From assembly GCA_964387625.1 (NCBI GenBank), contig CAYLWN010000004.1, positions 1-42,225 on the forward strand: a stretch of DNA of 42,225 nucleotides, given 5' to 3'. The notes beneath the pieces were generated by a model, which ran no database searches, had not been told where the DNA came from, and saw only the letters and a list, made by a program, of their open reading frames with translations. Shown here one piece after another: positions 1 to 42,225 of this stretch. The translations under genes were made by a program, and so were the position numbers. The DNA comes from an uncultured Gammaproteobacteria bacterium (GTDB lineage: Bacteria > Patescibacteriota > Microgenomatia > UBA10105). Positions within the stretch are counted from its first letter, which is position 1. Every line of letters begins with the position of its first letter.

Positions 1-37
1 ATCAGGATGACAATATGAAAATGTTATAATAAATTTT

Positions 38-958
38 ATGGATAAAGGAGATTTACCAAAACCACCAGAAAACACTCAATTTGTTGATGGATTTTTAACT
101 AATGCTTTTGTACAAGTAAAAAATCTACCTCCAAAAAATACCATTTGGAATGGAATTCATTCAAAGCCTTTTACAAAAATATGGAATTATTTAGACAAAC
201 AACTTCATCAAATTAGAACAGATCTATCAAGTGGAATATTAAAACCAATATTCGATATGGATCCACAAGATGATATCATTTATAAGACACTAGGAAATGA
301 TAATAAGAAACAAGTTGATGCCTTACAAGTTACAAAAAAGGAACTAATTAATATGTATATTCAAAGACAGATCTCTAATATTTCAAAACAAGTATTAACT
401 TCAGGAGTACTTGAAGTGCCTCAACAATATTATAGACAAAAAGGTCAAAGAATGTGTGAGACTGCAAATTTCTGTGCAATTTTTCATCAAATTACAGGAC
501 ATGCAATTTCTGAAGATGAAATTATTAAAGCAGCTAGTAAAGAAGATTTAGTTCATGAAGGAGAGTTTGGTCAATCAATTAAGGAAGATATTTTATATAA
601 CTTATTTCAAACGCCAGCTTTTAAAGATGCTTTTCTAGGAATTGACGTAGAATATGATAATTTCTTTGGTTTTGATTTTGATGATATTAAAAACTTAATT
701 GATCAAGTTAAACAAAATTCACCTAACGTGCAATTTTTTTGTACTACTTCTATTGAATCTGAGTTATTAGAAAATGGGTGGCACGATGTAATACTTTTAT
801 CTGCAGATGAAAATCAGGTCACTATTCATGATCCGTCAAAAAGATTTGGAAGTGCTTTTAGGCAAATACCTAAAGAAGATTTTATAAAAAGATGGGGTAA
901 AACTGCTTTATCAGGAAAATTAATTATCGTAAACAAACAGGAAAGAAATATTCATTAA
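38..958 (+). CDS. Hypothetical cytoplasmic protein with a possible C39-like (papain-fold) cysteine peptidase domain
   Basis: 306-aa ORF with no signal peptide or TM. The C-terminal half has the C39-like residue order: Q...QRMCETANFCAIF (Gln then Cys), then about 110 aa later GWHDVILLSADENQVTIHDPS (His, Asp/..DP), with RW near the end. Motif-level assignment only. Confidence 0.45.
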   Translation: MDKGDLPKPPENTQFVDGFLTNAFVQVKNLPPKNTIWNGIHSKPFTKIWNYLDKQLHQIRTDLSSGILKPIFDMDPQDDIIYKTLGNDNKKQVDALQVTKKELINMYIQRQISNISKQVLTSGVLEVPQQYYRQKGQRMCETANFCAIFHQITGHAISEDEIIKAASKEDLVHEGEFGQSIKEDILYNLFQTPAFKDAFLGIDVEYDNFFGFDFDDIKNLIDQVKQNSPNVQFFCTTSIESELLENGWHDVILLSADENQVTIHDPSKRFGSAFRQIPKEDFIKRWGKTALSGKLIIVNKQERNIH

Positions 959-2241
959 TCCAATTTCCTCGGAAACCAGAGGGAGCGGACTTCGCCTATC
1001 AAATATAACGAGCCAGTGATGAGGATGGGTAAATTGTATTTGCGGGCCAATATTTGGGCTAGTTTAACTGCTTTGTGAGAGTTAAATTCTACAGCAGCAG
1101 GAATATTATAAGTTACTTTGGCGAGAGTTTGTGGATTATTGCCCAATTTAAAATCACCATCAGTTGAGGTAAAAAATTTGGTAAAAATAAACTGTTTGGT
1201 TAGGGGGGATAAATACTTAATCATGGTTTTGTATTGTTTGCCTTTTTTGACAGCAATTACTATAATAAATTTTTGATTTGGATAAAGTTTTATTAACGAA
1301 GCCACTAAAGCTTTCATTTTTGCACTGTTATGTGCTCCGTCTAATATAGTTAAGGGATTATTTTGGATAATTTCTAATCGACCAGCAATAAAAGCATTTT
1401 GTGCAGCTTTCGAAAAAGCTTGATTTAATTTTGAATTTAAATTAGGAAAATATTTGTTAATAAATATTTTGGTAGCTTCCTGAGCCAAAGTAAAATTCAA
1501 TTTTTGAAAATGGCCGGGAAGCTTTGGTTGTATATTTGATATTAAAAAATCCCGATCAATTAATTTAAGTGGAACATGCAAACTTTGGCAATATGCAATT
1601 ATTATTTTGCGTAACTTTGGTTGCATAATTCCGGCAACTGCACCCGAAGACCCTTTTTTGATAATTTGCATTTTATCTTGGACAATTAATTTTGTAGTTC
1701 GTCCTAATAAATTAGTATGATCCAGAGAAATATTGGTAAGAATTGCTACAGATGGAGGAATGATATTGGTGGCGTCTAATTTACCACCTAATCCGACTTC
1801 AATTACTGCTACATCAATTTTTGACTTTGCAAAATATAAAAAAGTCATGGCAGTTAAAATTTCAAAATAGGTTGGTTGTCCATATTGTGTATTTTTCATT
1901 TGTTCAACAATTGAAGAAATTTGATTTAGCAATTTGATAAGTTCTGTATTTTTTATAGATTGATTATTGATTAACATTCTTTCAGTTAAAAGTTGTAAAT
2001 GCGGAGAAGTATGTAAACCCACTTTTAACCCCAATTCAATCAATATTTGTGATGCAAAAGTAGCAGTTGAACCTTTGCCTGAAGTTCCGGAAACATGGAT
2101 GACGGGATATTGATTTTGCGGATTACCTAACAGATTGCAGAAATATTTCATCCGCTCTAGCTGCATAGTTTTATGTTGGAATATTTTGTCAGGAATAAAA
2201 GTTTCCAAATAATCTCTGGCTTGTAAATATGTAGTGATCAT
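955..2241 (-). CDS. folC: Folylpolyglutamate synthase / dihydrofolate synthase (Mur ligase family)
   Basis: 428 aa. P-loop VIHVSGTSGKGST, EVGLGGKLDATN, ILDGAHN. Typical FolC length and motif order. Confidence 0.9.
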   Translation of the reverse strand: MITTYLQARDYLETFIPDKIFQHKTMQLERMKYFCNLLGNPQNQYPVIHVSGTSGKGSTATFASQILIELGLKVGLHTSPHLQLLTERMLINNQSIKNTELIKLLNQISSIVEQMKNTQYGQPTYFEILTAMTFLYFAKSKIDVAVIEVGLGGKLDATNIIPPSVAILTNISLDHTNLLGRTTKLIVQDKMQIIKKGSSGAVAGIMQPKLRKIIIAYCQSLHVPLKLIDRDFLISNIQPKLPGHFQKLNFTLAQEATKIFINKYFPNLNSKLNQAFSKAAQNAFIAGRLEIIQNNPLTILDGAHNSAKMKALVASLIKLYPNQKFIIVIAVKKGKQYKTMIKYLSPLTKQFIFTKFFTSTDGDFKLGNNPQTLAKVTYNIPAAVEFNSHKAVKLAQILARKYNLPILITGSLYLIGEVRSLWFPRKLD

Positions 2242-2247
2242 TTCTGA

Positions 2248-2955
2248 TTATTTTACCTGATTTTCTGATGGGTTGAATGATGCGCTGGGGGATGATTGAG
2301 AAAGAATTCCATCAAGCTTGATGTCCTCTTTTTTCAAAGGTAAAACTTCGATGGGATTTAAGGGAATATTATTTTGATAAATTTCCAAATGCAAATGATT
2401 ACCGGTTGACCATCCGGTTGAACCAACATGACCAATTAATTCTCCCCGGGAAATTTTTCTTCCCGTGACAATTGAAATTTCACTTAAATGTGCATACAAA
2501 GATTTCATATTATGTGGATGTGAGATTAAAACATTTTTTCCATAACCAAAAATACTGTATCCGGCTGACTCAACCACACCTTCGTCAATTGCATAAACAG
2601 GTGCTCCTAAATTGGTGGTTAAATCAACTCCCGGATGCCAAAAAGAAAAAAATTGGGAAATTTTGAAATCTACTAAAGGAGTGACAAAAGTAGTTTTAGT
2701 ATCCACATCCTGGGAAATTTCTGTACTGTCTACCTTGGCTTCTACGTCAGCTAAGCTTAAAAGGTTTGTAGCTGCAGGAGAAACAATACCGTTAAAAACT
2801 ACTAAGCCCAACAAATTGATACCGATAAATCTCTTGATTTGACGGTTTTCAAATATTTTACTTGCCCAAAGACTTGCAACGTTGCGACCGTTTCGGAATT
2901 TGAAAAAGGGCAGATTATGAAATTTTTTCATGATGTTTTTTAACATAGGTACCAT
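2248..2955 (-). CDS. M23 family metallopeptidase (peptidoglycan endopeptidase), membrane-anchored
   Basis: N-terminal TM (FIGINLLGLVVFNGIV). M23 zinc motifs HPGVDL and GSTGWSTGNHLHLEI. Confidence 0.9.
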   Translation of the reverse strand: MVPMLKNIMKKFHNLPFFKFRNGRNVASLWASKIFENRQIKRFIGINLLGLVVFNGIVSPAATNLLSLADVEAKVDSTEISQDVDTKTTFVTPLVDFKISQFFSFWHPGVDLTTNLGAPVYAIDEGVVESAGYSIFGYGKNVLISHPHNMKSLYAHLSEISIVTGRKISRGELIGHVGSTGWSTGNHLHLEIYQNNIPLNPIEVLPLKKEDIKLDGILSQSSPSASFNPSENQVK

Positions 2956-3160
2956 TAAAAAATCCCCTAAAGGGGGATTTTGAATAAATCGTATCTATGT
3001 CAAGAACAGGGCTGTATTATAGCATAAAACACTACCTTGAGCAAATTGGGGGGTGGTGGGGGAAGCTGTAAAAATTGCCAGTAACAAAGATAATGGAAAA
3101 ATTGCTAAATATAGCCATTTGTGCTATAAATTAGTACTTACAAGGCAGCTTTTGATAAAT

Positions 3161-4060
3161 ATGCAAAAAATTATCTTGATTGTTTTAGGCTTAATTTTAG
3201 TAATTGGCGGAGGGGCATATTTATGGAAAACCCGTATAAACCGAGGTTTATCAGGTTTGCGCATTGAATCCATTCCTGAGTCTGAAGTCACTTTGGACGA
3301 TAAAGACTTGGGGAAGACCCCAATTGATTTAAAAGATTACAAACCCGGAGAATACACCATCAAGCTTTCTGCTGGTTCTTTAACTTGGGAAAATAAAATC
3401 AAACTTATACCCAATGTTGAGACATATATTAAAAGAGAATTGGGCGAAAGCGAACGTTCATCATCAGGAGTTATTTTAACTTTAGAAAAAAACTCCAGTA
3501 GCAAAACTGAACTGGCAATAGTCACTACGCCTGATGGTGCGACTGTTACATTGGACGGGGAAAATAAAGGTAATACTCCCTTAATGATTTCCGATAAACC
3601 TCCTGGAAATTATCAGTTACAAGTGTCAGCAACAGGTTATAAATCTCAATTGGTAAAAATTAAAATTTCCTCAGGTTATAAATTAAATGCTATGTTTGAG
3701 TTAGCCGTTGATGAGACATTGCCGCAAGCATCACCGTCACCGTCTTCTTCAACCAATCCTAAAACCAGTCCGCAAGCTACTCCTAAAACATCACCGACTG
3801 CATCTTCTTCTGCATCTCCAAAATTGAAATCCACACCGCCTCCAAAACCGTATATTCAGGTTTTAGAAACTCCGACGAATTATTTAAACGTTAGGAAAGA
3901 ACCGAATAAATCTGCAGAAATATTAACTAAAATTTATCCAACCGAATATTATCCATATTTGGATGAACAGGGCAGCGGAGAAGATATATGGTATAAGATT
4001 TCTTACGGTGACAGTCAAGAAGGTTGGGTGTCTGCACAATACGCCAAAAAATTCGAATAA
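3161..4060 (+). CDS. Surface protein with two PEGA domains, a Pro/Ser/Thr linker and a C-terminal SH3b-like domain
   Basis: The ORF is open from 3053, but the ATG at 3161 precedes the TM MQKIILIVLGLILVIGGGAYLW. PEGA-like segments: IESIPESEVTLDDKDLGKTP and VTTPDGATVTLDGENKGNTPL. PST-rich linker. C-terminus YLNVRKEPNKSAEIL...GWVSAQY resembles bacterial SH3. Confidence 0.8.
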   Translation: MQKIILIVLGLILVIGGGAYLWKTRINRGLSGLRIESIPESEVTLDDKDLGKTPIDLKDYKPGEYTIKLSAGSLTWENKIKLIPNVETYIKRELGESERSSSGVILTLEKNSSSKTELAIVTTPDGATVTLDGENKGNTPLMISDKPPGNYQLQVSATGYKSQLVKIKISSGYKLNAMFELAVDETLPQASPSPSSSTNPKTSPQATPKTSPTASSSASPKLKSTPPPKPYIQVLETPTNYLNVRKEPNKSAEILTKIYPTEYYPYLDEQGSGEDIWYKISYGDSQEGWVSAQYAKKFE

Positions 4061-4065
4061 AACTT

Positions 4066-5007
4066 TTAGCCCCCGATGACGTAGATAATCAATATGGTAA
4101 ACATTCCCCAAAGTATGATAGTAGTTAAAAGCGGTAGATCTGATGTAAGAATTTTTTCAGGGGATTCACCTTTACCTTCATAAATCAGCTGCATGTAACG
4201 CATAATTCCAAATAAGACTAAAGGAATAGTGGCCATTAACCATTTCCGGTCTGATGGAAAGGTATCAATTATAAAAGACCGATATAACCATTTTGATTGC
4301 GGAGGTCTTTCCAGAAATGAATAAAATGCATAAGTGATCCAAGTTGAATTTGCAAACATAGCAGTATAAGTATCTAACAATTTCTCAGAATAATTTAATA
4401 ATGTTGCCCTAGTTGTCGGCATTTGTGAGCCGCCCATATTTTGAATCAAAGTTAATTCTGCCCGACGTTTTCCAATAGCCAAAAATAAAGATAGTGAAAA
4501 GGCTGCCAGTGCTAACCATACAGAAATATGCCAGCCGGTGGCTGCTTCGCCGGCGTAAACACGTAAAAAATAACCCAAAGCAATGATCAAAATATCGACA
4601 ACTGCAAATTGTTTAAAAACCAAAGTATAGCCAAATGCGAGCATGGTAAACAAAGCACTAATAAGTAAAAAATTTGTATTGATTTGTGATGCTGCAAAAA
4701 GACTCACCAGCAACATGCTAAAAGATAAAATAATCGCAATTTGAGGTGAAATAATTCCTGATGCGATAGGCCGGAATTTTTTAAAAGGATGCTTACGGTC
4801 TTTTGGCGCATCCATAACATCATTAAACAAATAGTTGCTGGAAGAAATTGCGCATAAAATTACAAAAACTTTTAGACTGATTCCAAAAAGCAGGGGATTG
4901 AATAATTGTCCGGTAAACATAATGGGTGCAAAAACTGCCACATTTTTTAACCATTGCCGGGGTCGGACAGCTTTAAACAAAGTCCAAAATATATTTGATT
5001 TGATCAT
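4066..5007 (-). CDS. UbiA-superfamily prenyltransferase, decaprenyl-phosphate phosphoribosyltransferase (DPPR synthase)-like
   Basis: 313 aa, polytopic. NDVMDAPKDRKHPFKKFRPIASG matches the NDxxDxxxDRxHPxKxxRPIAxG signature of DPPR-synthase-type UbiA enzymes. Confidence 0.8.
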   Translation of the reverse strand: MIKSNIFWTLFKAVRPRQWLKNVAVFAPIMFTGQLFNPLLFGISLKVFVILCAISSSNYLFNDVMDAPKDRKHPFKKFRPIASGIISPQIAIILSFSMLLVSLFAASQINTNFLLISALFTMLAFGYTLVFKQFAVVDILIIALGYFLRVYAGEAATGWHISVWLALAAFSLSLFLAIGKRRAELTLIQNMGGSQMPTTRATLLNYSEKLLDTYTAMFANSTWITYAFYSFLERPPQSKWLYRSFIIDTFPSDRKWLMATIPLVLFGIMRYMQLIYEGKGESPEKILTSDLPLLTTIILWGMFTILIIYVIGG

Positions 5008-5013
5008 AGTTTT

Positions 5014-6084
5014 TTAAATTTCTTCAGCAAGACTGTCAGGTTTTTCAAAAATTTGTGCCAAACCCAAAATCAAACCTCCCAGTATTACGCCTATTCCTAT
5101 AAACACAAATATTTTTTGGTGACTATTAAGTGTCAGTGTTAATGTTCCGAGTATAGCCGAAACCATCCAATAAAACAACGCAATTCTTCTTTTTCCCCAA
5201 CCTAAATCTAGCAAACGGTGATGCAGGTGAGATCGGTCTGCTTTAAAAGGAGATTTTTTAGAAATTATCCGGCGGAACAATATATATGTAGCATCCATCA
5301 TGGGTATTGCTAAAATTATCAAAGCCGATCCGACCTTGCCTCCGGATAAAATAGCGATAATAGCCAGTAAAAAACCAGCTAATGCCTTACCTCCATATCC
5401 GGGCATTATTTTTTGCGGATAAAAATTCCAGGGCAAAAATCCTAAATATGCACCGGCTACCACAAAAGCTAAAGTAGCAACTGTGGTTTGTGATAAATCA
5501 TGAGCGGAAAATTTCCAACTCATAATGCCCAATATCAATGCTGTAATTACTACAAATCCCGGCATTTGACCGTCAACCCCCGAAGACCAGCCGACAATAT
5601 TCATAGTCCAGACAATCCAAATAATTGCAAACAAATCAGCCCATACCAATATTGAATGTTTTCCCAAAAATTCAAAACTAATCCTTAAAGTATCCAAGTG
5701 GATAATTCCGCCTAAAGGGTTAGTAATAAATGGAATACCGATACCGGAACCAACTACAATTGCCGCCACTAATATATTTGCACTAAACCTGAAATAAGGT
5801 GATAAATCTTTCCAGTCGTCCCATAAACCAAGAGCCACATTTAAAATAGCACCGATGATAATTCCTATAAGTGCTTTATTTACGGGTAGAAAAATAAGAA
5901 TGGGTATGATAATTCCTAAAAGTAAACTTAATCCACCGGCTCTAGGAATGCAGCCTTTATGAGTGTGAGCAGGATGAATTCTGACTTTGGGATTATCGAT
6001 TAAATTAAAACGGGTTGCCAATTTAATCACCAAAGGTACAGTTAAATAAGTTATTGCAAAAGCAATTATTAAAGCTAATAACAT
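5014..6084 (-). CDS. Glycosyltransferase family 4 polyprenyl-phosphate sugar-1-phosphate transferase (WecA/MraY family)
   Basis: 356 aa with about 10 TM. GLWDDWKDL (DDxxD-like), MNIVGWSSGVDGQ (NxxNxxDGxDG-like), IPRAGG near the N-terminus. Confidence 0.85.
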   Translation of the reverse strand: MLLALIIAFAITYLTVPLVIKLATRFNLIDNPKVRIHPAHTHKGCIPRAGGLSLLLGIIIPILIFLPVNKALIGIIIGAILNVALGLWDDWKDLSPYFRFSANILVAAIVVGSGIGIPFITNPLGGIIHLDTLRISFEFLGKHSILVWADLFAIIWIVWTMNIVGWSSGVDGQMPGFVVITALILGIMSWKFSAHDLSQTTVATLAFVVAGAYLGFLPWNFYPQKIMPGYGGKALAGFLLAIIAILSGGKVGSALIILAIPMMDATYILFRRIISKKSPFKADRSHLHHRLLDLGWGKRRIALFYWMVSAILGTLTLTLNSHQKIFVFIGIGVILGGLILGLAQIFEKPDSLAEEI

Positions 6085-6088
6085 AAAT

Positions 6089-6463
6089 TTATATAATTAA
6101 TAGAATTATCCTAATTATTGCATAGACCGACATCAAAACTAAAACAGTTGCGGATATGGTCAATATTTGAGCATAAAGCCGGGAAACAGAGCGAATAAGT
6201 AAAATGCTAATTGATAGAAAACAATAGATTACTAAGGTTAATCCTAAAAATATTCCAAAACTGAAAGGATTGGTTAATTGTTCTTCTCCCCAAGGTAAAG
6301 AGTAAAATAACGGTAATTGAGGCGGCAGCTGTTTCCAGGTAAATATTAATAATAATAAAGTCAACCCAATGCTTATAAAACTTATGCGCGTTGACCAAAT
6401 AAACAGGGGATCTTGCCAGGATAGATTCATTTTAGTTTTTATATCAGTGAAATTTATAGCCAT
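6089..6463 (-). CDS. Small integral membrane protein (3-4 TM), unknown function
   Basis: The ORF is open to 6499. The internal ATG at 6463 avoids overlap with the upstream GT39-like gene, which ends at 6468. Hydrophobic helices throughout. Confidence 0.5.
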   Translation of the reverse strand: MAINFTDIKTKMNLSWQDPLFIWSTRISFISIGLTLLLLIFTWKQLPPQLPLFYSLPWGEEQLTNPFSFGIFLGLTLVIYCFLSISILLIRSVSRLYAQILTISATVLVLMSVYAIIRIILLII

Positions 6464-6467
6464 ATTT

Positions 6468-7763
6468 TTAAAGCGTTGAAACAATTTTATATTCACCATC
6501 TTCCGAGATCACAAATGCTCTTTTGGGAAATTTCGGATAAGTTGATTCCCAAACAGATTGAGGCATACCGTCTGAGCCGACATATTTAGGAGGAGTAATG
6601 CCATAAGGATTATACAATCTCACAACTGCGGGGGATTTTGAATAATATAAACTTTCAAAAAAGACCAAAGGAGTTTGGGCATATATCAGGTCATTATTTT
6701 GGAGTAGAGGAGTAATTTGTTCAAAAGTAATTCTTATATTTACTTTGCGGTGAAAATCTGAAGCCAAGAAATTCAAAATAAAAGTGATAATCAATACTGA
6801 TGCAATAATGATATGTCTATATTTATTAGTTTTTAACGTAGCAAACCAAAGTGATACTAATAATATTTGTCCAACTGTAATAAAAATTAAATAGCGGTTG
6901 ACATAAATCGGTTTAAATAATGATATTCCCAAAACCAATGCCAGAGGTAAAAATACCCAACTTAAAATTAACCGAGAAACTGGTTTGTATTGGTTGGTTT
7001 TAAAAATAGAAATTGAAATAAGAATTAATCCTAAGGAAATTGCTGACATAATTATCCATAAGCCTCCAGGAGTACCTTCATATCCGGTATACAGATTACC
7101 CAATACAGAATTAAATAGATTGATATCCACTGGGAACATCCACATTGGTCCGCTTTGTTTGAATTGGGCAAGTAAAGTGGGTAACCAGGGTAAATAAAGC
7201 AAGCCCAATAAAATAAAATTTTTAACCATTGGTTTTACTTGTTTGGTAATATAAAAATAGGGGATTTGAGACACAGCAAATATTGCCATAAAAGGTTGGG
7301 TATACAAACCTAAAGTTGTAAATACAACATACCAAAACCAATTTTTAGTAAACAGAAAATAAACAGATGCGGTTGCAAAAAATGCAAATAGAGAATACAT
7401 ACGCAGTTCAAAAGCATAATAAATAAGCATTGGATTAAATGCTGCCAGCAAAAGTGTAATTAATGCCTGATTTTTATTGCGGAATATTTTTAGACTAAAT
7501 TTATAAATAAAAATTAATAAAAACAAAAAGAAAATTAATGATAATCCCCGTAAAATAATCTCGCTCCGGCCAAATAATTTCATCCAAAAATGCAAAATCA
7601 GGTAATAGAGTGGGGGATTAAAATCATGAGCAGTTCTGGCAATAACTTCTTTTACTCCATCTTGGGCAATCCAAACGGAAAACGCTTCATCACGCCATAA
7701 GCTTTGAGTCCAATAGAAGAGAGGTGTATGGCTTATCAGCCAATTAATCAAATTATTTAACAT
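6468..7763 (-). CDS. GT-C fold glycosyltransferase, family 39 / ArnT-like
   Basis: 431 aa, polytopic. N-terminal loop motif RDEAFSVWIAQ (the DE-type acidic motif of GT39/ArnT enzymes). Periplasmic-like C-terminal domain. Confidence 0.75.
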   Translation of the reverse strand: MLNNLINWLISHTPLFYWTQSLWRDEAFSVWIAQDGVKEVIARTAHDFNPPLYYLILHFWMKLFGRSEIILRGLSLIFFLFLLIFIYKFSLKIFRNKNQALITLLLAAFNPMLIYYAFELRMYSLFAFFATASVYFLFTKNWFWYVVFTTLGLYTQPFMAIFAVSQIPYFYITKQVKPMVKNFILLGLLYLPWLPTLLAQFKQSGPMWMFPVDINLFNSVLGNLYTGYEGTPGGLWIIMSAISLGLILISISIFKTNQYKPVSRLILSWVFLPLALVLGISLFKPIYVNRYLIFITVGQILLVSLWFATLKTNKYRHIIIASVLIITFILNFLASDFHRKVNIRITFEQITPLLQNNDLIYAQTPLVFFESLYYSKSPAVVRLYNPYGITPPKYVGSDGMPQSVWESTYPKFPKRAFVISEDGEYKIVSTL

Positions 7764-7876
7764 ATAATAAATAAGCTGAATAATAGACTTTAATATTAAA
7801 TATCAAAAATCAAATATAAATAAGTTTTATTTAATATTTTATATGTATTTTTAATTTTTAATATATGATATTTGAT

Positions 7877-9364
7877 TTATATTTTCTCCGTTAGTCTATA
7901 TTCCAATCTTTTTCCCAACATCAGTCTTGTATGTGCATCAAGTCCGGGAAGCGCTGAAAGGAAAAAAGACACTAAAGGTAAAGCCAGCCATTGAATATAT
8001 AGTCCTGGCAAACGCCAAACTTTGAAATCCTTGGGTCTGGCGGGCTTTGTTCTTAAATCTAAAATTATCATAATCACTAAAAATATGATACATACGGTAA
8101 GAATGGCTGAAGATATTTGGGCTAAATTATGTCCCAATACAGTACGGGCAAAATTTTGGTTTACCAGAGGAGGAATAGCAGAACCCAATGTTAAAATAAA
8201 CCAGTTTGATGGCCAGAGGATATGATTTTCAAATAATTGCAATACCCGCATAGTTTTTGGCCAAAAGGGAATTTCCGGAGAAGTTAAATATTTTTTCAAA
8301 ACATACGGCACATCAGATACCCCCCATGCCCAACGTTTGTGTTGTTCATATTGATTGACCATAGTTTTCCAAAACGTGGTAGATTCAGCAGCATCAGCCA
8401 GTGTCGGAATATAAAGCGGCATAGTTTTGACTTTATTTCCCAAAGCAAAATAAGTTTTAAAAAATAAATGGTAATCTTCGGGAATCACATCAACTCCCCA
8501 AAAACCTACTTGTTTAACTGTATCAAGACATACAGAATATGTGGAAAAATTGATTAACCTATTGGTTTGAGGTAGGACTGACAAATTGAAAATACTCGAA
8601 ACTGTATTGACTACTCGGGATGGAAGCGGTATCCGCCAAATATTTGAATAAAATAAAATTGCAGATTGATAAAAATGAAAATATCTTTCGTTATCATTTA
8701 AAAAAGTATAAGTTAAGTAGGAATAATATTTAGGATGAAGTAATGCATCAGCATCACAAGAAGTAACCATCACATTTTTCAAATCGAAACCCAAATTTTC
8801 CAGTTGCCCAGATACCCATTTACCAGCCCAAGCCATATTTGAAGATTTTCCGGATACCTCACCATTTATTTTAGGGTGTTTAGTAACCCAAAAATATTTA
8901 AAAAATTTAGCATATTTTTGCATTAAAATATCTGTAGTTTCTTGAGCATGAGGATCAATACTTTCAGTAGCTATGACTATAATCAAATTTTGTAAAGGAA
9001 AATCTTGTTTTGTAAGATTGTTTAAAGTATCTGTCAAAACTGATAGTGGTTCTTTATATTCCGGAATAATCACTACTTGATAAATTTGTTGCCAGGTTTT
9101 GGGAAACTTTATTTTCAATTCATTCATCCAATCAATTTTGGCATGGGCCGACATGGTAACAAAAGCTTTGATACCGTTATAAGCAAGCAGAAAAGATTTA
9201 TAAAACCAATACACATCAAAGGTTAAAACAAAATATGCCACTAGTGCCGGATGCCAAAAAGATAACCACAAGGGCATAGTGATCAAACCCCAGGCAAATA
9301 GGGGAATGATAATTTCAAAAAAGCGTTGCGATTTGGTCGGATAACGTTCAATTAAATTTTTCAT
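7877..9364 (-). CDS. Membrane-embedded family 2 glycosyltransferase (processive synthase-like)
   Basis: 495 aa. N- and C-terminal TM bundles flank a GT-A domain: VVIIPEYKEP, SCDADALL (DxD), QHKRWAWG (Q/RxxRW-like). Confidence 0.75.
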   Translation of the reverse strand: MKNLIERYPTKSQRFFEIIIPLFAWGLITMPLWLSFWHPALVAYFVLTFDVYWFYKSFLLAYNGIKAFVTMSAHAKIDWMNELKIKFPKTWQQIYQVVIIPEYKEPLSVLTDTLNNLTKQDFPLQNLIIVIATESIDPHAQETTDILMQKYAKFFKYFWVTKHPKINGEVSGKSSNMAWAGKWVSGQLENLGFDLKNVMVTSCDADALLHPKYYSYLTYTFLNDNERYFHFYQSAILFYSNIWRIPLPSRVVNTVSSIFNLSVLPQTNRLINFSTYSVCLDTVKQVGFWGVDVIPEDYHLFFKTYFALGNKVKTMPLYIPTLADAAESTTFWKTMVNQYEQHKRWAWGVSDVPYVLKKYLTSPEIPFWPKTMRVLQLFENHILWPSNWFILTLGSAIPPLVNQNFARTVLGHNLAQISSAILTVCIIFLVIMIILDLRTKPARPKDFKVWRLPGLYIQWLALPLVSFFLSALPGLDAHTRLMLGKRLEYRLTEKI

Positions 9365-9416
9365 AAGAATTGGGGAAAGAATAGCTCAATTTTAGCACAA
9401 AAACAGCAAGATAATA

Positions 9417-9537
9417 AACTCTAAATCCTAAACTCTAAATTCTAAAAAAATTCAAAATTCAAAATAACAAAATACGAATAGGGAAGGTAATGTTGCGTTA
9501 ATCCTAATTTAGGATTTCGAATTTCGAATTTAGAATT
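9417..9537. repeat. Family E AT-rich inverted-repeat element (E1)
   Basis: aactctaaatcctaaactctaaattctaaa ... tttaggatttcgaatttcgaatttagaattt. Confidence 0.7.
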
Positions 9538-9549
9538 TTTAATGCGCAG

Positions 9550-10473
9550 TTATATCTTAAACAGTTTTTGCGCATTGGATGTGGATATGTGGATAACTTG
9601 AGAAAGGGGAGTGTGGTGATATTTTGCCACAGTTTCAGCAATGATGAGAATATTACTGGGTGTATTTCTCTTACCTCGCATGGGAATTGGTGATAAATAT
9701 GGTGCATCAGTTTCCAATAAAATTCGATTTAATGGCGTACTATCAACCAAAGTAGAGTAGTCTGGGGAATAAGTGATGTTGCCGTCAAACCCAATATAAT
9801 ATCCCATAGTAATTAGCGCTTCAAGGTCTTGAGTGCTACCGGTGAAGCAATGCCAAACACCGTGAACTTGATAAGGTTTGATATAGTTAGTTTTCACATC
9901 AGAGGCGGAGGACCTGCGGGAATTATTTTTCTTGACCAACGAAGCTTTAGCGAAGTGGGAGGCGTAGGCTGATATAGTTTGATATTTATCATGATATAGT
10001 TTGATAATCTTGATCATTTGAGGAAATGCTTTACGACAATGTAGTATTACTGGTAAATCAAAATCGTGAGCGATTGATAATTGCATATTTAATAAAGCAA
10101 TTTGTTTGGCAATAATTTCCGGTGACACTTCCCTATTTTCATATTTAGTTTTTTGGTAGACAAAAAAATCCAGTCCTATCTCCCCTATTGCGACCACCTG
10201 TTTGCGGTTTTTACTAATCATTTCTGACAGTTGGATTTTTAAAGTGTCATTTGGGTAAAAATTGGGGTCTTGGGCATGGTGAGGGTGGATGCCAATTGAG
10301 GCAAAAATGGCGTCAGGATAAGCTAAAGATAAATCAATAGCTTTTTTTGAGGATATTAAATCAGTTCCCGGTACTATAAATTGCTCTACTCCATTTTGTT
10401 TGGCACGTCGTACAACATCTGGTAAATCTGTTGCAAAAGCCTGGAAATTTAAATGACAGTGTGTGTCAATCAT
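9550..10473 (-). CDS. tatD: TatD family metal-dependent hydrolase/DNase, with an extra internal segment
   Basis: MIDTHCHLNF, GEIGLDF, PVILHCR, HCFTG, LLETDAPYL. A segment of about 20-30 aa (ASHFAKASLVKKNNSRRSSASD) sits before the HCFTG motif, where canonical TatD has only a few residues. Confidence 0.9.
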   Translation of the reverse strand: MIDTHCHLNFQAFATDLPDVVRRAKQNGVEQFIVPGTDLISSKKAIDLSLAYPDAIFASIGIHPHHAQDPNFYPNDTLKIQLSEMISKNRKQVVAIGEIGLDFFVYQKTKYENREVSPEIIAKQIALLNMQLSIAHDFDLPVILHCRKAFPQMIKIIKLYHDKYQTISAYASHFAKASLVKKNNSRRSSASDVKTNYIKPYQVHGVWHCFTGSTQDLEALITMGYYIGFDGNITYSPDYSTLVDSTPLNRILLETDAPYLSPIPMRGKRNTPSNILIIAETVAKYHHTPLSQVIHISTSNAQKLFKI

Positions 10474-10538
10474 TTTGTACTATATTATAAATTATTTCTA
10501 ATAAGAATAAACGGAGAGAATATTGGATGATTTTAAAA

Positions 10539-11087
10539 TTATATCGTAATTATTTTGGATAACCTTAAGTTCGCATCTTGTAAAACCGGTATTCGGTTGG
10601 AACCATGAATTCTTGTTCGCTTAATTGATTGAGATTTTATGATGTTTAATTCAGAAATTTCACCAATTGAAACATTTCCTTGAGAATTACAATTGATAAT
10701 GATTTTGGTTTGCTTTTTATTGAATTGCTGGACTAAATTCGGTTCTATCCAAGCCAATTCCATAATTGGGACGGCAAAACCCGCTTTAAGCCATAATAGT
10801 TTATCCGGATTTAAGGGAACTGAATTAATTTGAAAATTTACCAGTGAATGTTTTTCATTAATATATGGCCAATTTGAAATTGTTTTTTCATGATAATGGT
10901 TTTTTATTAAAGGAATAATACAATTTGTTAATAAAAAATTTTCATACCAAACAATTTCAGGTTTATTCAAACAATTTAAACCATCTGTTAAAGTTGTTTG
11001 ATGATAAAAATCTATTTGATTACAATTAATCAGACTAAAAAAATCCTGTTTTGGTATATAGAATAAACTTTCGACTAATTTATTCAC
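10539..11087 (-). CDS. Hypothetical protein
   Basis: 182-aa ORF between tatD and metG on the same strand. No motif I recognise, no TM. Confidence 0.45.
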   Translation of the reverse strand: MNKLVESLFYIPKQDFFSLINCNQIDFYHQTTLTDGLNCLNKPEIVWYENFLLTNCIIPLIKNHYHEKTISNWPYINEKHSLVNFQINSVPLNPDKLLWLKAGFAVPIMELAWIEPNLVQQFNKKQTKIIINCNSQGNVSIGEISELNIIKSQSIKRTRIHGSNRIPVLQDANLRLSKIITI

Positions 11088-11123
11088 GATAAAGTAGCAT
11101 TTTAATCTATCAGAATATATAAA

Positions 11124-12533
11124 TCAATTAAGTCTGGGAAAAAGTGGCGGTTGGACGGTGATTTTAGAAGCCAGAAATTGAGCTAGAATTTTTTGTGAAG
11201 TAACTGGTAAAAATGGTTGCAGTTCAAAAGCAATATTTAGAATTTGTGCAACAGCTGGCTGTAAAATTTTAGCAAGCTCAAGATTGTCTTTTATTTTCCA
11301 AGGCTCGTGATGATTGATATATAAATCTAAATTACGGATTTTATTCCAAATTAAAGTCATTCCTTTGTTTAACTCAAAATTATTCAGAATTTTAATAAAT
11401 TCCGGAGAAAATTCAGGTTTATCGAATTTAAATTGTAAATTTTGAGAAAGTTTAGCCACACGGGCAATTAAGTTTCCCAGACCATTTGCTAAATCTGCAT
11501 TATAAATTTCTTTAAATATTTTTTCTGAAAAATTTCCATCATCAAAAGTGGGGATTTCACTTAGTAAATAATATCTGATGGGATCTGTTCCGTATTTTTT
11601 GACTAAGTCAAAAGGATTGACAACATTACCTAAACTTTTGCTCATTTTTCGTCCATCACTGGTAATAAATCCGTGAATTAAAATCTGTTGGGAATTTGGT
11701 AAATTTGCAGATAATAGCATTGCCTGCCACATAGCACTTTGTTGCCTTAAGTTATCTTTGCCGGCAATTTGAGTAACCGGCCACCATTTGGAAAACTGTT
11801 TTTGATTTTTAGGCCAGCCAATAGTGGAGACATAATTGATTAGGGCATCAAACCAGACATACATGACATGGTCGGAGTCATTTGGTACTTCTATCCCCCA
11901 GGGCATTTTGGTTTTTAATCGGGAAATACTAAAATCTTCCAAACCTTGTTTTACAAATTTATAAATTTCATTTAATCTGATTTTTGGTAAAACAAAACTG
12001 GGATTTTTTTCATAAAGTGATAGTAATGGCTTTTGATATTTGCTGAACCGGAAAAAATAATTTTCTTCATCAATGATTTCCAACTTCAAATTTGGATGGA
12101 TTTGACATAAACCGTTTATGAGTTCTGAATCAGTTTTTTCCAGTTCACAACCCACACAATATTTGATTGCATAATTTTTTTTGTAAATATCCCCGTTTGC
12201 AAGACATCTTAACCAAAATTCCCGGGCTGCCTCAATATGATATTTATCTGTGGTTCTGACAAAATTCGTATAACTAAGATTTAGAGCATCTTTAAGGAGC
12301 GAAAATTTACGAGCATATTCGTCGCAAAAAGCTTGGGGAGTTTTGTGAGTTTCTTGAGCTTTCCGATAAATTTTTAAACCATGTTCATCAGTTCCAAAAT
12401 TAAAGCATACATCGTATCCCGATATTTTTTTATATCTGGCTATTGCATCAGCTTGAATAATTTCCAAAGCAAATCCAATATGCGGATCCGCATTTACATA
12501 AGGCAACGTAGTAGTGATATAGAAATTTTTCAT
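11124..12533 (-). CDS. metG: Methionine--tRNA ligase (short form)
   Basis: PYVNADPHIGF (HIGH), KMSKS, Cys knuckle CVGCE...C. 469 aa. Confidence 0.95.
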   Translation of the reverse strand: MKNFYITTTLPYVNADPHIGFALEIIQADAIARYKKISGYDVCFNFGTDEHGLKIYRKAQETHKTPQAFCDEYARKFSLLKDALNLSYTNFVRTTDKYHIEAAREFWLRCLANGDIYKKNYAIKYCVGCELEKTDSELINGLCQIHPNLKLEIIDEENYFFRFSKYQKPLLSLYEKNPSFVLPKIRLNEIYKFVKQGLEDFSISRLKTKMPWGIEVPNDSDHVMYVWFDALINYVSTIGWPKNQKQFSKWWPVTQIAGKDNLRQQSAMWQAMLLSANLPNSQQILIHGFITSDGRKMSKSLGNVVNPFDLVKKYGTDPIRYYLLSEIPTFDDGNFSEKIFKEIYNADLANGLGNLIARVAKLSQNLQFKFDKPEFSPEFIKILNNFELNKGMTLIWNKIRNLDLYINHHEPWKIKDNLELAKILQPAVAQILNIAFELQPFLPVTSQKILAQFLASKITVQPPLFPRLN

Positions 12534-12558
12534 TTTATAGGTTTTATTATATCAGTAC

Positions 12559-12885
12559 TTAATGGTTATTGTGTAGATAAAATTCAAAAGCAACAGTTGT
12601 TAATAAAATTAACAAAGGATATATCCAATGGTTTAAACCAAGTAAACGTAGAATAATAAATAAGGTTAAAGCTGATGCATATAACAAACTTTTACGTAGT
12701 CTTTTGAAAACATAGGAACAAAGATAAAAAGTAAATATAAAAAACAATAAAGAAAAAATAAATAACGGCCAGAAATTTTCCGGTGGAAAAATATTTATAA
12801 AAATTATTAGAAAAATAAACGTTATTAGACTAATAAATAAATGAGATATTTTTCGCGGTTTTTGATGCAGGTGAACAGTAGTCAT
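12559..12885 (-). CDS. Small membrane protein (3 TM), unknown function
   Basis: The ORF is open to 12930, but the first 15 codons are a translation of repeat element A1. The likely start is the ATG at 12885 (MTTVHLHQ...). Very hydrophobic. Confidence 0.45.
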   Translation of the reverse strand: MTTVHLHQKPRKISHLFISLITFIFLIIFINIFPPENFWPLFIFSLLFFIFTFYLCSYVFKRLRKSLLYASALTLFIILRLLGLNHWIYPLLILLTTVAFEFYLHNNH

Positions 12886-12890
12886 AAAAT

Positions 12891-12976
12891 TATTCTTCGA
12901 ATCCGGCTTTGCCGGATGAGAAGTCATCAAAGTTTAGTTCTCATCCACAATTTCGTCGGGATTCGAACAATAATTT
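12891..12976 (+). repeat. Family A element, diverged intergenic copy (A1)
   Basis: tattcttcgaatccggctttgccggatgagaagtcatcaaagtttagttctcatccacaatttcgtcgggattcgaacaataattt. Colinear with A2/A3. The first hairpin keeps its pairing through compensatory changes. Confidence 0.75.
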
Positions 12977-13029
12977 AAATCTTAAATCAATTGTAATCGA
13001 ATCCGGACGGTGTTACAATTTTTATGTTT

Positions 13030-13155
13030 ATTAAAGCTCGCAGATAAAATTTTTAGCAGATTCCAAAAACCGTTCGGGATGAAATGTTAAACTGTTAAAT
13101 AAAGTCATCGGCCCTCACTTGGTTTGGAACTGAAAAATTTTACCATGCTAGCATT
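13030..13155 (+). repeat. Family B long imperfect-palindrome element (B1)
   Basis: aaagctcgcagataaaattttt...ttccaaaaacc gttcgggatgaa...ttaaataaagtcatcggccctc...ggtttggaa...aaaaattttaccatgctagc. Colinear with B2. Confidence 0.65.
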
Positions 13156-13170
13156 AATAACTTAATTATT

Positions 13171-14160
13171 ATGCAAAGCGGACTAATTATTGTTGGATTA
13201 ATTATTTTTGGTTTTATAGTTTTAGGATTTTTAATTCATAAATGGATTAAAGATGCTGCAGAGAAGCAAAAACCTGACCAATTATTAGCTCAAGTTTTAA
13301 AATCCGTAGATACCCGGTCGCTTGAACAAACAAAAGAAATAAGGGAGCAAACAAAAGCTTTAAATGAGAGGCTTGATAATGCAGCCAGAGTTATTTCCCA
13401 AGTGCAAAAAAATATCGGAGAATTTTCTGAAATTGGCAGATCGATGAGGGATCTACAGGAATTTTTAAGAAGTCCAAAATTAAGAGGTAATTTAGGTGAA
13501 GAGGTTTTAGCAGATTTGATAGCGCAAATGTTTCCCAAAAATTCATTTTATCTGCAGTATCAATTTAAAAGCGGGGTAAAAGTAGATGCAGCTATCAAAA
13601 CCGACGCCGGAATATTACCAATTGATGCCAAGTTTCCGATGGAGAATTATCAAAAAATGGTTAAAGGTGAAACAGAAGAATTAAGGGAATTATCAAAAAA
13701 AGAATTTGTAAAAGATATCAAAAGACATATAGAATCAATATCTTTAAAATATATTTTACCGGAGGAAGGGACCATGGATTTTGCCATGATGTATGTGCCA
13801 AGTGAATCGGTGTTTTATGAATTGGTGCAAATTACGGAAGTAATGAATTTTTCCAAAAAAAATAGGGTATACCCGGTCTCCCCTACTACTATGTATGCGC
13901 ATTTACAGACAATATTACTTTCATTTGCAGGCAGAGATCTCGAAACTAAATCTCGAGAAATTTTTACCCTGCTTAGGGCGATGACTAAAGATTATGAAAA
14001 AATTGAAGGAGGTTTGGGGGTTTTAGGAAAACATTTGACTAATGCTTATAATCAAATGAGTTCAGTCCTGCAAAATTTTAATATTTTAGGCAATAAGCTT
14101 AAATCTTCTCAAGAACTTGAACATGAAAGCAAAAAAAGAGTTAAAATAGGAAATAAGTAA
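13171..14160 (+). CDS. rmuC: DNA recombination protein RmuC
   Basis: N-terminal TM, coiled coil, then an RmuC-type region: LRGNLGEEVLADLI, VDAAIKT, PIDAKFP, MYVPSESVF. 329 aa. Confidence 0.85.
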   Translation: MQSGLIIVGLIIFGFIVLGFLIHKWIKDAAEKQKPDQLLAQVLKSVDTRSLEQTKEIREQTKALNERLDNAARVISQVQKNIGEFSEIGRSMRDLQEFLRSPKLRGNLGEEVLADLIAQMFPKNSFYLQYQFKSGVKVDAAIKTDAGILPIDAKFPMENYQKMVKGETEELRELSKKEFVKDIKRHIESISLKYILPEEGTMDFAMMYVPSESVFYELVQITEVMNFSKKNRVYPVSPTTMYAHLQTILLSFAGRDLETKSREIFTLLRAMTKDYEKIEGGLGVLGKHLTNAYNQMSSVLQNFNILGNKLKSSQELEHESKKRVKIGNK

Positions 14161-14204
14161 TTTAATATTAAGAAGGAAATAAGCCTTGGTTTAATACACC
14201 ACAT

Positions 14205-14435
14205 ATGTATAATTTTAATAATTACGGACCTCTTACTAATTGGACGAGTTTGTTTTTTCTACCTTTGCTGGTTCCGGCTTTAATTTGGTCATTTGTCTGG
14301 AAAGGATTAGCTCTTTATCGGTCAGCCAGAAACGGACAAAAAGGTTGGTTTATACTTTTATTGGTTGTAAATACTGTAGGAATTTTGGAAATTATCTATC
14401 TGCTATTTTTCTCCAAAACAAAAGAGAAAAAATGA
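14205..14435 (+). CDS. Small two-TM membrane protein (resembles the DUF5652-type CPR proteins)
   Basis: 76 aa. WKGLALYRSARNGQKGWFILLLVVNTVGILEIIYLLFF. The family name is from memory only. Confidence 0.55.
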   Translation: MYNFNNYGPLTNWTSLFFLPLLVPALIWSFVWKGLALYRSARNGQKGWFILLLVVNTVGILEIIYLLFFSKTKEKK

Positions 14436-14441
14436 AACAAC

Positions 14442-14842
14442 CGTCATCCAGAACCCAGTCAGAACTGGGTGAAGGATCTCAATTATTTCACAAAATATCA
14501 TTATATAAATCTTTATATTTAGGATTTATTTTTTGTATAAGCTCTTTTTTATAAGTTCTGCTTTTTCCCTTTAGATATTTTTCTCTTTTAATTGCTTCTT
14601 CAATATTATTAAACACTTCAAAATAGACAAGTTTATGAAGATGATATTTTTTAGTAAATCCGTCAATAATATTATTTTTATGTTCCCAAACCCTTTTTAT
14701 AAGATTAGAAGTAACTCCGATATAAAGAACAGTATTATAAGAATTTGTGAATATATAAATAAAACCTCTTTTGATTTGCATATATTTATTATAAATATTG
14801 TGTGAGATTCTTCGTCCAGTTCTGACTGGACTCTGAATGACG
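14442..14842 (-). mobile_element. 401-bp cassette in which roughly 40-bp terminal inverted repeats enclose the GIY-YIG ORF (family C, putative autonomous copy)
   Basis: The left end is cgtcatccagaacccagtcagaactgggtgaaggatctca (14442-14481). The reverse complement of the right end (14803-14842) is cgtcattcagagtccagtcagaactggacgaagaatctca. Each arm also contains its own small hairpin. Confidence 0.8.
14488..14781 (-). CDS. Small stand-alone GIY-YIG nuclease (COG2827/URI-domain type)
   Basis: 97 aa. FIYIFTN (GIY), VLYIGVTSNL (YIG), R..EHK, EAIKREKYLKGKSR. Flanked by roughly 40-bp inverted repeats. Confidence 0.9.
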   Translation of the reverse strand: MQIKRGFIYIFTNSYNTVLYIGVTSNLIKRVWEHKNNIIDGFTKKYHLHKLVYFEVFNNIEEAIKREKYLKGKSRTYKKELIQKINPKYKDLYNDIL

Positions 14843-14906
14843 AGGAAAAATATTTAAGGCGACAGAATAATAATAGCATTAAATAAGTTATATAATTAAA
14901 AAAATT

Positions 14907-17900
14907 ATGAAATTAAATTCGGAACAAAAGAAAGCAGTAAGATTTGGGTTTGGACCACTTTTGATTATTGCCGGAGCAGGTACTGGTAAAACTACAGTTA
15001 TCACTGAAAGAATCAAGAATTTAATTATCAAACAAAATATTAAGCCCCAGGAAATTTTAGCCCTGACTTTTACTGAAAAAGCTGCCTTAGAAATGGAAAC
15101 CAGGGTAGATACAGCCATGCCTTATGGTTATACGCAAATGTGGATATCAACATTTCACAAATTTTGTGACCGGATTTTAAGAAATGAAGCAGTACATATA
15201 GGTTTAAACCCCGGATATAAATTATTTACAGATACTGATGCCACTATGTTATTTCGGAAAAATTTATTTAAATTAAATCTGGAATATTTCCGTCCCTTGG
15301 GTAATCCGGGGAAATTTATTGCTGGCATATTACAACATTTTTCAAGATTGCAAGATGAAGACATTAGTCCCACGCAATATCTTGCGTGGTGCAATGACAA
15401 ATTTCAAATGACCAATGACAAAAAAAATGAAGAAAATGTTTTAGAACAAAAAAAATATCAGGAATTGGCAAATGCATATAAATTTTATGCTGATTTAAAA
15501 ATTCAGGAAAATGTGATGGACTTTGGAGATTTAATTTCTAATGCGTTGCAATTATTCCGCACCAGAAAAAATATTTTAAAAAAATATCAAAGCCAGTTTA
15601 AATTTGTTTTAGTTGATGAGTTTCAAGATACAAATATCGCCCAGTATGAATTGATCAAACTTTTAGCACCACTAAATCCTCTCTCCGCCAGCCGGCGAAG
15701 CAGCCCTAACCTGACGGTTGTAGGAGACGATAATCAATCAATTTATAAATTCAGAGGCGCAGCTATTTCCAACATTTTGCATTTTCAAAAAGATTATAAA
15801 AACTGTCAACAAATAGTTTTACGGAAAAATTACCGTTCTTACCAATATATATTAGACAGCAGCCGTAAACTTATTAAGCACAATGATCCTGATACGTTAG
15901 AAGCCAAATTGGGGATCAGTAAAAATTTAACTGCTGTTAGAAAAACTGCCGATTTCCACAAAATTGAATTTATTCATGAAAATAGAGTGGAAGATGAAGC
16001 AGAAGTTGTTGCGAAAAAAATTAAAGAATTGAAAAGCAGTGTCATCCTGAACAGAGTGAAGGATCTGCCTATCGATACAATGCTTAAAGAAGATTCTTCG
16101 TCTTCGTCTCAGAATGACAGAAAGTGGAGTGATTTTGCGATTTTGGTCAGGGCCAATAATCATGCTGAATCTTTTATCCGTGCGTTGGGGAGAGCCTCTA
16201 TTCCTTATCAGTTTTTAGGACCGGCTAAATTATACAGACAACCAGAAGTAAAAGAACTGATTGCATATCTGCAAGTATTAAATGATTTTACAGACAACAG
16301 TGCTTTTTTCAAAGTTTTATCCATGCCATTTTTTGATATTTCGCAAAGAGATTTGATAGCTATCTCTAATTGGGCAAAAAGAAATCAACTGTCAATTTTT
16401 GAAGGCGTAGAAATCATTACCGGAGTGAGAATTGATGAAAAACTGCAATTGCCATTTATAAGCGATTTAACCCGGGAAAAAATTACCAAATTGGTAAAGA
16501 TGATATTAAACCACTTAAAACTTACCAACAAAGAAACAGCCGGACAAATATTATTTTATTTTTTGGAAAATTCCGGAATGTTAAAAAACATTTTGGAATT
16601 TAAAACTCCAATTGATGAACGGCAGGCGGGAAATATAACCAAATTTTTTAATAAACTAAAATCTTACGAAGCAGAGCATGAAGATGCATCAGTTATTGCA
16701 GTTTTAGATTGGCTAATGCTATCAATGGAATTGGGTGAGTCACCTCAAGCACAGGATATGGATTGGACTGACAACGATGCGGTAAATATCCTGACAACTC
16801 ACAGCAGTAAGGGTTTAGAATTTCCTGTAGTATTTTTAGTTAATTTGGTTTCGCAAAGGTTTCCTTCAACAGAAAGACATGAACAAATACCAATTCCCGA
16901 AGAATTGATAAAGGAAGTATTGCCAATTGGAGATTTTCATTTAGAAGAAGAGCGCAGACTGTTTTATGTAGGTATGACCAGGGCTAGGGATTTATTATAT
17001 TTAACAGCTGCAAATTATTATGGAGAGGGGAAACGTGAAAAAAAAATTTCTCCGTTTGTAAGTGAGGCATTAGACAAAAATTTTTCTTTTGAAAAAAATC
17101 CTAAAACAATAAATCAATTATCTTTGTTGGATTGGGGGAAATCCTTAAATCCTGAGCAAAGTCGAAGGACTCAGGATAAATTACATATTCATGGTGAGCG
17201 AAGCCGAACCATTAATTATTTATCATTTTCCCAAATTGAAGCATTTAAAACTTGCCCCTTACATTATAAATTAAGATATATTTTAAAAATTCCCACTCCC
17301 CCCTCCCCTGCTTTATCATTTGGAAGTTCTATGCATGCAACTCTCAAAAATATTTATGAAATCGTCAGACAAAAAATAAAAATAAATCACGAAACGCTTG
17401 AGCAATTATTGGAAAAAAATTGGATTAGAGAGGGATATGGAAATAAAAGTTATGAAAATTTAATGAAAGCCAGGGGTAAAAAATATTTATGGCAATATTT
17501 TAAAAAAGAATTTGATCCAAAAACAAAAGTTTTATTATTGGAGGAAAAATTTATGTTTCCGATTAGTTATTCTTCGAATTCGGTTTTACCGAATGAGAAG
17601 TTATTAAAGATTAGTTCTCGTTCTGCAAAGCAGGACTCGAACAATAAATTTCTCAAAATCGGTGGAAAAATTGATCGGGTAGATGATTTGGGAAAAGGAA
17701 TAATTGAAATCATAGATTATAAAACCGGTCGGGTACCATCGAAGCGGGAAGTGGATAAAGATTTACAGATGTCAATTTACGCTTTGGCAGCAACAGAAAT
17801 TCCTCATCTTCCTTTTGCAAAAAAACCTGAACAAATCAAATTATCTTTTTATTATTTTGATACCCAGGAAAAAGTTTCTACAGTTAGAACTCAGGATCAA

Positions 17901-18020
17901 TTAAATACAGAAAAAGAAAATTTAATCAAAATTGCTCAAGAGATTAGTGATTCAGACTATAAATGCTCAGGTCATAAATTTTGCGAAAATTGTGAATATG
18001 TATTGTGGTGTGGAATCTAA
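14907..18020 (+). CDS. UvrD/Rep-type SF1 helicase fused to a C-terminal PD-(D/E)XK nuclease with a Cas4/AddB-like 4-Cys cluster
   Basis: AGAGTGKTT (Walker A), VDEFQDTN, VVGDDNQSIYKFRGA, LTTHSSKGLEFPVVF, YVGMTRAR. C-terminal domain: first Cys in FKTCPLHYKL, GKIDRVD, IIDYKTG, then C-x5-C-x2-C in CSGHKFCENCEYVLWC. Contains several repeat-derived in-frame segments (see findings). Confidence 0.9.
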   Translation: MKLNSEQKKAVRFGFGPLLIIAGAGTGKTTVITERIKNLIIKQNIKPQEILALTFTEKAALEMETRVDTAMPYGYTQMWISTFHKFCDRILRNEAVHIGLNPGYKLFTDTDATMLFRKNLFKLNLEYFRPLGNPGKFIAGILQHFSRLQDEDISPTQYLAWCNDKFQMTNDKKNEENVLEQKKYQELANAYKFYADLKIQENVMDFGDLISNALQLFRTRKNILKKYQSQFKFVLVDEFQDTNIAQYELIKLLAPLNPLSASRRSSPNLTVVGDDNQSIYKFRGAAISNILHFQKDYKNCQQIVLRKNYRSYQYILDSSRKLIKHNDPDTLEAKLGISKNLTAVRKTADFHKIEFIHENRVEDEAEVVAKKIKELKSSVILNRVKDLPIDTMLKEDSSSSSQNDRKWSDFAILVRANNHAESFIRALGRASIPYQFLGPAKLYRQPEVKELIAYLQVLNDFTDNSAFFKVLSMPFFDISQRDLIAISNWAKRNQLSIFEGVEIITGVRIDEKLQLPFISDLTREKITKLVKMILNHLKLTNKETAGQILFYFLENSGMLKNILEFKTPIDERQAGNITKFFNKLKSYEAEHEDASVIAVLDWLMLSMELGESPQAQDMDWTDNDAVNILTTHSSKGLEFPVVFLVNLVSQRFPSTERHEQIPIPEELIKEVLPIGDFHLEEERRLFYVGMTRARDLLYLTAANYYGEGKREKKISPFVSEALDKNFSFEKNPKTINQLSLLDWGKSLNPEQSRRTQDKLHIHGERSRTINYLSFSQIEAFKTCPLHYKLRYILKIPTPPSPALSFGSSMHATLKNIYEIVRQKIKINHETLEQLLEKNWIREGYGNKSYENLMKARGKKYLWQYFKKEFDPKTKVLLLEEKFMFPISYSSNSVLPNEKLLKISSRSAKQDSNNKFLKIGGKIDRVDDLGKGIIEIIDYKTGRVPSKREVDKDLQMSIYALAATEIPHLPFAKKPEQIKLSFYYFDTQEKVSTVRTQDQLNTEKENLIKIAQEISDSDYKCSGHKFCENCEYVLWCGI
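16040..16119 (+). repeat. Family C ORF-less derivative (MITE-like) in-frame inside the helicase-nuclease gene
   Basis: gtcatcctgaac-aga-gtgaaggatct ... agattcttcgtc-ttcgt-ctcagaatgac. Both arms match the GIY-YIG cassette ends almost base for base apart from the inner hairpins. Translated as SVILNRVKDLPIDTMLKEDSSSSSQND. Confidence 0.8.
17159..17222 (+). repeat. Family C-like hairpin fragments within the helicase-to-nuclease linker coding region
   Basis: atcctgag-caaagtcgaagga-ctcaggat (perfect 8-bp inverted repeat) and atggt-gagcgaagccga-accat. A GC-rich patch in an AT-rich gene, translated as PEQSRRTQD...HGERSRT. Confidence 0.5.
17568..17651 (+). repeat. Family A element (A2), 84 bp, in-frame in the nuclease domain of the helicase-nuclease gene
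   Basis: Encodes YSSNSVLPNEKLLKISSRSAKQDSNNKF. Manual base-by-base comparison shows it is the exact reverse complement of 18492-18575. Confidence 0.9.
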
Positions 18021-18044
18021 CTATTACTTTCTTTGCATGAGTTT

Positions 18045-18175
18045 TATAAAAGCTCGTATACAAAATTTTCTTGTTCCGCAACTCGATCGGGATGAAGCAT
18101 TACACTATTAAATAAAGTAATCGGCCCTCCTGACAATGCGAACTGCGAAAATTTCATATTACTCGCCTTTATAAA
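18045..18175 (+). repeat. Family B long imperfect-palindrome element (B2)
   Basis: aaagctcgtatacaaaattttc...gttccgcaac tcgatcgggatgaa...ttaaataaagtaatcggccctc...tgcgaac...gaaaatttcatattactcgcc. Confidence 0.65.
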
Positions 18176-18215
18176 GAATAAGAAAAATTACAAAAAATAC
18201 TTCAGGGGTTATTAA

Positions 18216-19127
18216 TTATAAATTTATTTTGAATGATTGGGGGAAATAAATTTCTTTACCTCCAAAACCGGATTTGAATTTGGAAAATCCTAACCATTCT
18301 TTATTTAATTTTTCGTAACGTTCGTCATATATACCTTCAAAATCAAAATTTGTGCAATTCATTTTTTTTGCCTTTTTTAAACTTTCCCAAATCAGAAGAG
18401 TTGGTGCAAAATTTTGTTTGCCCGCGTTTGACGCGGCTGCCATCCAATAATAAGCAGTATTTTGCCAGATGAGAATTAAGACTCCGGCGATAAATTTATT
18501 GTTCGAGTCCTGCTTTGCAGAACGAGAACTAATCTTTAATAACTTCTCATTCGGTAAAACCGAATTCGAAGAATAATGAGCAATGTTTATCTTTGCCAAT
18601 AATATAAAAGCATTATTTGGTGCAAAAGTTTTCCATATTGGTTTAAGAGTTTGTGTAGTTAAAAATCCCAAAAATCCGGCTGATGAACCTTTAAGTTTAA
18701 TAAAATCTTCAATGTTATTAGAGTGAAATATTTCAACACCCAAATTTTGCGCCCGTCTAACTGCTTTTCTTTTAGCTCCTGAAAATTTATTAAATATTTC
18801 TGACTCATCAGGAAGTAAATCAATAAAAATTGTTTTTGTAGGTAAAAATGGAGACGTCAATGATTTTAAATTAGAGATTGCCACGTCGTCCTTTGGACTC
18901 CTCGCAATGACATTAGGCTCGACGGAAATTGAATGGCTATGATATTTTTGCATTAATAGTTTTAGTTTATTTAACTGAGGCAATTTATCAGATCTTTGCA
19001 ATTTCATAACTGCAGGTAATAATGGAAGTTTTTTAATAAAAATATTTACCCCATCAATATTTTCCACATTCCACCCAATTTTATTCATGAACTGAGCATA
19101 TGTTGAAGATTGATGTATGTCTTGCAT
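18216..19127 (-). CDS. FemAB/MurM-family aminoacyl-tRNA-dependent peptidoglycan peptidyltransferase (paralog 1)
   Basis: Colinear with paralog 2: VEPNV, KRKAVRRAQNLGVEI, YYWMAAASNAG, FDFEGI, GFSKFKSGFGG. The ORF is open to 19172. The ATG at 19127 (MQDIHQS) aligns better with paralog 2. Confidence 0.8.
   Translation of the reverse strand: MQDIHQSSTYAQFMNKIGWNVENIDGVNIFIKKLPLLPAVMKLQRSDKLPQLNKLKLLMQKYHSHSISVEPNVIARSPKDDVAISNLKSLTSPFLPTKTIFIDLLPDESEIFNKFSGAKRKAVRRAQNLGVEIFHSNNIEDFIKLKGSSAGFLGFLTTQTLKPIWKTFAPNNAFILLAKINIAHYSSNSVLPNEKLLKISSRSAKQDSNNKFIAGVLILIWQNTAYYWMAAASNAGKQNFAPTLLIWESLKKAKKMNCTNFDFEGIYDERYEKLNKEWLGFSKFKSGFGGKEIYFPQSFKINL
18492..18575 (-). repeat. Family A element (A3), 84 bp, in-frame in Fem paralog 1
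   Basis: Exact reverse complement of 17568-17651. Encodes the same 28 aa in the minus-strand gene. Confidence 0.9.
18874..18911 (-). repeat. Solo family C arm, in-frame in Fem paralog 1
   Basis: The coding strand reads gtcattgcgaggagtccaaaggacgacgtggcaatctc (GTCAT...AATCTC with an inner hairpin). Translated as VIARSPKDDVAIS. Confidence 0.55.
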
Positions 19128-19173
19128 ATTTTTTCTTTCTACTTTCTTGCTTGTTGGGAAGAAAGTAAGCAAA

Positions 19174-19228
19174 CCTGCCTGCGCAGGCAGGGAAAGGAAA
19201 CCCGTGAACCTGCCTGCCGGCAGGCAGG
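19174..19228. repeat. Pair of GC-rich perfect palindromes (REP-like)
   Basis: cctgcctgcgcaggcagg (19174-19191) and cctgcctgccggcaggcagg (19209-19228), between the two fem genes. Confidence 0.85.
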
Positions 19229-19403
19229 GGTTTTTCTATTTTTCTAACTTCATAATTATCAGGTGGAACCTCGGACCAGTTGGCCGTCTCCGCACTTTAA
19301 TTACTCGTAAGAAAAATTTAGAAAAACACTTCAATGGCATTATAAATCATTTCAAGGGTTGATTAGAAGATAAAAAATTTCAAAAAATACCTCAAGGGTT
19401 GTT

Positions 19404-20420
19404 TTAGAAATTAATTTTGGTTTTTAATTTTAACAAACTCCAGCGGAGTTTATCTGCGATATTAAACAGCGAATAATGTGGTTGTTTTAAAATCAAATCA
19501 TAAGTGCCGATAAATTCTACCAGTTTAGGTGCATAGCCTAATTTAAATTTATGGAAACCATAGTAGTCATCGGTTATTTTAGGATCGGGACCTGGAGTTC
19601 CCCATAAATCAAAAATAGTTGCGCCCTGTTTTTTACCCCAACGCATAGCTTCCCACATCATTAAATTTGAAGCCATCACTTCTTTAAATTCTGAAGAAGA
19701 TGCGCCATATGGATAATACAAAATATTTTTATACAAAAATAAAATCCAGGTAACTAAAATTTTTCCCTGAAAACGGGCAGTGAATAAATGAGCTATATTA
19801 TTTTCTCTCATCATTTGCCACATTTGTTGATGATAATTATCATCATGAGCGTAAAATCCTTGACGAGAAGTTGTTTCATGAGTTAATTCTAAATATCTGG
19901 AAAATGCTTGATCAGTATTCTCTTCGGCAATTGTGACTCCACGTTTTTGAGCAAGTCTGACATTATATCTAGTTTTAGGATGCATATTAGCTAACAATTC
20001 TTCTTCAGTTTTTGTTAGATCAATTAAAAAAGTATATTTGGTAAATAAAGGCTTGGGAGAAGGTAATAATTTATAATTGATAATTGAGAATTTATAATTG
20101 TTATTAGATCTAATTACGTTAGGCTCCAATTTTATAAAAATTGCATTTTTTTCAAGACCTATATGAATAAGACTGTCAATCATTTGTTTGTCGGGCAATT
20201 TCCCTTTGGGAAAATATCCGATGGAATATGGTAGTTTTGGTAACTGGTGAAATGTAAGTTGAAATCCGGATAGTAATTTTTCGCCTTCAAAATTTCCTAT
20301 TCTAACCACTTCTACACCGGTTTTTTGACGAAAATTTCCCCAAGCCCATGATTGTAATGGGTGAGTTGCAATGTTTTCGTATGCGGTTTTATCTTCCTTA
20401 TTGAGTTCCCGAATCAACAT
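19404..20420 (-). CDS. FemAB/MurM-family aminoacyl-tRNA-dependent peptidoglycan peptidyltransferase (paralog 2)
   Basis: 338 aa. HPLQSWAWG, KLEPNV, HPKTRYNVRLAQKRGV, YYPYGASS, FDLWG, YGFHKFKLGY. Confidence 0.85.
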   Translation of the reverse strand: MLIRELNKEDKTAYENIATHPLQSWAWGNFRQKTGVEVVRIGNFEGEKLLSGFQLTFHQLPKLPYSIGYFPKGKLPDKQMIDSLIHIGLEKNAIFIKLEPNVIRSNNNYKFSIINYKLLPSPKPLFTKYTFLIDLTKTEEELLANMHPKTRYNVRLAQKRGVTIAEENTDQAFSRYLELTHETTSRQGFYAHDDNYHQQMWQMMRENNIAHLFTARFQGKILVTWILFLYKNILYYPYGASSSEFKEVMASNLMMWEAMRWGKKQGATIFDLWGTPGPDPKITDDYYGFHKFKLGYAPKLVEFIGTYDLILKQPHYSLFNIADKLRWSLLKLKTKINF

Positions 20421-20479
20421 AAATTTATTATACTTTATTTGTAATAAATTATGTCTATGTCTAATAGTGGAAATCGTTT

Positions 20480-20776
20480 TTAAAAAGTGCTACATTTAAA
20501 ATTAATGACGCAGAAAAATAGTTGGTTGCCTGTTGATGAAAGATTGGTTCCGGATATTTTTTCATTTAAATATCCTAAAAGCAAGTGGGTAAGAGTATTG
20601 ATTGCGCTGGAAATGATTTTATCTGTTGGAGCAGTTGTCGGCACTTTGCTTTTAGCCTTGATGCCAAAAACCTCAACCACTCCCAAAGAAACCAATGCAG
20701 CTACTACGACAATAAAGACAACCCCTAAACCAATTTTATACCGATAGCATTTGAAAAATGCATCGAGTATATACAC
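20480..20776 (-). CDS. Possible small membrane protein (weak call)
   Basis: 98-aa ORF with one TM (IGLGVVFIVVVAALVSLGVV) in an otherwise 430-bp gap. The start codon lies inside repeat D1, and a mirror ORF exists on the + strand. Confidence 0.25.
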   Translation of the reverse strand: MYILDAFFKCYRYKIGLGVVFIVVVAALVSLGVVEVFGIKAKSKVPTTAPTDKIISSAINTLTHLLLGYLNEKISGTNLSSTGNQLFFCVINFKCSTF

Positions 20777-20835
20777 GATTATCTTATTAGAGCAAAATTT
20801 TTCAAAAATTTTGCAAATTCGGAGAAGATCGGTAT
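20737..20835 (-). repeat. Family D hairpin element (D1)
   Basis: Perfect 9-bp termini tataccgat...atcggtata. Central perfect palindrome gcaaaattttt-g-aaaaattttgc. Its reverse complement is colinear with D2. Confidence 0.75.
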
Positions 20836-20851
20836 AAAATAAATTATTATT

Positions 20852-22654
20852 TTAGCTTTCTAAATTTTTAATCAAATCCTCAGATATTTCCGTGATAAAG
20901 CGGGATACAAAATTACTGGTAGTATTGCCAAAATATAAACGGCGTCTGGCAAATGTTAAATATAACTTATCTTTTGCCCGGGTAATACCGACATAACAAA
21001 GTCTTCTCTCTTCTTCCAATTCGCTATTATCCAAGAGTGCGCGGCTATGCGGAAACAGTCCTTCTTCCATGCCGATCATAAAAACCACCGGAAATTCTAA
21101 ACCTTTGGCTGCATGCATGGTCATCAAAGTCACTGCATTTTTTTTACCGTTATTTATTTTTTTTTGATCTTTGGACATATATTCAGCTTCAACTAGAGAC
21201 ACATTTTCCAAAAAATCCACTAAGTTAGTAAATTCTTTAGCAACGCTTTTTAATTCTTTGATATTTTCTATCCGCATCAAATCCTCTTCGTTTTTAGGAT
21301 CAAAAAAGTCCATGTATTTAGTAGTTTTTAAAACATCATTTAAAATATCAAAAGTTGTAGCATGAACATCAATTTTTGGTTGTAATTCCCGAAAGTCCTG
21401 AGCTCTTTTTTTACCAATTTTTTCAATCCGTTTATTTGCCACACTATCTTTAGGACTGATTAATAATTTCAAATATGAAAGCACATCTTTGATTTCTTTG
21501 CGATCATAAAACCTGACTCCACCGATCAAAACATAGGGAATACCTGCATGCAAAAAAACCTCTTCAATGACTCTGGATTGCGCATTAGTGCGATAAAGCA
21601 CTGCAACATCAGAGAAAAGTAATCGATTAATTTCAATTTCTGATAAAATAAATTCAGCTTCATCATGTTCATTTTTTGCAGAGAACGTATTTATTTTTTC
21701 TCCCTCAATGTTTTTGGTCCAGAGTTTTAAAACCGGGTGAGTGATATTTCTAGAAATTACTTCATAGGCCGCCCCTAAAATATTTTGTGTAGAACGATAA
21801 TTTTGCTCCAAATAAAAAGTTTTACAATTTTTAAAATCTTTTTGAAAATTAACTACATTTTGAAAATTAGCTCCCCGCCAGGCGTAAATTGATTGACTGG
21901 CATCTCCGACTACACATAAGTGATGTGATTGTTTGGAAAGTAATTTAGTCAGCGTGTATTGGGCGGTATTGGTATCCTGATATTCGTCAACCAGTATATA
22001 TTGATATTTTTGGGCATATTGTTCCAATATAGATGGTGCTTCTTTGAATAAATTTACAGCCATCATCAGCAAATCGTCAAAGTCCAATGCCATATTTTCG
22101 CGCAATAATTTTTGGTAACTTAAGTAAATTTGTGCCACTGCTTCTTGAAATCTGCCCCTGCCAATATTTAAATATTCCAAAGGACTGATTAATTCATTTT
22201 TAGCTTGCGATATTGTTCCCAAAATCGCATTAGGAGAAAAATATTTTTGGGAAATATCCAAAGATGTCATTACTTCTTTGACAGCCTCTTTTTGATCGGC
22301 ACTGTCATAAATCAAAAAACTAGGAGGAATACCGATATATTTACCATCTTTGCGTAAAATTTTTGCACACAGGGAATGATAAGTTCCGGCAAATGGCAGT
22401 TCGTAGTTCGAAGTTCGTAGTTCATAGTTATTAGTTAATAATTTCTTTATGCGTTCTCGCATTTCACCGGCTGCTTTGTTGGTAAACGTTACCATCAAAA
22501 TTTGATCAGGTGAAATATGTTTTTCTTTGATCAAGTAAACTACTTTATAAGTTAAGACACGGGTTTTACCAGAACCCGCACCAGCCAAAATTAATTCCGG
22601 TCCGGTAATATAGGCGACTGCTTTTTGTTGAGCTGGATTTAAATCTTGCAACAT
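20852..22654 (-). CDS. ATP-dependent DNA helicase PcrA/UvrD family (short, 600 aa)
   Basis: AGAGSGKTRV, VDEYQDTNTAQY, VVGDASQSIYAWRGA, NYRST, TMHAAKGLEFPVVF, YVGITRAK. Confidence 0.9.
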   Translation of the reverse strand: MLQDLNPAQQKAVAYITGPELILAGAGSGKTRVLTYKVVYLIKEKHISPDQILMVTFTNKAAGEMRERIKKLLTNNYELRTSNYELPFAGTYHSLCAKILRKDGKYIGIPPSFLIYDSADQKEAVKEVMTSLDISQKYFSPNAILGTISQAKNELISPLEYLNIGRGRFQEAVAQIYLSYQKLLRENMALDFDDLLMMAVNLFKEAPSILEQYAQKYQYILVDEYQDTNTAQYTLTKLLSKQSHHLCVVGDASQSIYAWRGANFQNVVNFQKDFKNCKTFYLEQNYRSTQNILGAAYEVISRNITHPVLKLWTKNIEGEKINTFSAKNEHDEAEFILSEIEINRLLFSDVAVLYRTNAQSRVIEEVFLHAGIPYVLIGGVRFYDRKEIKDVLSYLKLLISPKDSVANKRIEKIGKKRAQDFRELQPKIDVHATTFDILNDVLKTTKYMDFFDPKNEEDLMRIENIKELKSVAKEFTNLVDFLENVSLVEAEYMSKDQKKINNGKKNAVTLMTMHAAKGLEFPVVFMIGMEEGLFPHSRALLDNSELEEERRLCYVGITRAKDKLYLTFARRRLYFGNTTSNFVSRFITEISEDLIKNLES

Positions 22655-22713
22655 AATATTTTTTAATTAAAAAATTTCATATTGCTCGTCTTAAATGAAA
22701 CAAAAATGAAATC

Positions 22714-22731
22714 CCTGCTTGCGCAGGCAGG
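22714..22731. repeat. Third copy of the GC-rich palindrome
   Basis: cctgcttgcgcaggcagg, in the divergent pcrA/tpiA intergenic region. Confidence 0.8.
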
Positions 22732-22869
22732 TACACAAAACATTCTAAGAGTTAATATACTTTAACAGAAATATTTTTAATTTTTAATATGTATTTTGCT
22801 ATCTAATTTTTGATATTTAATTTATTAATTGTTCGCAAATAGAAATTATCTTTGCTACAATGTTTTTAT

Positions 22870-23556
22870 ATGAATAAAAACCAGCCCTTTTATATCATTG
22901 GTAATTGGAAAAGCAATAAAACTATTGATGAAGCAGTTGCCTGGTGGCAGGATTTTTCATATCTGTGGAAGAAAAACCCGCCTAATACCCAGAATTTAAA
23001 AATTATTTTATGCCCTTCTTTTATTCATTTAACCACCATCAAATCATTAATTGAATTAAGTGATATTCCCATGTCTTTAGGAGTACAAGATTTATCACCA
23101 TTTCCGTCAGGTCCTTATACTGCTGAAAATTCTGCTAATATGCTCAAAGGTTTGGTAAAATATTCAATTATCGGTCACTCTGAAAGACGCAAATATTTCG
23201 GTGAAAAAGATGATGAACTTAAAGCTGAGGTTGAGCAGGCAATTAAAGCAGGTATTGAGCCGATTTATTGCATTCAAGATGATAAGATGAGTTTTCCCAA
23301 AGAATGTAATATTGTGGCTTATGAACCTGTTTGGGCAATTGGTACAGGTAAGCCTGAAACAGCCGAAAATGCTAACCAAGTCGCTAAAAATATCAAAGCA
23401 CATGCACACAAACAATTAGCAGTGATTTATGGAGGTAGCGTAACGAGTGAAAATGTTTCTTCGTATGTTAACCAAGAAGATATTTCTGGTGTTTTACCTG
23501 GCGGTGCGAGTCTTGATCCTAAAAAATTTATCGGTATAATAGCTAACGCTAAATAA
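22870..23556 (+). CDS. tpiA: Triosephosphate isomerase
   Basis: GNWKSN, IGHSERR, AYEPVWAIGTG, YGGSV. The ATG at 22870 is preferred over the ORF-track start at 22852. Confidence 0.95.
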   Translation: MNKNQPFYIIGNWKSNKTIDEAVAWWQDFSYLWKKNPPNTQNLKIILCPSFIHLTTIKSLIELSDIPMSLGVQDLSPFPSGPYTAENSANMLKGLVKYSIIGHSERRKYFGEKDDELKAEVEQAIKAGIEPIYCIQDDKMSFPKECNIVAYEPVWAIGTGKPETAENANQVAKNIKAHAHKQLAVIYGGSVTSENVSSYVNQEDISGVLPGGASLDPKKFIGIIANAK

Positions 23557-24632
23557 TGTTTCGAAGAAAACTGCAAAAAATTTTGCCTTCTGCCAAACTG
23601 GGATTGATATTTTTTACGATTATCCTGGTGATTTTTGGCGGAATAAAATTGTTTCAATTTGTAGTCAAGCAAAAATTGACGCCTCAAGTTCTTTGGCAGG
23701 TTTTAACTGTTAATCCTTCTGTTCTTAAACAAAATTCAAACAGGACTAATATCTTGCTTGCCGGTATTGGCGGGAGTTCTCATGAGGGCGGTGATTTGAC
23801 TGATACCATGATGGTGGCGAGCATTGATTTTACTGCTAAAGATTTAGTCTTAATCTCAATTCCCAGAGATATTTGGGTAGCATCTTTTAAAGATAAAATA
23901 AATGCTGCATACAGAATTGGTGAGGCAAAACAAAAAACTGCAGGTTTTATTTTGGCAAAAGCCGCAGTTGAAGAAGTTGTCGGATTACCAATTCATTACG
24001 GAGTGATAATTGATTTTTCCGGTTTTGTAAGTTTAGTTGACAATGTTGGAGGAATTGATGTTCCCATTGAAGAAACTTTTATAGATGATATGTATCCCAT
24101 TGCCGGTGCCGAAAATGATTTATGTAATGGAGATATTGAATATAAATGTCGGTATGAAAGCATCATATTTACTAAAGGCACTGAGCATATGGATGGAGCA
24201 CGCGCTTTAAAATATGTCAGAAGCAGACATGCTGTAGGAGATGCAGGAACTGATTTTTCAAGAGGAAAAAGACAGGAAACGGTAATGGTAGCTTTAAAAA
24301 ATAAAATTTTATCCAGACAATCAATATTTGATGTTAAAAAATTAGTAAATATTATGAAATTGGCAAATAAATCATTGTTGACTGATATGTTATGGGGTGA
24401 AGAATTAGTTTTGGCAAGAAATTTAACTGCTAAAATGCCAGATATCCGTTCTTATGGAATTTCCTGGGATCAGCCGCAAAAAAAACAATTGGGACTACTT
24501 ATAAATCCTCCGACATATCAATATGAAAATTTGTGGGTTTTAGTTCCTAAACACGGTAATTATGACAAAATCAGAAAATATATTACTTGTGTTGTGGATA
24601 ATTTAACAACGTGCGAAAGGTTATACGAATAA
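23556..24632 (+). CDS. LytR-CpsA-Psr (LCP) family glycopolymer-to-peptidoglycan transferase
   Basis: N-terminal TM. NILLAGIGG...DLTDTMMVASID, ISIPRD, ALKYVRSRH...DFSRGKRQ. Confidence 0.9.
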   Translation: MFRRKLQKILPSAKLGLIFFTIILVIFGGIKLFQFVVKQKLTPQVLWQVLTVNPSVLKQNSNRTNILLAGIGGSSHEGGDLTDTMMVASIDFTAKDLVLISIPRDIWVASFKDKINAAYRIGEAKQKTAGFILAKAAVEEVVGLPIHYGVIIDFSGFVSLVDNVGGIDVPIEETFIDDMYPIAGAENDLCNGDIEYKCRYESIIFTKGTEHMDGARALKYVRSRHAVGDAGTDFSRGKRQETVMVALKNKILSRQSIFDVKKLVNIMKLANKSLLTDMLWGEELVLARNLTAKMPDIRSYGISWDQPQKKQLGLLINPPTYQYENLWVLVPKHGNYDKIRKYITCVVDNLTTCERLYE

Positions 24633-24641
24633 ATAATTTAC

Positions 24642-25358
24642 TTAAATAGCTAATCCTACCAGCAGTAACAATGCACCCCCGAACATAATAAATAATGTTG
24701 GCCAGCTGGTGCCTGTTGTGGGAACTTGGGTTATCGGCGAAGCCTTGGGTGTGGTAGTTGGCGCTGGTGTACTACCTGGAGTTGGTGTAGGTGTTACGCA
24801 AGAACAGTTGCTTTGTGTCTGACAACTGTCATTTCTACAATTACCACTGGTTCCGGATGGTACATAACAATTGGTGTCACTGGTACATTGATCTCCTGAC
24901 ACACATGGAGAATTGCAGGAGCAGGAACAATTTGTGGCTAATTTACAGTTGGGATTTCTGCAGTTACCTGAACTTTGTCCTGATGGAATATAACAGGTTT
25001 GATCTGACGCGCATTGACTATTGGTTGTACATGATGAATTACATAATGCAGGAGTTGGAGTGGGTGCTGGTGATGAACCGGGTGTCGCAGTTGGGGTAGG
25101 GCCAGGTGTACCTGATGGCGTTGGCGATGGTGAAGTTCCTGGTGTAGATGAGGGGACAGGTGATGGAGTTGCTAAGGATAGTGTGAAAGATACAATACAT
25201 GCTGGAACAGGATTACCTCCAATTGCTTGAGGTTTGGTTTGAGGTACTGACGGGGCAATTGGTTTTTCTTCCCGCAGTTTCATAGCGGTAAATACCGCTA
25301 AAACTCCCAAAATTACACTTATCAGTCCAATGATCCAAAATGGCCAGGTTTTTCTCAT
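24642..25358 (-). CDS. Secreted Pro/Thr/Ser-rich protein with two tandem 8-Cys modules and a VPTTG + TM C-terminal sorting-signal-like tail
   Basis: N-terminal TM/signal. Modules CNSSCTTNSQCASDQTCYIPSGQSSGNCRNPNCKLATNCSC and CNSPCVSGDQCTSDTNCYVPSGTSGNCRNDSCQTQSNCSC. Ends QVPTTGTSWPTLFIMFGGALLLLVGLAI. Confidence 0.75.
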   Translation of the reverse strand: MRKTWPFWIIGLISVILGVLAVFTAMKLREEKPIAPSVPQTKPQAIGGNPVPACIVSFTLSLATPSPVPSSTPGTSPSPTPSGTPGPTPTATPGSSPAPTPTPALCNSSCTTNSQCASDQTCYIPSGQSSGNCRNPNCKLATNCSCSCNSPCVSGDQCTSDTNCYVPSGTSGNCRNDSCQTQSNCSCVTPTPTPGSTPAPTTTPKASPITQVPTTGTSWPTLFIMFGGALLLLVGLAI

Positions 25359-25377
25359 ATAATTATTCTTTTATCCT

Positions 25378-25498
25378 GTCATGCTGGAATCCCGATCGCA
25401 ATCGTGAACGATAGCATCTTCTTATTTAAAATAGATTCTATCGCTTCTCCCGATTTTCTTTGAATAATTAATGATTATCGGGATCGCTCCAGAATGAC
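25378..25498. repeat. Family C MITE-like hairpin element (intergenic)
   Basis: gtcatgctggaatcccgatcgcaatcgtgaacgatagcatcttc ... gattctatcgcttctcccgatt ... cgggatcgctccagaatgac. Nested inverted repeats over about 121 bp. Confidence 0.8.
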
Positions 25499-25515
25499 AT
25501 TATGTCTAAAATTTT

Positions 25516-26913
25516 CTAAAACCAATTATTTTGTGTAACTGCGTGTACTTCTGATTCAAACGTAAAACTGGTAACGCCAGCTGGAATTATGTAAATAATA
25601 TAGAACTCTTGAGATCCAGGTTTAGTACTTGAAGTTTCATCATCAACGCTCCAAGTGGTTTTATTTACTCTGATGCGGGCTTTATCCAAAGTATCATTAG
25701 TTGCACTTCCCATGGTAGTTATATAAACAGTATCACCGGTTTTAAGAGCGGGCAATTGAGCAGACGTAAGTTCTGTCCATGATGCAGCGCTTGTTATCGG
25801 ATCAATTACCCGATAAATTCTTACAGCGCTACATTGAGCACCTAATGTGGGTGTTGCAGATGGACCTGGAGATGATCCGGGAGGAGGTGTAGGATTGGGA
25901 GACGGGCAAACTTCAACGTTTTCCAACCATTTCCAATAACCCGCATATGCGCACTGTCCTGCTGATGGCCATTCTGTACATTCAGAGATCCAGGGATCGG
26001 AAAAACATTGTTTTTCTCCGATATTATTACATCCATCTACACTATCAGGACAACATACTGCTCCTGAAGGCACAGTCCATGGACATTGACCGGGACATTC
26101 ATTGGCGTTTGGATATGTAGGTTGCCATAAAGGTTTACCTCCCTTATCTTTACAAGTCCAATTTATATATCCTCTTGTGCATTGTAAGGTACAGGTTGTA
26201 CCTGCAGCATATTCAGAACAATCAGCATAAGGTATACAAGAGGTAATTGGTGCCTGACAAATTGCTGATTGTCCAACACATTTTAATGTATTTTCTGGAT
26301 CACAGTTCCAATTTATAAGATCCGGTGGATTGCAAATATTATCGTTTGGTACACACTTGCCGCTATAGTAATAACATGGATAATCTGTAATAACTTGAGC
26401 CTTTGATCTATTTTCCTGTGATTTTTGAGTTAAATAAACTGTAGCAGGAATGGCAATAGATAATAAAAGGATAATCCCGATAATCAAAGCAGTTTTAATA
26501 GATTTTTTAGGTGTAGATGAACCACTGCTGGCTTGTGGAGTAGAAATTACCGGTTCATTATTAGTGGCTACAAAACCCACGTCATTGGTTTGAAAATTTT
26601 CTGTAGTATTGGTTGGCGGTTGCGGAGGACTTTGATTATAATCGGTAATTGGTGGTTCTTTGATTGTGTTTTCTGAAACTGTAGTTGAGGGTGTTGGATT
26701 ATTAGCAGGCGCAGACATTGGTGTAAATACAACAGGCTCAGAATTTATAGGCTGAGGATTTACTGGTTCAACTACCATTTGCACAGGATTTGAATTTTGC
26801 GGTATTTCAGAAGACGGTTGAACAGTTGGTTGAGTAGGTGTTGGTTGAACATCAGGTGTTGTTCCCAGTACAGTATTGGAATTGGTTAAATTATTTTGCG
26901 TATCGTCGGGCAT
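25516..26913 (-). CDS. Membrane-anchored protein: low-complexity P/T/N/Q-rich N-terminus, one TM, a very Cys-rich ectodomain and a C-terminal beta-rich domain
   Basis: 465 aa. TM ALIIGIILLLSIAIPATVYL. About 30 Cys between residues ~180 and 330 (CYYYSGKCVPNDNICNPP...). PTPPPGSSPGPSATP linker. No C-terminal anchor. Confidence 0.7.
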   Translation of the reverse strand: MPDDTQNNLTNSNTVLGTTPDVQPTPTQPTVQPSSEIPQNSNPVQMVVEPVNPQPINSEPVVFTPMSAPANNPTPSTTVSENTIKEPPITDYNQSPPQPPTNTTENFQTNDVGFVATNNEPVISTPQASSGSSTPKKSIKTALIIGIILLLSIAIPATVYLTQKSQENRSKAQVITDYPCYYYSGKCVPNDNICNPPDLINWNCDPENTLKCVGQSAICQAPITSCIPYADCSEYAAGTTCTLQCTRGYINWTCKDKGGKPLWQPTYPNANECPGQCPWTVPSGAVCCPDSVDGCNNIGEKQCFSDPWISECTEWPSAGQCAYAGYWKWLENVEVCPSPNPTPPPGSSPGPSATPTLGAQCSAVRIYRVIDPITSAASWTELTSAQLPALKTGDTVYITTMGSATNDTLDKARIRVNKTTWSVDDETSSTKPGSQEFYIIYIIPAGVTSFTFESEVHAVTQNNWF

Positions 26914-26920
26914 AAGTTAC

Positions 26921-26994
26921 AAAATTCGAAATTCGAAATTCGAAATTCGAAATACGAATGACGAATCAAATCCAAATAATTAAATTTCTAAATG
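26921..26994. repeat. Family E-like element with a tandem heptamer (aaattcg)x4 plus degenerate units (E3)
   Basis: aaaattcgaaattcgaaattcgaaattcgaaatacgaatgacgaatc ... aaatttctaaatg. Confidence 0.65.
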
Positions 26995-27003
26995 TTTTTA
27001 TTT

Positions 27004-27107
27004 GTCATGCTGGAACGAAGTGATAGCATCTTCTTAAAATACACAACAAGATTCTATCTCCCAATTTTAATTATATTAAATTAAAGTTTGTCGGGATCCA
27101 GAATGAT
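27004..27107. repeat. Family C MITE-like hairpin element (intergenic)
   Basis: gtcatgctggaacgaagtgatagcatcttc ... gattctatctccc ... gtcgggatccagaatgat. Confidence 0.7.
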
Positions 27108-27120
27108 ATAAAAAACTAGT

Positions 27121-28404
27121 TTATATTTTACTTTTCTTAAATCCAAATAATCCTGCAAATAAAATTCCTGATCCTAATATCAACATTACCAGTGTTGGTT
27201 CCCAAGTTCCAGTTGTTGGAGTAGAAACTGTGGCAACTTTTGGAGTTGCGCTTGGAGTGGACAGTTTAGGAGTAGCTTTGGGAGTTGGTTTTGGCGTTGA
27301 TGAAGGGAGAGGTGATGGTTGTCTGGTAGCAGATGGAGTAGCATCACCCAAAACTTGCGTACCGCTTTTGAGAATTATAAATGATAAAGATTTTGTTACT
27401 GCTTGATTTACATCATTATATGATGTAAATGTTCCGGTATATTTTCCGGGTAACAATTCTTTTTTGGGAACATAACTCCAAGTACCGTTTATTCCCACCT
27501 GAATATTTTCAGATATGATTAAAGGTCCGCTGATCACCACTAAAACATTTTTATTAGGAATTCCGACGCCTTTAAATAATGGTTTGGTTGCTGGTATTGC
27601 GCTGTTATTTTGCGGCTCAAATAAATTAAATGCATAAGTTTCTGCAAAAACTTGTGGTATAAAGCGAAAACTTTTTTTGGTAAAGTCATAATTTTCTCCT
27701 AACCTGACAGTAGGTAAAGGCGCATCATTTTGCGGTAAAGTTAACAGTTGAGATTTGCCGTTATTACCCAAGAAAACAAATTTTTCCGTATCATTATTTT
27801 TAAGTAAATAATAACTATTACCATCAGCGGTTCTTAATAGATTTGTGGGTAGTAGAAAACTGCCGTCTGCGCTGGTTATTGCACCCAATGTTTGACTGTC
27901 ACTGGCACTTACAAATACCAAAGTATCACTTGCTGGTTTATTACTGCTATCAATTACTTTTCCATAAGCCGGAACTTTTGAAGTTGCCGGAGCAGGTAAT
28001 TGGGCAAAAGTGGTGATAGTCATTGTTTGATCACTTAATTTTTGACCGCTTAAAACTTTTACGTCATAAGTAGTTTTTGGTTTTAATCCAGTAATATTCA
28101 TAAAATGCGTATATCGAGGTTGCATTTTTTGATCATTATCTCTGACATCAAATGCTAAGTGATAAGTACCCAAAACCCCTTTTTCTTTATATTGAATCAT
28201 TCCGGTCTGAGCATCATTGGTTAACCATCCGACGGCAAAAGCAGTATCAGTTATACCTGCCAATGTGACATTGGTGGGTGCGGTATCAACAGAAGCTCTG
28301 GAAAATAATTTAGTACTATTATCAATAAGCACAATAGTGCTTACCAAACCAATGAGCAAAATAATTATTGCAATAATCGTGGGAACGCGTGGTTGATCTT
28401 TCAT
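27121..28404 (-). CDS. Secreted multi-domain surface protein (FN3-like, carboxypeptidase-regulatory-like and Ig-like segments) with a TPTTG + TM + KKSK sorting-signal-like tail
   Basis: Signal anchor TIIAIIILLIGLVSTIVL. FN3-like segment VTLAGITDTAFAVGWLTN...GLKPKTTYDVKV. GKVIDSSNKPASDTLVFV...DGSFLL. PST linker. Ends STPTTGTWEPTLVMLILGSGILFAGLFGFKKSKI. The ORF is open to 28422; the ATG at 28404 is preferred. Confidence 0.75.
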   Translation of the reverse strand: MKDQPRVPTIIAIIILLIGLVSTIVLIDNSTKLFSRASVDTAPTNVTLAGITDTAFAVGWLTNDAQTGMIQYKEKGVLGTYHLAFDVRDNDQKMQPRYTHFMNITGLKPKTTYDVKVLSGQKLSDQTMTITTFAQLPAPATSKVPAYGKVIDSSNKPASDTLVFVSASDSQTLGAITSADGSFLLPTNLLRTADGNSYYLLKNNDTEKFVFLGNNGKSQLLTLPQNDAPLPTVRLGENYDFTKKSFRFIPQVFAETYAFNLFEPQNNSAIPATKPLFKGVGIPNKNVLVVISGPLIISENIQVGINGTWSYVPKKELLPGKYTGTFTSYNDVNQAVTKSLSFIILKSGTQVLGDATPSATRQPSPLPSSTPKPTPKATPKLSTPSATPKVATVSTPTTGTWEPTLVMLILGSGILFAGLFGFKKSKI

Positions 28405-28411
28405 ATCATGT

Positions 28412-28495
28412 ACTGATAGCATTTAAAATGCATCGTGCATCCCGATCAAATCGAGGATGCTCGATTCTTTTAAAGAAGATATCGGCATACTCGAT
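28412..28495. repeat. Partial D/C-related hairpin element (D3)
   Basis: gatagcatttaaaatgcatcg shared with D1. catcccgatc / tcgaggatgctcga motifs shared with families B and C. Confidence 0.45.
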
Positions 28496-28570
28496 CATTT
28501 TTATTATGATAGGTATAATTTAATAATAAGCAAATTTGAGGCACTTATGCAAGCTTTAAAATAAATAATT

Positions 28571-28762
28571 TTATTTTTGCCTTAAACGGATGTTTTCAAT
28601 TATTTGAGGATTAATTTTTGGAGATAAAGGCGTAATAATTTGTTCTTGTTTGGCAGTAATAGTTGAAGCAACTGAGGCATGATAAACATCAAAAACAATC
28701 CAAGCCATGACTGTGATTAAGGTAAGTATAGAAATGATTAAAATGTCTTTGCTTTGTATCAT
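28571..28762 (-). CDS. Small single-TM protein, translationally coupled to the pilO-like gene
   Basis: 63 aa, TM ILIISILTLITVMAWIVF. 4-nt overlap (28759-28762) with the stop of the upstream gene. Confidence 0.55.
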   Translation of the reverse strand: MIQSKDILIISILTLITVMAWIVFDVYHASVASTITAKQEQIITPLSPKINPQIIENIRLRQK

Positions 28763-29412
28763 AAACCTCCTGTAAAATAATAAGCCCGTGAATCAACATT
28801 GATTGATAATTCAGCTTGGACCTGATTGCCGGATAAGCCGAAGTTAACCGATTGTACACTAATTAATCGGTCAAGTTTAGTTAGCCGGTCTATAAAATTT
28901 AATATGTTGGTATAATTACCAGTTAACAACATTGATATAGTTATTGGATTTACCTTACTGACATCAAGTTGATTAGCCGAAGAAGAGGCTGAAGTAGATT
29001 TCAATTCAAATAAGGTTAAAGGAGATATACTGATATTGACAATGGTGACTTGGTTGTCTATTCCCAAATTTTCCAAGTAGCGGATCAATAAAGGCGCTTC
29101 CGGTTTATCAGGCATCAGGGAAAAAACTGTGGGAAGTAGAGGTTCAATGATTTCATATTGTTGTTGACTCAATATCAAAGCATTAATTTTTTCATCCAAT
29201 TTATTATTCAATTCCGTCTTATCAGTAATCTGTTTTTGTAAAGTGGTGATTGTGGTTAATGTTGGCTTTATGGCAAATAGACTAAAAAAAGCGATGGTTA
29301 AGATAGATAAAATTGCCATTAAATAAGCTTGAGTACTGGGTGATTTAAAAAGCGGTATTAATTTTTGATAATACTGGCGTAATCTATATCTTTGAGTTGC
29401 TGTTTCATTCAT
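28759..29412 (-). CDS. PilO-like type IV pilus assembly protein
   Basis: 217 aa. Cytoplasmic N-terminus, one TM (AYLMAILSILTIAFFSLFAI), a coiled coil (LQKQITDKTELNNKLDEKINAL), then a roughly 100-aa alpha/beta domain. This is the PilO architecture, and it sits directly after a PilN-like gene. Confidence 0.6.
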   Translation of the reverse strand: MNETATQRYRLRQYYQKLIPLFKSPSTQAYLMAILSILTIAFFSLFAIKPTLTTITTLQKQITDKTELNNKLDEKINALILSQQQYEIIEPLLPTVFSLMPDKPEAPLLIRYLENLGIDNQVTIVNISISPLTLFELKSTSASSSANQLDVSKVNPITISMLLTGNYTNILNFIDRLTKLDRLISVQSVNFGLSGNQVQAELSINVDSRAYYFTGGL

Positions 29413-29524
29413 ATATTTAGAGTTTGTTTTAAAATTTATTTTTTAATATTTATATTTCAAAAAATTTTAATTACAAAGTCTTATGAAGTTGTTTTACCAT
29501 TAAATTCCAGTATTAAACAACTTC

Positions 29525-30061
29525 TTAACGTATCACACTTGAAATTTGAAATATAATTTGGCTTCCCTGCGACAGATTTTTATTTAAACCGGTTAAATTA
29601 ATTTGGGCAAGCTTATTGGATGTTTTTAAATTTGCTATAAATGTTGACAAACTCAAATTAGAATCAGCTTGAGCTGAAATTGTGAGATTTTTACCACTTA
29701 CATTTAATGTGGTAAATTTAATTCCAGTAGGCGTGATCTGTTCCAAATGTTTAAGAGTGCTTAAAGAAATATCTTGCGTATCAAAAATTTTTCCGATTTC
29801 AATAAACCGATTTTGCAAAATCCTATATTGTGCTTCAAAAGCAGAATTAGCTTGAATGATAGCTGTTTTGTCATTTATTTCTTCAGTTAAATCAGTGATT
29901 TTTCTGTCCAAGGAAAACCTGTAAATAAAAGCCAGTAAAACGACAATTTCTGTACAGACAACGATATAGCGGCCGTATGATAAAGCCCAGGAAAGAAATG
30001 CACCTAAAGGAGTTTTTTCAAAACTTGGTCTGTCAAGTAGATTTATTTTGATGGCAGGCAT
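29525..30061 (-). CDS. pilN: PilN-like type IV pilus assembly protein
   Basis: N-terminal IKINLL motif (the PilM-binding INLLP-type signature), one TM (IVVCTEIVVLLAFIY), a coiled coil, then a C-terminal alpha/beta domain. The ATG at 30061 is preferred; the ORF is open to 30082. Confidence 0.65.
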   Translation of the reverse strand: MPAIKINLLDRPSFEKTPLGAFLSWALSYGRYIVVCTEIVVLLAFIYRFSLDRKITDLTEEINDKTAIIQANSAFEAQYRILQNRFIEIGKIFDTQDISLSTLKHLEQITPTGIKFTTLNVSGKNLTISAQADSNLSLSTFIANLKTSNKLAQINLTGLNKNLSQGSQIIFQISSVIR

Positions 30062-30100
30062 GATAATTAAATCAAAATGCAAAAATCAAATATCAAAAAT

Positions 30101-30364
30101 TTATTTTTTTGATTGAGTTTTTGCTGGTAAATTTTTTATCTTTTTGGCAAGTTGGGATTTTAACCGGGAAGCTTTATTTTTATGGATAACCTTTTTTTTG
30201 CAAGCCATATCAATAGATGAATAAGCTGTTTGCAAATTTTTAGCAGTTGGTGTAGTTTTTGAAAGGCGAATAGCTTTTTTCATTGCCTCAATAACACGCA
30301 AATTTTGCGCTTTTCGTTTGACATCCTGATGCATTTTTTTCTTGGCTGATAATATTATCGGCAT
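30101..30364 (-). CDS. rpsT: 30S ribosomal protein bS20
   Basis: 87 aa, basic. MPIILSAKKKMHQDVKRKAQNLRV...KKVIHKNKASRLKSQL. Confidence 0.9.
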   Translation of the reverse strand: MPIILSAKKKMHQDVKRKAQNLRVIEAMKKAIRLSKTTPTAKNLQTAYSSIDMACKKKVIHKNKASRLKSQLAKKIKNLPAKTQSKK

Positions 30365-30384
30365 AAAAATTTACCCCTTTATTA

Positions 30385-30487
30385 TATACCGATCTTCTTT
30401 GAAATTACATGATTTTTTAGAAAAAAATCATGCTCTAATAAGATGATCGAATATATACACGATGTATTTTTTAATACAATCGGTATA
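30385..30487 (+). repeat. Family D hairpin element (D2)
   Basis: tataccgatcttct...catgatttttt-ag-aaaaaaatcatg...gctctaataagatgatcg...atcggtata. Confidence 0.75.
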
Positions 30488-30589
30488 GAATATTGTTAGT
30501 ATAAGCTAAAATTAACACTTTGACAAGAGTAAAGTTTCCGAAAAATTAACCTCTACCAGTATATTAGTATAGTGGTTATAATTTAAATT

Positions 30590-32254
30590 ATGATCAAAAC
30601 TTTTTTCAAAAACGGGACTGCTTTCTTAATCCGCAAGCAAGGCAGTATTTTGGGAGCAGCTGCGGTGATCATGGCTACAGTGTTGTTGTCCCGGGTTTTA
30701 GGTTTATTCAGAGACAGGTTGCTGGCTACTTATTTTTCAGTTGATGACTTAGGTGTTTATTTTGCAGCATTTAGATTGCCTAATTTATTATTTGAGCTCC
30801 TAATCATGGGGGTTTTATCTTCAGCCTTTATACCGGTATTTACCAATTATTTAGTCAAAGGAGACAGTGATCATGCCAACAGGATAGCTTCAGGAGTGAT
30901 TAATTTAAGCGTATTAGCGATGTTAATTTTGATTGTGCCGCTTTATGTATTTGCCAGGCAAATTTCTTATTTATTGGTACCGGGTTTTTCCGAAAATGAA
31001 CGGGTATTAATGATTGAATTTACCCGGATCATGCTTTTAGGACAATTATTGCCGCTAATTATTGGTAACTATATCACCGGCATTTTACAATCCCATCAAA
31101 GATTTTTATTGCCAGCACTGGCTCCGGTGATTTATAACGTGGGAATTATAATAGGTATCGTATTTTTAAGCAGTTCAATGGGTTTATACGGAGCTGTTTG
31201 GGGAGTAGTGATTGGCGCAGTTTTGTATTTACTGATTCAGCTGCCATTGCTTTGGAAATTGGGCTATTCGCATAAATTGATTTTAAATATCAAAGATACC
31301 GGAGTTAGGGAAGTTTTGAAATTAATGTTACCGCGGACTTTTGGCCTGGGAATTTCTCAAATTGATACGACAGTTGATTTAATTTTAGCGTCATTTTTGG
31401 GCAGCCGTTCAATCACGATATTTAATTTTGCCCAACATTTACAACAAGTACCGATCGGGCTTTTTGGAGCAACTTTTGCCCAAGCCACATTACCAACTCT
31501 GTCAATTTCTGCAGCCAAACATGAAATGGAAAATTTTAAAGAAGCATTCCTTGCATCGTTAAACCAAATTCTATTTTTTGTATTACCCGCATCTGTGATG
31601 TTGATGGTTTTAAGAATTCCCATAGTTAGACTAGTTTTCGGAGCTGCCAAATTTGACTGGGCAGCTACAGTCTCCACTGGAAGAACTGTATCTTTTTTTG
31701 CGGTGTCCATATTTGCCCAAAGTTTAGTGCAGCTTTTTGCCCGAGGCTTTTATGCACTTTATGATACTAAAACACCTGTAATAATTGGTTCTATTTCAGT
31801 AGTAGTCAATACAGTGTTAAGCGTGGTTTTTGTTAGGTTTTTAAATTTACCTGTTTGGTCATTGGCCATATCTACATCTGTTGCGTCAGTAATAAATTTA
31901 CTGTTGCTTGCGATTTCATTACATGTAAAAATCAAAGGCTTTAATTTGCAAAAATTATTAATTCCGCCTTTTAAAATGTTTTTGGCTTCTTTTGTCACCG
32001 GAATATTTTTATACATACCGCTTAAACTTTTGGATCAGTTAGTTTTTGATACCACCCGGGTGGTTGATTTGATTATGTTGACCGGGGTGGCAATGATTTC
32101 AGGACTGTCAGTTTATATTTTCCTGGCGTGGTTTTTGGATATTGAAGAAGTAGGTTTATTTTTCAGATTATTGAAAAAGATGAAAACAGTTCCGCAAATT
32201 TTTGCCAATCCGTCATCTGAATTGGTCAACGGTGACAACACTCCGGTGGGATAA
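30590..32254 (+). CDS. murJ: Lipid II flippase MurJ (MviN)
   Basis: 554 aa, about 14 TM. LLSRVLGLFRDRLLATYF, FRLPNLLFELL, SAFIPVF. The typical MurJ N-terminal signature. Confidence 0.9.
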   Translation: MIKTFFKNGTAFLIRKQGSILGAAAVIMATVLLSRVLGLFRDRLLATYFSVDDLGVYFAAFRLPNLLFELLIMGVLSSAFIPVFTNYLVKGDSDHANRIASGVINLSVLAMLILIVPLYVFARQISYLLVPGFSENERVLMIEFTRIMLLGQLLPLIIGNYITGILQSHQRFLLPALAPVIYNVGIIIGIVFLSSSMGLYGAVWGVVIGAVLYLLIQLPLLWKLGYSHKLILNIKDTGVREVLKLMLPRTFGLGISQIDTTVDLILASFLGSRSITIFNFAQHLQQVPIGLFGATFAQATLPTLSISAAKHEMENFKEAFLASLNQILFFVLPASVMLMVLRIPIVRLVFGAAKFDWAATVSTGRTVSFFAVSIFAQSLVQLFARGFYALYDTKTPVIIGSISVVVNTVLSVVFVRFLNLPVWSLAISTSVASVINLLLLAISLHVKIKGFNLQKLLIPPFKMFLASFVTGIFLYIPLKLLDQLVFDTTRVVDLIMLTGVAMISGLSVYIFLAWFLDIEEVGLFFRLLKKMKTVPQIFANPSSELVNGDNTPVG

Positions 32255-32349
32255 AAATTTCCCCCAATACTAATTCGTCTTATTCTGAATATCGTTAGAT
32301 TAATGTTTTTTAACCTAGTATACCCATGGGAAGGAAATCGAAAGGTATT

Positions 32350-32574
32350 TTATCCTGGAAAAGATATAGTAAAAATATTACTAGCTAAATATATTAGCAA
32401 AACCATTAAAATTATAAACGAAAAAATAGTAAAAATTTTTCTTGATTTACTAGTTTTAAAAATAAATTTAAATAAAATACCCCAAAAAGCTATTCCTATA
32501 AATATTGGAAATATTTGTATAAGAATGTATAAAATAACCTGACCAGTTGAAAAATTTAAATTAATATCAGACAT
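32350..32574 (-). CDS. Possible small two-TM membrane protein (weak call)
   Basis: 74-aa hydrophobic ORF in the murJ/glycosidase gap. An overlapping + strand ORF is equally long. Confidence 0.3.
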   Translation of the reverse strand: MSDINLNFSTGQVILYILIQIFPIFIGIAFWGILFKFIFKTSKSRKIFTIFSFIILMVLLIYLASNIFTISFPG

Positions 32575-32609
32575 AAATTTATAATATCACATAAAAATGT
32601 TAGCAGTAT

Positions 32610-34010
32610 TTATTTCTGTAAAGTGAGTTCCAGAAACACCAAAGAATTTGGGGGCATGACTATATTAGTTGTAAATTTGTGATCACTAACTGTAATTGTT
32701 TTTGAAACAAGTGATTTATCCAATCTATCAATTTTAAATAAATATTGGCCGTTTTCTAAATTAGTTAAAGAAATTGGCACATCTTCGGTATTAGATTTAG
32801 CAGGGTCATAATTGGTCAACAATAATCTAGTTATATTTTCCTTTTGACATGCCAGAGCTTGAACATATGTACCTTCTCCGATAACTCTTAACCAATTACC
32901 CTGAATTTGATTCAACCATAAAAAAGCTTGAAATCTAGGTTTTTGTGATATGCCAAATTTAGGATGGGTTAAAAGTCCCCATCTGCCCCAAAATTTTTTA
33001 TCATGAGGAGAGGGTCCGTCAACCAGTTCAAAAGCAAATAATTTATTGATACCATAAAAAGCATTTCTGACAACTGCCACAGAGTGTGCAGCAGATATTG
33101 ATTCATCATATGAGGCATCAGTTTCAGAATTGATACCCCATTCAGTAATAATTTTAGGAATAAATGCCAGGCGTGGATAACTTTTTAACCAATTATTTAA
33201 ATCAGACACCATTTGAGGAATATCATTGGTTTTCTGTGAGTAAAAATGCCAGGAGAAAAAATCTATCCGTAAATTATTATCAGTCACATATTTAGAAAGA
33301 TCCAAAATCCAATTTTTATAAAGATTGGTGGTTGCCGGCCCGCCAATTTTAAAAGGTAAAGTATTGGTAGCAGTTTGAGCTCCTTTGACAGCATAATCAT
33401 ACAGAGTTAAATAATTTTTATCGCCGTATGTTTTCCAATTTCCGAATAAATCCGGTTCATTCCATACTTCATAATATATATCCTTGATATTTAAATTATT
33501 TCTGCCACTGTAATGCTCAACAGTTGCCCGTACCACATAAGACCAATCATCCCAATTTTGCGGTTTTTCCGTAATGTCGCCATTTACCGCAATTGATGAT
33601 GGCATATAAGATAAAGACAAAAGTGGCGTAGCGCCGGTTTTTCTAATGCTACCCACAATTTTGTCCAAATCTGTAAAATTTAAAAGAATTTGACCCATTG
33701 AATTTTTACTCACCAGATTAAAATGATCGTAAATATGGTCAATTCTCACGTGTTGAGGTTGCAGTTTAGCAATTTCACCCACAACCGGGGCAATCATATC
33801 TCCTGATTCTTCTCCTCCTTGAGCAAAAGAATTCCAAAAGGGAGTAATTGGGCCAAGGCTGTTTGTAACATTAATTGAAATATTAGCTTTGGTGCCGGAG
33901 GCTTTGGATAACAATTGGCGGACTTTTTGATTGTTAATGATCAAAACCGGTAGGATTAACACCAGAAGCAATGGCACAATATAATAAAAGAATTTTCTAA
34001 TTTGATGCAT
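32610..34010 (-). CDS. Secreted clan GH-A glycoside hydrolase (GH39/GH5-like)
   Basis: Signal anchor. YYEVWNEPDLF (acid/base NEP) and KIITEWGINS (nucleophile Glu). C-terminal beta-sandwich-like region. Confidence 0.7.
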   Translation of the reverse strand: MHQIRKFFYYIVPLLLVLILPVLIINNQKVRQLLSKASGTKANISINVTNSLGPITPFWNSFAQGGEESGDMIAPVVGEIAKLQPQHVRIDHIYDHFNLVSKNSMGQILLNFTDLDKIVGSIRKTGATPLLSLSYMPSSIAVNGDITEKPQNWDDWSYVVRATVEHYSGRNNLNIKDIYYEVWNEPDLFGNWKTYGDKNYLTLYDYAVKGAQTATNTLPFKIGGPATTNLYKNWILDLSKYVTDNNLRIDFFSWHFYSQKTNDIPQMVSDLNNWLKSYPRLAFIPKIITEWGINSETDASYDESISAAHSVAVVRNAFYGINKLFAFELVDGPSPHDKKFWGRWGLLTHPKFGISQKPRFQAFLWLNQIQGNWLRVIGEGTYVQALACQKENITRLLLTNYDPAKSNTEDVPISLTNLENGQYLFKIDRLDKSLVSKTITVSDHKFTTNIVMPPNSLVFLELTLQK

Positions 34011-34053
34011 AAATTAAGTGTAGCATAACAAAATAATTTAACCATCTCTTTTT

Positions 34054-34140
34054 GTCATTCTGGAGCGAAACAAAGTGGAGCGATAGAATCTTTTTATAGA
34101 GCCTATCGTCTCCGCCTGATGGCGGATCCTCCAGGATGAC
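34054..34140. repeat. Family C MITE-like hairpin element (intergenic, upstream of the hrcA promoter)
   Basis: gtcattctggagcgaaacaaagtggagcgatagaatct ... agcctatcgtctccgcctgatggcggatcctccaggatgac. Confidence 0.8.
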
Positions 34141-34157
34141 AAATAAAGAAAAAGGGG

Positions 34158-34186
34158 TTGACAAATATTAGCAGTCGTGATTAAAT
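34158..34186 (+). promoter_or_regulatory. Putative sigma-70-type promoter of the hrcA-grpE-dnaK operon, overlapping CIRCE
   Basis: TTGACA (34158-34163), 17-nt spacer, TTAAAT (34181-34186). Confidence 0.55.
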
Positions 34187-34194
34187 AGTGCTAA
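34168..34194 (+). promoter_or_regulatory. CIRCE operator (HrcA binding site)
   Basis: ttagcagtc-N9-tagtgctaa against the consensus TTAGCACTC-N9-GAGTGCTAA. Sits 94 nt upstream of the hrcA ATG. Confidence 0.85.
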
Positions 34195-34287
34195 ATCCAA
34201 TCTTAAGATACTAATATACGAATATATACTAATAATACTAATTAATTTGTATAATTCGTAAGATTAGTATATTTGTATCATGTTATT

Positions 34288-35016
34288 ATGATTGAACTTT
34301 CAGACCGCCAGATCAAAATTTTAAAAGCCATTGTCGAGGATTACATTGAAACAGCAGAGGCTGTGGGAAGCGAAACTTTGGATAAAAAGTACAATTTAGG
34401 CGTTTCTCCGGCCACTATCAGAAATGAAATGGTAAAACTTACCAAAACCGGTTTTTTGCGTCAACCCCATACCAGCTCAGGCAGAGTGCCCTCATCTACA
34501 GGATTTAAATTTTATATCCAAAACCTGATGCAGCAAAAAGAAATGTCAGTAACTGACGAAGTACAGGTTAAAGAAAAAATCTGGGATTACCGGCAACATG
34601 CAGATAAATTACTGCGCGAAGCTACCAAAGCTTTAGCTGATAAAACTCACGCATTGGCAATTTCTACTACAAAAACCGGGGATATTTACTATTCAGGAAC
34701 CGCCAATCTTTTAGATATGTGGGAATTTTATGATATGTTAGTGACAAAAAATTTGCTTTTTGCCTTGGATCAGTATGATTTTTGGTGGGCCATCTTTGGT
34801 CGGGAAATTCAACCAGCGCCGTATCATGTTTTATTTGGAGAAGATTTTAAGGAAGAATTTTTACATTCCTGTGGAATGGTTTATACGACAGTTTCTACTC
34901 CAAAACTTGAATGCACTATTGGCATAGTCGGACCAAACAGATTAAATTATCCATTGGTAATTCCCATGGTAGCCTATTTTGGTAATTTAATTGGTGATAT
35001 TTCCAAAAATTGGTAA
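34288..35016 (+). CDS. hrcA: Heat-inducible transcription repressor HrcA (short form)
   Basis: N-terminal wHTH LSDRQIKILKAIVEDYIETAEAVGSETL...SPATIRNEM. Directly downstream of a CIRCE element and upstream of grpE-dnaK. Only about 242 aa. Confidence 0.85.
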   Translation: MIELSDRQIKILKAIVEDYIETAEAVGSETLDKKYNLGVSPATIRNEMVKLTKTGFLRQPHTSSGRVPSSTGFKFYIQNLMQQKEMSVTDEVQVKEKIWDYRQHADKLLREATKALADKTHALAISTTKTGDIYYSGTANLLDMWEFYDMLVTKNLLFALDQYDFWWAIFGREIQPAPYHVLFGEDFKEEFLHSCGMVYTTVSTPKLECTIGIVGPNRLNYPLVIPMVAYFGNLIGDISKNW

Positions 35017-35038
35017 AAAATAAGTTTGTAAAGAAATT

Positions 35039-35515
35039 ATGAAAAAAATTGATGAATCAGTTTTAAAAGAAAAAGATAAAGCAATAGAAGATTTAAAAAA
35101 ACAATTAAGTGAAGCTCAAGAAAATTGGAAAAGGGCTTTGGCTGATTATCAGAATTTAGAAAAAAGACACAGTGAAGACAGAGTTAATTTTATTAAATTT
35201 TCGATAAAAAATTTTGTCTTAGAATTACTTCCAGTTGTGGATGCTTTAGAAAAAACACATGAGTATCTTCAGGACAAAGGATTGGAATTGTCGTTGAAAC
35301 AATTACATAAAATATTAAAAGCCCAAAACGTAGAAAAAATAAATGTGTTGGGTAAAGATTTTGATATCCAGATGATGGAAGCGGTATCTGTAGCAGATGG
35401 AAAAGAAGATAACAAGGTTATTACTGAATTAAGTCCGGGATATACGCTGCACGGTAGCATTTTAAGACCGGCGAAAGTGATAGTGAGTAAAAACGTACAA
35501 AACTCTAAATCCTAA
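35039..35515 (+). CDS. grpE: Nucleotide exchange factor GrpE
   Basis: Coiled-coil N-terminus. RALADYQNLEKR, LLPVVDALE, GYTLHGSILRPAKV. The last codons and the stop lie in repeat E2. Confidence 0.9.
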   Translation: MKKIDESVLKEKDKAIEDLKKQLSEAQENWKRALADYQNLEKRHSEDRVNFIKFSIKNFVLELLPVVDALEKTHEYLQDKGLELSLKQLHKILKAQNVEKINVLGKDFDIQMMEAVSVADGKEDNKVITELSPGYTLHGSILRPAKVIVSKNVQNSKS

Positions 35516-35604
35516 ACCCTAAATTCTAAAAAAATATTTTAAAAAATATTTGAATTTGAGATTTTGAATTTATTTAGAGTTTAGAATTTAGAAATTAGAA
35601 TTTA
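35499..35604. repeat. Family E AT-rich inverted-repeat element (E2), between grpE and dnaK
   Basis: aaactctaaatcctaaaccctaaattctaaa ... tttagagtttagaatttagaaattagaattt. The first 25 nt are nearly identical to the E1 left arm. It supplies the grpE stop codon. Confidence 0.75.
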
Positions 35605-35632
35605 TATAAAATTTAATTAAGGAGATAAAACT

Positions 35633-37537
35633 ATGTCAAAAATTATCGGTATAGATTTAGGTACAACTAATTCATGTGTAGCTGTTATGGAAGGTGGTTC
35701 ACCAAAAGTGATTCATTCTGCTGAAGGCAGAAATGTCATTCCTTCTGTGGTGGATCCAATAAAACGAATTGTGGGAGATGTAGCTAAACGGCAAATTGTA
35801 ATTCATCCCCAAGATACAGTTTTTTCTATTAAACGCTTAATGGGAAGAAAATTTGCGGATGAAAGCGTGCAAAGAGATATCAAATGGTTGCCATATACTA
35901 TCAAATCAGGACAAAACGGTATGGCGGTTGTAGAAGTACAGGGAAAACAATATACGCCTCAAGAAATTTCCGCCATGATTTTGACCAAAATCAAAGAAGA
36001 CGCGCAAAAATATTTAGGTACCACTATTACCCAAGCAGTGATTACAGTACCGGCATATTTTGATGATGCCCAACGTCAAGCCACTAAACAAGCAGGAGAA
36101 ATTGCCGGTTTGGAGGTAATGAGAATTATCAACGAACCAACTGCTGCGGCTTTGGCTTATGGATTGGACAAGAAAAATGCCCATACTGTGGCTGTGTATG
36201 ATTTAGGTGGAGGAACATTTGATATCACAGTTTTGGAACTTGGTGAAGGAGTTTTTGAAGTCAAAGCCACTAACGGTGACACACATTTGGGTGGAGATGA
36301 TTTTGATAAATTGATTTTGGACTATTTAGCAACTGAATTTAAAAAAGAACACGGTGTGGATTTAAGAAATGATCTGCAAGCATTGCAAAGACTGCGGGAT
36401 GCTGCTGAAAAAGCCAAAATAGAACTTTCCACATCTTTGGAATCGGAAATAAATTTGCCGTTTATTACTCAAGGCAAAGAAGGTCCGTTACATTTGGTGA
36501 TGAAATTATCACGCGCAAAAATGGAATCAATTGTTTTGGAACTGATTCAAAAAACCATTGATCCTGTCAAAGCATGCATCAAAGACGCAGGCGTGACGCT
36601 CAAAGATATAAATGAAGTTGTATTGGTTGGTGGAATGACCAGAATGCCAAAAGTAGTTGAAGTGGTCAAAGAATACTTTGGTAAAACTCCCAATCAGTCA
36701 GTTAATCCTGATGAAGTAGTAGCAGTGGGTGCCGCAGTTCAGGCAGGAGTATTGACCGGAGAAGTCAAAGACATCTTATTGCTTGACGTGACACCTTTGA
36801 CTTTGGGGTTGGAAACTTTGGGAAGCGTGGCAACGCCATTGATTAACCGCAATACCACTATTCCTACTAGTAAATCCCAGGTTTTCTCCACAGCTGCAGA
36901 TAATCAAACATCTGTAGAAATTAATGTTTTACAGGGTGAGCGTCCGATGGCTAATGATAATAAATCATTGGGTAAATTTCATTTGGACGGCATTCCGCCT
37001 GCACCACGAGGCGTGCCGCAAATTGAAGTGTCTTTTGATATAGATGCTTCAGGTATTTTGAGTGTGTCAGCCAAAGATAAAGCCACCGGAAAATCTCAAT
37101 CAATCAGGATTACCGGTTCAACAGGATTATCCAAAGATGAGATTGCCAAAATGCAAAAAGAAGCTGAAGCTCATGCTGATGAAGACAGTAAAGTCAAAGA
37201 AAAAATTGAAGTGAAAAATCAAGCTGACTCTTTGATTTATACGTCTGAAAAAGCTTTGCGTGATGCAGGAGATAAAGTCAAACCGGAAATAAAAACATCT
37301 GTTGAGGAAAAAATAAAAGCTTTGAAAGATGTTTTAGAAAAAGGTACTAAGGAAGAAATTGCCACCAAAACCAAAGAATTATCTGATGCTTTGTCAAAAG
37401 TGGGTGAAGCAATGTATGCGGATAAAGACGAGAAGACGGGCGGACAACCAGACGGGAAGACAGAAAATACACAAGCAAATGGTGAAAAGAAAACCAACGG
37501 CAAAGCAAAAGTAGAAGAAGGAAAGGTAGTAGAATAA
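35633..37537 (+). CDS. dnaK: Molecular chaperone DnaK (Hsp70)
   Basis: [31 protein letters not shown]. Strong SD (aaggag) 8 nt upstream. Confidence 0.97.
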
Positions 37538-37542
37538 AACGC

Positions 37543-38003
37543 CGAATGCTAAATGACCAATGATAAATGGCCAATGACAAATAATTAATGGTAAAGTGGA
37601 AATGTGGAGAAAAATGAGCAGGACATACACGATAGAATTTATAAATTTGTATTAACAGTTCTAAACGAAGTAAAAAAAGTTCCTAGAACAACGGAAAACA
37701 TTGTTTTAATTAAACAAGTGATTAGGTCTGCGGGTTCTATTGGTGCAAACGCAGCAGAAGCTGATGGTGCAGAATCAAAGAAAGAATTTATCCACAAATT
37801 TACAATTGCCAAAAAAGAAGCCAAAGAAACTTGGTATTGGTTGTCTATAATTAAAGACTATAATCAACAAATTAAAGATAAATTTATGAATTTGCTTGAT
37901 GAAAATCAACAAATCATTGCTATAATAAGCAAAATCATCATAAATTCAAAAAATAGTTTTCTATTTTATTTAGCATTTAGCATTTATAATTTAGCATTGA
38001 ATA
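37543..38003 (+). mobile_element. Roughly 460-bp cassette in which inverted aatgctaaat-type repeats enclose the four-helix-bundle (IVS-type) ORF, inserted between dnaK and dnaJ
   Basis: The left flank is cgaatgctaaatgaccaatgataaatggccaatgacaaataa. The right flank is ttatttagcatttagcatttataatttagcattgaat, whose reverse complement contains aatgctaaat three times. Confidence 0.65.
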
Positions 38004-38017
38004 TATATGGCAACTGA
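37604..38017 (+). CDS. Four-helix-bundle protein of the 23S rRNA intervening-sequence (S23p/PF05635-type) family
   Basis: [56 protein letters not shown]. Apparent GTG start. The C-terminal ~25 aa are read-through of the flanking repeat and overlap the dnaJ start. Confidence 0.8.
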
Positions 38018-38873
38018 CCGTGATTACTATGAAATTTTAGGTGTGTCAAAAACTGCGACAGATGCAGAACTTAAACGTGCTTACAGAAAACAGGCGTTAG
38101 AGTGGCATCCGGACCGTAATAAATCCAAAGAAGCTGAAAGCAAATTTAAAGAAGTAAACGAAGCTTACGAAGTTTTGTCAACTGCAGAAAAAAGACAAGC
38201 ATATGATCAATATGGACATCAAGCTTTTGCCCAAGGTGGTATGGGAAACGCAGCAGGTGGTCAAAATCCGTTTAGTGGAGGTTTTAACCAAGGTCCATTT
38301 TCATACAGTTATACAACCTCGGGTAACATGGGTGATATGGGTTTCGACTTCGGCGGATTTTCCGATCCATTTGAAATTTTTGAACAATTCTTTGGTGGAC
38401 GGGTAAGACGTGCTCCCCGTAAACCTGTTTATCAATTACAAGTTGATTTTATGGATGCGGTAAATGGGGGAATGAAAGAAGTAGAAATTGACGGAAAAAG
38501 AAAAACCATCAAAATTCCTGCCGGAGTGGATGAAGGCAACAGAATCCGTTTTGACGATTTTGATATTTTGATATCAGTTAGACTTGATAAAAAATTCCGC
38601 CGCGAAGGTGATGATATTTTTATAGATGTGCCCATTACTTTTGCTGATGCAGCATTGGGTACGATTATTGATGTACCAACTATAAGCGGTGAGTTAAAAC
38701 TAAATATTAGGTCCGGCGTCCAACCTAATACTTTGATGAGATTGCGCGGAAAGGGTGTACCTCATGTGCGTGGGTCGGGCCGGGGTGATCAATATGTCAG
38801 ACTCATTGTCCAAGTTCCTACACGACTTAACCACAAGCAAAAAGAATTATTGGAACAACTTCGGGAAGAATAA
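38007..38873 (+). CDS. dnaJ: J-domain co-chaperone DnaJ, class B-like (no zinc-finger domain)
   Basis: J domain DYYEILGV...HPDRN, G/F-rich region, CTD. The protein contains no cysteine at all, so the CxxCxGxG repeats are absent. 288 aa. Confidence 0.9.
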
Positions 38874-38877
38874 AATA

Positions 38878-39747
38878 TTAAATATTTTTTAATCCGGTGC
38901 ATCGCCAATTAATTTCCACAGATCTATCATTGACATTTACTACACAAGCCGGGGTGCATTTTGCTTGAATTGGTTCCATTTCAATCCACCAGGTGCCGGT
39001 TGATTCATTGCAGGAATATGTATCTTTAAGTTGTCCCTCATTTGTACATTCACTTTTTTGAGCTAATTGCCGGGCCTCAGAAATGATCATGCTCCGTTTT
39101 GTTTTTATATCAATGCAGACAGTGGGCATAGGCATGGGTGTTGGTAAAATTTTATTTATTGGACTTGGAGTTGGTGATGCACGCAAGTCTAATTTCACAT
39201 CCTGGTACATTTGTAAAAAAACATTTTGATTAACTTTTATTTGCAAGACAAGATTTGATAGTAAATATAAATTTAACAGCAAGAATATAAAAGCAAATAA
39301 AATTCCCCGTATTGTTGCAGTTTTGCTTTTTATTCTTACAAAAGTATTGGTCATCATGTCATGCCAGCCTTGACGATTTTTATCAATCAAAATCCAGATA
39401 AATCCTAAATTTAAAAATAATCCAGATACCCAGTAGCCTAAAATATTTCTTACAAAAGCTCCTTTAAGCGTGAGATAAACTCCTTTACTATTTTCAATAG
39501 TAATACCTGTCAAAATTTTTCCGATTGTGCCCCCAAATGCAGAAATCAAGCATAAATTTATTAAAACCACAATGATAGGAATATAAAGCAGCAGGAAAAT
39601 AAATGCAGCCACAGTCTGATTGATAAGTCCCATAGGTTCGGTATTTTTTAAAGCCATTAAAAACAAGCTTTGATATAAAACTGTCATCAATAAAAAGTCA
39701 ATTAACCAAGCCAAAAATCTTAAAGCAGGTGAAGCGATTTTTTTCAT
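38878..39747 (-). CDS. RDD-family membrane protein with an extracytoplasmic 6-Cys C-terminal domain
   Basis: ASPALRFLAWLIDFLL ... RQGWHDMMTNTFV (RDD-type). The C-terminus after a P-rich linker reads CIDIK...SECTNEGQL...CNESTGTWWIEM...CTPACVVNV...INWRCTGL. Confidence 0.7.
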   Translation of the reverse strand: MKKIASPALRFLAWLIDFLLMTVLYQSLFLMALKNTEPMGLINQTVAAFIFLLLYIPIIVVLINLCLISAFGGTIGKILTGITIENSKGVYLTLKGAFVRNILGYWVSGLFLNLGFIWILIDKNRQGWHDMMTNTFVRIKSKTATIRGILFAFIFLLLNLYLLSNLVLQIKVNQNVFLQMYQDVKLDLRASPTPSPINKILPTPMPMPTVCIDIKTKRSMIISEARQLAQKSECTNEGQLKDTYSCNESTGTWWIEMEPIQAKCTPACVVNVNDRSVEINWRCTGLKNI

Positions 39748-40769
39748 TTACTAAGCTCCTCAGATATAATTTGTGTAAAAAATAAATTCCAGTTACTGGT
39801 TTTAAAAACCGTAAATATAGCATTGACTAAAGAAAAAATATAAATAATTACCATCATAAATAATAAAATTACCAATACAACCGGTATTACCAGTGGCGAA
39901 AATCCTTTACCAATGATTAGAGATACGATACCAATGCCGATGGGAATTCCTAGTAGAGCAAGTATGACAATAGTTGATAAACACGAAACTACACAACCTA
40001 AAGTGCTATTAATCAGACCCATAATTGCTGAAGGAAAAAAATGTTTTCTAGCCATTTGCCAGCCTGTTTTAAACGCTTTTTCAGGTGAAAAATTTTGCAG
40101 GATGATCAGTCTTTGGGCAAAAATGCTACTTATTCCCAATAATATAAACCCACCTATCCAGGTTACTAAACAAGCTAAACCACCTATAAATAACCAGATG
40201 AAATTTACAACAGGAATAAAACTTAAAACCGCAAAAATAATTCCTACAATTAAAGCTGGTAATAATAGCAATCCTAGTGAAATTAACATGTATATAAGTG
40301 TTAGTAATATCAAAGGTTTGATTTTAGAAAGTGCCGGAGGTGATGTGGATTTTAGAGTTGCCGGTTTATTATTTTGGGCTAAATTAATTCCTGTAATTAG
40401 TCCAGCAGTAGCCCAAGATTGCAAAATCCAATTTATCAATGAATATACAATTATAATAGACAAAAAACTCAAGCCTAAAATCAGCCAAATAAAACCCGGT
40501 ATTTGGGATAACCATTGGGTGAATATTGTGGTTTGTGTACCCAATACCGCTTGAGCTTTTTCGGGAATTTCCTGAAGATTTTTATCCTGAAAGTTTTTAA
40601 AAAATTTACTAAAATCCGAGCTGTAACGAAAACCTGCGCTTCCAGCGCTACTGCCTACAATCAATCCATATAGCCATAACCACTTATTTTTCCAAGTAAT
40701 GGTCCAGGATTTTTTGAGAATTTCACCATAATTAATATTTGCCATAAACAATATTATTAAGTGTAACAT
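39744..40769 (-). CDS. Polytopic membrane protein, unknown function
   Basis: 341 aa with about 7 TM. 4-nt overlap with the downstream RDD gene suggests translational coupling. Confidence 0.6.
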   Translation of the reverse strand: MLHLIILFMANINYGEILKKSWTITWKNKWLWLYGLIVGSSAGSAGFRYSSDFSKFFKNFQDKNLQEIPEKAQAVLGTQTTIFTQWLSQIPGFIWLILGLSFLSIIIVYSLINWILQSWATAGLITGINLAQNNKPATLKSTSPPALSKIKPLILLTLIYMLISLGLLLLPALIVGIIFAVLSFIPVVNFIWLFIGGLACLVTWIGGFILLGISSIFAQRLIILQNFSPEKAFKTGWQMARKHFFPSAIMGLINSTLGCVVSCLSTIVILALLGIPIGIGIVSLIIGKGFSPLVIPVVLVILLFMMVIIYIFSLVNAIFTVFKTSNWNLFFTQIISEELSK

Positions 40770-40809
40770 TTTTTCAAAATTTATTAAATTGGAAACAGGT
40801 TACCTAAGA

Positions 40810-40837
40810 TTGACGAAAGACGATTAAGTGCTATAAT
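40810..40837 (+). promoter_or_regulatory. Putative promoter upstream of nusA
   Basis: TTGACG (40810-40815), 16-nt spacer, extended -10 tgcTATAAT (TATAAT at 40832-40837). Confidence 0.6.
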
Positions 40838-40854
40838 AGAAGACAGTAATTTTT

Positions 40855-40882
40855 GAGGTGGGATGTTCCCGCCTTTTTTATT
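40855..40882 (+). terminator. Intrinsic-terminator-like hairpin in the nusA leader (possible attenuator)
   Basis: ggtggga-tgt-tcccgcc (7-bp stem with one G-U) followed by ttttttatt. It starts about 20 nt downstream of the putative -10. Confidence 0.55.
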
Positions 40883-40899
40883 AAAAAGAGTAATAAGAA

Positions 40900-40968
40900 C
40901 CCGCCATAGTTTACTTTGAGCCTTTTCACTACTATTCGTAGACGGCTCAAAGAGCACTTATAGGCGGG
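40900..40968 (+). promoter_or_regulatory. Structured nusA leader segment (nested stems)
   Basis: The outer stem pairs cccgcc (40900-40905) with ggcggg (40963-40968). The inner perfect 9-bp stem pairs ctttgagcc (40914-40922) with ggctcaaag (40944-40952). Confidence 0.45.
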
Positions 40969-41025
40969 GGGAGAAAAATTAATGTAATCCTTCATTATTT
41001 TCAGGATTACAAAATTTTTACTATC

Positions 41026-42216
41026 ATGCCAGCACAAATAAGAAGTGAATTTGCATTAGCTTTAAATCAAGTAGCCACGGAACGAGGGATTGATCCCAAC
41101 GTAGTTTTGGAGTCAATTAAAGCAGCAATCGGAGCTGCTTACCGCAAAGATTATGGAAACAACGATGAATTGGAAGAACTTACAGTTGAACTCAATCCTG
41201 ACAACGGTGAAGCTAAAATATTCAAAGGCAAAAAAGACATTACTCCACCGGGATTTGGAAGAATTGCCGCTCAAACAGCCAAACAAGTTATCTTACAAAG
41301 AATCCGTGAAGCTGAAAAGCAGGCAATTTTAACTGATTATTCAGCCAAAGTAGGGATGATCGTTTCAGGCATGGTGTTACGGTTTGACGGTCCAAATATC
41401 ATTGTCGATATTGGCCGCGGTCAGGGAGTTATGCCTCCCCAAGAACAAATTTCTCAAGAACATTATAGATTAAATCAGCGGTACACCTTTTATATAGAAG
41501 GAATTAGGGAAACTTACAGAGGCAGTGAAATTATTGTCTCCCGTGCTCATAAAGGTTTGGTTTCAGGATTGTTTAATAGAGAAGTTCCGGAAGTAGCATC
41601 TCAAGCTGTAGAAATTCGTGAAATTGCCAGAGAAGCCGGTAATAGAAGCAAGGTAGCGGTTTTTTCTACACAACCGGGAGTTGATCCTGTTGGTAGCTGT
41701 GTCGGTCAAAAAGGCGTTCGAGTACAAGCTGTCATTAGTGAATTGGGTGGTAGCGAAAAAATAGATATTATTCAATGGAATGAAGATCCAAAACAATATA
41801 TTATCGCGTCTTTATCTCCGGCCAAAGATTTACAAGTTATTTTAAATGATAAACTCAAAAGTGCTCAAGTTATGGTGCCGGAGGATCAATTATCATTGGC
41901 AATTGGTAGAGATGGTCAAAATGTGCGTTTGGCTTCAAAATTAACCGGTTGGAAAATTGATTTAAAAGGAAAAACAGTTGCAGTTAAAGCAGATGAAAAG
42001 ATAGAAGACAATAAATTAGACAATAAGATAGAGAAGACAGAAGATAATAAGACGGAAGCTGTAAAATTAGACGACAAGACGGAGAAGATGAAAGACAATA
42101 AGACGGAAAATAATTCAGAAGACAAAAAAGTTGAAAACGTAAATAAGGTAGAAAAAGTGGAAGAGAAAGCAGAAGTAAAAACACAAAATTCAAAACCCGA
42201 TTTAAATAAAACGTAA
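41026..42216 (+). CDS. nusA: Transcription termination/antitermination factor NusA with a Lys/Glu/Asp-rich repetitive tail
   Basis: N-terminal domain ALNQVATERGIDPNVVLESIKAAI, S1 (GMIVSGMV...), KH1/KH2 (GSCVGQKGVRVQ, LAIGRDGQNVRLASKLTGWKIDL). The tail has DNK(L/T)-type repeats. Confidence 0.93.
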   Translation: MPAQIRSEFALALNQVATERGIDPNVVLESIKAAIGAAYRKDYGNNDELEELTVELNPDNGEAKIFKGKKDITPPGFGRIAAQTAKQVILQRIREAEKQAILTDYSAKVGMIVSGMVLRFDGPNIIVDIGRGQGVMPPQEQISQEHYRLNQRYTFYIEGIRETYRGSEIIVSRAHKGLVSGLFNREVPEVASQAVEIREIAREAGNRSKVAVFSTQPGVDPVGSCVGQKGVRVQAVISELGGSEKIDIIQWNEDPKQYIIASLSPAKDLQVILNDKLKSAQVMVPEDQLSLAIGRDGQNVRLASKLTGWKIDLKGKTVAVKADEKIEDNKLDNKIEKTEDNKTEAVKLDDKTEKMKDNKTENNSEDKKVENVNKVEKVEEKAEVKTQNSKPDLNKT

Positions 42217-42225
42217 GTTATGAAA

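Follow-up and report, generated by a model that had tools for sequence, protein, structure and literature searches.

A Small GIY-YIG Nuclease Gene between Inverted Hairpin Repeats: A Putative Ssn/SRM Locus with a Divergent Repeat Subtype in Patescibacteria

Introduction

In the window, by which the whole analysed stretch of 42,225 nucleotides is meant, a gene for a 97-aa GIY-YIG nuclease is located in a 401-bp unit that is bordered on both sides by inverted hairpin repeats. The best explanation overall is that this unit represents an Ssn/SRM locus, in which the 97-aa protein would be Ssn, the two arms its cognate SRMs (CGTC-tagged REPs), and the mode of action the one known from the homologues; a probability of roughly 0.8 is assigned to this reading, based on sequence comparison and on analogy to the characterised proteins. 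By its sequence, the unit is assigned to the Ssn/SRM system, its repeats forming a divergent subtype. The system itself was already described in 2025 and, since both the family and its link to the repeats have been published, the finding opens no new field.

The Ssn family comprises single-domain GIY-YIG nucleases of about 94 aa and was given its name and characterised by Chenal et al. (Nat Commun 2025, PMC11893778), so that the view of the preliminary description of this DNA, according to which the role of small GIY-YIG proteins is poorly defined, is out of date. For SsnA from Neisseria meningitidis (CAX49033.1; 94 aa, CDD cd10448), it was shown that the NTS repeat, CGTCATTCCCGCGMAVGCGGGAATCYRG, is bound as single-stranded DNA only and that cleavage occurs a few nucleotides 5' of the NTS, leaving duplex DNA, RNA and the complementary strand untouched; the RNA form of its own repeat is not bound (PMC11893778). 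Mutagenesis revealed that cutting depends on the three bases preceding the palindrome on its 5' side and binding on the C that immediately follows it, and each of the exchanges Y6A, Y17A and E64A abolishes cleavage by SsnA (PMC11893778). An Ssn from W. pipientis was likewise shown to cut its own repeat, and in Neisseria, SsnA lowers the transformation by NTS-bearing DNA (PMC11893778). At least one nearby SRM was identified for 71% of the Ssn homologues, and SRMs on both sides for 42% (PMC11893778). The arrangement NTS-ssnA-NTS was likened to an insertion sequence, to IS200/IS605 and to REP/RAYT, mobility not being demonstrated by the authors (PMC11893778).

The same repeats had been described earlier as CGTC-tagged REPs, which include dRS3 from Neisseria and RPE-4 and RPE-6 from Rickettsia (Di Nocera et al. 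2013, PMC3733652). These repeats form mostly inverted dimers, which are often present in frame in DNA-repair genes, for example, those coding for UvrD-type helicases, and they were judged to have "no dedicated transposase" (PMC3733652). In the same paper, it was argued that many REPs are transcribed.

The Nuclease Gene and Its Product

The ssn gene extends from position 14488 to 14781 on the minus strand, the stop codon being included in these coordinates, and is present as a single copy in the window according to the list of open reading frames. It has a chromosomal, intergenic context, with a DUF5652 gene on one side and the gene for a 1037-aa UvrD/PD-(D/E)XK helicase-nuclease (14907-18020) on the other. 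Both the coordinates and the sequences of the 97-aa gene and its 401-bp unit were found to be as given in the preliminary description, and its assignment to the GIY-YIG nucleases was confirmed by Pfam, where PF01541 spans residues 6-78 with an E value of 1.3e-13, no second domain being identified. The best named relatives of the helicase belong to Candidatus Gottesmanbacteria and the Patescibacteria group, the GC content of the window is about 33%, and a protein identical to that encoded by ssn is found on groundwater metagenome contigs.

The AF2 model of the 97-aa protein (pLDDT 92.7) consists of one compact domain with the GIY-YIG fold, the nearest solved structures being UPF0213 BH0048, Slx1 and the N-terminal domain of UvrC. 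A search of PDB sequences with the protein returned no match, similarity to the solved structures lying below detection at this level, and a search of NCBIfam gave only matches far below the cutoff, among them the group I intron endonuclease model with 21 bits at a cutoff of 56.

The residues Y9, Y20 and E67 are invariant among 28 homologues and, judged by the published residue numbers, are separated by 11 and 47 residues exactly as Y6, Y17 and E64 are in Neisseria SsnA. A connection to the characterised repeats is provided by two homologues. The protein from Thiomicrorhabdus shares 57% identity with the window protein (E=8e-39) and its gene is flanked by CGTCATTCCCGCGTAGGCGGGAATCT, a sequence that nearly equals the Neisseria NTS consensus, and the homologue from Wolbachia (52% identity, E=7e-38) is flanked by GTCATCCCAGT..ACTGGGATCT. 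Starting from the NTS-flanked Thiomicrorhabdus homologue, a further protein search retrieved no protein from Neisseria. By analogy to the characterised family members we infer an enzymatic activity for the window protein, with the folded repeats as its very probable target.

The Two Arms Flanking the Gene

Downstream of ssn, an arm is located at 14442..14481 on the plus strand, opposite to the gene, with the sequence CGTCATCCAGAACCCAGTCAGAACTGGGTGAAGGATCTCA. The arm upstream of ssn, at 14803..14842, lies on the minus strand like the gene, and its sequence, read as the reverse complement, is CGTCATTCAGAGTCCAGTCAGAACTGGACGAAGAATCTCA. Both arms therewith face outward. They consist of a CGTC tag, an outer stem starting with AT, an inner part and an ATCT tail, in the form CGTC-AT..stem..AT-C-T, in which the palindrome is preceded by an unpaired GTC and immediately followed by a C. 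As single-stranded DNA, the two arms share a common fold with an outer stem of 4 bp, a 3x3 internal loop (AGA/GAA), an inner stem of 7 bp and a CAGA loop; the folding energies are -8.2 kcal/mol (z -2.66) for the left arm and -7.3 kcal/mol (z -2.87) for the right arm.

The arms are identical at 34 of 40 positions, and the six mismatches form three compensatory pairs (positions 7/34, 12/29 and 13/28), each of which exchanges a Watson-Crick pair within the hairpin of a single arm for a different one, so that both arms retain the same fold. This agrees with the inverted-repeat ends, each with its own inner hairpin, that had been noted in the preliminary description. One long hairpin, formed by pairing of the left arm with the right arm, was considered and rejected, because the differences leave the base pairing inside the individual arms intact and disrupt that of the left with the right arm. 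A hammerhead-like or other ribozyme, considered for the presence of CUGA- and GAAA-like strings, was also rejected, since the core does not fit, in agreement with Rfam. A window-wide Rfam search, with gathering cutoffs and also at E<=1, returned nothing at the arms and only sub-threshold matches in the coding regions of two helicase genes, and a promoter and terminator scan of 14300-15000 gave nothing above chance.

For the published Ssn proteins, the criteria are a single-domain GIY-YIG protein of less than 150 aa, a BLASTP match to SsnA with E<1e-10 and a coverage of at least 75%, cd10448 as the top CDD match, and SRMs within 500 bp on both sides. The published SRM search pattern, transcribed as HGTCWYN(0-2)YYVSBRHN(0-5)WNVSBRGN(0-2)RNCYNB, is a heuristic and not a functional definition. 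It has no match in the window and matches the flanks of only 7 of the 67 closest homologues, so that the window arms represent a divergent subtype. The pattern demands a continuous, GC-rich stem.

Association of Gene and Repeats across Phyla

More than 5000 relatives of the 97-aa protein were found. The best non-self matches are 59-72% identical and derive from sources that include Nitratiruptor, Desulfurobacterium, Microgenomates and WWE3. For a comparison of the loci, one genome per species was used, which resulted in 80 loci, 72 of them with enough sequence flanking the gene. The hosts of the 80 loci include Melainabacteria, Campylobacterota, Alphaproteobacteria (with Wolbachia), Gammaproteobacteria, Omnitrophota, Ignavibacteria, Bacteroidota, Cyanobacteria, Clostridia, several Patescibacteria and one archaeon.

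For 64 of the 72 homologues, an arm was identified at a distance of at most 150 bp from the gene. Out of the same 72 genes, 48 possess an upstream arm oriented like the gene and 54 a downstream arm of opposite orientation, and the canonical layout of arm, gene and inverted arm is present in 41; the cross-genome co-occurrence that had been proposed as a check is observed. The density of arms amounts to 3.45/kb within 300 bp of the gene and to 0.18/kb at distances above 1 kb, a 19-fold difference, compared to 0.046/kb in shuffled loci. Moreover, the upstream and downstream arms have an identical 5-nt stem in 29 of 42 genes, as compared to 9.3 expected. A common stem type also goes along with a higher similarity of the proteins than different types do, the observed difference being reached in none of 1000 permutations, although this comparison is partly confounded by shared ancestry.

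In 110 gene-proximal arms from other genomes, collected with a detector that itself requires GTCAT and ATC, C or T is found at position -1 in 100 and T at position +1 in 86. Tag and tail are conserved across phyla in a strand-specific manner. In the clade closest to the window protein, whose members come from many phyla, the repeat has mostly the form GTCAT(T/C)(C/G)(C/T)GAG...CGAAG...ATC with a 5-bp stem that starts with AT. Altogether, these data support that the gene and the hairpin repeats belong together.

Further Repeat Copies in the Window

In addition to the unit containing ssn, four gene-less SRM dimers, whose arms likewise face outward, and one solo arm are present in the window, as had been listed in the preliminary description. 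The dimer at 16041..16118 has its arms at 16041-16066 (plus strand) and 16091-16118 (minus strand); it is 78 bp long, corresponding to 26 codons, and lies in frame in the UvrD/PD-(D/E)XK helicase-nuclease gene. The dimer at 25378..25498 (arms 25378-25419 on the plus and 25433-25498 on the minus strand) is located between two minus-strand genes. At 27004..27107, the arms are 27004-27031 (plus) and 27049-27107 (minus), the tag of the right arm being degenerated to ATCAT. The fourth dimer, at 34054..34140 with arms 34054-34091 (plus) and 34099-34140 (minus), lies between divergent genes, and the outer stem of its right arm contains one mismatch. The solo arm at 18875..18911 on the minus strand has a stem of the ATTGC/GCAAT type, is located inside a FemAB-like open reading frame (18216-19172), and folds as single-stranded DNA with -5.8 kcal/mol. 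The start of a further arm, GTCATCCTGAT, which is absent from the preliminary description, is present at 1..11 on the minus strand, where the window edge cuts off the rest.

The repeat pattern used in the preliminary description has 15 matches in the window as compared to 4.3 expected, a number reached in none of 100 shuffles, and a stricter arm detector identified 9 arms in the window versus 1.56 in shuffled sequence. The arms follow a shared plan with GTC, a 5-bp stem starting with AT, G·A-rich unpaired bases, a variable inner part, the other half of the stem, and CT. The tag is CGTC in the arms flanking the gene and TGTC in most other arms of the window, and AT begins all stems. The whole arms range from about 26 to 66 nt in length, with inner parts that vary widely. 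Folding of the gene-less arms as single-stranded DNA is weak under standard DNA parameters, and some of these weakly folding arms may no longer be substrates.

The dimer at 16041 had been described as matching both arms of the ssn unit almost base for base. The outer parts of the arms do match, left with left and right with right, with alignment scores of 12.5 versus 3.0-3.5 when crossed; the inner 7-bp hairpin, however, is missing from this dimer, so that the wording was overstated. The dimer at 16041 is a sibling of the ssn unit, and the dimers at 25378 and 27004 are siblings of each other. Since the asymmetry of left and right is kept between the copies, the dimer, rather than the single arm, appears to be the copied unit. 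Direct repeats indicative of a target-site duplication were found at the borders of none of the five elements (the ssn unit and the four gene-less dimers), as had been stated before.

The 26 amino acids encoded by the 16041 dimer are missing from most orthologues of the helicase. In other orthologues from Gottesmanbacteria (loci L092 and L095), the same loop of the helicase holds SRM dimers of a different sequence. In the interval between the RmuC and helicase genes, the ssn unit is present in this species only, and related Gottesmanbacteria have other genes or none at this site. The window protein has the same layout at all places among the matches listed (at least 10), and two sets of identical homologues (P0022 and P0068) were each found in one fixed genomic context on all contigs read (24 each). 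A case of presence or absence at the strain level was not found among the contigs checked for the window protein and for the neighbours of the elements at 25378, 27004 and 34054. Only one contig carried the gene next to the 25378 and 27004 elements, and no record was obtained for the neighbour of the 34054 element. Recent duplicates of the gene unit were also considered and rejected: in loci with two or three gene copies, the paralogues share 65-71% identity at the DNA level and are thus old rather than recent copies.

Proposed Mechanism and the Question of Mobility

By analogy to SsnA, the reaction would begin when arm-bearing DNA becomes single-stranded, for example, at the replication fork or in the course of DNA uptake or repair. 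The exposed arm would then fold into its hairpin, and Ssn would bind not only this hairpin but also the unpaired GTC tag that precedes the stem on the 5' side and the C that directly follows it on the 3' side. Cleavage is predicted to occur on the strand that carries the hairpin, at a distance of a few nucleotides from the tag in the 5' direction, sparing duplex DNA, RNA and the complementary strand. As the arms face outward, the cuts are predicted immediately beyond the borders of the unit, with the top strand being cut to the left of 14442 and the bottom strand to the right of 14842. Gene-less dimers would serve as additional substrates of this kind. In this organism, the system may restrict incoming single-stranded DNA, promote the spread of the repeats, or do both. 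Such a locus would have a REPIN/RAYT-like layout, with a stable gene copy framed by repeats and with scattered dimers, some of which are in frame in DNA-repair genes. To our knowledge, GIY-YIG nucleases are hydrolytic and possess neither a covalent intermediate for rejoining nor strand-transfer chemistry; without the covalent intermediate, rejoining would need host repair. Since the predicted cuts are on opposite strands and restricted to single-stranded DNA, a duplex element would not be released.

As a tentative extension, it is conceivable that Ssn and the dimers constitute a REPIN/RAYT-like replicator, in which dimers would be copied as a whole by way of outward cuts in the two opposite strands and subsequent repair by the host, including the insertions that recur in frame at the same surface loops of helicases for DNA repair. 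The preliminary description had favoured the classical relation of an autonomous transposon to its MITEs, represented by the gene-less pairs, in which the GIY-YIG protein itself would excise and insert the element. The IS-like layout with outward-facing arms, the left/right asymmetry that the gene-less dimers retain from the ssn unit, the 78-bp insertion relative to most helicase orthologues and the lack of the ssn unit in the syntenic RmuC-helicase interval of related Gottesmanbacteria are all compatible with such a transposon. A classical mechanism is nevertheless considered unlikely, because target-site duplications and a transposase domain are lacking, a single fixed gene context was found in every population sampled (three proteins), the paralogues are old with 65-71% DNA identity, and the arms are self-folding, oriented hairpins instead of plain terminal inverted repeats. 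The predicted cuts, on opposite strands and in single-stranded DNA only, would also not free a duplex element, and the hydrolytic chemistry of GIY-YIG nucleases that we know of, lacking a covalent intermediate, points in the same direction. The authors of the Ssn paper raised the same analogy, which speaks for a transposon, but reported no transposition of Ssn (PMC11893778).

A role as mobilising or homing nuclease had also been suggested; action of the nuclease on the hairpins is experimentally established for homologues, which cut next to them, whereas mobilisation by Ssn was not demonstrated in that work (PMC11893778). In one version of the homing idea, a free-standing homing endonuclease gene would have entered the space between the arms of an existing dimer and would spread by cutting gene-less dimers, followed by copying through repair, in line with the gene taking up precisely the place of a dimer spacer. 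Homing endonucleases of the GIY-YIG type are well documented, and the occurrence of 50-70% identical proteins in distant phyla and in one archaeon suggests horizontal transfer. We regard it as improbable all the same, since the 97-aa protein is a single domain lacking the separate DNA-binding domain of enzymes like I-TevI, the characterised homologues leave duplex DNA uncut (PMC11893778), and the gene-less dimers of the same genome have remained gene-less, with a single copy of the gene in the window. Least credible of all is the assumption that the hairpins are RNA elements, such as terminators or stabilisers of mRNA, which are functionally unrelated to the adjoining gene. Three of the four gene-less pairs are indeed intergenic and close to gene ends, and transcription has been argued for many REPs (Di Nocera et al., PMC3733652). 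Yet the association of gene and repeats is strong and specific for orientation, tag and tail are conserved across phyla in a strand-specific manner, both the window-wide Rfam search and the terminator scan of 14300-15000 were blank at the arms flanking the gene, and no binding by SsnA was seen when its repeat was present as RNA (PMC11893778).

Significance of the Locus

With the reading of the unit as an Ssn/SRM locus, the host range of the system would include an ultra-small Patescibacteria genome, in which it is present and apparently intact. Repeats of the subtype in which GAG...CGAAG follows a 5-bp stem starting with AT escape the published pattern as transcribed, and consequently the figures of 71% and 42% for repeat-flanked homologues may be underestimates. 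The range of Ssn specificities that can be used as tools for single-stranded DNA may also be wider than reported. The asymmetry shared by sibling dimers, together with the presence of dimers in the same helicase loop in several lineages, bears on the question whether Ssn spreads its repeats. Should a REPIN/RAYT-like replicator based on a GIY-YIG nuclease exist, this would be a mechanism of mobilisation that has not been described yet, the 2025 paper raising the analogy only (PMC11893778).

Comparison to Known Systems

The I-TevI-type homing endonucleases and the Slx1/UPF0213 proteins share the catalytic fold with the window protein, and Slx1 is structure-selective as well. In contrast to these enzymes, the window protein lacks both a separate DNA-binding domain and a partner protein, and its gene is not associated with an intron or intein.

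A closer resemblance in layout exists to the REP/REPIN-RAYT and IS200/IS605 systems, where a single stable gene is also located between its own inverted hairpin repeats, repeat dimers are distributed genome-wide, and the enzyme recognises folded hairpins of single-stranded DNA and cuts beside them, which for the window protein is predicted from its homologues. These systems, however, employ an HUH/Y1 transposase with a covalent intermediate and cut one strand, whereas the sole gene of the window unit codes for a hydrolytic GIY-YIG nuclease, for which cuts on opposite strands are predicted at the two ends.

With the Ssn/SRM system, the window locus has in common the single-domain GIY-YIG protein of 94-97 aa with equally spaced catalytic Tyr/Tyr/Glu residues, the CGTCAT tag, the AT-first palindrome and the ATC tail, in addition to the arrangement of repeat, gene and inverted repeat with more repeats elsewhere in the genome. 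It differs in its host, a member of the Patescibacteria (Candidatus Gottesmanbacteria), and in its arms, which are AT-rich with an outer stem of 4-5 bp, an internal loop rich in G·A and an inner hairpin whose variable length reaches about 65 nt, and which do not correspond to the published pattern.

The CGTC REPs, finally, show the same unpaired CGTC/TGTC tag, stems beginning with AT, a short unpaired tail and a predominance of inverted dimers, and also for these, dimers of 20-30 codons were identified in frame within DNA-repair genes such as those of UvrD-type helicases. The published families (CGTC-1 to -4) have continuous stems of 8-9 bp and loops of 4-5 nt, whereas the stems in the window are interrupted. 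While the conclusion of the 2013 paper was that CGTC REPs have no enzyme of their own, the work on Ssn has supplied one, and the window locus would provide another example of a repeat family together with its probable nuclease.

SRM Dimers in a Surface Loop of the Helicase-Nuclease

The gene for the UvrD/PD-(D/E)XK helicase-nuclease (14907-18020) contains an SRM dimer, two arms of the Ssn-system hairpin repeat in inverted orientation, which is located at 16041-16118 in a segment coding for a surface loop. In-frame SRM dimers with differing sequences were identified in this loop in several Gottesmanbacteria lineages, and most other lineages have no SRM dimer there. In the helicase orthologues of loci L092 and L095, the in-frame dimers of the shared loop are found at 5114-5218 and 5186-5284, respectively. 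This distribution is explained either by an old insertion followed by turnover or by repeated insertion at a permissive site.

A Second Family of Hairpin Dimers

The window also contains further hairpin-dimer repeats without the GTCAT tag, designated family 2 and exemplified by TTCTTCGAATYCGGYTTTRCCGRATGAGAAGT. One copy is located at 12889-12975, and two copies of 88 nt are in frame, one in the helicase gene, where it falls in the C-terminal part (17567-17654), and one in a FemAB-like open reading frame (18489-18576). The latter two are mutually inverted and share 99% identity over the 88 nt. The helicase segment with the family-2 copy is missing from most helicase orthologues; at the corresponding position, one orthologue carries a true SRM dimer (L092, 6762-6874).

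The FemAB-like open reading frame (18216-19172, minus strand) begins with a TTG start codon, and its N-terminal and middle parts contain a solo SRM arm (18875-18911) in addition to the family-2 dimer. Since the FemAB match is confined to residues 217-306, it is uncertain where the reading frame truly starts and whether the repeat inserts are coding.

Other Repeats and Rfam Matches

Sub-threshold matches to RF03531, described for C. difficile as 'sRNA included into helicase gene', were obtained in the window at 16919-17014 (plus strand) and 20943-21037 (minus strand); they score 48 and 59.5 bits, short of the gathering score of 65.2. Each lies inside the coding region of one of the two UvrD-like helicase genes, and both most likely represent conserved coding sequence rather than an RNA gene.

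A 56-nt direct repeat (13061-13116 and 18074-18129, 80% identity), starting with TTCC..CGnTCGGGATGAA, gave no Rfam match. One copy is intergenic, directly upstream of the RmuC gene; the second directly follows the helicase gene. Two far-apart intergenic regions (20751-20843 and 30378-30474) share an approximately 90-nt inverted repeat that is 80-85% complementary. Short tandem arrays of AT-rich units of 7-9 nt (AAACTCTAAATCCT..., ATTTCGAA...) occur in both orientations in several intergenic regions (9414-9543, 26921-26958, and 35500-35605).

Ssn Homologues in Other Genomes

An Ssn homologue with 67% identity to the protein of the window, with arms close by, was identified in the metagenome-assembled genome of a Methanomethylophilaceae archaeon (L016), which reflects either an inter-domain transfer or a binning artefact.

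The published SRM search pattern (Chenal et al. 2025, PMC11893778), applied as printed in the methods of that paper, gave a match near only 7 of 67 Ssn homologues (loci L012-L091), and a basic check for the combination of GTCAT, 5-bp stem, and ATC was positive near 64 of 72. For the part of the Ssn family covered by these loci, the published percentages of repeat-flanked genes may therefore be too low.

Follow-up and report, generated by a model that had tools for sequence, protein, structure and literature searches.

Results

The same 84-bp palindrome is inserted in frame in two neighbouring genes

In a groundwater bacterium of the Microgenomates (CPR), two adjacent genes transcribed towards each other contain the same 84-bp palindrome in the same reading frame, and we consider it probable that this sequence is a small selfish element, like a Rickettsia palindromic element (RPE) or an intragenic MITE, that is tolerated in frame in permissive loops of the encoded proteins. 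It is one of a few non-autonomous palindromic repeats of 84-87 nt that form a family restricted to one species, and is an example of an already known kind of selfish DNA. The DNA analysed, hereafter the window, is a contig of 42,225 nt (CAYLWN010000004.1), in which the host genes and their copies lie as follows.

14907..18020, plus strand: host gene 1, UvrD-type helicase fused to a PD-(D/E)XK nuclease, AddA-like, 1037 aa
18216..19172, minus strand: host gene 2, FemAB-family peptidyltransferase (Pfam FemAB), paralogue 1; likely start at 19127, giving 303 aa
17568..17651, plus strand: copy A, palindromic element of 84 nt, in frame within the PD-(D/E)XK domain of the helicase-nuclease, aa 888-915
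18492..18575, minus strand: copy B, identical element of 84 nt, in frame within FemAB paralogue 1, residues 200-227 of an ORF of 318 aa

The first gene (14907-18020, plus strand) has Pfam matches to UvrD-helicase, UvrD_C and PDDEXK_1, and an identical helicase-nuclease protein was found in several assemblies; the Fem proteins P0001 and P0248 are each 303 aa long. Copy A is the exact reverse complement of copy B (84 of 84 bases). In a repeat search the pair extended to 88 nt at 99% identity (17567-17654 and 18489-18576, 834 nt apart), and the 28-29-nt halves of the 84-mer each occurred exactly twice in the window, against 0.00 times expected from shuffles. Only two of the six frames of the element are open. 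Both genes read it in the same sense and in the same open frame (+0), in which each protein gains the peptide YSSNSVLPNEKLLKISSRSAKQDSNNKF; this peptide is hydrophilic, with a Kyte-Doolittle mean of -1.0 versus -0.2 for the second open frame. The predicted RNA fold of the element (-25.3 kcal/mol, z = -4.1) bears out its hairpin character, and is slightly better on the sense strand than on the antisense strand (-21.4 kcal/mol). An earlier note on this DNA had described the inverted identity, its ending at the element borders, the two stop-free frames and the hairpin; these descriptions hold, save for one extra T shared on the 5' side. An example of a tryptic peptide across the insert is FMFPISYSSNSVLPNEK.

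The insert is absent from orthologues and lies in predicted surface loops

At the site of copy A, all 34 helicase-nuclease orthologues examined have a turn of 2-8 aa in place of the insert; copy A is absent from the syntenic relatives L024 and L025, the site being empty in syntenic relatives with 57-63% amino-acid identity. The Fem loop that holds copy B is empty in P0002, P0008, P0023, P0025, P0028 and the Fem2 paralogue, while some other orthologues carry unrelated palindromic inserts there. Both reading frames are intact and align with orthologues on either side of the insert. The alignments thus support the earlier claim of insertion for both genes, and both coding copies are lineage-specific. 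At the DNA level we found no precise empty allele for any copy: the only insert-free helicase allele is a diverged tail of 92 nt with which contig L005 ends, and it may be chimeric. A truncated helicase, P0243 (957 aa), was considered as an insert-free variant and rejected, as it is cut by the contig end and contains the insert.

The earlier note had also placed both sites at beta-hairpin turns, and the AlphaFold2 models agree with this placement. The copy A segment is predicted to be a loop with a pLDDT of about 50, flanked by strands 135-148 and 176-190 (query numbering), and in the copy B segment residues 204-224 (pLDDT below 50) are placed between strands 188-195 and 229-236. Apart from these low-confidence turns the models are confident, with mean pLDDT values of 84.6 and 87.9.

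The element is a nested palindrome

The 84-bp element is a discrete nested palindrome, since one of its two internal hairpins is a diverged reverse complement of the other; this nesting had been missed at the first reading. The element also has 12-nt terminal inverted repeats. In copy A the parts are:

17567..17578, plus strand: 5' terminal inverted repeat, TTATTCTTCGAA
17572..17600, plus strand: internal hairpin 1, predicted fold: stem of 4 bp, 2x2 internal loop, second stem of 7 bp, loop of 3 nt
17614..17642, plus strand: internal hairpin 2, architecture as in hairpin 1, of which it is the diverged reverse complement
17636..17647, plus strand: 3' terminal inverted repeat, CTCGAACAATAA, matching the 5' repeat at 10 of 12 positions

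Two further members of the family, one of them also overlooked before, bring the known copies to four, three in about 52 kb around the locus and one on a related contig.

12891..12977, plus strand: copy C, diverged non-coding 87-nt copy between metG and rmuC (nhmmer E = 1e-10)
start of contig L017: copy D, diverged, its 3' part lost where the contig stops

Copy C is 77% identical to the element (68 of 88 aligned columns) and is non-coding, with an in-frame stop two codons upstream. It folds as a single long hairpin (-27.8 kcal/mol, z = -4.7), so that z-scores across the copies run from -4.1 to -4.7. It lies 5 nt upstream of the likely ATG (12885) of a minus-strand ORF for a 122-aa membrane protein; indeed, copies C and D are each placed directly upstream of a membrane-protein ORF and antisense to it. 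Copies C and D, about 20% diverged, begin at the same 5' end, and copy C shares the 3' end too, which supports the claim of a discrete repeat unit. The 12-mer TTATTCTTCGAA opens both of them (12890-12901 in copy C). Its partner across copies is (C/T)TCGAACAATAA, with pairing at 10-11 of the 12 positions; copy C reaches 11 of 12, and its arms extend to 18 nt at 94%. The family is A+T-rich and its unit head is TTATTC; at 84-87 nt the unit is too small to encode a transposase. In contig L016, copy C is replaced by a different, diverged sequence rather than by a precise gap.

The family was not found outside the host species in the sequences searched. Neither a 10-kb stretch outside the window (L020) nor about 55 kb from four relatives (L024-L027) contained an additional copy. 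Public DNA was scanned with a pattern tolerant of covariation. Three loci in genome contigs and one in metagenome contigs proved to be chance matches without hairpins, and viral contigs gave no match; these negatives carry little weight because the metagenome scan missed JGI contig L013, which carries the window sequence. Among the chance matches were a conserved Chitinophagaceae gene start and L004. A word search with the two open-frame peptides concatenated gave no match and was insensitive, as it missed P0001, which carries the peptide. An exhaustive HMMER search of 1.84 billion cluster representatives with the 34-aa insert region returned Fem1 itself only. Rfam yielded nothing at gathering thresholds and, at E-value thresholds, weak generic miRNA-hairpin matches on both strands. 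The fold of the element is cloverleaf-like, but it is not a tRNA, since a tRNA/tmRNA search found none.

Comparison with known palindromic elements

The element is much like the RPEs. In-frame palindromic insertions are documented for Rickettsia (PMC10969869, after Ogata et al. 2000 Science and 2002 Genome Res), where the RPEs are about 100-150 nt long and occur in tens of copies. In both systems short, self-complementary repeats lie in intergenic DNA and in frame in unrelated housekeeping genes, add a hydrophilic peptide at fold-compatible positions (here surface loops in the AlphaFold2 predictions) and leave the frames of the host genes intact; both also reside in small, reduced genomes. The likeness is one of architecture. 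Our element is shorter (84-87 nt), four copies are known, and its host is a Microgenomates/CPR groundwater bacterium instead of an intracellular alphaproteobacterium. An RPE-type phenomenon is thereby extended to a CPR bacterium that has a small genome and is free-living or episymbiotic. A limited literature search, which is no proof of novelty, found no paper tying Patescibacteria to MITEs or to protein-coding palindromes.

Bacterial MITEs also occur inside genes, as shown by intragenic ERIC and Correia/CREE-type elements (PMC10969869, PMC2229807). Like these, the element is small and non-autonomous, without transposase coding capacity, has terminal inverted repeats and a strong hairpin, is dispersed, and fuses in frame with ORFs. 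In contrast to them, it has no visible target-site duplication: no direct repeat is seen at copies A, B and C. A TA duplication of the IS630/Tc1-like kind was rejected, as the added length would then be 80 nt, a number not divisible by three, and the helicase gene would have had an in-frame TAA before it received the element. Pfam annotations of about 52 kb around the copies include no transposase, RAYT or recombinase gene, and no parent insertion sequence was found there. The MITE label given in the earlier note is thus justified only in part, by the terminal inverted repeats.

REP/BIME sequences are 20-40 nt long and extragenic, have a GTAG or CGTC head and go with a RAYT gene (PMC3733652). 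They share with our family imperfect palindromes whose pairing is kept by compensated stem changes, and differ from it in that its unit is 84 nt, two copies are intragenic, the head is TTATTC, and about 52 kb hold no RAYT/Y1 transposase. PARCELs of Mollicutes are palindromic amphipathic repeat coding elements arranged in tandem within surface-protein genes (PMC2996958). Here too palindromic DNA is coding, and the peptides from its two orientations resemble each other, with NEKLLKIS in the sense frame of copy A and NEKLLILQ in the antisense frame of copy D; however, the 84-bp element occurs as single dispersed insertions in housekeeping enzymes, not as tandem repeats in surface proteins.

Origin of the two identical copies

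On the reading that we favour, that of a tolerated selfish element, a copy would have landed in the DNA encoding a beta-hairpin tip of each gene, or would have been copied into it by recombination or template switching. Each protein would gain a 28-residue, probably disordered surface loop of presumably neutral effect and would stay functional because the element consists of whole codons and its frame +0 has no stop and encodes a hydrophilic peptide. Selection may remove insertions in other frames or places, and therefore only in-frame, loop-compatible copies would remain. The identity of copies A and B would then be due to local duplication in the very recent past or to gene conversion that still goes on. 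The earlier note had spoken of very recent mobility of a MITE, or else gene conversion; the insertion part of this claim stands, and recency is not separable from gene conversion for copies 840 bp apart.

We weighed the possibility that both insertions are old and that conversion between the inverted copies has maintained their perfect identity, with no recent movement. RecA-dependent conversion is feasible at this length, 85 nt being sufficient for homologous recombination, and the copies are very close to each other. The family as a whole is not young, since copies C and D are about 20% diverged, and every sampled strain of the species carries copies A and B without polymorphism. Against great age, the family is entirely missing from about 55 kb of syntenic DNA in the closest relatives sampled (53-63% amino-acid identity), and the insertions therefore postdate the split from those relatives. 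We regard this history as rather unlikely.

A functional role, in which the shared sense RNA hairpins are the target of an RNA-binding protein or RNase III, or in which the peptide is selected, appears quite unlikely to us. Of the 11 pairs in the hairpin-1 stem, 3 differ on both sides among copies A/B, C and D, and all 33 cells remain paired, so that each of the six substitutions among the three distinct sequences is compensated; with three sequences only, this covariation was equalled in 28 of 500 shuffles. The compensated changes could reflect selection on structure, that is, function in place of pure selfishness, or they could arise by templated correction within the palindrome, template switching being able to preserve pairing without selection. 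The slightly better fold of the sense strand and the antisense position of copies C and D before membrane-protein ORFs would fit a function; the confinement of the family to one species, the lack of any Rfam match beyond weak generic ones on both strands and the absence of peptide relatives among the cluster representatives speak against it.

The arrangement is the same in seven assemblies

Eight contigs, which come from seven assemblies, run through copies A and B together, and all of them have the same arrangement and orientation. They comprise MEGAHIT-style k127 and k141 records, ANAN16-1 scaffolds and a JGI assembly, with 99.8-99.98% identity. Some shorter contigs stop at or inside the repeat: L015 and L018 do so at 17651, L016 at 18554.

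Inverted repeats read in the same frame would yield in-frame chimeras upon inversion, and the earlier note had accordingly suggested an inversion that swaps the C-termini of the two proteins. We find a switch of this kind, in which inversion of the 840-bp segment would swap the C-termini or inactivate both genes as phase variation, highly improbable. Among the features of invertons and shufflons the inverted repeats are present, but the alternate orientation is absent from all eight spanning contigs and no invertase, integrase or other recombinase gene lies nearby. The chimeras would, moreover, part the nuclease catalytic motifs from the helicase and truncate Fem1. Several short contigs do end at or inside the repeat, but de Bruijn assembly alone predicts breaks at an 85-nt repeat. 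Finally, that one of the copies is an assembly artefact, as the earlier note had allowed, is scarcely credible: repeats can be collapsed or duplicated in metagenome assemblies and some contigs do break at the element, but we reject the idea because seven assemblies agree on the arrangement, and the frames are unbroken and match orthologues before and after the insert.

The breaks show that palindromic elements fragment metagenome assemblies at their sites, and in-frame inserts of this kind can mislead domain annotation, orthology calls and strain-level assembly.

Unrelated palindromes occupy the same loops

Palindromic inserts of a second type, GTCAT...ATGAC, were found in this genome and in relatives:

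window 16041-16118, 18874-18911 and 34045-34146: GTCAT...ATGAC palindromic inserts, this genome
L024 5997-6092 and L025 10583-10696: GTCAT...ATGAC palindromic inserts, relatives

As in the 84-bp element, an outer inverted repeat surrounds inner hairpins, and the inserts lie in frame in variable Fem and helicase-nuclease loops, including the Fem loop of copy B. They are G+C-rich, unrelated in sequence and present in several Microgenomates lineages, unlike the TTATTCTTCGAA family, which is A+T-rich and found in one species only. Together, palindromic families repeatedly occupy a few beta-hairpin or surface loops of these conserved enzymes, namely Fem loops 1 and 2 and three helicase-nuclease loops. 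That relatives bear different palindromic families in the same loops suggests that such elements contribute to the unusual insertions and the variable length of CPR proteins. A broader proposal, that in-frame palindromic elements are a general, undescribed feature of Microgenomates/CPR bacteria in which unrelated hairpin families recurrently occupy the same loops, we consider unlikely and put forward as a speculation. If true, and if coupled to an unknown hairpin-specific mechanism and selected stems, loop diversity in these very small genomes would have a source that acts across the clade, and there might be a common RNA or DNA structural signal.

In L024 and L025 the palindromic elements that fill the Fem loop are 96 and 114 nt long and fold at -46.7 and -44.8 kcal/mol, and partial copies of the L024 element are also present in Fem2 and in the helicase-nuclease.

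An identical palindromic element lies in frame in two genes

The 84-nt inverted repeat pair described in the earlier note is confirmed as a real feature that had been correctly observed. Positions 17568-17651 (+) (copy A) are the exact reverse complement of 18492-18575 (copy B) at 84 of 84 bases, and an independent repeat finder returned them as an 88-nt pair, 99% identical and 834 nt apart. Within the window, each half of the element is found exactly two times, where dinucleotide-preserving shuffles predict 0.00 occurrences. The borders had been called sharp; identity does end there, except that one additional T is shared on the 5' side. Copy A lies in a UvrD-type helicase fused to a PD-(D/E)XK nuclease (14907-18020, +), and copy B in Fem1, a FemAB-family protein (18216-19172, -). 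As claimed, two of the element's six frames are without a stop, and both genes use the same one, frame +0, acquiring YSSNSVLPNEKLLKISSRSAKQDSNNKF. The peptide of this frame is hydrophilic, with a Kyte-Doolittle mean of -1.0 vs -0.2 for the other open frame.

Orthologue alignments bore out the proposal that the 28-aa segment was inserted: it is absent from 34 helicase-nuclease orthologues and from several Fem orthologues. The helicase-nuclease site is a turn of 2-8 residues in 34/34 aligned orthologues, whereas the window has 28 additional residues; it is also empty in L025 and L024, syntenic contigs of related Microgenomates (63% and 57% identity, respectively). For Fem1, identity to the nearest orthologue from another species is only 55%. 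A short turn is found at this site in several orthologues and in the paralogue Fem2, and in about 16 of the 27 orthologues aligned (A2) the beta-hairpin loop holds long, mutually unrelated inserts. Judged from these alignments, the 28-aa segment is not ancestral.

AlphaFold2 models agree with the suggestion that both sites are beta-hairpin turns, placing each between predicted strands. In Fem1 (mean pLDDT 84.6), insert residues 204-224 (pLDDT <50) lie between strands 188-195 and 229-236; in the nuclease domain (mean pLDDT 87.9), the insert (pLDDT about 50) lies between strands 135-148 and 176-190, directly before the IDRVD motif.

Anatomy and further copies of the element

The 84-nt element folds well above background as RNA (-25.3 kcal/mol, z = -4.1), and its DNA fold consists of an outer stem around three hairpins. 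Its terminal inverted repeats, TTATTCTTCGAA and CTCGAACAATAA, are 12 nt each. Two internal hairpins share an identical architecture (4-bp stem, 2x2 internal loop, 7-bp stem, 3-nt loop), and hairpin 2 is a diverged reverse complement of hairpin 1; the whole element is thus a palindrome of palindromes. It matched no Rfam family, tRNA or tmRNA.

A third copy, overlooked in the earlier note, is copy C (12891-12977, +; 87 nt), which is 77% identical to A/B over aligned columns and folds into a single long hairpin (-27.8 kcal/mol, z = -4.7). It lies in the metG-rmuC interval, 5 nt upstream of the probable ATG of a small opposite-strand membrane-protein ORF, and is non-coding because of an in-frame stop two codons upstream. 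A fourth, diverged copy, D, stands at the very start of L017, a contig of the same population with a different gene upstream of rmuC. There (L017 1-690), a 241-aa membrane-protein gene replaces metG, the ORF and copy C, an arrangement that reflects either structural variation or a scaffold joined chimerically through the repeat. The 5' end is common to all four copies and the 3' end to A, B and C, D being truncated by the contig end. Such shared boundaries speak for a discrete unit, not for a random segmental duplication.

The copies give three distinct sequences, among which 6/6 substitutions in the 7-bp stem of hairpin 1 are compensated. Over hairpin 1 as a whole, 3 of 11 pairs are altered on both sides and 100% of cells are paired, a result that, with so few sequences, was equalled by 28 of 500 shuffles. 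The compensated changes leave open the minority possibility that the structure of the element itself may be selected, at the RNA or DNA level.

The arrangement recurs across assemblies

The species was sampled in at least ten groundwater (Rifle) assemblies. Both coding copies are spanned by eight contigs from seven assemblies, which are 99.8-99.98% identical to the window, share its arrangement and show no difference inside any element copy; moreover, the insert is present in all helicase variants of the 90% cluster. Since one arrangement recurs across seven assemblies and every such variant has the insert, an assembly artefact, which had been considered, is rejected. L015 and L018 terminate exactly at 17651, the final base of copy A, and L016 within copy B; contig ends at an 85-nt repeat are expected and no proof of the inversion once proposed, and the inverted orientation occurs in no contig.

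Two contigs give hints of polymorphism. In L016, about 86 nt of other sequence replaces 135 nt of the window including copy C. L005 departs from the window at 17701, and its last 92 nt (4708-4799) code for a stretch of helicase that lacks the insert, ..FVVSLPQLKLVGVIDRID..; being diverged and at a contig end, this tail may be an assembly chimera, the alternative being a mosaic allele from the same aquifer sample. Elsewhere, strain-level indels comprise a 27-nt A+T-rich insertion at 7804 (L007 and L010) and, in L007 and L009, the loss of two 7-nt tandem units (14 nt) at 26922-26935.

Other palindromic inserts occupy Fem and helicase loops

Fem-loop inserts were read at the DNA level in two relatives. 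Both are strong palindromes of a G+C-rich GTCAT...ATGAC type, different from the window's 84-nt element: 96 nt in L024 (5997-6092, -46.7 kcal/mol) and 114 nt in L025 (10583-10696, -44.8 kcal/mol). Fem2 and the helicase-nuclease of L024 also hold partial copies of its Fem-loop element. The Fem beta-hairpin loop thus looks like a recurrent insertion hot spot. Two further in-frame palindromes, likewise of the GTCAT...ATGAC type, lie in the window's host genes:

16041-16118 (+), 78-nt palindrome GTCATCCTGAAC...CTCAGAATGAC in the helicase-nuclease, reading VILNRVKDLPIDTMLKEDSSSSSQND
18874-18911 (-), small hairpin GTCATTGCGAGGAGTCCAAAGGACGACGTGGCAATCTC in Fem1, reading VIARSPKDDVAIS

In L025 the loop holding the first is shorter by 22 residues, and in L024 it differs; this palindrome is one of a second family of in-frame hairpin inserts, richer in G+C. 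The second is absent from most Fem orthologues (loop pLDDT about 54), and relatives' Fem and helicase loops carry elements of its type. These comparisons show that palindromes have repeatedly entered a small number of variable loops in frame in this clade; should the recurrence of hairpin inserts in the same loops prove systematic, the finding would gain importance.

Palindromes also occur between genes. A 102-nt GTCAT...ATGAC palindrome with inner hairpins lies between a GH39 gene and hrcA (34045-34146; -41.6 kcal/mol in a 90-nt window), and the Fem1-Fem2 interval (19105-19284, core 19174-19228) contains a pair of G+C-rich palindromes, CCTGCCTGCGCAGGCAGG and CCTGCCTGCCGGCAGGCAGG, the window's strongest local fold (-51 kcal/mol) in a genome of 34% G+C. 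A hypervariable helicase segment (15365-15446, aa about 153-180) containing hairpin CCACGCAATATCTTGCGTGG occurs in three or more allelic forms in strains that are otherwise 99.8% identical: that of the window, that of L011, L013 and L015, and that of L017, which adjoins a scaffold gap. In L024, this loop holds a palindromic insert.

Relation to known elements

The best-supported reading places the 84-nt element in a small family of selfish palindromic repeats, whose in-frame copies would persist owing to their location in permissive beta-hairpin turns and to the open, hydrophilic 28-codon frame. PMC10969869 describes similar behaviour for Rickettsia palindromic elements and for some intragenic MITEs. 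Either a recent local copy event or gene conversion could account for the identity of A and B at a distance of 840 bp. The earlier label of MITE fits only in part: the element has terminal inverted repeats and no visible target-site duplication, and the search for a parent element found none. On the features tested, the element fails as a REP/RAYT element, and the A/B pair as an invertible switch.

No true copy was found outside the species. Pattern scans of genome, metagenome and viral collections gave chance matches or nothing, and were weak, missing at least one element-bearing JGI contig. An exhaustive HMMER search of 1.84 billion cluster representatives with the insert peptide returned only Fem1 itself. 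Nor did a copy turn up in the 10 kb beyond the window or in four relatives, of which about 55 kb of syntenic DNA was covered. The annotation of about 52 kb surrounding the copies lists no transposase, RAYT or recombinase. Literature searches found no report of such in-frame palindromic elements in this phylum; the element is a novel example of an already known kind of repeat.

Other repeats in the window

Direct repeats of about 140 nt, 76% identical and present in only two copies, lie at 13025-13166 and 18041-18180 (+) and share the core TCGGGATGAA..TTAAATAAAGT.ATCGGCCCTC. The latter, between the helicase-nuclease and Fem1, contains a called 37-aa minus-strand ORF; the former looks frame-shifted, and the L017 structural variant starts at its edge. 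The pair is a candidate small protein gene or RNA. A dispersed pair of about 115 nt, 79% identical (30372-30499, +; 20733-20842, -), forms a palindrome in its own right, its 31-nt arms separated by 51 nt, and both copies look intergenic. Finally, a 97-aa GIY-YIG ORF (14488-14781, -) lies between small hairpins at 14453-14470 and 14814-14831 that are mutual reverse complements, CCAGTCAGAACTGG and CCAGTTCTGACTGG; together with the ORF the hairpins may make up a small mobile cassette, or they may serve as terminators.

Follow-up and report, generated by a model that had tools for sequence, protein, structure and literature searches.

CGTC REPs, described by Di Nocera, De Gregorio and Rocco in 2013 (PMC3733652), are multi-copy repeats that include dRS3 of Neisseria and RPE-4 and RPE-6 of Rickettsia. 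Each has an unpaired CGTC tag (variants TGTC and CCTC), a stem that starts with the pairs A-T and T-A and a short unpaired tail; across the families, stems are of 8-9 bp and loops of 4-5 nt (PMC3733652). They occur mostly as inverted dimers with spacers of 20-100 bp, often as heterodimers, and dimers located in genes encode 20-30 amino acids, among them genes for UvrD/Rep, UvrABC, RecBCD, Pol I and ligase (PMC3733652). The same authors reported an excess of CGTC repeats in replication and repair genes, speculated on a functional effect and concluded that a dedicated enzyme is absent (PMC3733652). The Rickettsia palindromic elements (Ogata et al. 2000, as cited in PMC3733652) lie in-frame in protein-coding genes, and the Correia/NEMIS elements of Neisseria are, in the same secondary account, MITEs processed as RNA hairpins.

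The Ssn proteins, GIY-YIG single-strand nucleases (cd10448 clade) with SRM/NTS motifs, and the architecture NTS-ssnA-NTS were described by Chenal et al. 2025 (PMC11893778). Traits of the family are a single domain, a size of about 100 aa and site-specific cleavage restricted to single-stranded DNA, beside the hairpin that the cognate Ssn binds. In Neisseria, Ssn makes its cut beside the GTC tag and acts with NTS to modulate transformation, and the NTS consensus is CGTCATTCC..GGAATC (PMC11893778). That paper discusses neither repeats in coding sequence nor Patescibacteria, and CGTC-REP work is not cited in it. The CGTC REPs of 2013 and the SRM/NTS motifs of 2025 are the same thing, and the locus described here joins the two literatures, for which non-citation was checked in one direction, from 2025 to 2013.

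The window, the whole 42,225-nt stretch of contig CAYLWN010000004.1 that was analysed, belongs to a Patescibacteria genome that pairs a nuclease cassette with an in-frame dimer of its repeats, the cassette lying 1.2 kb upstream of the dimer. The arms of this 80-nt unit belong to the CGTC family, the unit is an insertion relative to orthologs of its helicase host gene, it keeps the reading frame and lies in a loop, and the nearby nuclease is homologous to an NTS-flanked Neisseria gene. We consider it probable that the unit is an inverted heterodimer of CGTC REPs (that is, SRM/NTS), the cognate hairpins of an Ssn-type nuclease, residing in a tolerated, translated loop.

Results

Structure and position of the in-gene unit

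The features of the locus are collected in Table 1. The in-gene unit reads TGTCATCCTGAACAGAGTGAAGGATCT-GCCTATCGATACAATGCTTAAAGAA-GATTCTTCGTCTTCGTCTCAGAATGACA, and its core from GTC to GAC (16041-16118) measures 78 nt, or 26 codons. The stem of the left repeat, ATCCTGAAC / GTGAAGGAT, has nine positions, starts with A-T and T-A and contains two central G·A oppositions. As protein, the left repeat gives (S)VILNRVKDL and the right repeat, in plus-strand reading, (D)SSSSSQND; the insert as a whole makes up 27 in-frame codons, residues 378-404. An earlier, sequence-only reading of this DNA had described the unit as lying in frame, translated as SVILNRVKDLPIDTMLKEDSSSSSQND, within a 1037-codon ORF that stays open, and both the translation and the ORF agree with that description.

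Table 1. Coordinates of the repeats and genes discussed in the text (positions in the window).
Feature	Position	Strand	Basis or remark
Left end of GIY-YIG cassette, CGTC-tagged repeat with extended inner hairpin	14442..14479	+	DNA fold -8.2 kcal/mol, z -2.84
Single-domain GIY-YIG nuclease gene, 97 aa, Ssn-family homolog	14488..14781	-	Pfam PF01541, E 1.3e-13
Right end of GIY-YIG cassette, CGTC-tagged repeat with extended inner hairpin	14806..14842	-	DNA fold -7.3 kcal/mol, z -2.68
UvrD/PcrA-type SF1 helicase fused to PD-(D/E)XK nuclease, 1037 aa	14907..18020	+	Pfam, NCBIfam, PDB alignment to Rep/PcrA
Whole in-gene unit TGTCAT...ATGACA, 80 nt	16040..16119	+	Inverted heterodimer, both hairpin repeats tagged
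Left repeat (SRM / CGTC-type REP)	16040..16066	+	TGTC tag 16040-16043; loop AGA; tail CT
25-nt spacer GCCTATCGATACAATGCTTAAAGAA	16067..16091	+	Without resemblance to cassette interior
Right repeat TGTCATTCTGAGACGAAGACGAAGAATC, stem base ATTCT / AGAAT	16092..16119	-	TGTC tag at 16119-16116
Possible single repeat GTCATTGCG...GCAATC	18876..18911	-	In-frame as VIARSPKDDVAI, variable loop of FemAB-like gene
Intergenic single repeat of same family, long inner hairpin	25434..25498	-	
Intergenic dimer, same family and geometry as in-gene unit (tags outward)	34053..34141	+	DNA fold -20.3 kcal/mol, z -4.89
Head of further repeat GTCATCCTGA	1..11	-	Truncated by window start

Over four ordered segments (left outer 11/12, left inner 11/11, right inner 11/12, right outer 10/11), the in-gene arms and the ends of the GIY-YIG cassette are identical at 43 of 46 bases, and insert and cassette show the same asymmetry, with a left arm of the ATCC..GGAT type and a right arm of the ATTC..GAAT type. 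Each cassette end has an additional inner hairpin, ACCCAG..CTGGGT at the left end and TCCAGT..ACTGGA at the right end, and the in-gene mini-element is devoid of both. The sequence-only reading had equated the arms with the cassette ends minus these hairpins and had joined them by a loop of about 25 nt; the base counts and the measured spacer bear out both points. Compared with the cassette interior, the spacer reaches a local score of 7, with a shuffle mean of 8.3, and all that it has in common with the spacer of the intergenic dimer (34091-34124) is an 8-mer, a score reached by 102 of 2000 shuffles. No target-site duplication was seen in the sequence flanking the unit. The head motif GTCATYCNGA occurs five times in the window against an expected 0.39, a count reached by none of 100 shuffles, and the left arm has conserved flanks, GTCATCCWGAAC / GTGAAGGATC, which are present, placed 1-20 nt apart, at no fewer than 119 loci from many phyla.

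The insert follows IKELKS and precedes RKWSDFAILVRAN, between the helix of residues 361-378 and the motif IV strand (410-414). AlphaFold pLDDT falls below 50 at residues 380-387 and 391-402, amid well-predicted elements, and the alignments to Rep and PcrA structures from the PDB resume immediately past the insert. In the predicted model, the insert thus placed occupies a low-confidence surface loop that precedes helicase motif IV.

The GIY-YIG cassette and other repeats in the window

The cassette is itself a repeat dimer with a gene inside: the GIY-YIG ORF lies between repeats at 14442-14479 and 14806-14842, each with a predicted fold of a 4-bp base and a 7-bp inner stem, and more copies lie elsewhere in the window. 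PF01541 spans residues 6-78 of the 97-aa protein, which has no other domain. In a tblastn comparison, the protein showed 41.1% identity over 93% query coverage (E 4e-18) to an N. gonorrhoeae gene that has NTS dimers on both sides, tags outward, in a locus with nine NTS copies; we take this gene as ssnA, from its flanking architecture alone. It served as a proxy for the Neisseria SsnA to which Chenal et al. 2025 required homology at E below 1e-10. When the GIY-YIG protein was searched against PDB and NCBIfam, the matches were weak and generic only (UvrC and UPF0213, E about 0.2), and in NCBIfam the group I intron endonuclease model remained far under its cut-off.

At least nine repeat units lie in the 42-kb window, with dimers at 16040-16119 (25-nt spacer) and 34053-34141. 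The intergenic dimer shares its family and geometry with the in-gene unit and shows that dimers recur in this genome as a unit. Like CGTC REPs, the window repeats are tagged (TGTC in the insert, CGTC at the cassette ends), multi-copy and in part arranged as inverted dimers; unlike them, the left arm has a 3-nt loop and two central stem mismatches, other copies have a long inner hairpin, the Patescibacteria host lies outside the five phyla listed, and the window has a candidate partner gene, that of the GIY-YIG protein. The repeats share with the NTS consensus the tag, the A-T/T-A stem start and the ..ATC close, and the cassette resembles the Ssn/NTS arrangement in that a single-domain GIY-YIG protein of ~100 aa lies between (C)GTCAT....ATC hairpin repeats which are also dispersed. 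The published SRM search pattern, HGTCWYN(0-2)YYVSBRHN(0-5)WNVSBRGN(0-2)RNCYNB, which was derived from 29 genomes of 4 phyla, has 0 matches on the two strands of the window, and neither in-gene arm fits it; it does match at 12857 in ortholog locus L001, at 4718 and 4778 in L003, and in 9/9 NTS copies of the N. gonorrhoeae locus.

Distribution of the insert among orthologs

The insert is absent from 111 of the 117 aligned orthologs, in which the stretch from IKELKS to RKWSDFAILVRAN mostly comprises 10-19 residues, against 36 in the window. This alignment with insert-free orthologs had been proposed as a check on the sequence-only reading, which placed a short connector between IKELKS and the W-DFAILVR segment in other helicases; the connector is indeed short elsewhere, and the orthologs do not uniformly carry an unrelated native segment at the site.

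Related dimers occupy the same loop in six cases, namely the window and five others, the near-identical P0001 among them, and in 4/6 the left junction falls at the identical codon. From GTC to GAC all six are a multiple of three nucleotides long (78-99 nt). The same helicase family carries dimers at three more sites, likewise stop-free in the host frame, which brings the permissive sites with CGTC-type dimers to at least four. Mutual identity of the six dimer-carrying helicases is only about 60%. Across the six, the local arm hairpins are 100% paired, with four pairs changed on both sides (CT/AG, TT/AA, TC/GA, CC/GG), whereas the long stem between the arms is 86.7% paired and has a C·A mismatch at one pair in 6/6.

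Individual copies differ. The L001 ortholog contains a repeat whose stem arms are those of NTS (GTCATTCCCGCG...GCGGGAATC) and whose inner segment is long, and its copy at a second site in the helicase has a decayed arm compared with that of its sister L127. In L004 and L005 the dimer lies in the same loop of a gene that has no adjoining cassette. Three other lineages have an unrelated 13-bp inverted repeat in this loop; the hairpin survey of the loop was small, the strict linker regular expression having matched 9/80 metagenome loci.

In a neighbour-joining tree the dimer is patchily distributed, and every carrier has an insert-free sister. The shared left junction (4/6) and a GTTTAA core in three of the spacers would favour one ancestral insertion, and the near-identical inner hairpins that sit in one arm in L003 and in the other in L004, two copies with hosts from different clades, would favour turnover. 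Among the contigs of four groundwater metagenome runs there was no insert-free variant and the insert was unchanged, which gives no indication of recent movement. A few 'joints' in metagenome contigs were considered as evidence of excision and rejected, being short, low-identity pieces from other organisms. True inteins are present elsewhere in some of the orthologs.

Folding and RNA-level searches

As single-stranded DNA, the whole 80-nt unit folds at -8.1 kcal/mol (z -0.66), which is no better than shuffles; the in-gene unit may therefore be a decayed copy beyond nuclease recognition. As RNA, it folds into one long stem at -24.2 kcal/mol with a moderate z of -2.7, and the orthologous copies reach -33 to -47 kcal/mol (z -3.7 to -6.1). 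Rfam gave 0 matches at the gathering score in the whole window, and chance-level matches only at E up to 1 in 14300-16300. No Hint/intein domain was found in the 27-aa insert; an intron or intein identity was discarded, with no group I/II Rfam match and no Hint domain. The insert sequence was not found in RNA runs, and coverage was zero in four metatranscriptome runs from the same studies.

Discussion

If the unit is a translated REP dimer, as we favour, it would be transcribed and translated with the helicase as 27 extra, probably disordered residues that the enzyme tolerates, the peptide itself presumably being functionless. Each arm may extrude as its own hairpin in single-stranded DNA and there present a substrate for the predicted Ssn nuclease, and the dimer could have come or spread as a REPIN-like non-autonomous unit, dependent on the Ssn nuclease and host repair. 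We know of no mobility mechanism for such a dimer. In REPIN/RAYT systems (REPtrons), GTAG-tagged REP doublets are combined with an IS200/IS605-like tyrosine transposase (HUH/Y1), which forms a covalent intermediate. The present locus is similar in having a single-copy enzyme gene between its own hairpin repeats and many non-autonomous inverted doublets elsewhere, but the GTAG tag is different and the RAYT enzyme is unrelated to GIY-YIG, for which no strand-transfer chemistry is known to us.

The Rickettsia palindromic elements, to the extent that they are summarised in PMC3733652, offer a parallel, being palindromic selfish DNA that lengthens proteins by additional residues, probably without loss of function, and that hits several genes and several sites per gene. 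They differ in that RPE-1 is a longer, unrelated palindrome and only RPE-4 and RPE-6 are of the CGTC family; the host here, moreover, is not Rickettsia but a small-genome groundwater bacterium, free-living or episymbiotic.

Selection on the hairpins in the helicase gene deserves consideration, either at the nucleic-acid level, as Ssn nicking sites, or through an altered helicase activity caused by the loop. Compensatory changes keep the stems paired in six lineages despite the divergence of their helicases, the unrelated inverted repeat recurs in the same loop of three other lineages, repeats are in excess in replication and repair genes (PMC3733652), and the Neisseria Ssn/NTS pair modulates transformation (PMC11893778). 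On the other hand, the distribution is patchy with an insert-free sister for each carrier, the window copy has no inner hairpins and a weak DNA fold, and one arm of the second-site copy in L001 is decayed; the stem variants could also be the outcome of independent insertions by distinct subtypes, and permissive, disordered loops alone are occupied, as simple survivorship predicts. We regard such selection as unlikely. A bolder version, to which we allow a slim chance, would make the pre-motif-IV loop a long-lived landing pad, in which Ssn-type hairpins were kept paired by compensatory substitutions even as identity between the host proteins fell to about 60%. Rather than neutral selfish DNA, the hairpins would then be one side of a nuclease-hairpin interaction selected in repair-helicase genes, for instance because programmed nicking of single strands modulates recombination, transformation or gene expression. 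The dimers provide a natural series for asking whether hairpins in coding DNA are tolerated or maintained.

The sequence-only reading saw in the unit an ORF-less derivative of the neighbouring cassette, that is, a MITE that lost the ORF and the inner hairpins by internal deletion and was then transposed over 1.2 kb. Its relation to the cassette ends (43/46 bases) and its status as an insertion stand, and the common left/right asymmetry of the arms and the short distance between the two elements would suit such an origin. The deletion itself is not borne out: spacer and cassette interior show no relationship, and "REP dimer" is for this reason a better label than "deletion derivative of this cassette". 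The arm similarity does not single out this cassette either, because what matches is the portion of the repeat conserved across phyla. There is, besides, no target-site duplication, L004 and L005 have related dimers in the same loop with no adjoining cassette, and the intergenic dimer at 34053-34141 demonstrates that dimers exist as separate units. A deletion origin is accordingly improbable.

Of the two outcomes that had been put forward, tolerance by the protein and removal from the RNA, the first agrees with the kept frame and the second, with no Rfam match and with local hairpins favoured over the long stem, is unsupported. Removal would mean that the stem is excised and the transcript rejoined, or that RNase III cuts it, leaving a protein that lacks the 27 residues. 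The two arms had been read as one long stem, and the RNA fold does give it, with still better z values in the orthologous copies; each arm, however, is already a complete hairpin repeat, and conservation of pairing lies with the local hairpins, not with the inter-arm stem and its invariant C·A mismatch. In animal mRNAs, pairing of inverted repeats triggers the excision of transposons (PMC11870413). The Correia/NEMIS elements, as cited in PMC3733652, are similar to the in-gene dimer in being short, co-transcribed with genes and RNA-foldable, with inverted ends; their location in untranslated regions, target-site duplications and transcript cutting without rejoining are features of which none was seen, or is required, for it. 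The locus has no intron-like structure. To our knowledge, no bacterial system excises such stems from mRNA and rejoins the ends. Every in-gene dimer examined, at four sites, is stop-free in the host frame and the six copies at this site keep lengths divisible by three, which speaks against removal because removal would not require it. The repeated preservation of the frame argues for translation through the insert, as far as sequence can indicate, and makes it the favoured course; removal at the RNA level is very unlikely.

A chance resemblance within a native, lineage-specific linker would accord with the variable length and sequence of the linker among orthologs, and is next to inconceivable in view of the 43/46 identity in four ordered segments, the enrichment of the motif (0/100 shuffles), the recurrence of this tag and hairpin architecture in five further orthologs and repeat matches across phyla.

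Dimers of CGTC REPs within UvrD/Rep and further repair genes have been published before (PMC3733652), and what is new here is an example in a new phylum; a translated repeat pair does not reveal a new kind of system. For annotation, the translated repeats explain odd low-complexity peptides (VILxE.KD.., ..AQND, ..LRMT) in small-genome bacteria.

The in-gene unit and the identity of its arms

The in-gene unit, TGTCATCCTGAACAGAGTGAAGGATCT / GCCTATCGATACAATGCTTAAAGAA / GATTCTTCGTCTTCGTCTCAGAATGACA, has the translation SVILNRVKDLPIDTMLKEDSSSSSQND within a 1037-codon ORF. This ORF encodes a fusion of an SF1 helicase (UvrD/PcrA type) with a PD-(D/E)XK nuclease, its closest relatives being found in Candidatus Gottesmanbacteria (Patescibacteria); the runs containing the window sequence are groundwater and soil metagenomes. 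The left arm reads TGTC-ATCCTGAAC-AGA-GTGAAGGAT-CT and the right arm, on the minus strand, TGTC-ATTCTGAGACG..CGAAGAAT-CT. A sequence-only reading had matched these arms to the ends of a neighbouring GIY-YIG cassette, minus inner hairpins; we confirmed the match at the stated coordinates (11/12, 11/11, 11/12 and 10/11 bases by segment) as well as the extra inner hairpin of the cassette ends, absent from the in-gene arms.

Both arms are, taken singly, full units of an already described family of repeats. In the definition of Di Nocera et al. 2013 (PMC3733652), CGTC-tagged REPs are small hairpins in which the CGTC (or TGTC) tag is unpaired, the stem starts A-T, T-A and the tail is short; they occur mainly as inverted dimers, often heterodimers, with spacers of 20-100 bp, and include Neisseria dRS3 as well as Rickettsia RPE-4 and RPE-6. 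Chenal et al. 2025 (PMC11893778) reported hairpins of this kind, named NTS in the Neisseria form (CGTCATTCCCGCGMAVGCGGGAATCYRG) and SRM in the general form, flanking small single-domain GIY-YIG genes (ssnA) whose proteins cut single-stranded DNA beside the hairpins. The pattern GTCATCCWGAAC-N(1-20)-GTGAAGGATC matches at least 119 loci of many phyla, the matches listed including Nitrospirales, Bacteroidota, Acidobacteriota, Clostridia, Chloroflexota, Rickettsiales and Saccharibacteria; therefore, the likeness between arms and cassette is a likeness to a cross-phylum consensus. Five copies of the head motif GTCATYCNGA were counted in the window, where 0.39 are expected; 0/100 shuffles reach this count, and the window start truncates the fifth copy. 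The published degenerate SRM pattern, derived from 29 genomes of 4 phyla, fits neither window arm, and this formal test failed; within the L001 ortholog itself lies a repeat whose stem arms are those of NTS (GTCATTCCCGCG…GCGGGAATC) and whose inner segment is long.

Other members of the family, and one possible member, were observed. The window contains an intergenic dimer, whose spacer has the 8-mer GCCTATCG in common with the in-gene spacer (marginal, 102/2000 shuffles scoring as high), a long single repeat, and, as the possible member, a repeat-like hairpin in a variable loop of a FemAB-like protein, at a position where orthologs show unrelated residues in similar number. About 11% of the 142 matches listed are spanned by a frame of at least 250 codons, several at ORF ends. 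Among the compared loci of other phyla, a dimer read RSFTNVQDD..HSERSEES lies in a long open frame just before what resembles a DNA-ligase BRCT region (L109), and another, from Rickettsiales, lies inside a 960-codon frame (L048).

Coordinates of the in-gene unit, the cassette and other elements in the window, in compared DNA loci (L) and in helicase orthologs (P)
Feature	Location	Strand	Remarks
Helicase-nuclease ORF	14907-18020
In-gene unit	16040-16119
GIY-YIG ORF, 97 aa	14488-14781	minus	Pfam PF01541
Repeat left of GIY-YIG ORF			GTCATCCAGAAC[CCAGTCAGAACTGG]GTGAAGGATCT
Repeat right of GIY-YIG ORF			AGATTCTTCG[TCCAGTTCTGACTGGA]CTCTGAATGAC
Cassette, GTC to GAC	14443-14841		399 nt
Intergenic dimer	34053-34141		GTC to GAC, 34054-34140, 87 nt
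Long single repeat	25434-25498
Single repeat-like hairpin	18876-18911	minus	GTCATTGCGAGGAGTCCAAAGGACGACGTGGCAATC; in-frame VIARSPKDDVAI
Element B, helicase gene	17567-17651	plus	85 nt
Element B, FemAB-like gene	18492-18576	minus	85 nt
Further in-frame dimers, helicase family	after residues 507 and 889		P0002, P0004
Further in-frame dimers, domain 1B region	L147 1003-1103, L167 997-1075		host frame the only open one
In-frame dimers or clusters, same repeat family	L001 11510-11626, 12719-12922; L127 4341-4451, 5517-5720
P0002 dimer, right end with second CAGAATGAC copy	L001 11195-11218
13-bp inverted repeat, loop before motif IV	L127 4026-4058, L129 2132-2170, L130 2108-2143
Second UvrD-type helicase of the syntenic block	L003 12918-15929
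Repeat (in dimer) before BRCT-like sequence	L109 452-477
Repeat (in dimer) in 960-codon frame	L048 222-246

Distribution and hairpin structure among orthologs

In the ortholog alignment proposed by the sequence-only reading, 111/117 aligned orthologs are without such an insert, and the distance from the EDEA helix to motif IV, 56 residues in the window, falls to 28-33 in more distant relatives. A dimer occupies the same loop (site 1) in six sequences: the window with the near-identical P0001, and P0002, P0003, P0006, P0009 and P0027. All carriers have the DNA form GTCATC-YY…RR-GATC, spacer, GATT-YY…RR-AATGAC, and the left junction falls at the identical codon in 4/6. The carriers are scattered on a neighbour-joining tree, each with an insert-free sister; the history would be either that of a single ancient insertion, lost many times, or that of repeated arrivals at a permissive position. 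In L001, a second copy of CAGAATGAC, 21 nt past the right end of the P0002 dimer and read QNDINKVQND, is a partial duplication of the element terminus.

The ortholog series shows that the hairpins are kept paired inside coding sequence. Across the six copies, pairing of the five stem-base pairs in either arm is complete (100% of cells). Four stem pairs are altered on both sides (CT/AG, TT/AA, TC/GA, CC/GG), and 0/500 shuffles reach the observed score for pairing or for covariation. The alternative pairing between arms reaches 86.7%, with one C·A pair mismatched in 6/6; what is conserved is therefore a pair of local hairpins, like those of Ssn substrates, instead of the single long stem first proposed. 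The arm subtypes differ consistently (left ATC…, right ATT…), making the unit a heterodimer in Di Nocera's sense. The window copy folds weakly as DNA (-8.1 kcal/mol, z -0.66); its RNA gives a long stem that is moderately significant (-24.2 kcal/mol, z -2.7). Good DNA folds were obtained for the cassette ends (z -2.8 and -2.7) and for the intergenic dimer (-20.3 kcal/mol, z -4.9).

Relation to the cassette and its nuclease

The GIY-YIG ORF lies approximately 1.2 kb upstream of the in-gene unit, with a DUF5652 gene on one side and the helicase on the other. By tblastn, its protein matches an N. gonorrhoeae chromosome (filed among plasmids) with 41% identity over 93% of the query (E 4e-18). Nine perfect NTS copies flank the matched gene as dimers on either side with tags outward, the same geometry as the in-gene unit. 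From this NTS-flanked architecture alone, we take the gene to be gonococcal ssnA; with this assignment, the window protein would by proxy count as a homologue in the sense of Chenal 2025. Cleavage by the window protein itself is predicted. PDB and NCBIfam searches with the 97-aa protein gave no specific match. Strand-transfer chemistry is not known for a GIY-YIG nuclease.

The in-gene unit had been read as an ORF-less derivative of the cassette. The matching arms agree with this; however, the 25-nt spacer does not resemble the cassette interior, no target-site duplication was found at the unit, and in L004 a dimer occupies the loop while the DUF5652 gene directly abuts the helicase, so that a dimer in the loop does not need a neighbouring cassette. 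A REPIN-like inverted dimer of the nuclease's cognate repeats therefore fits better than an ORF-less deletion derivative of this cassette, which is the less likely reading.

CGTC-REP dimers inside genes, encoding 20-30 residues, were already reported by Di Nocera et al., notably in excess in UvrABCD, UvrD/Rep helicase, RecBCD, Pol I and ligase genes (PMC3733652). Chenal et al. provide the partner enzyme, with no mention of repeats in coding sequence or of Patescibacteria, and do not cite the 2013 paper (PMC11893778). The in-gene dimer is thus of a known kind and not a new kind of system; it is a useful further example because enzyme and in-gene repeats stand side by side in a phylum listed by neither paper and the hairpins stay paired in coding sequence.

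Probable translation of the insert

The sequence-only reading had left two explanations, a tolerated insert or one removed from the RNA. The six site-1 elements measure 78, 84, 84, 99, 96 and 93 nt from GTC to GAC, all 3n, with no host-frame stops. Further in-frame dimers or clusters of the repeat family lie at three other sites of the helicase-nuclease family, two of them common to the sister species L001 and L127, with one arm decayed in L001; reading frames vary (V-I…Q-N-D, C/S-H-P/S…L-R-M-T or …E-D-D). Such repeated frame preservation is expected if the insert is translated and is not required if it is excised from RNA, which argues for translation. An Rfam search gave no intron-like element and no other known RNA. 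The window sequence was found in no RNA run, and its coverage was zero in four metatranscriptome runs. The cassette and the intergenic dimer are also 3n from GTC to GAC, neither being translated through, possibly by chance (about 1 in 9).

In an AlphaFold model (72 aligned sequences, mean pLDDT 81.8), residues 380-387 and 391-402 have pLDDT < 50 and sit between helix 361-378 and the motif IV strand 410-414; Rep and PcrA structure alignments restart exactly after the insert. The best reading is that the insert would form a tolerated, disordered surface loop.

Other intervening elements

Intervening elements of several kinds have accumulated in the helicase gene family. Element B, a second palindromic element unrelated to the repeat family, is present in two 100% identical copies, one within the helicase gene and one within the FemAB-like gene next to it. 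Its terminal inverted repeats are TTATTSTTCGAA, and each copy is in-frame and encodes the peptide SNSVLPNEKLLKISSRSAKQDSNNKF. Its DNA fold has z -4.2, orthologs are without it, and residues 892-912 of the helicase have AlphaFold pLDDT < 50; its features suggest a MITE-like element that was active recently and is likewise tolerated in coding loops. One further dimer site coincides with its window position.

Three "insert-free" orthologs (P0004, P0007 and P0031, from L127, L129 and L130) carry in the same loop, ahead of motif IV, a different 13-bp inverted repeat, perfect per copy (AGGGTCAGACCYT…ARGGTCTGACCCT in L127 and L130, a variant in L129) and read as GSDL..RSDP or LGSDPLGSDP; at least two kinds of palindrome have therefore occupied this loop. 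True inteins (Pfam Hint / Intein_splicing) are present in helicase orthologs P0012, P0098, P0107 and P0109 (~1350 aa), and also in the syntenic block's second UvrD-type helicase.
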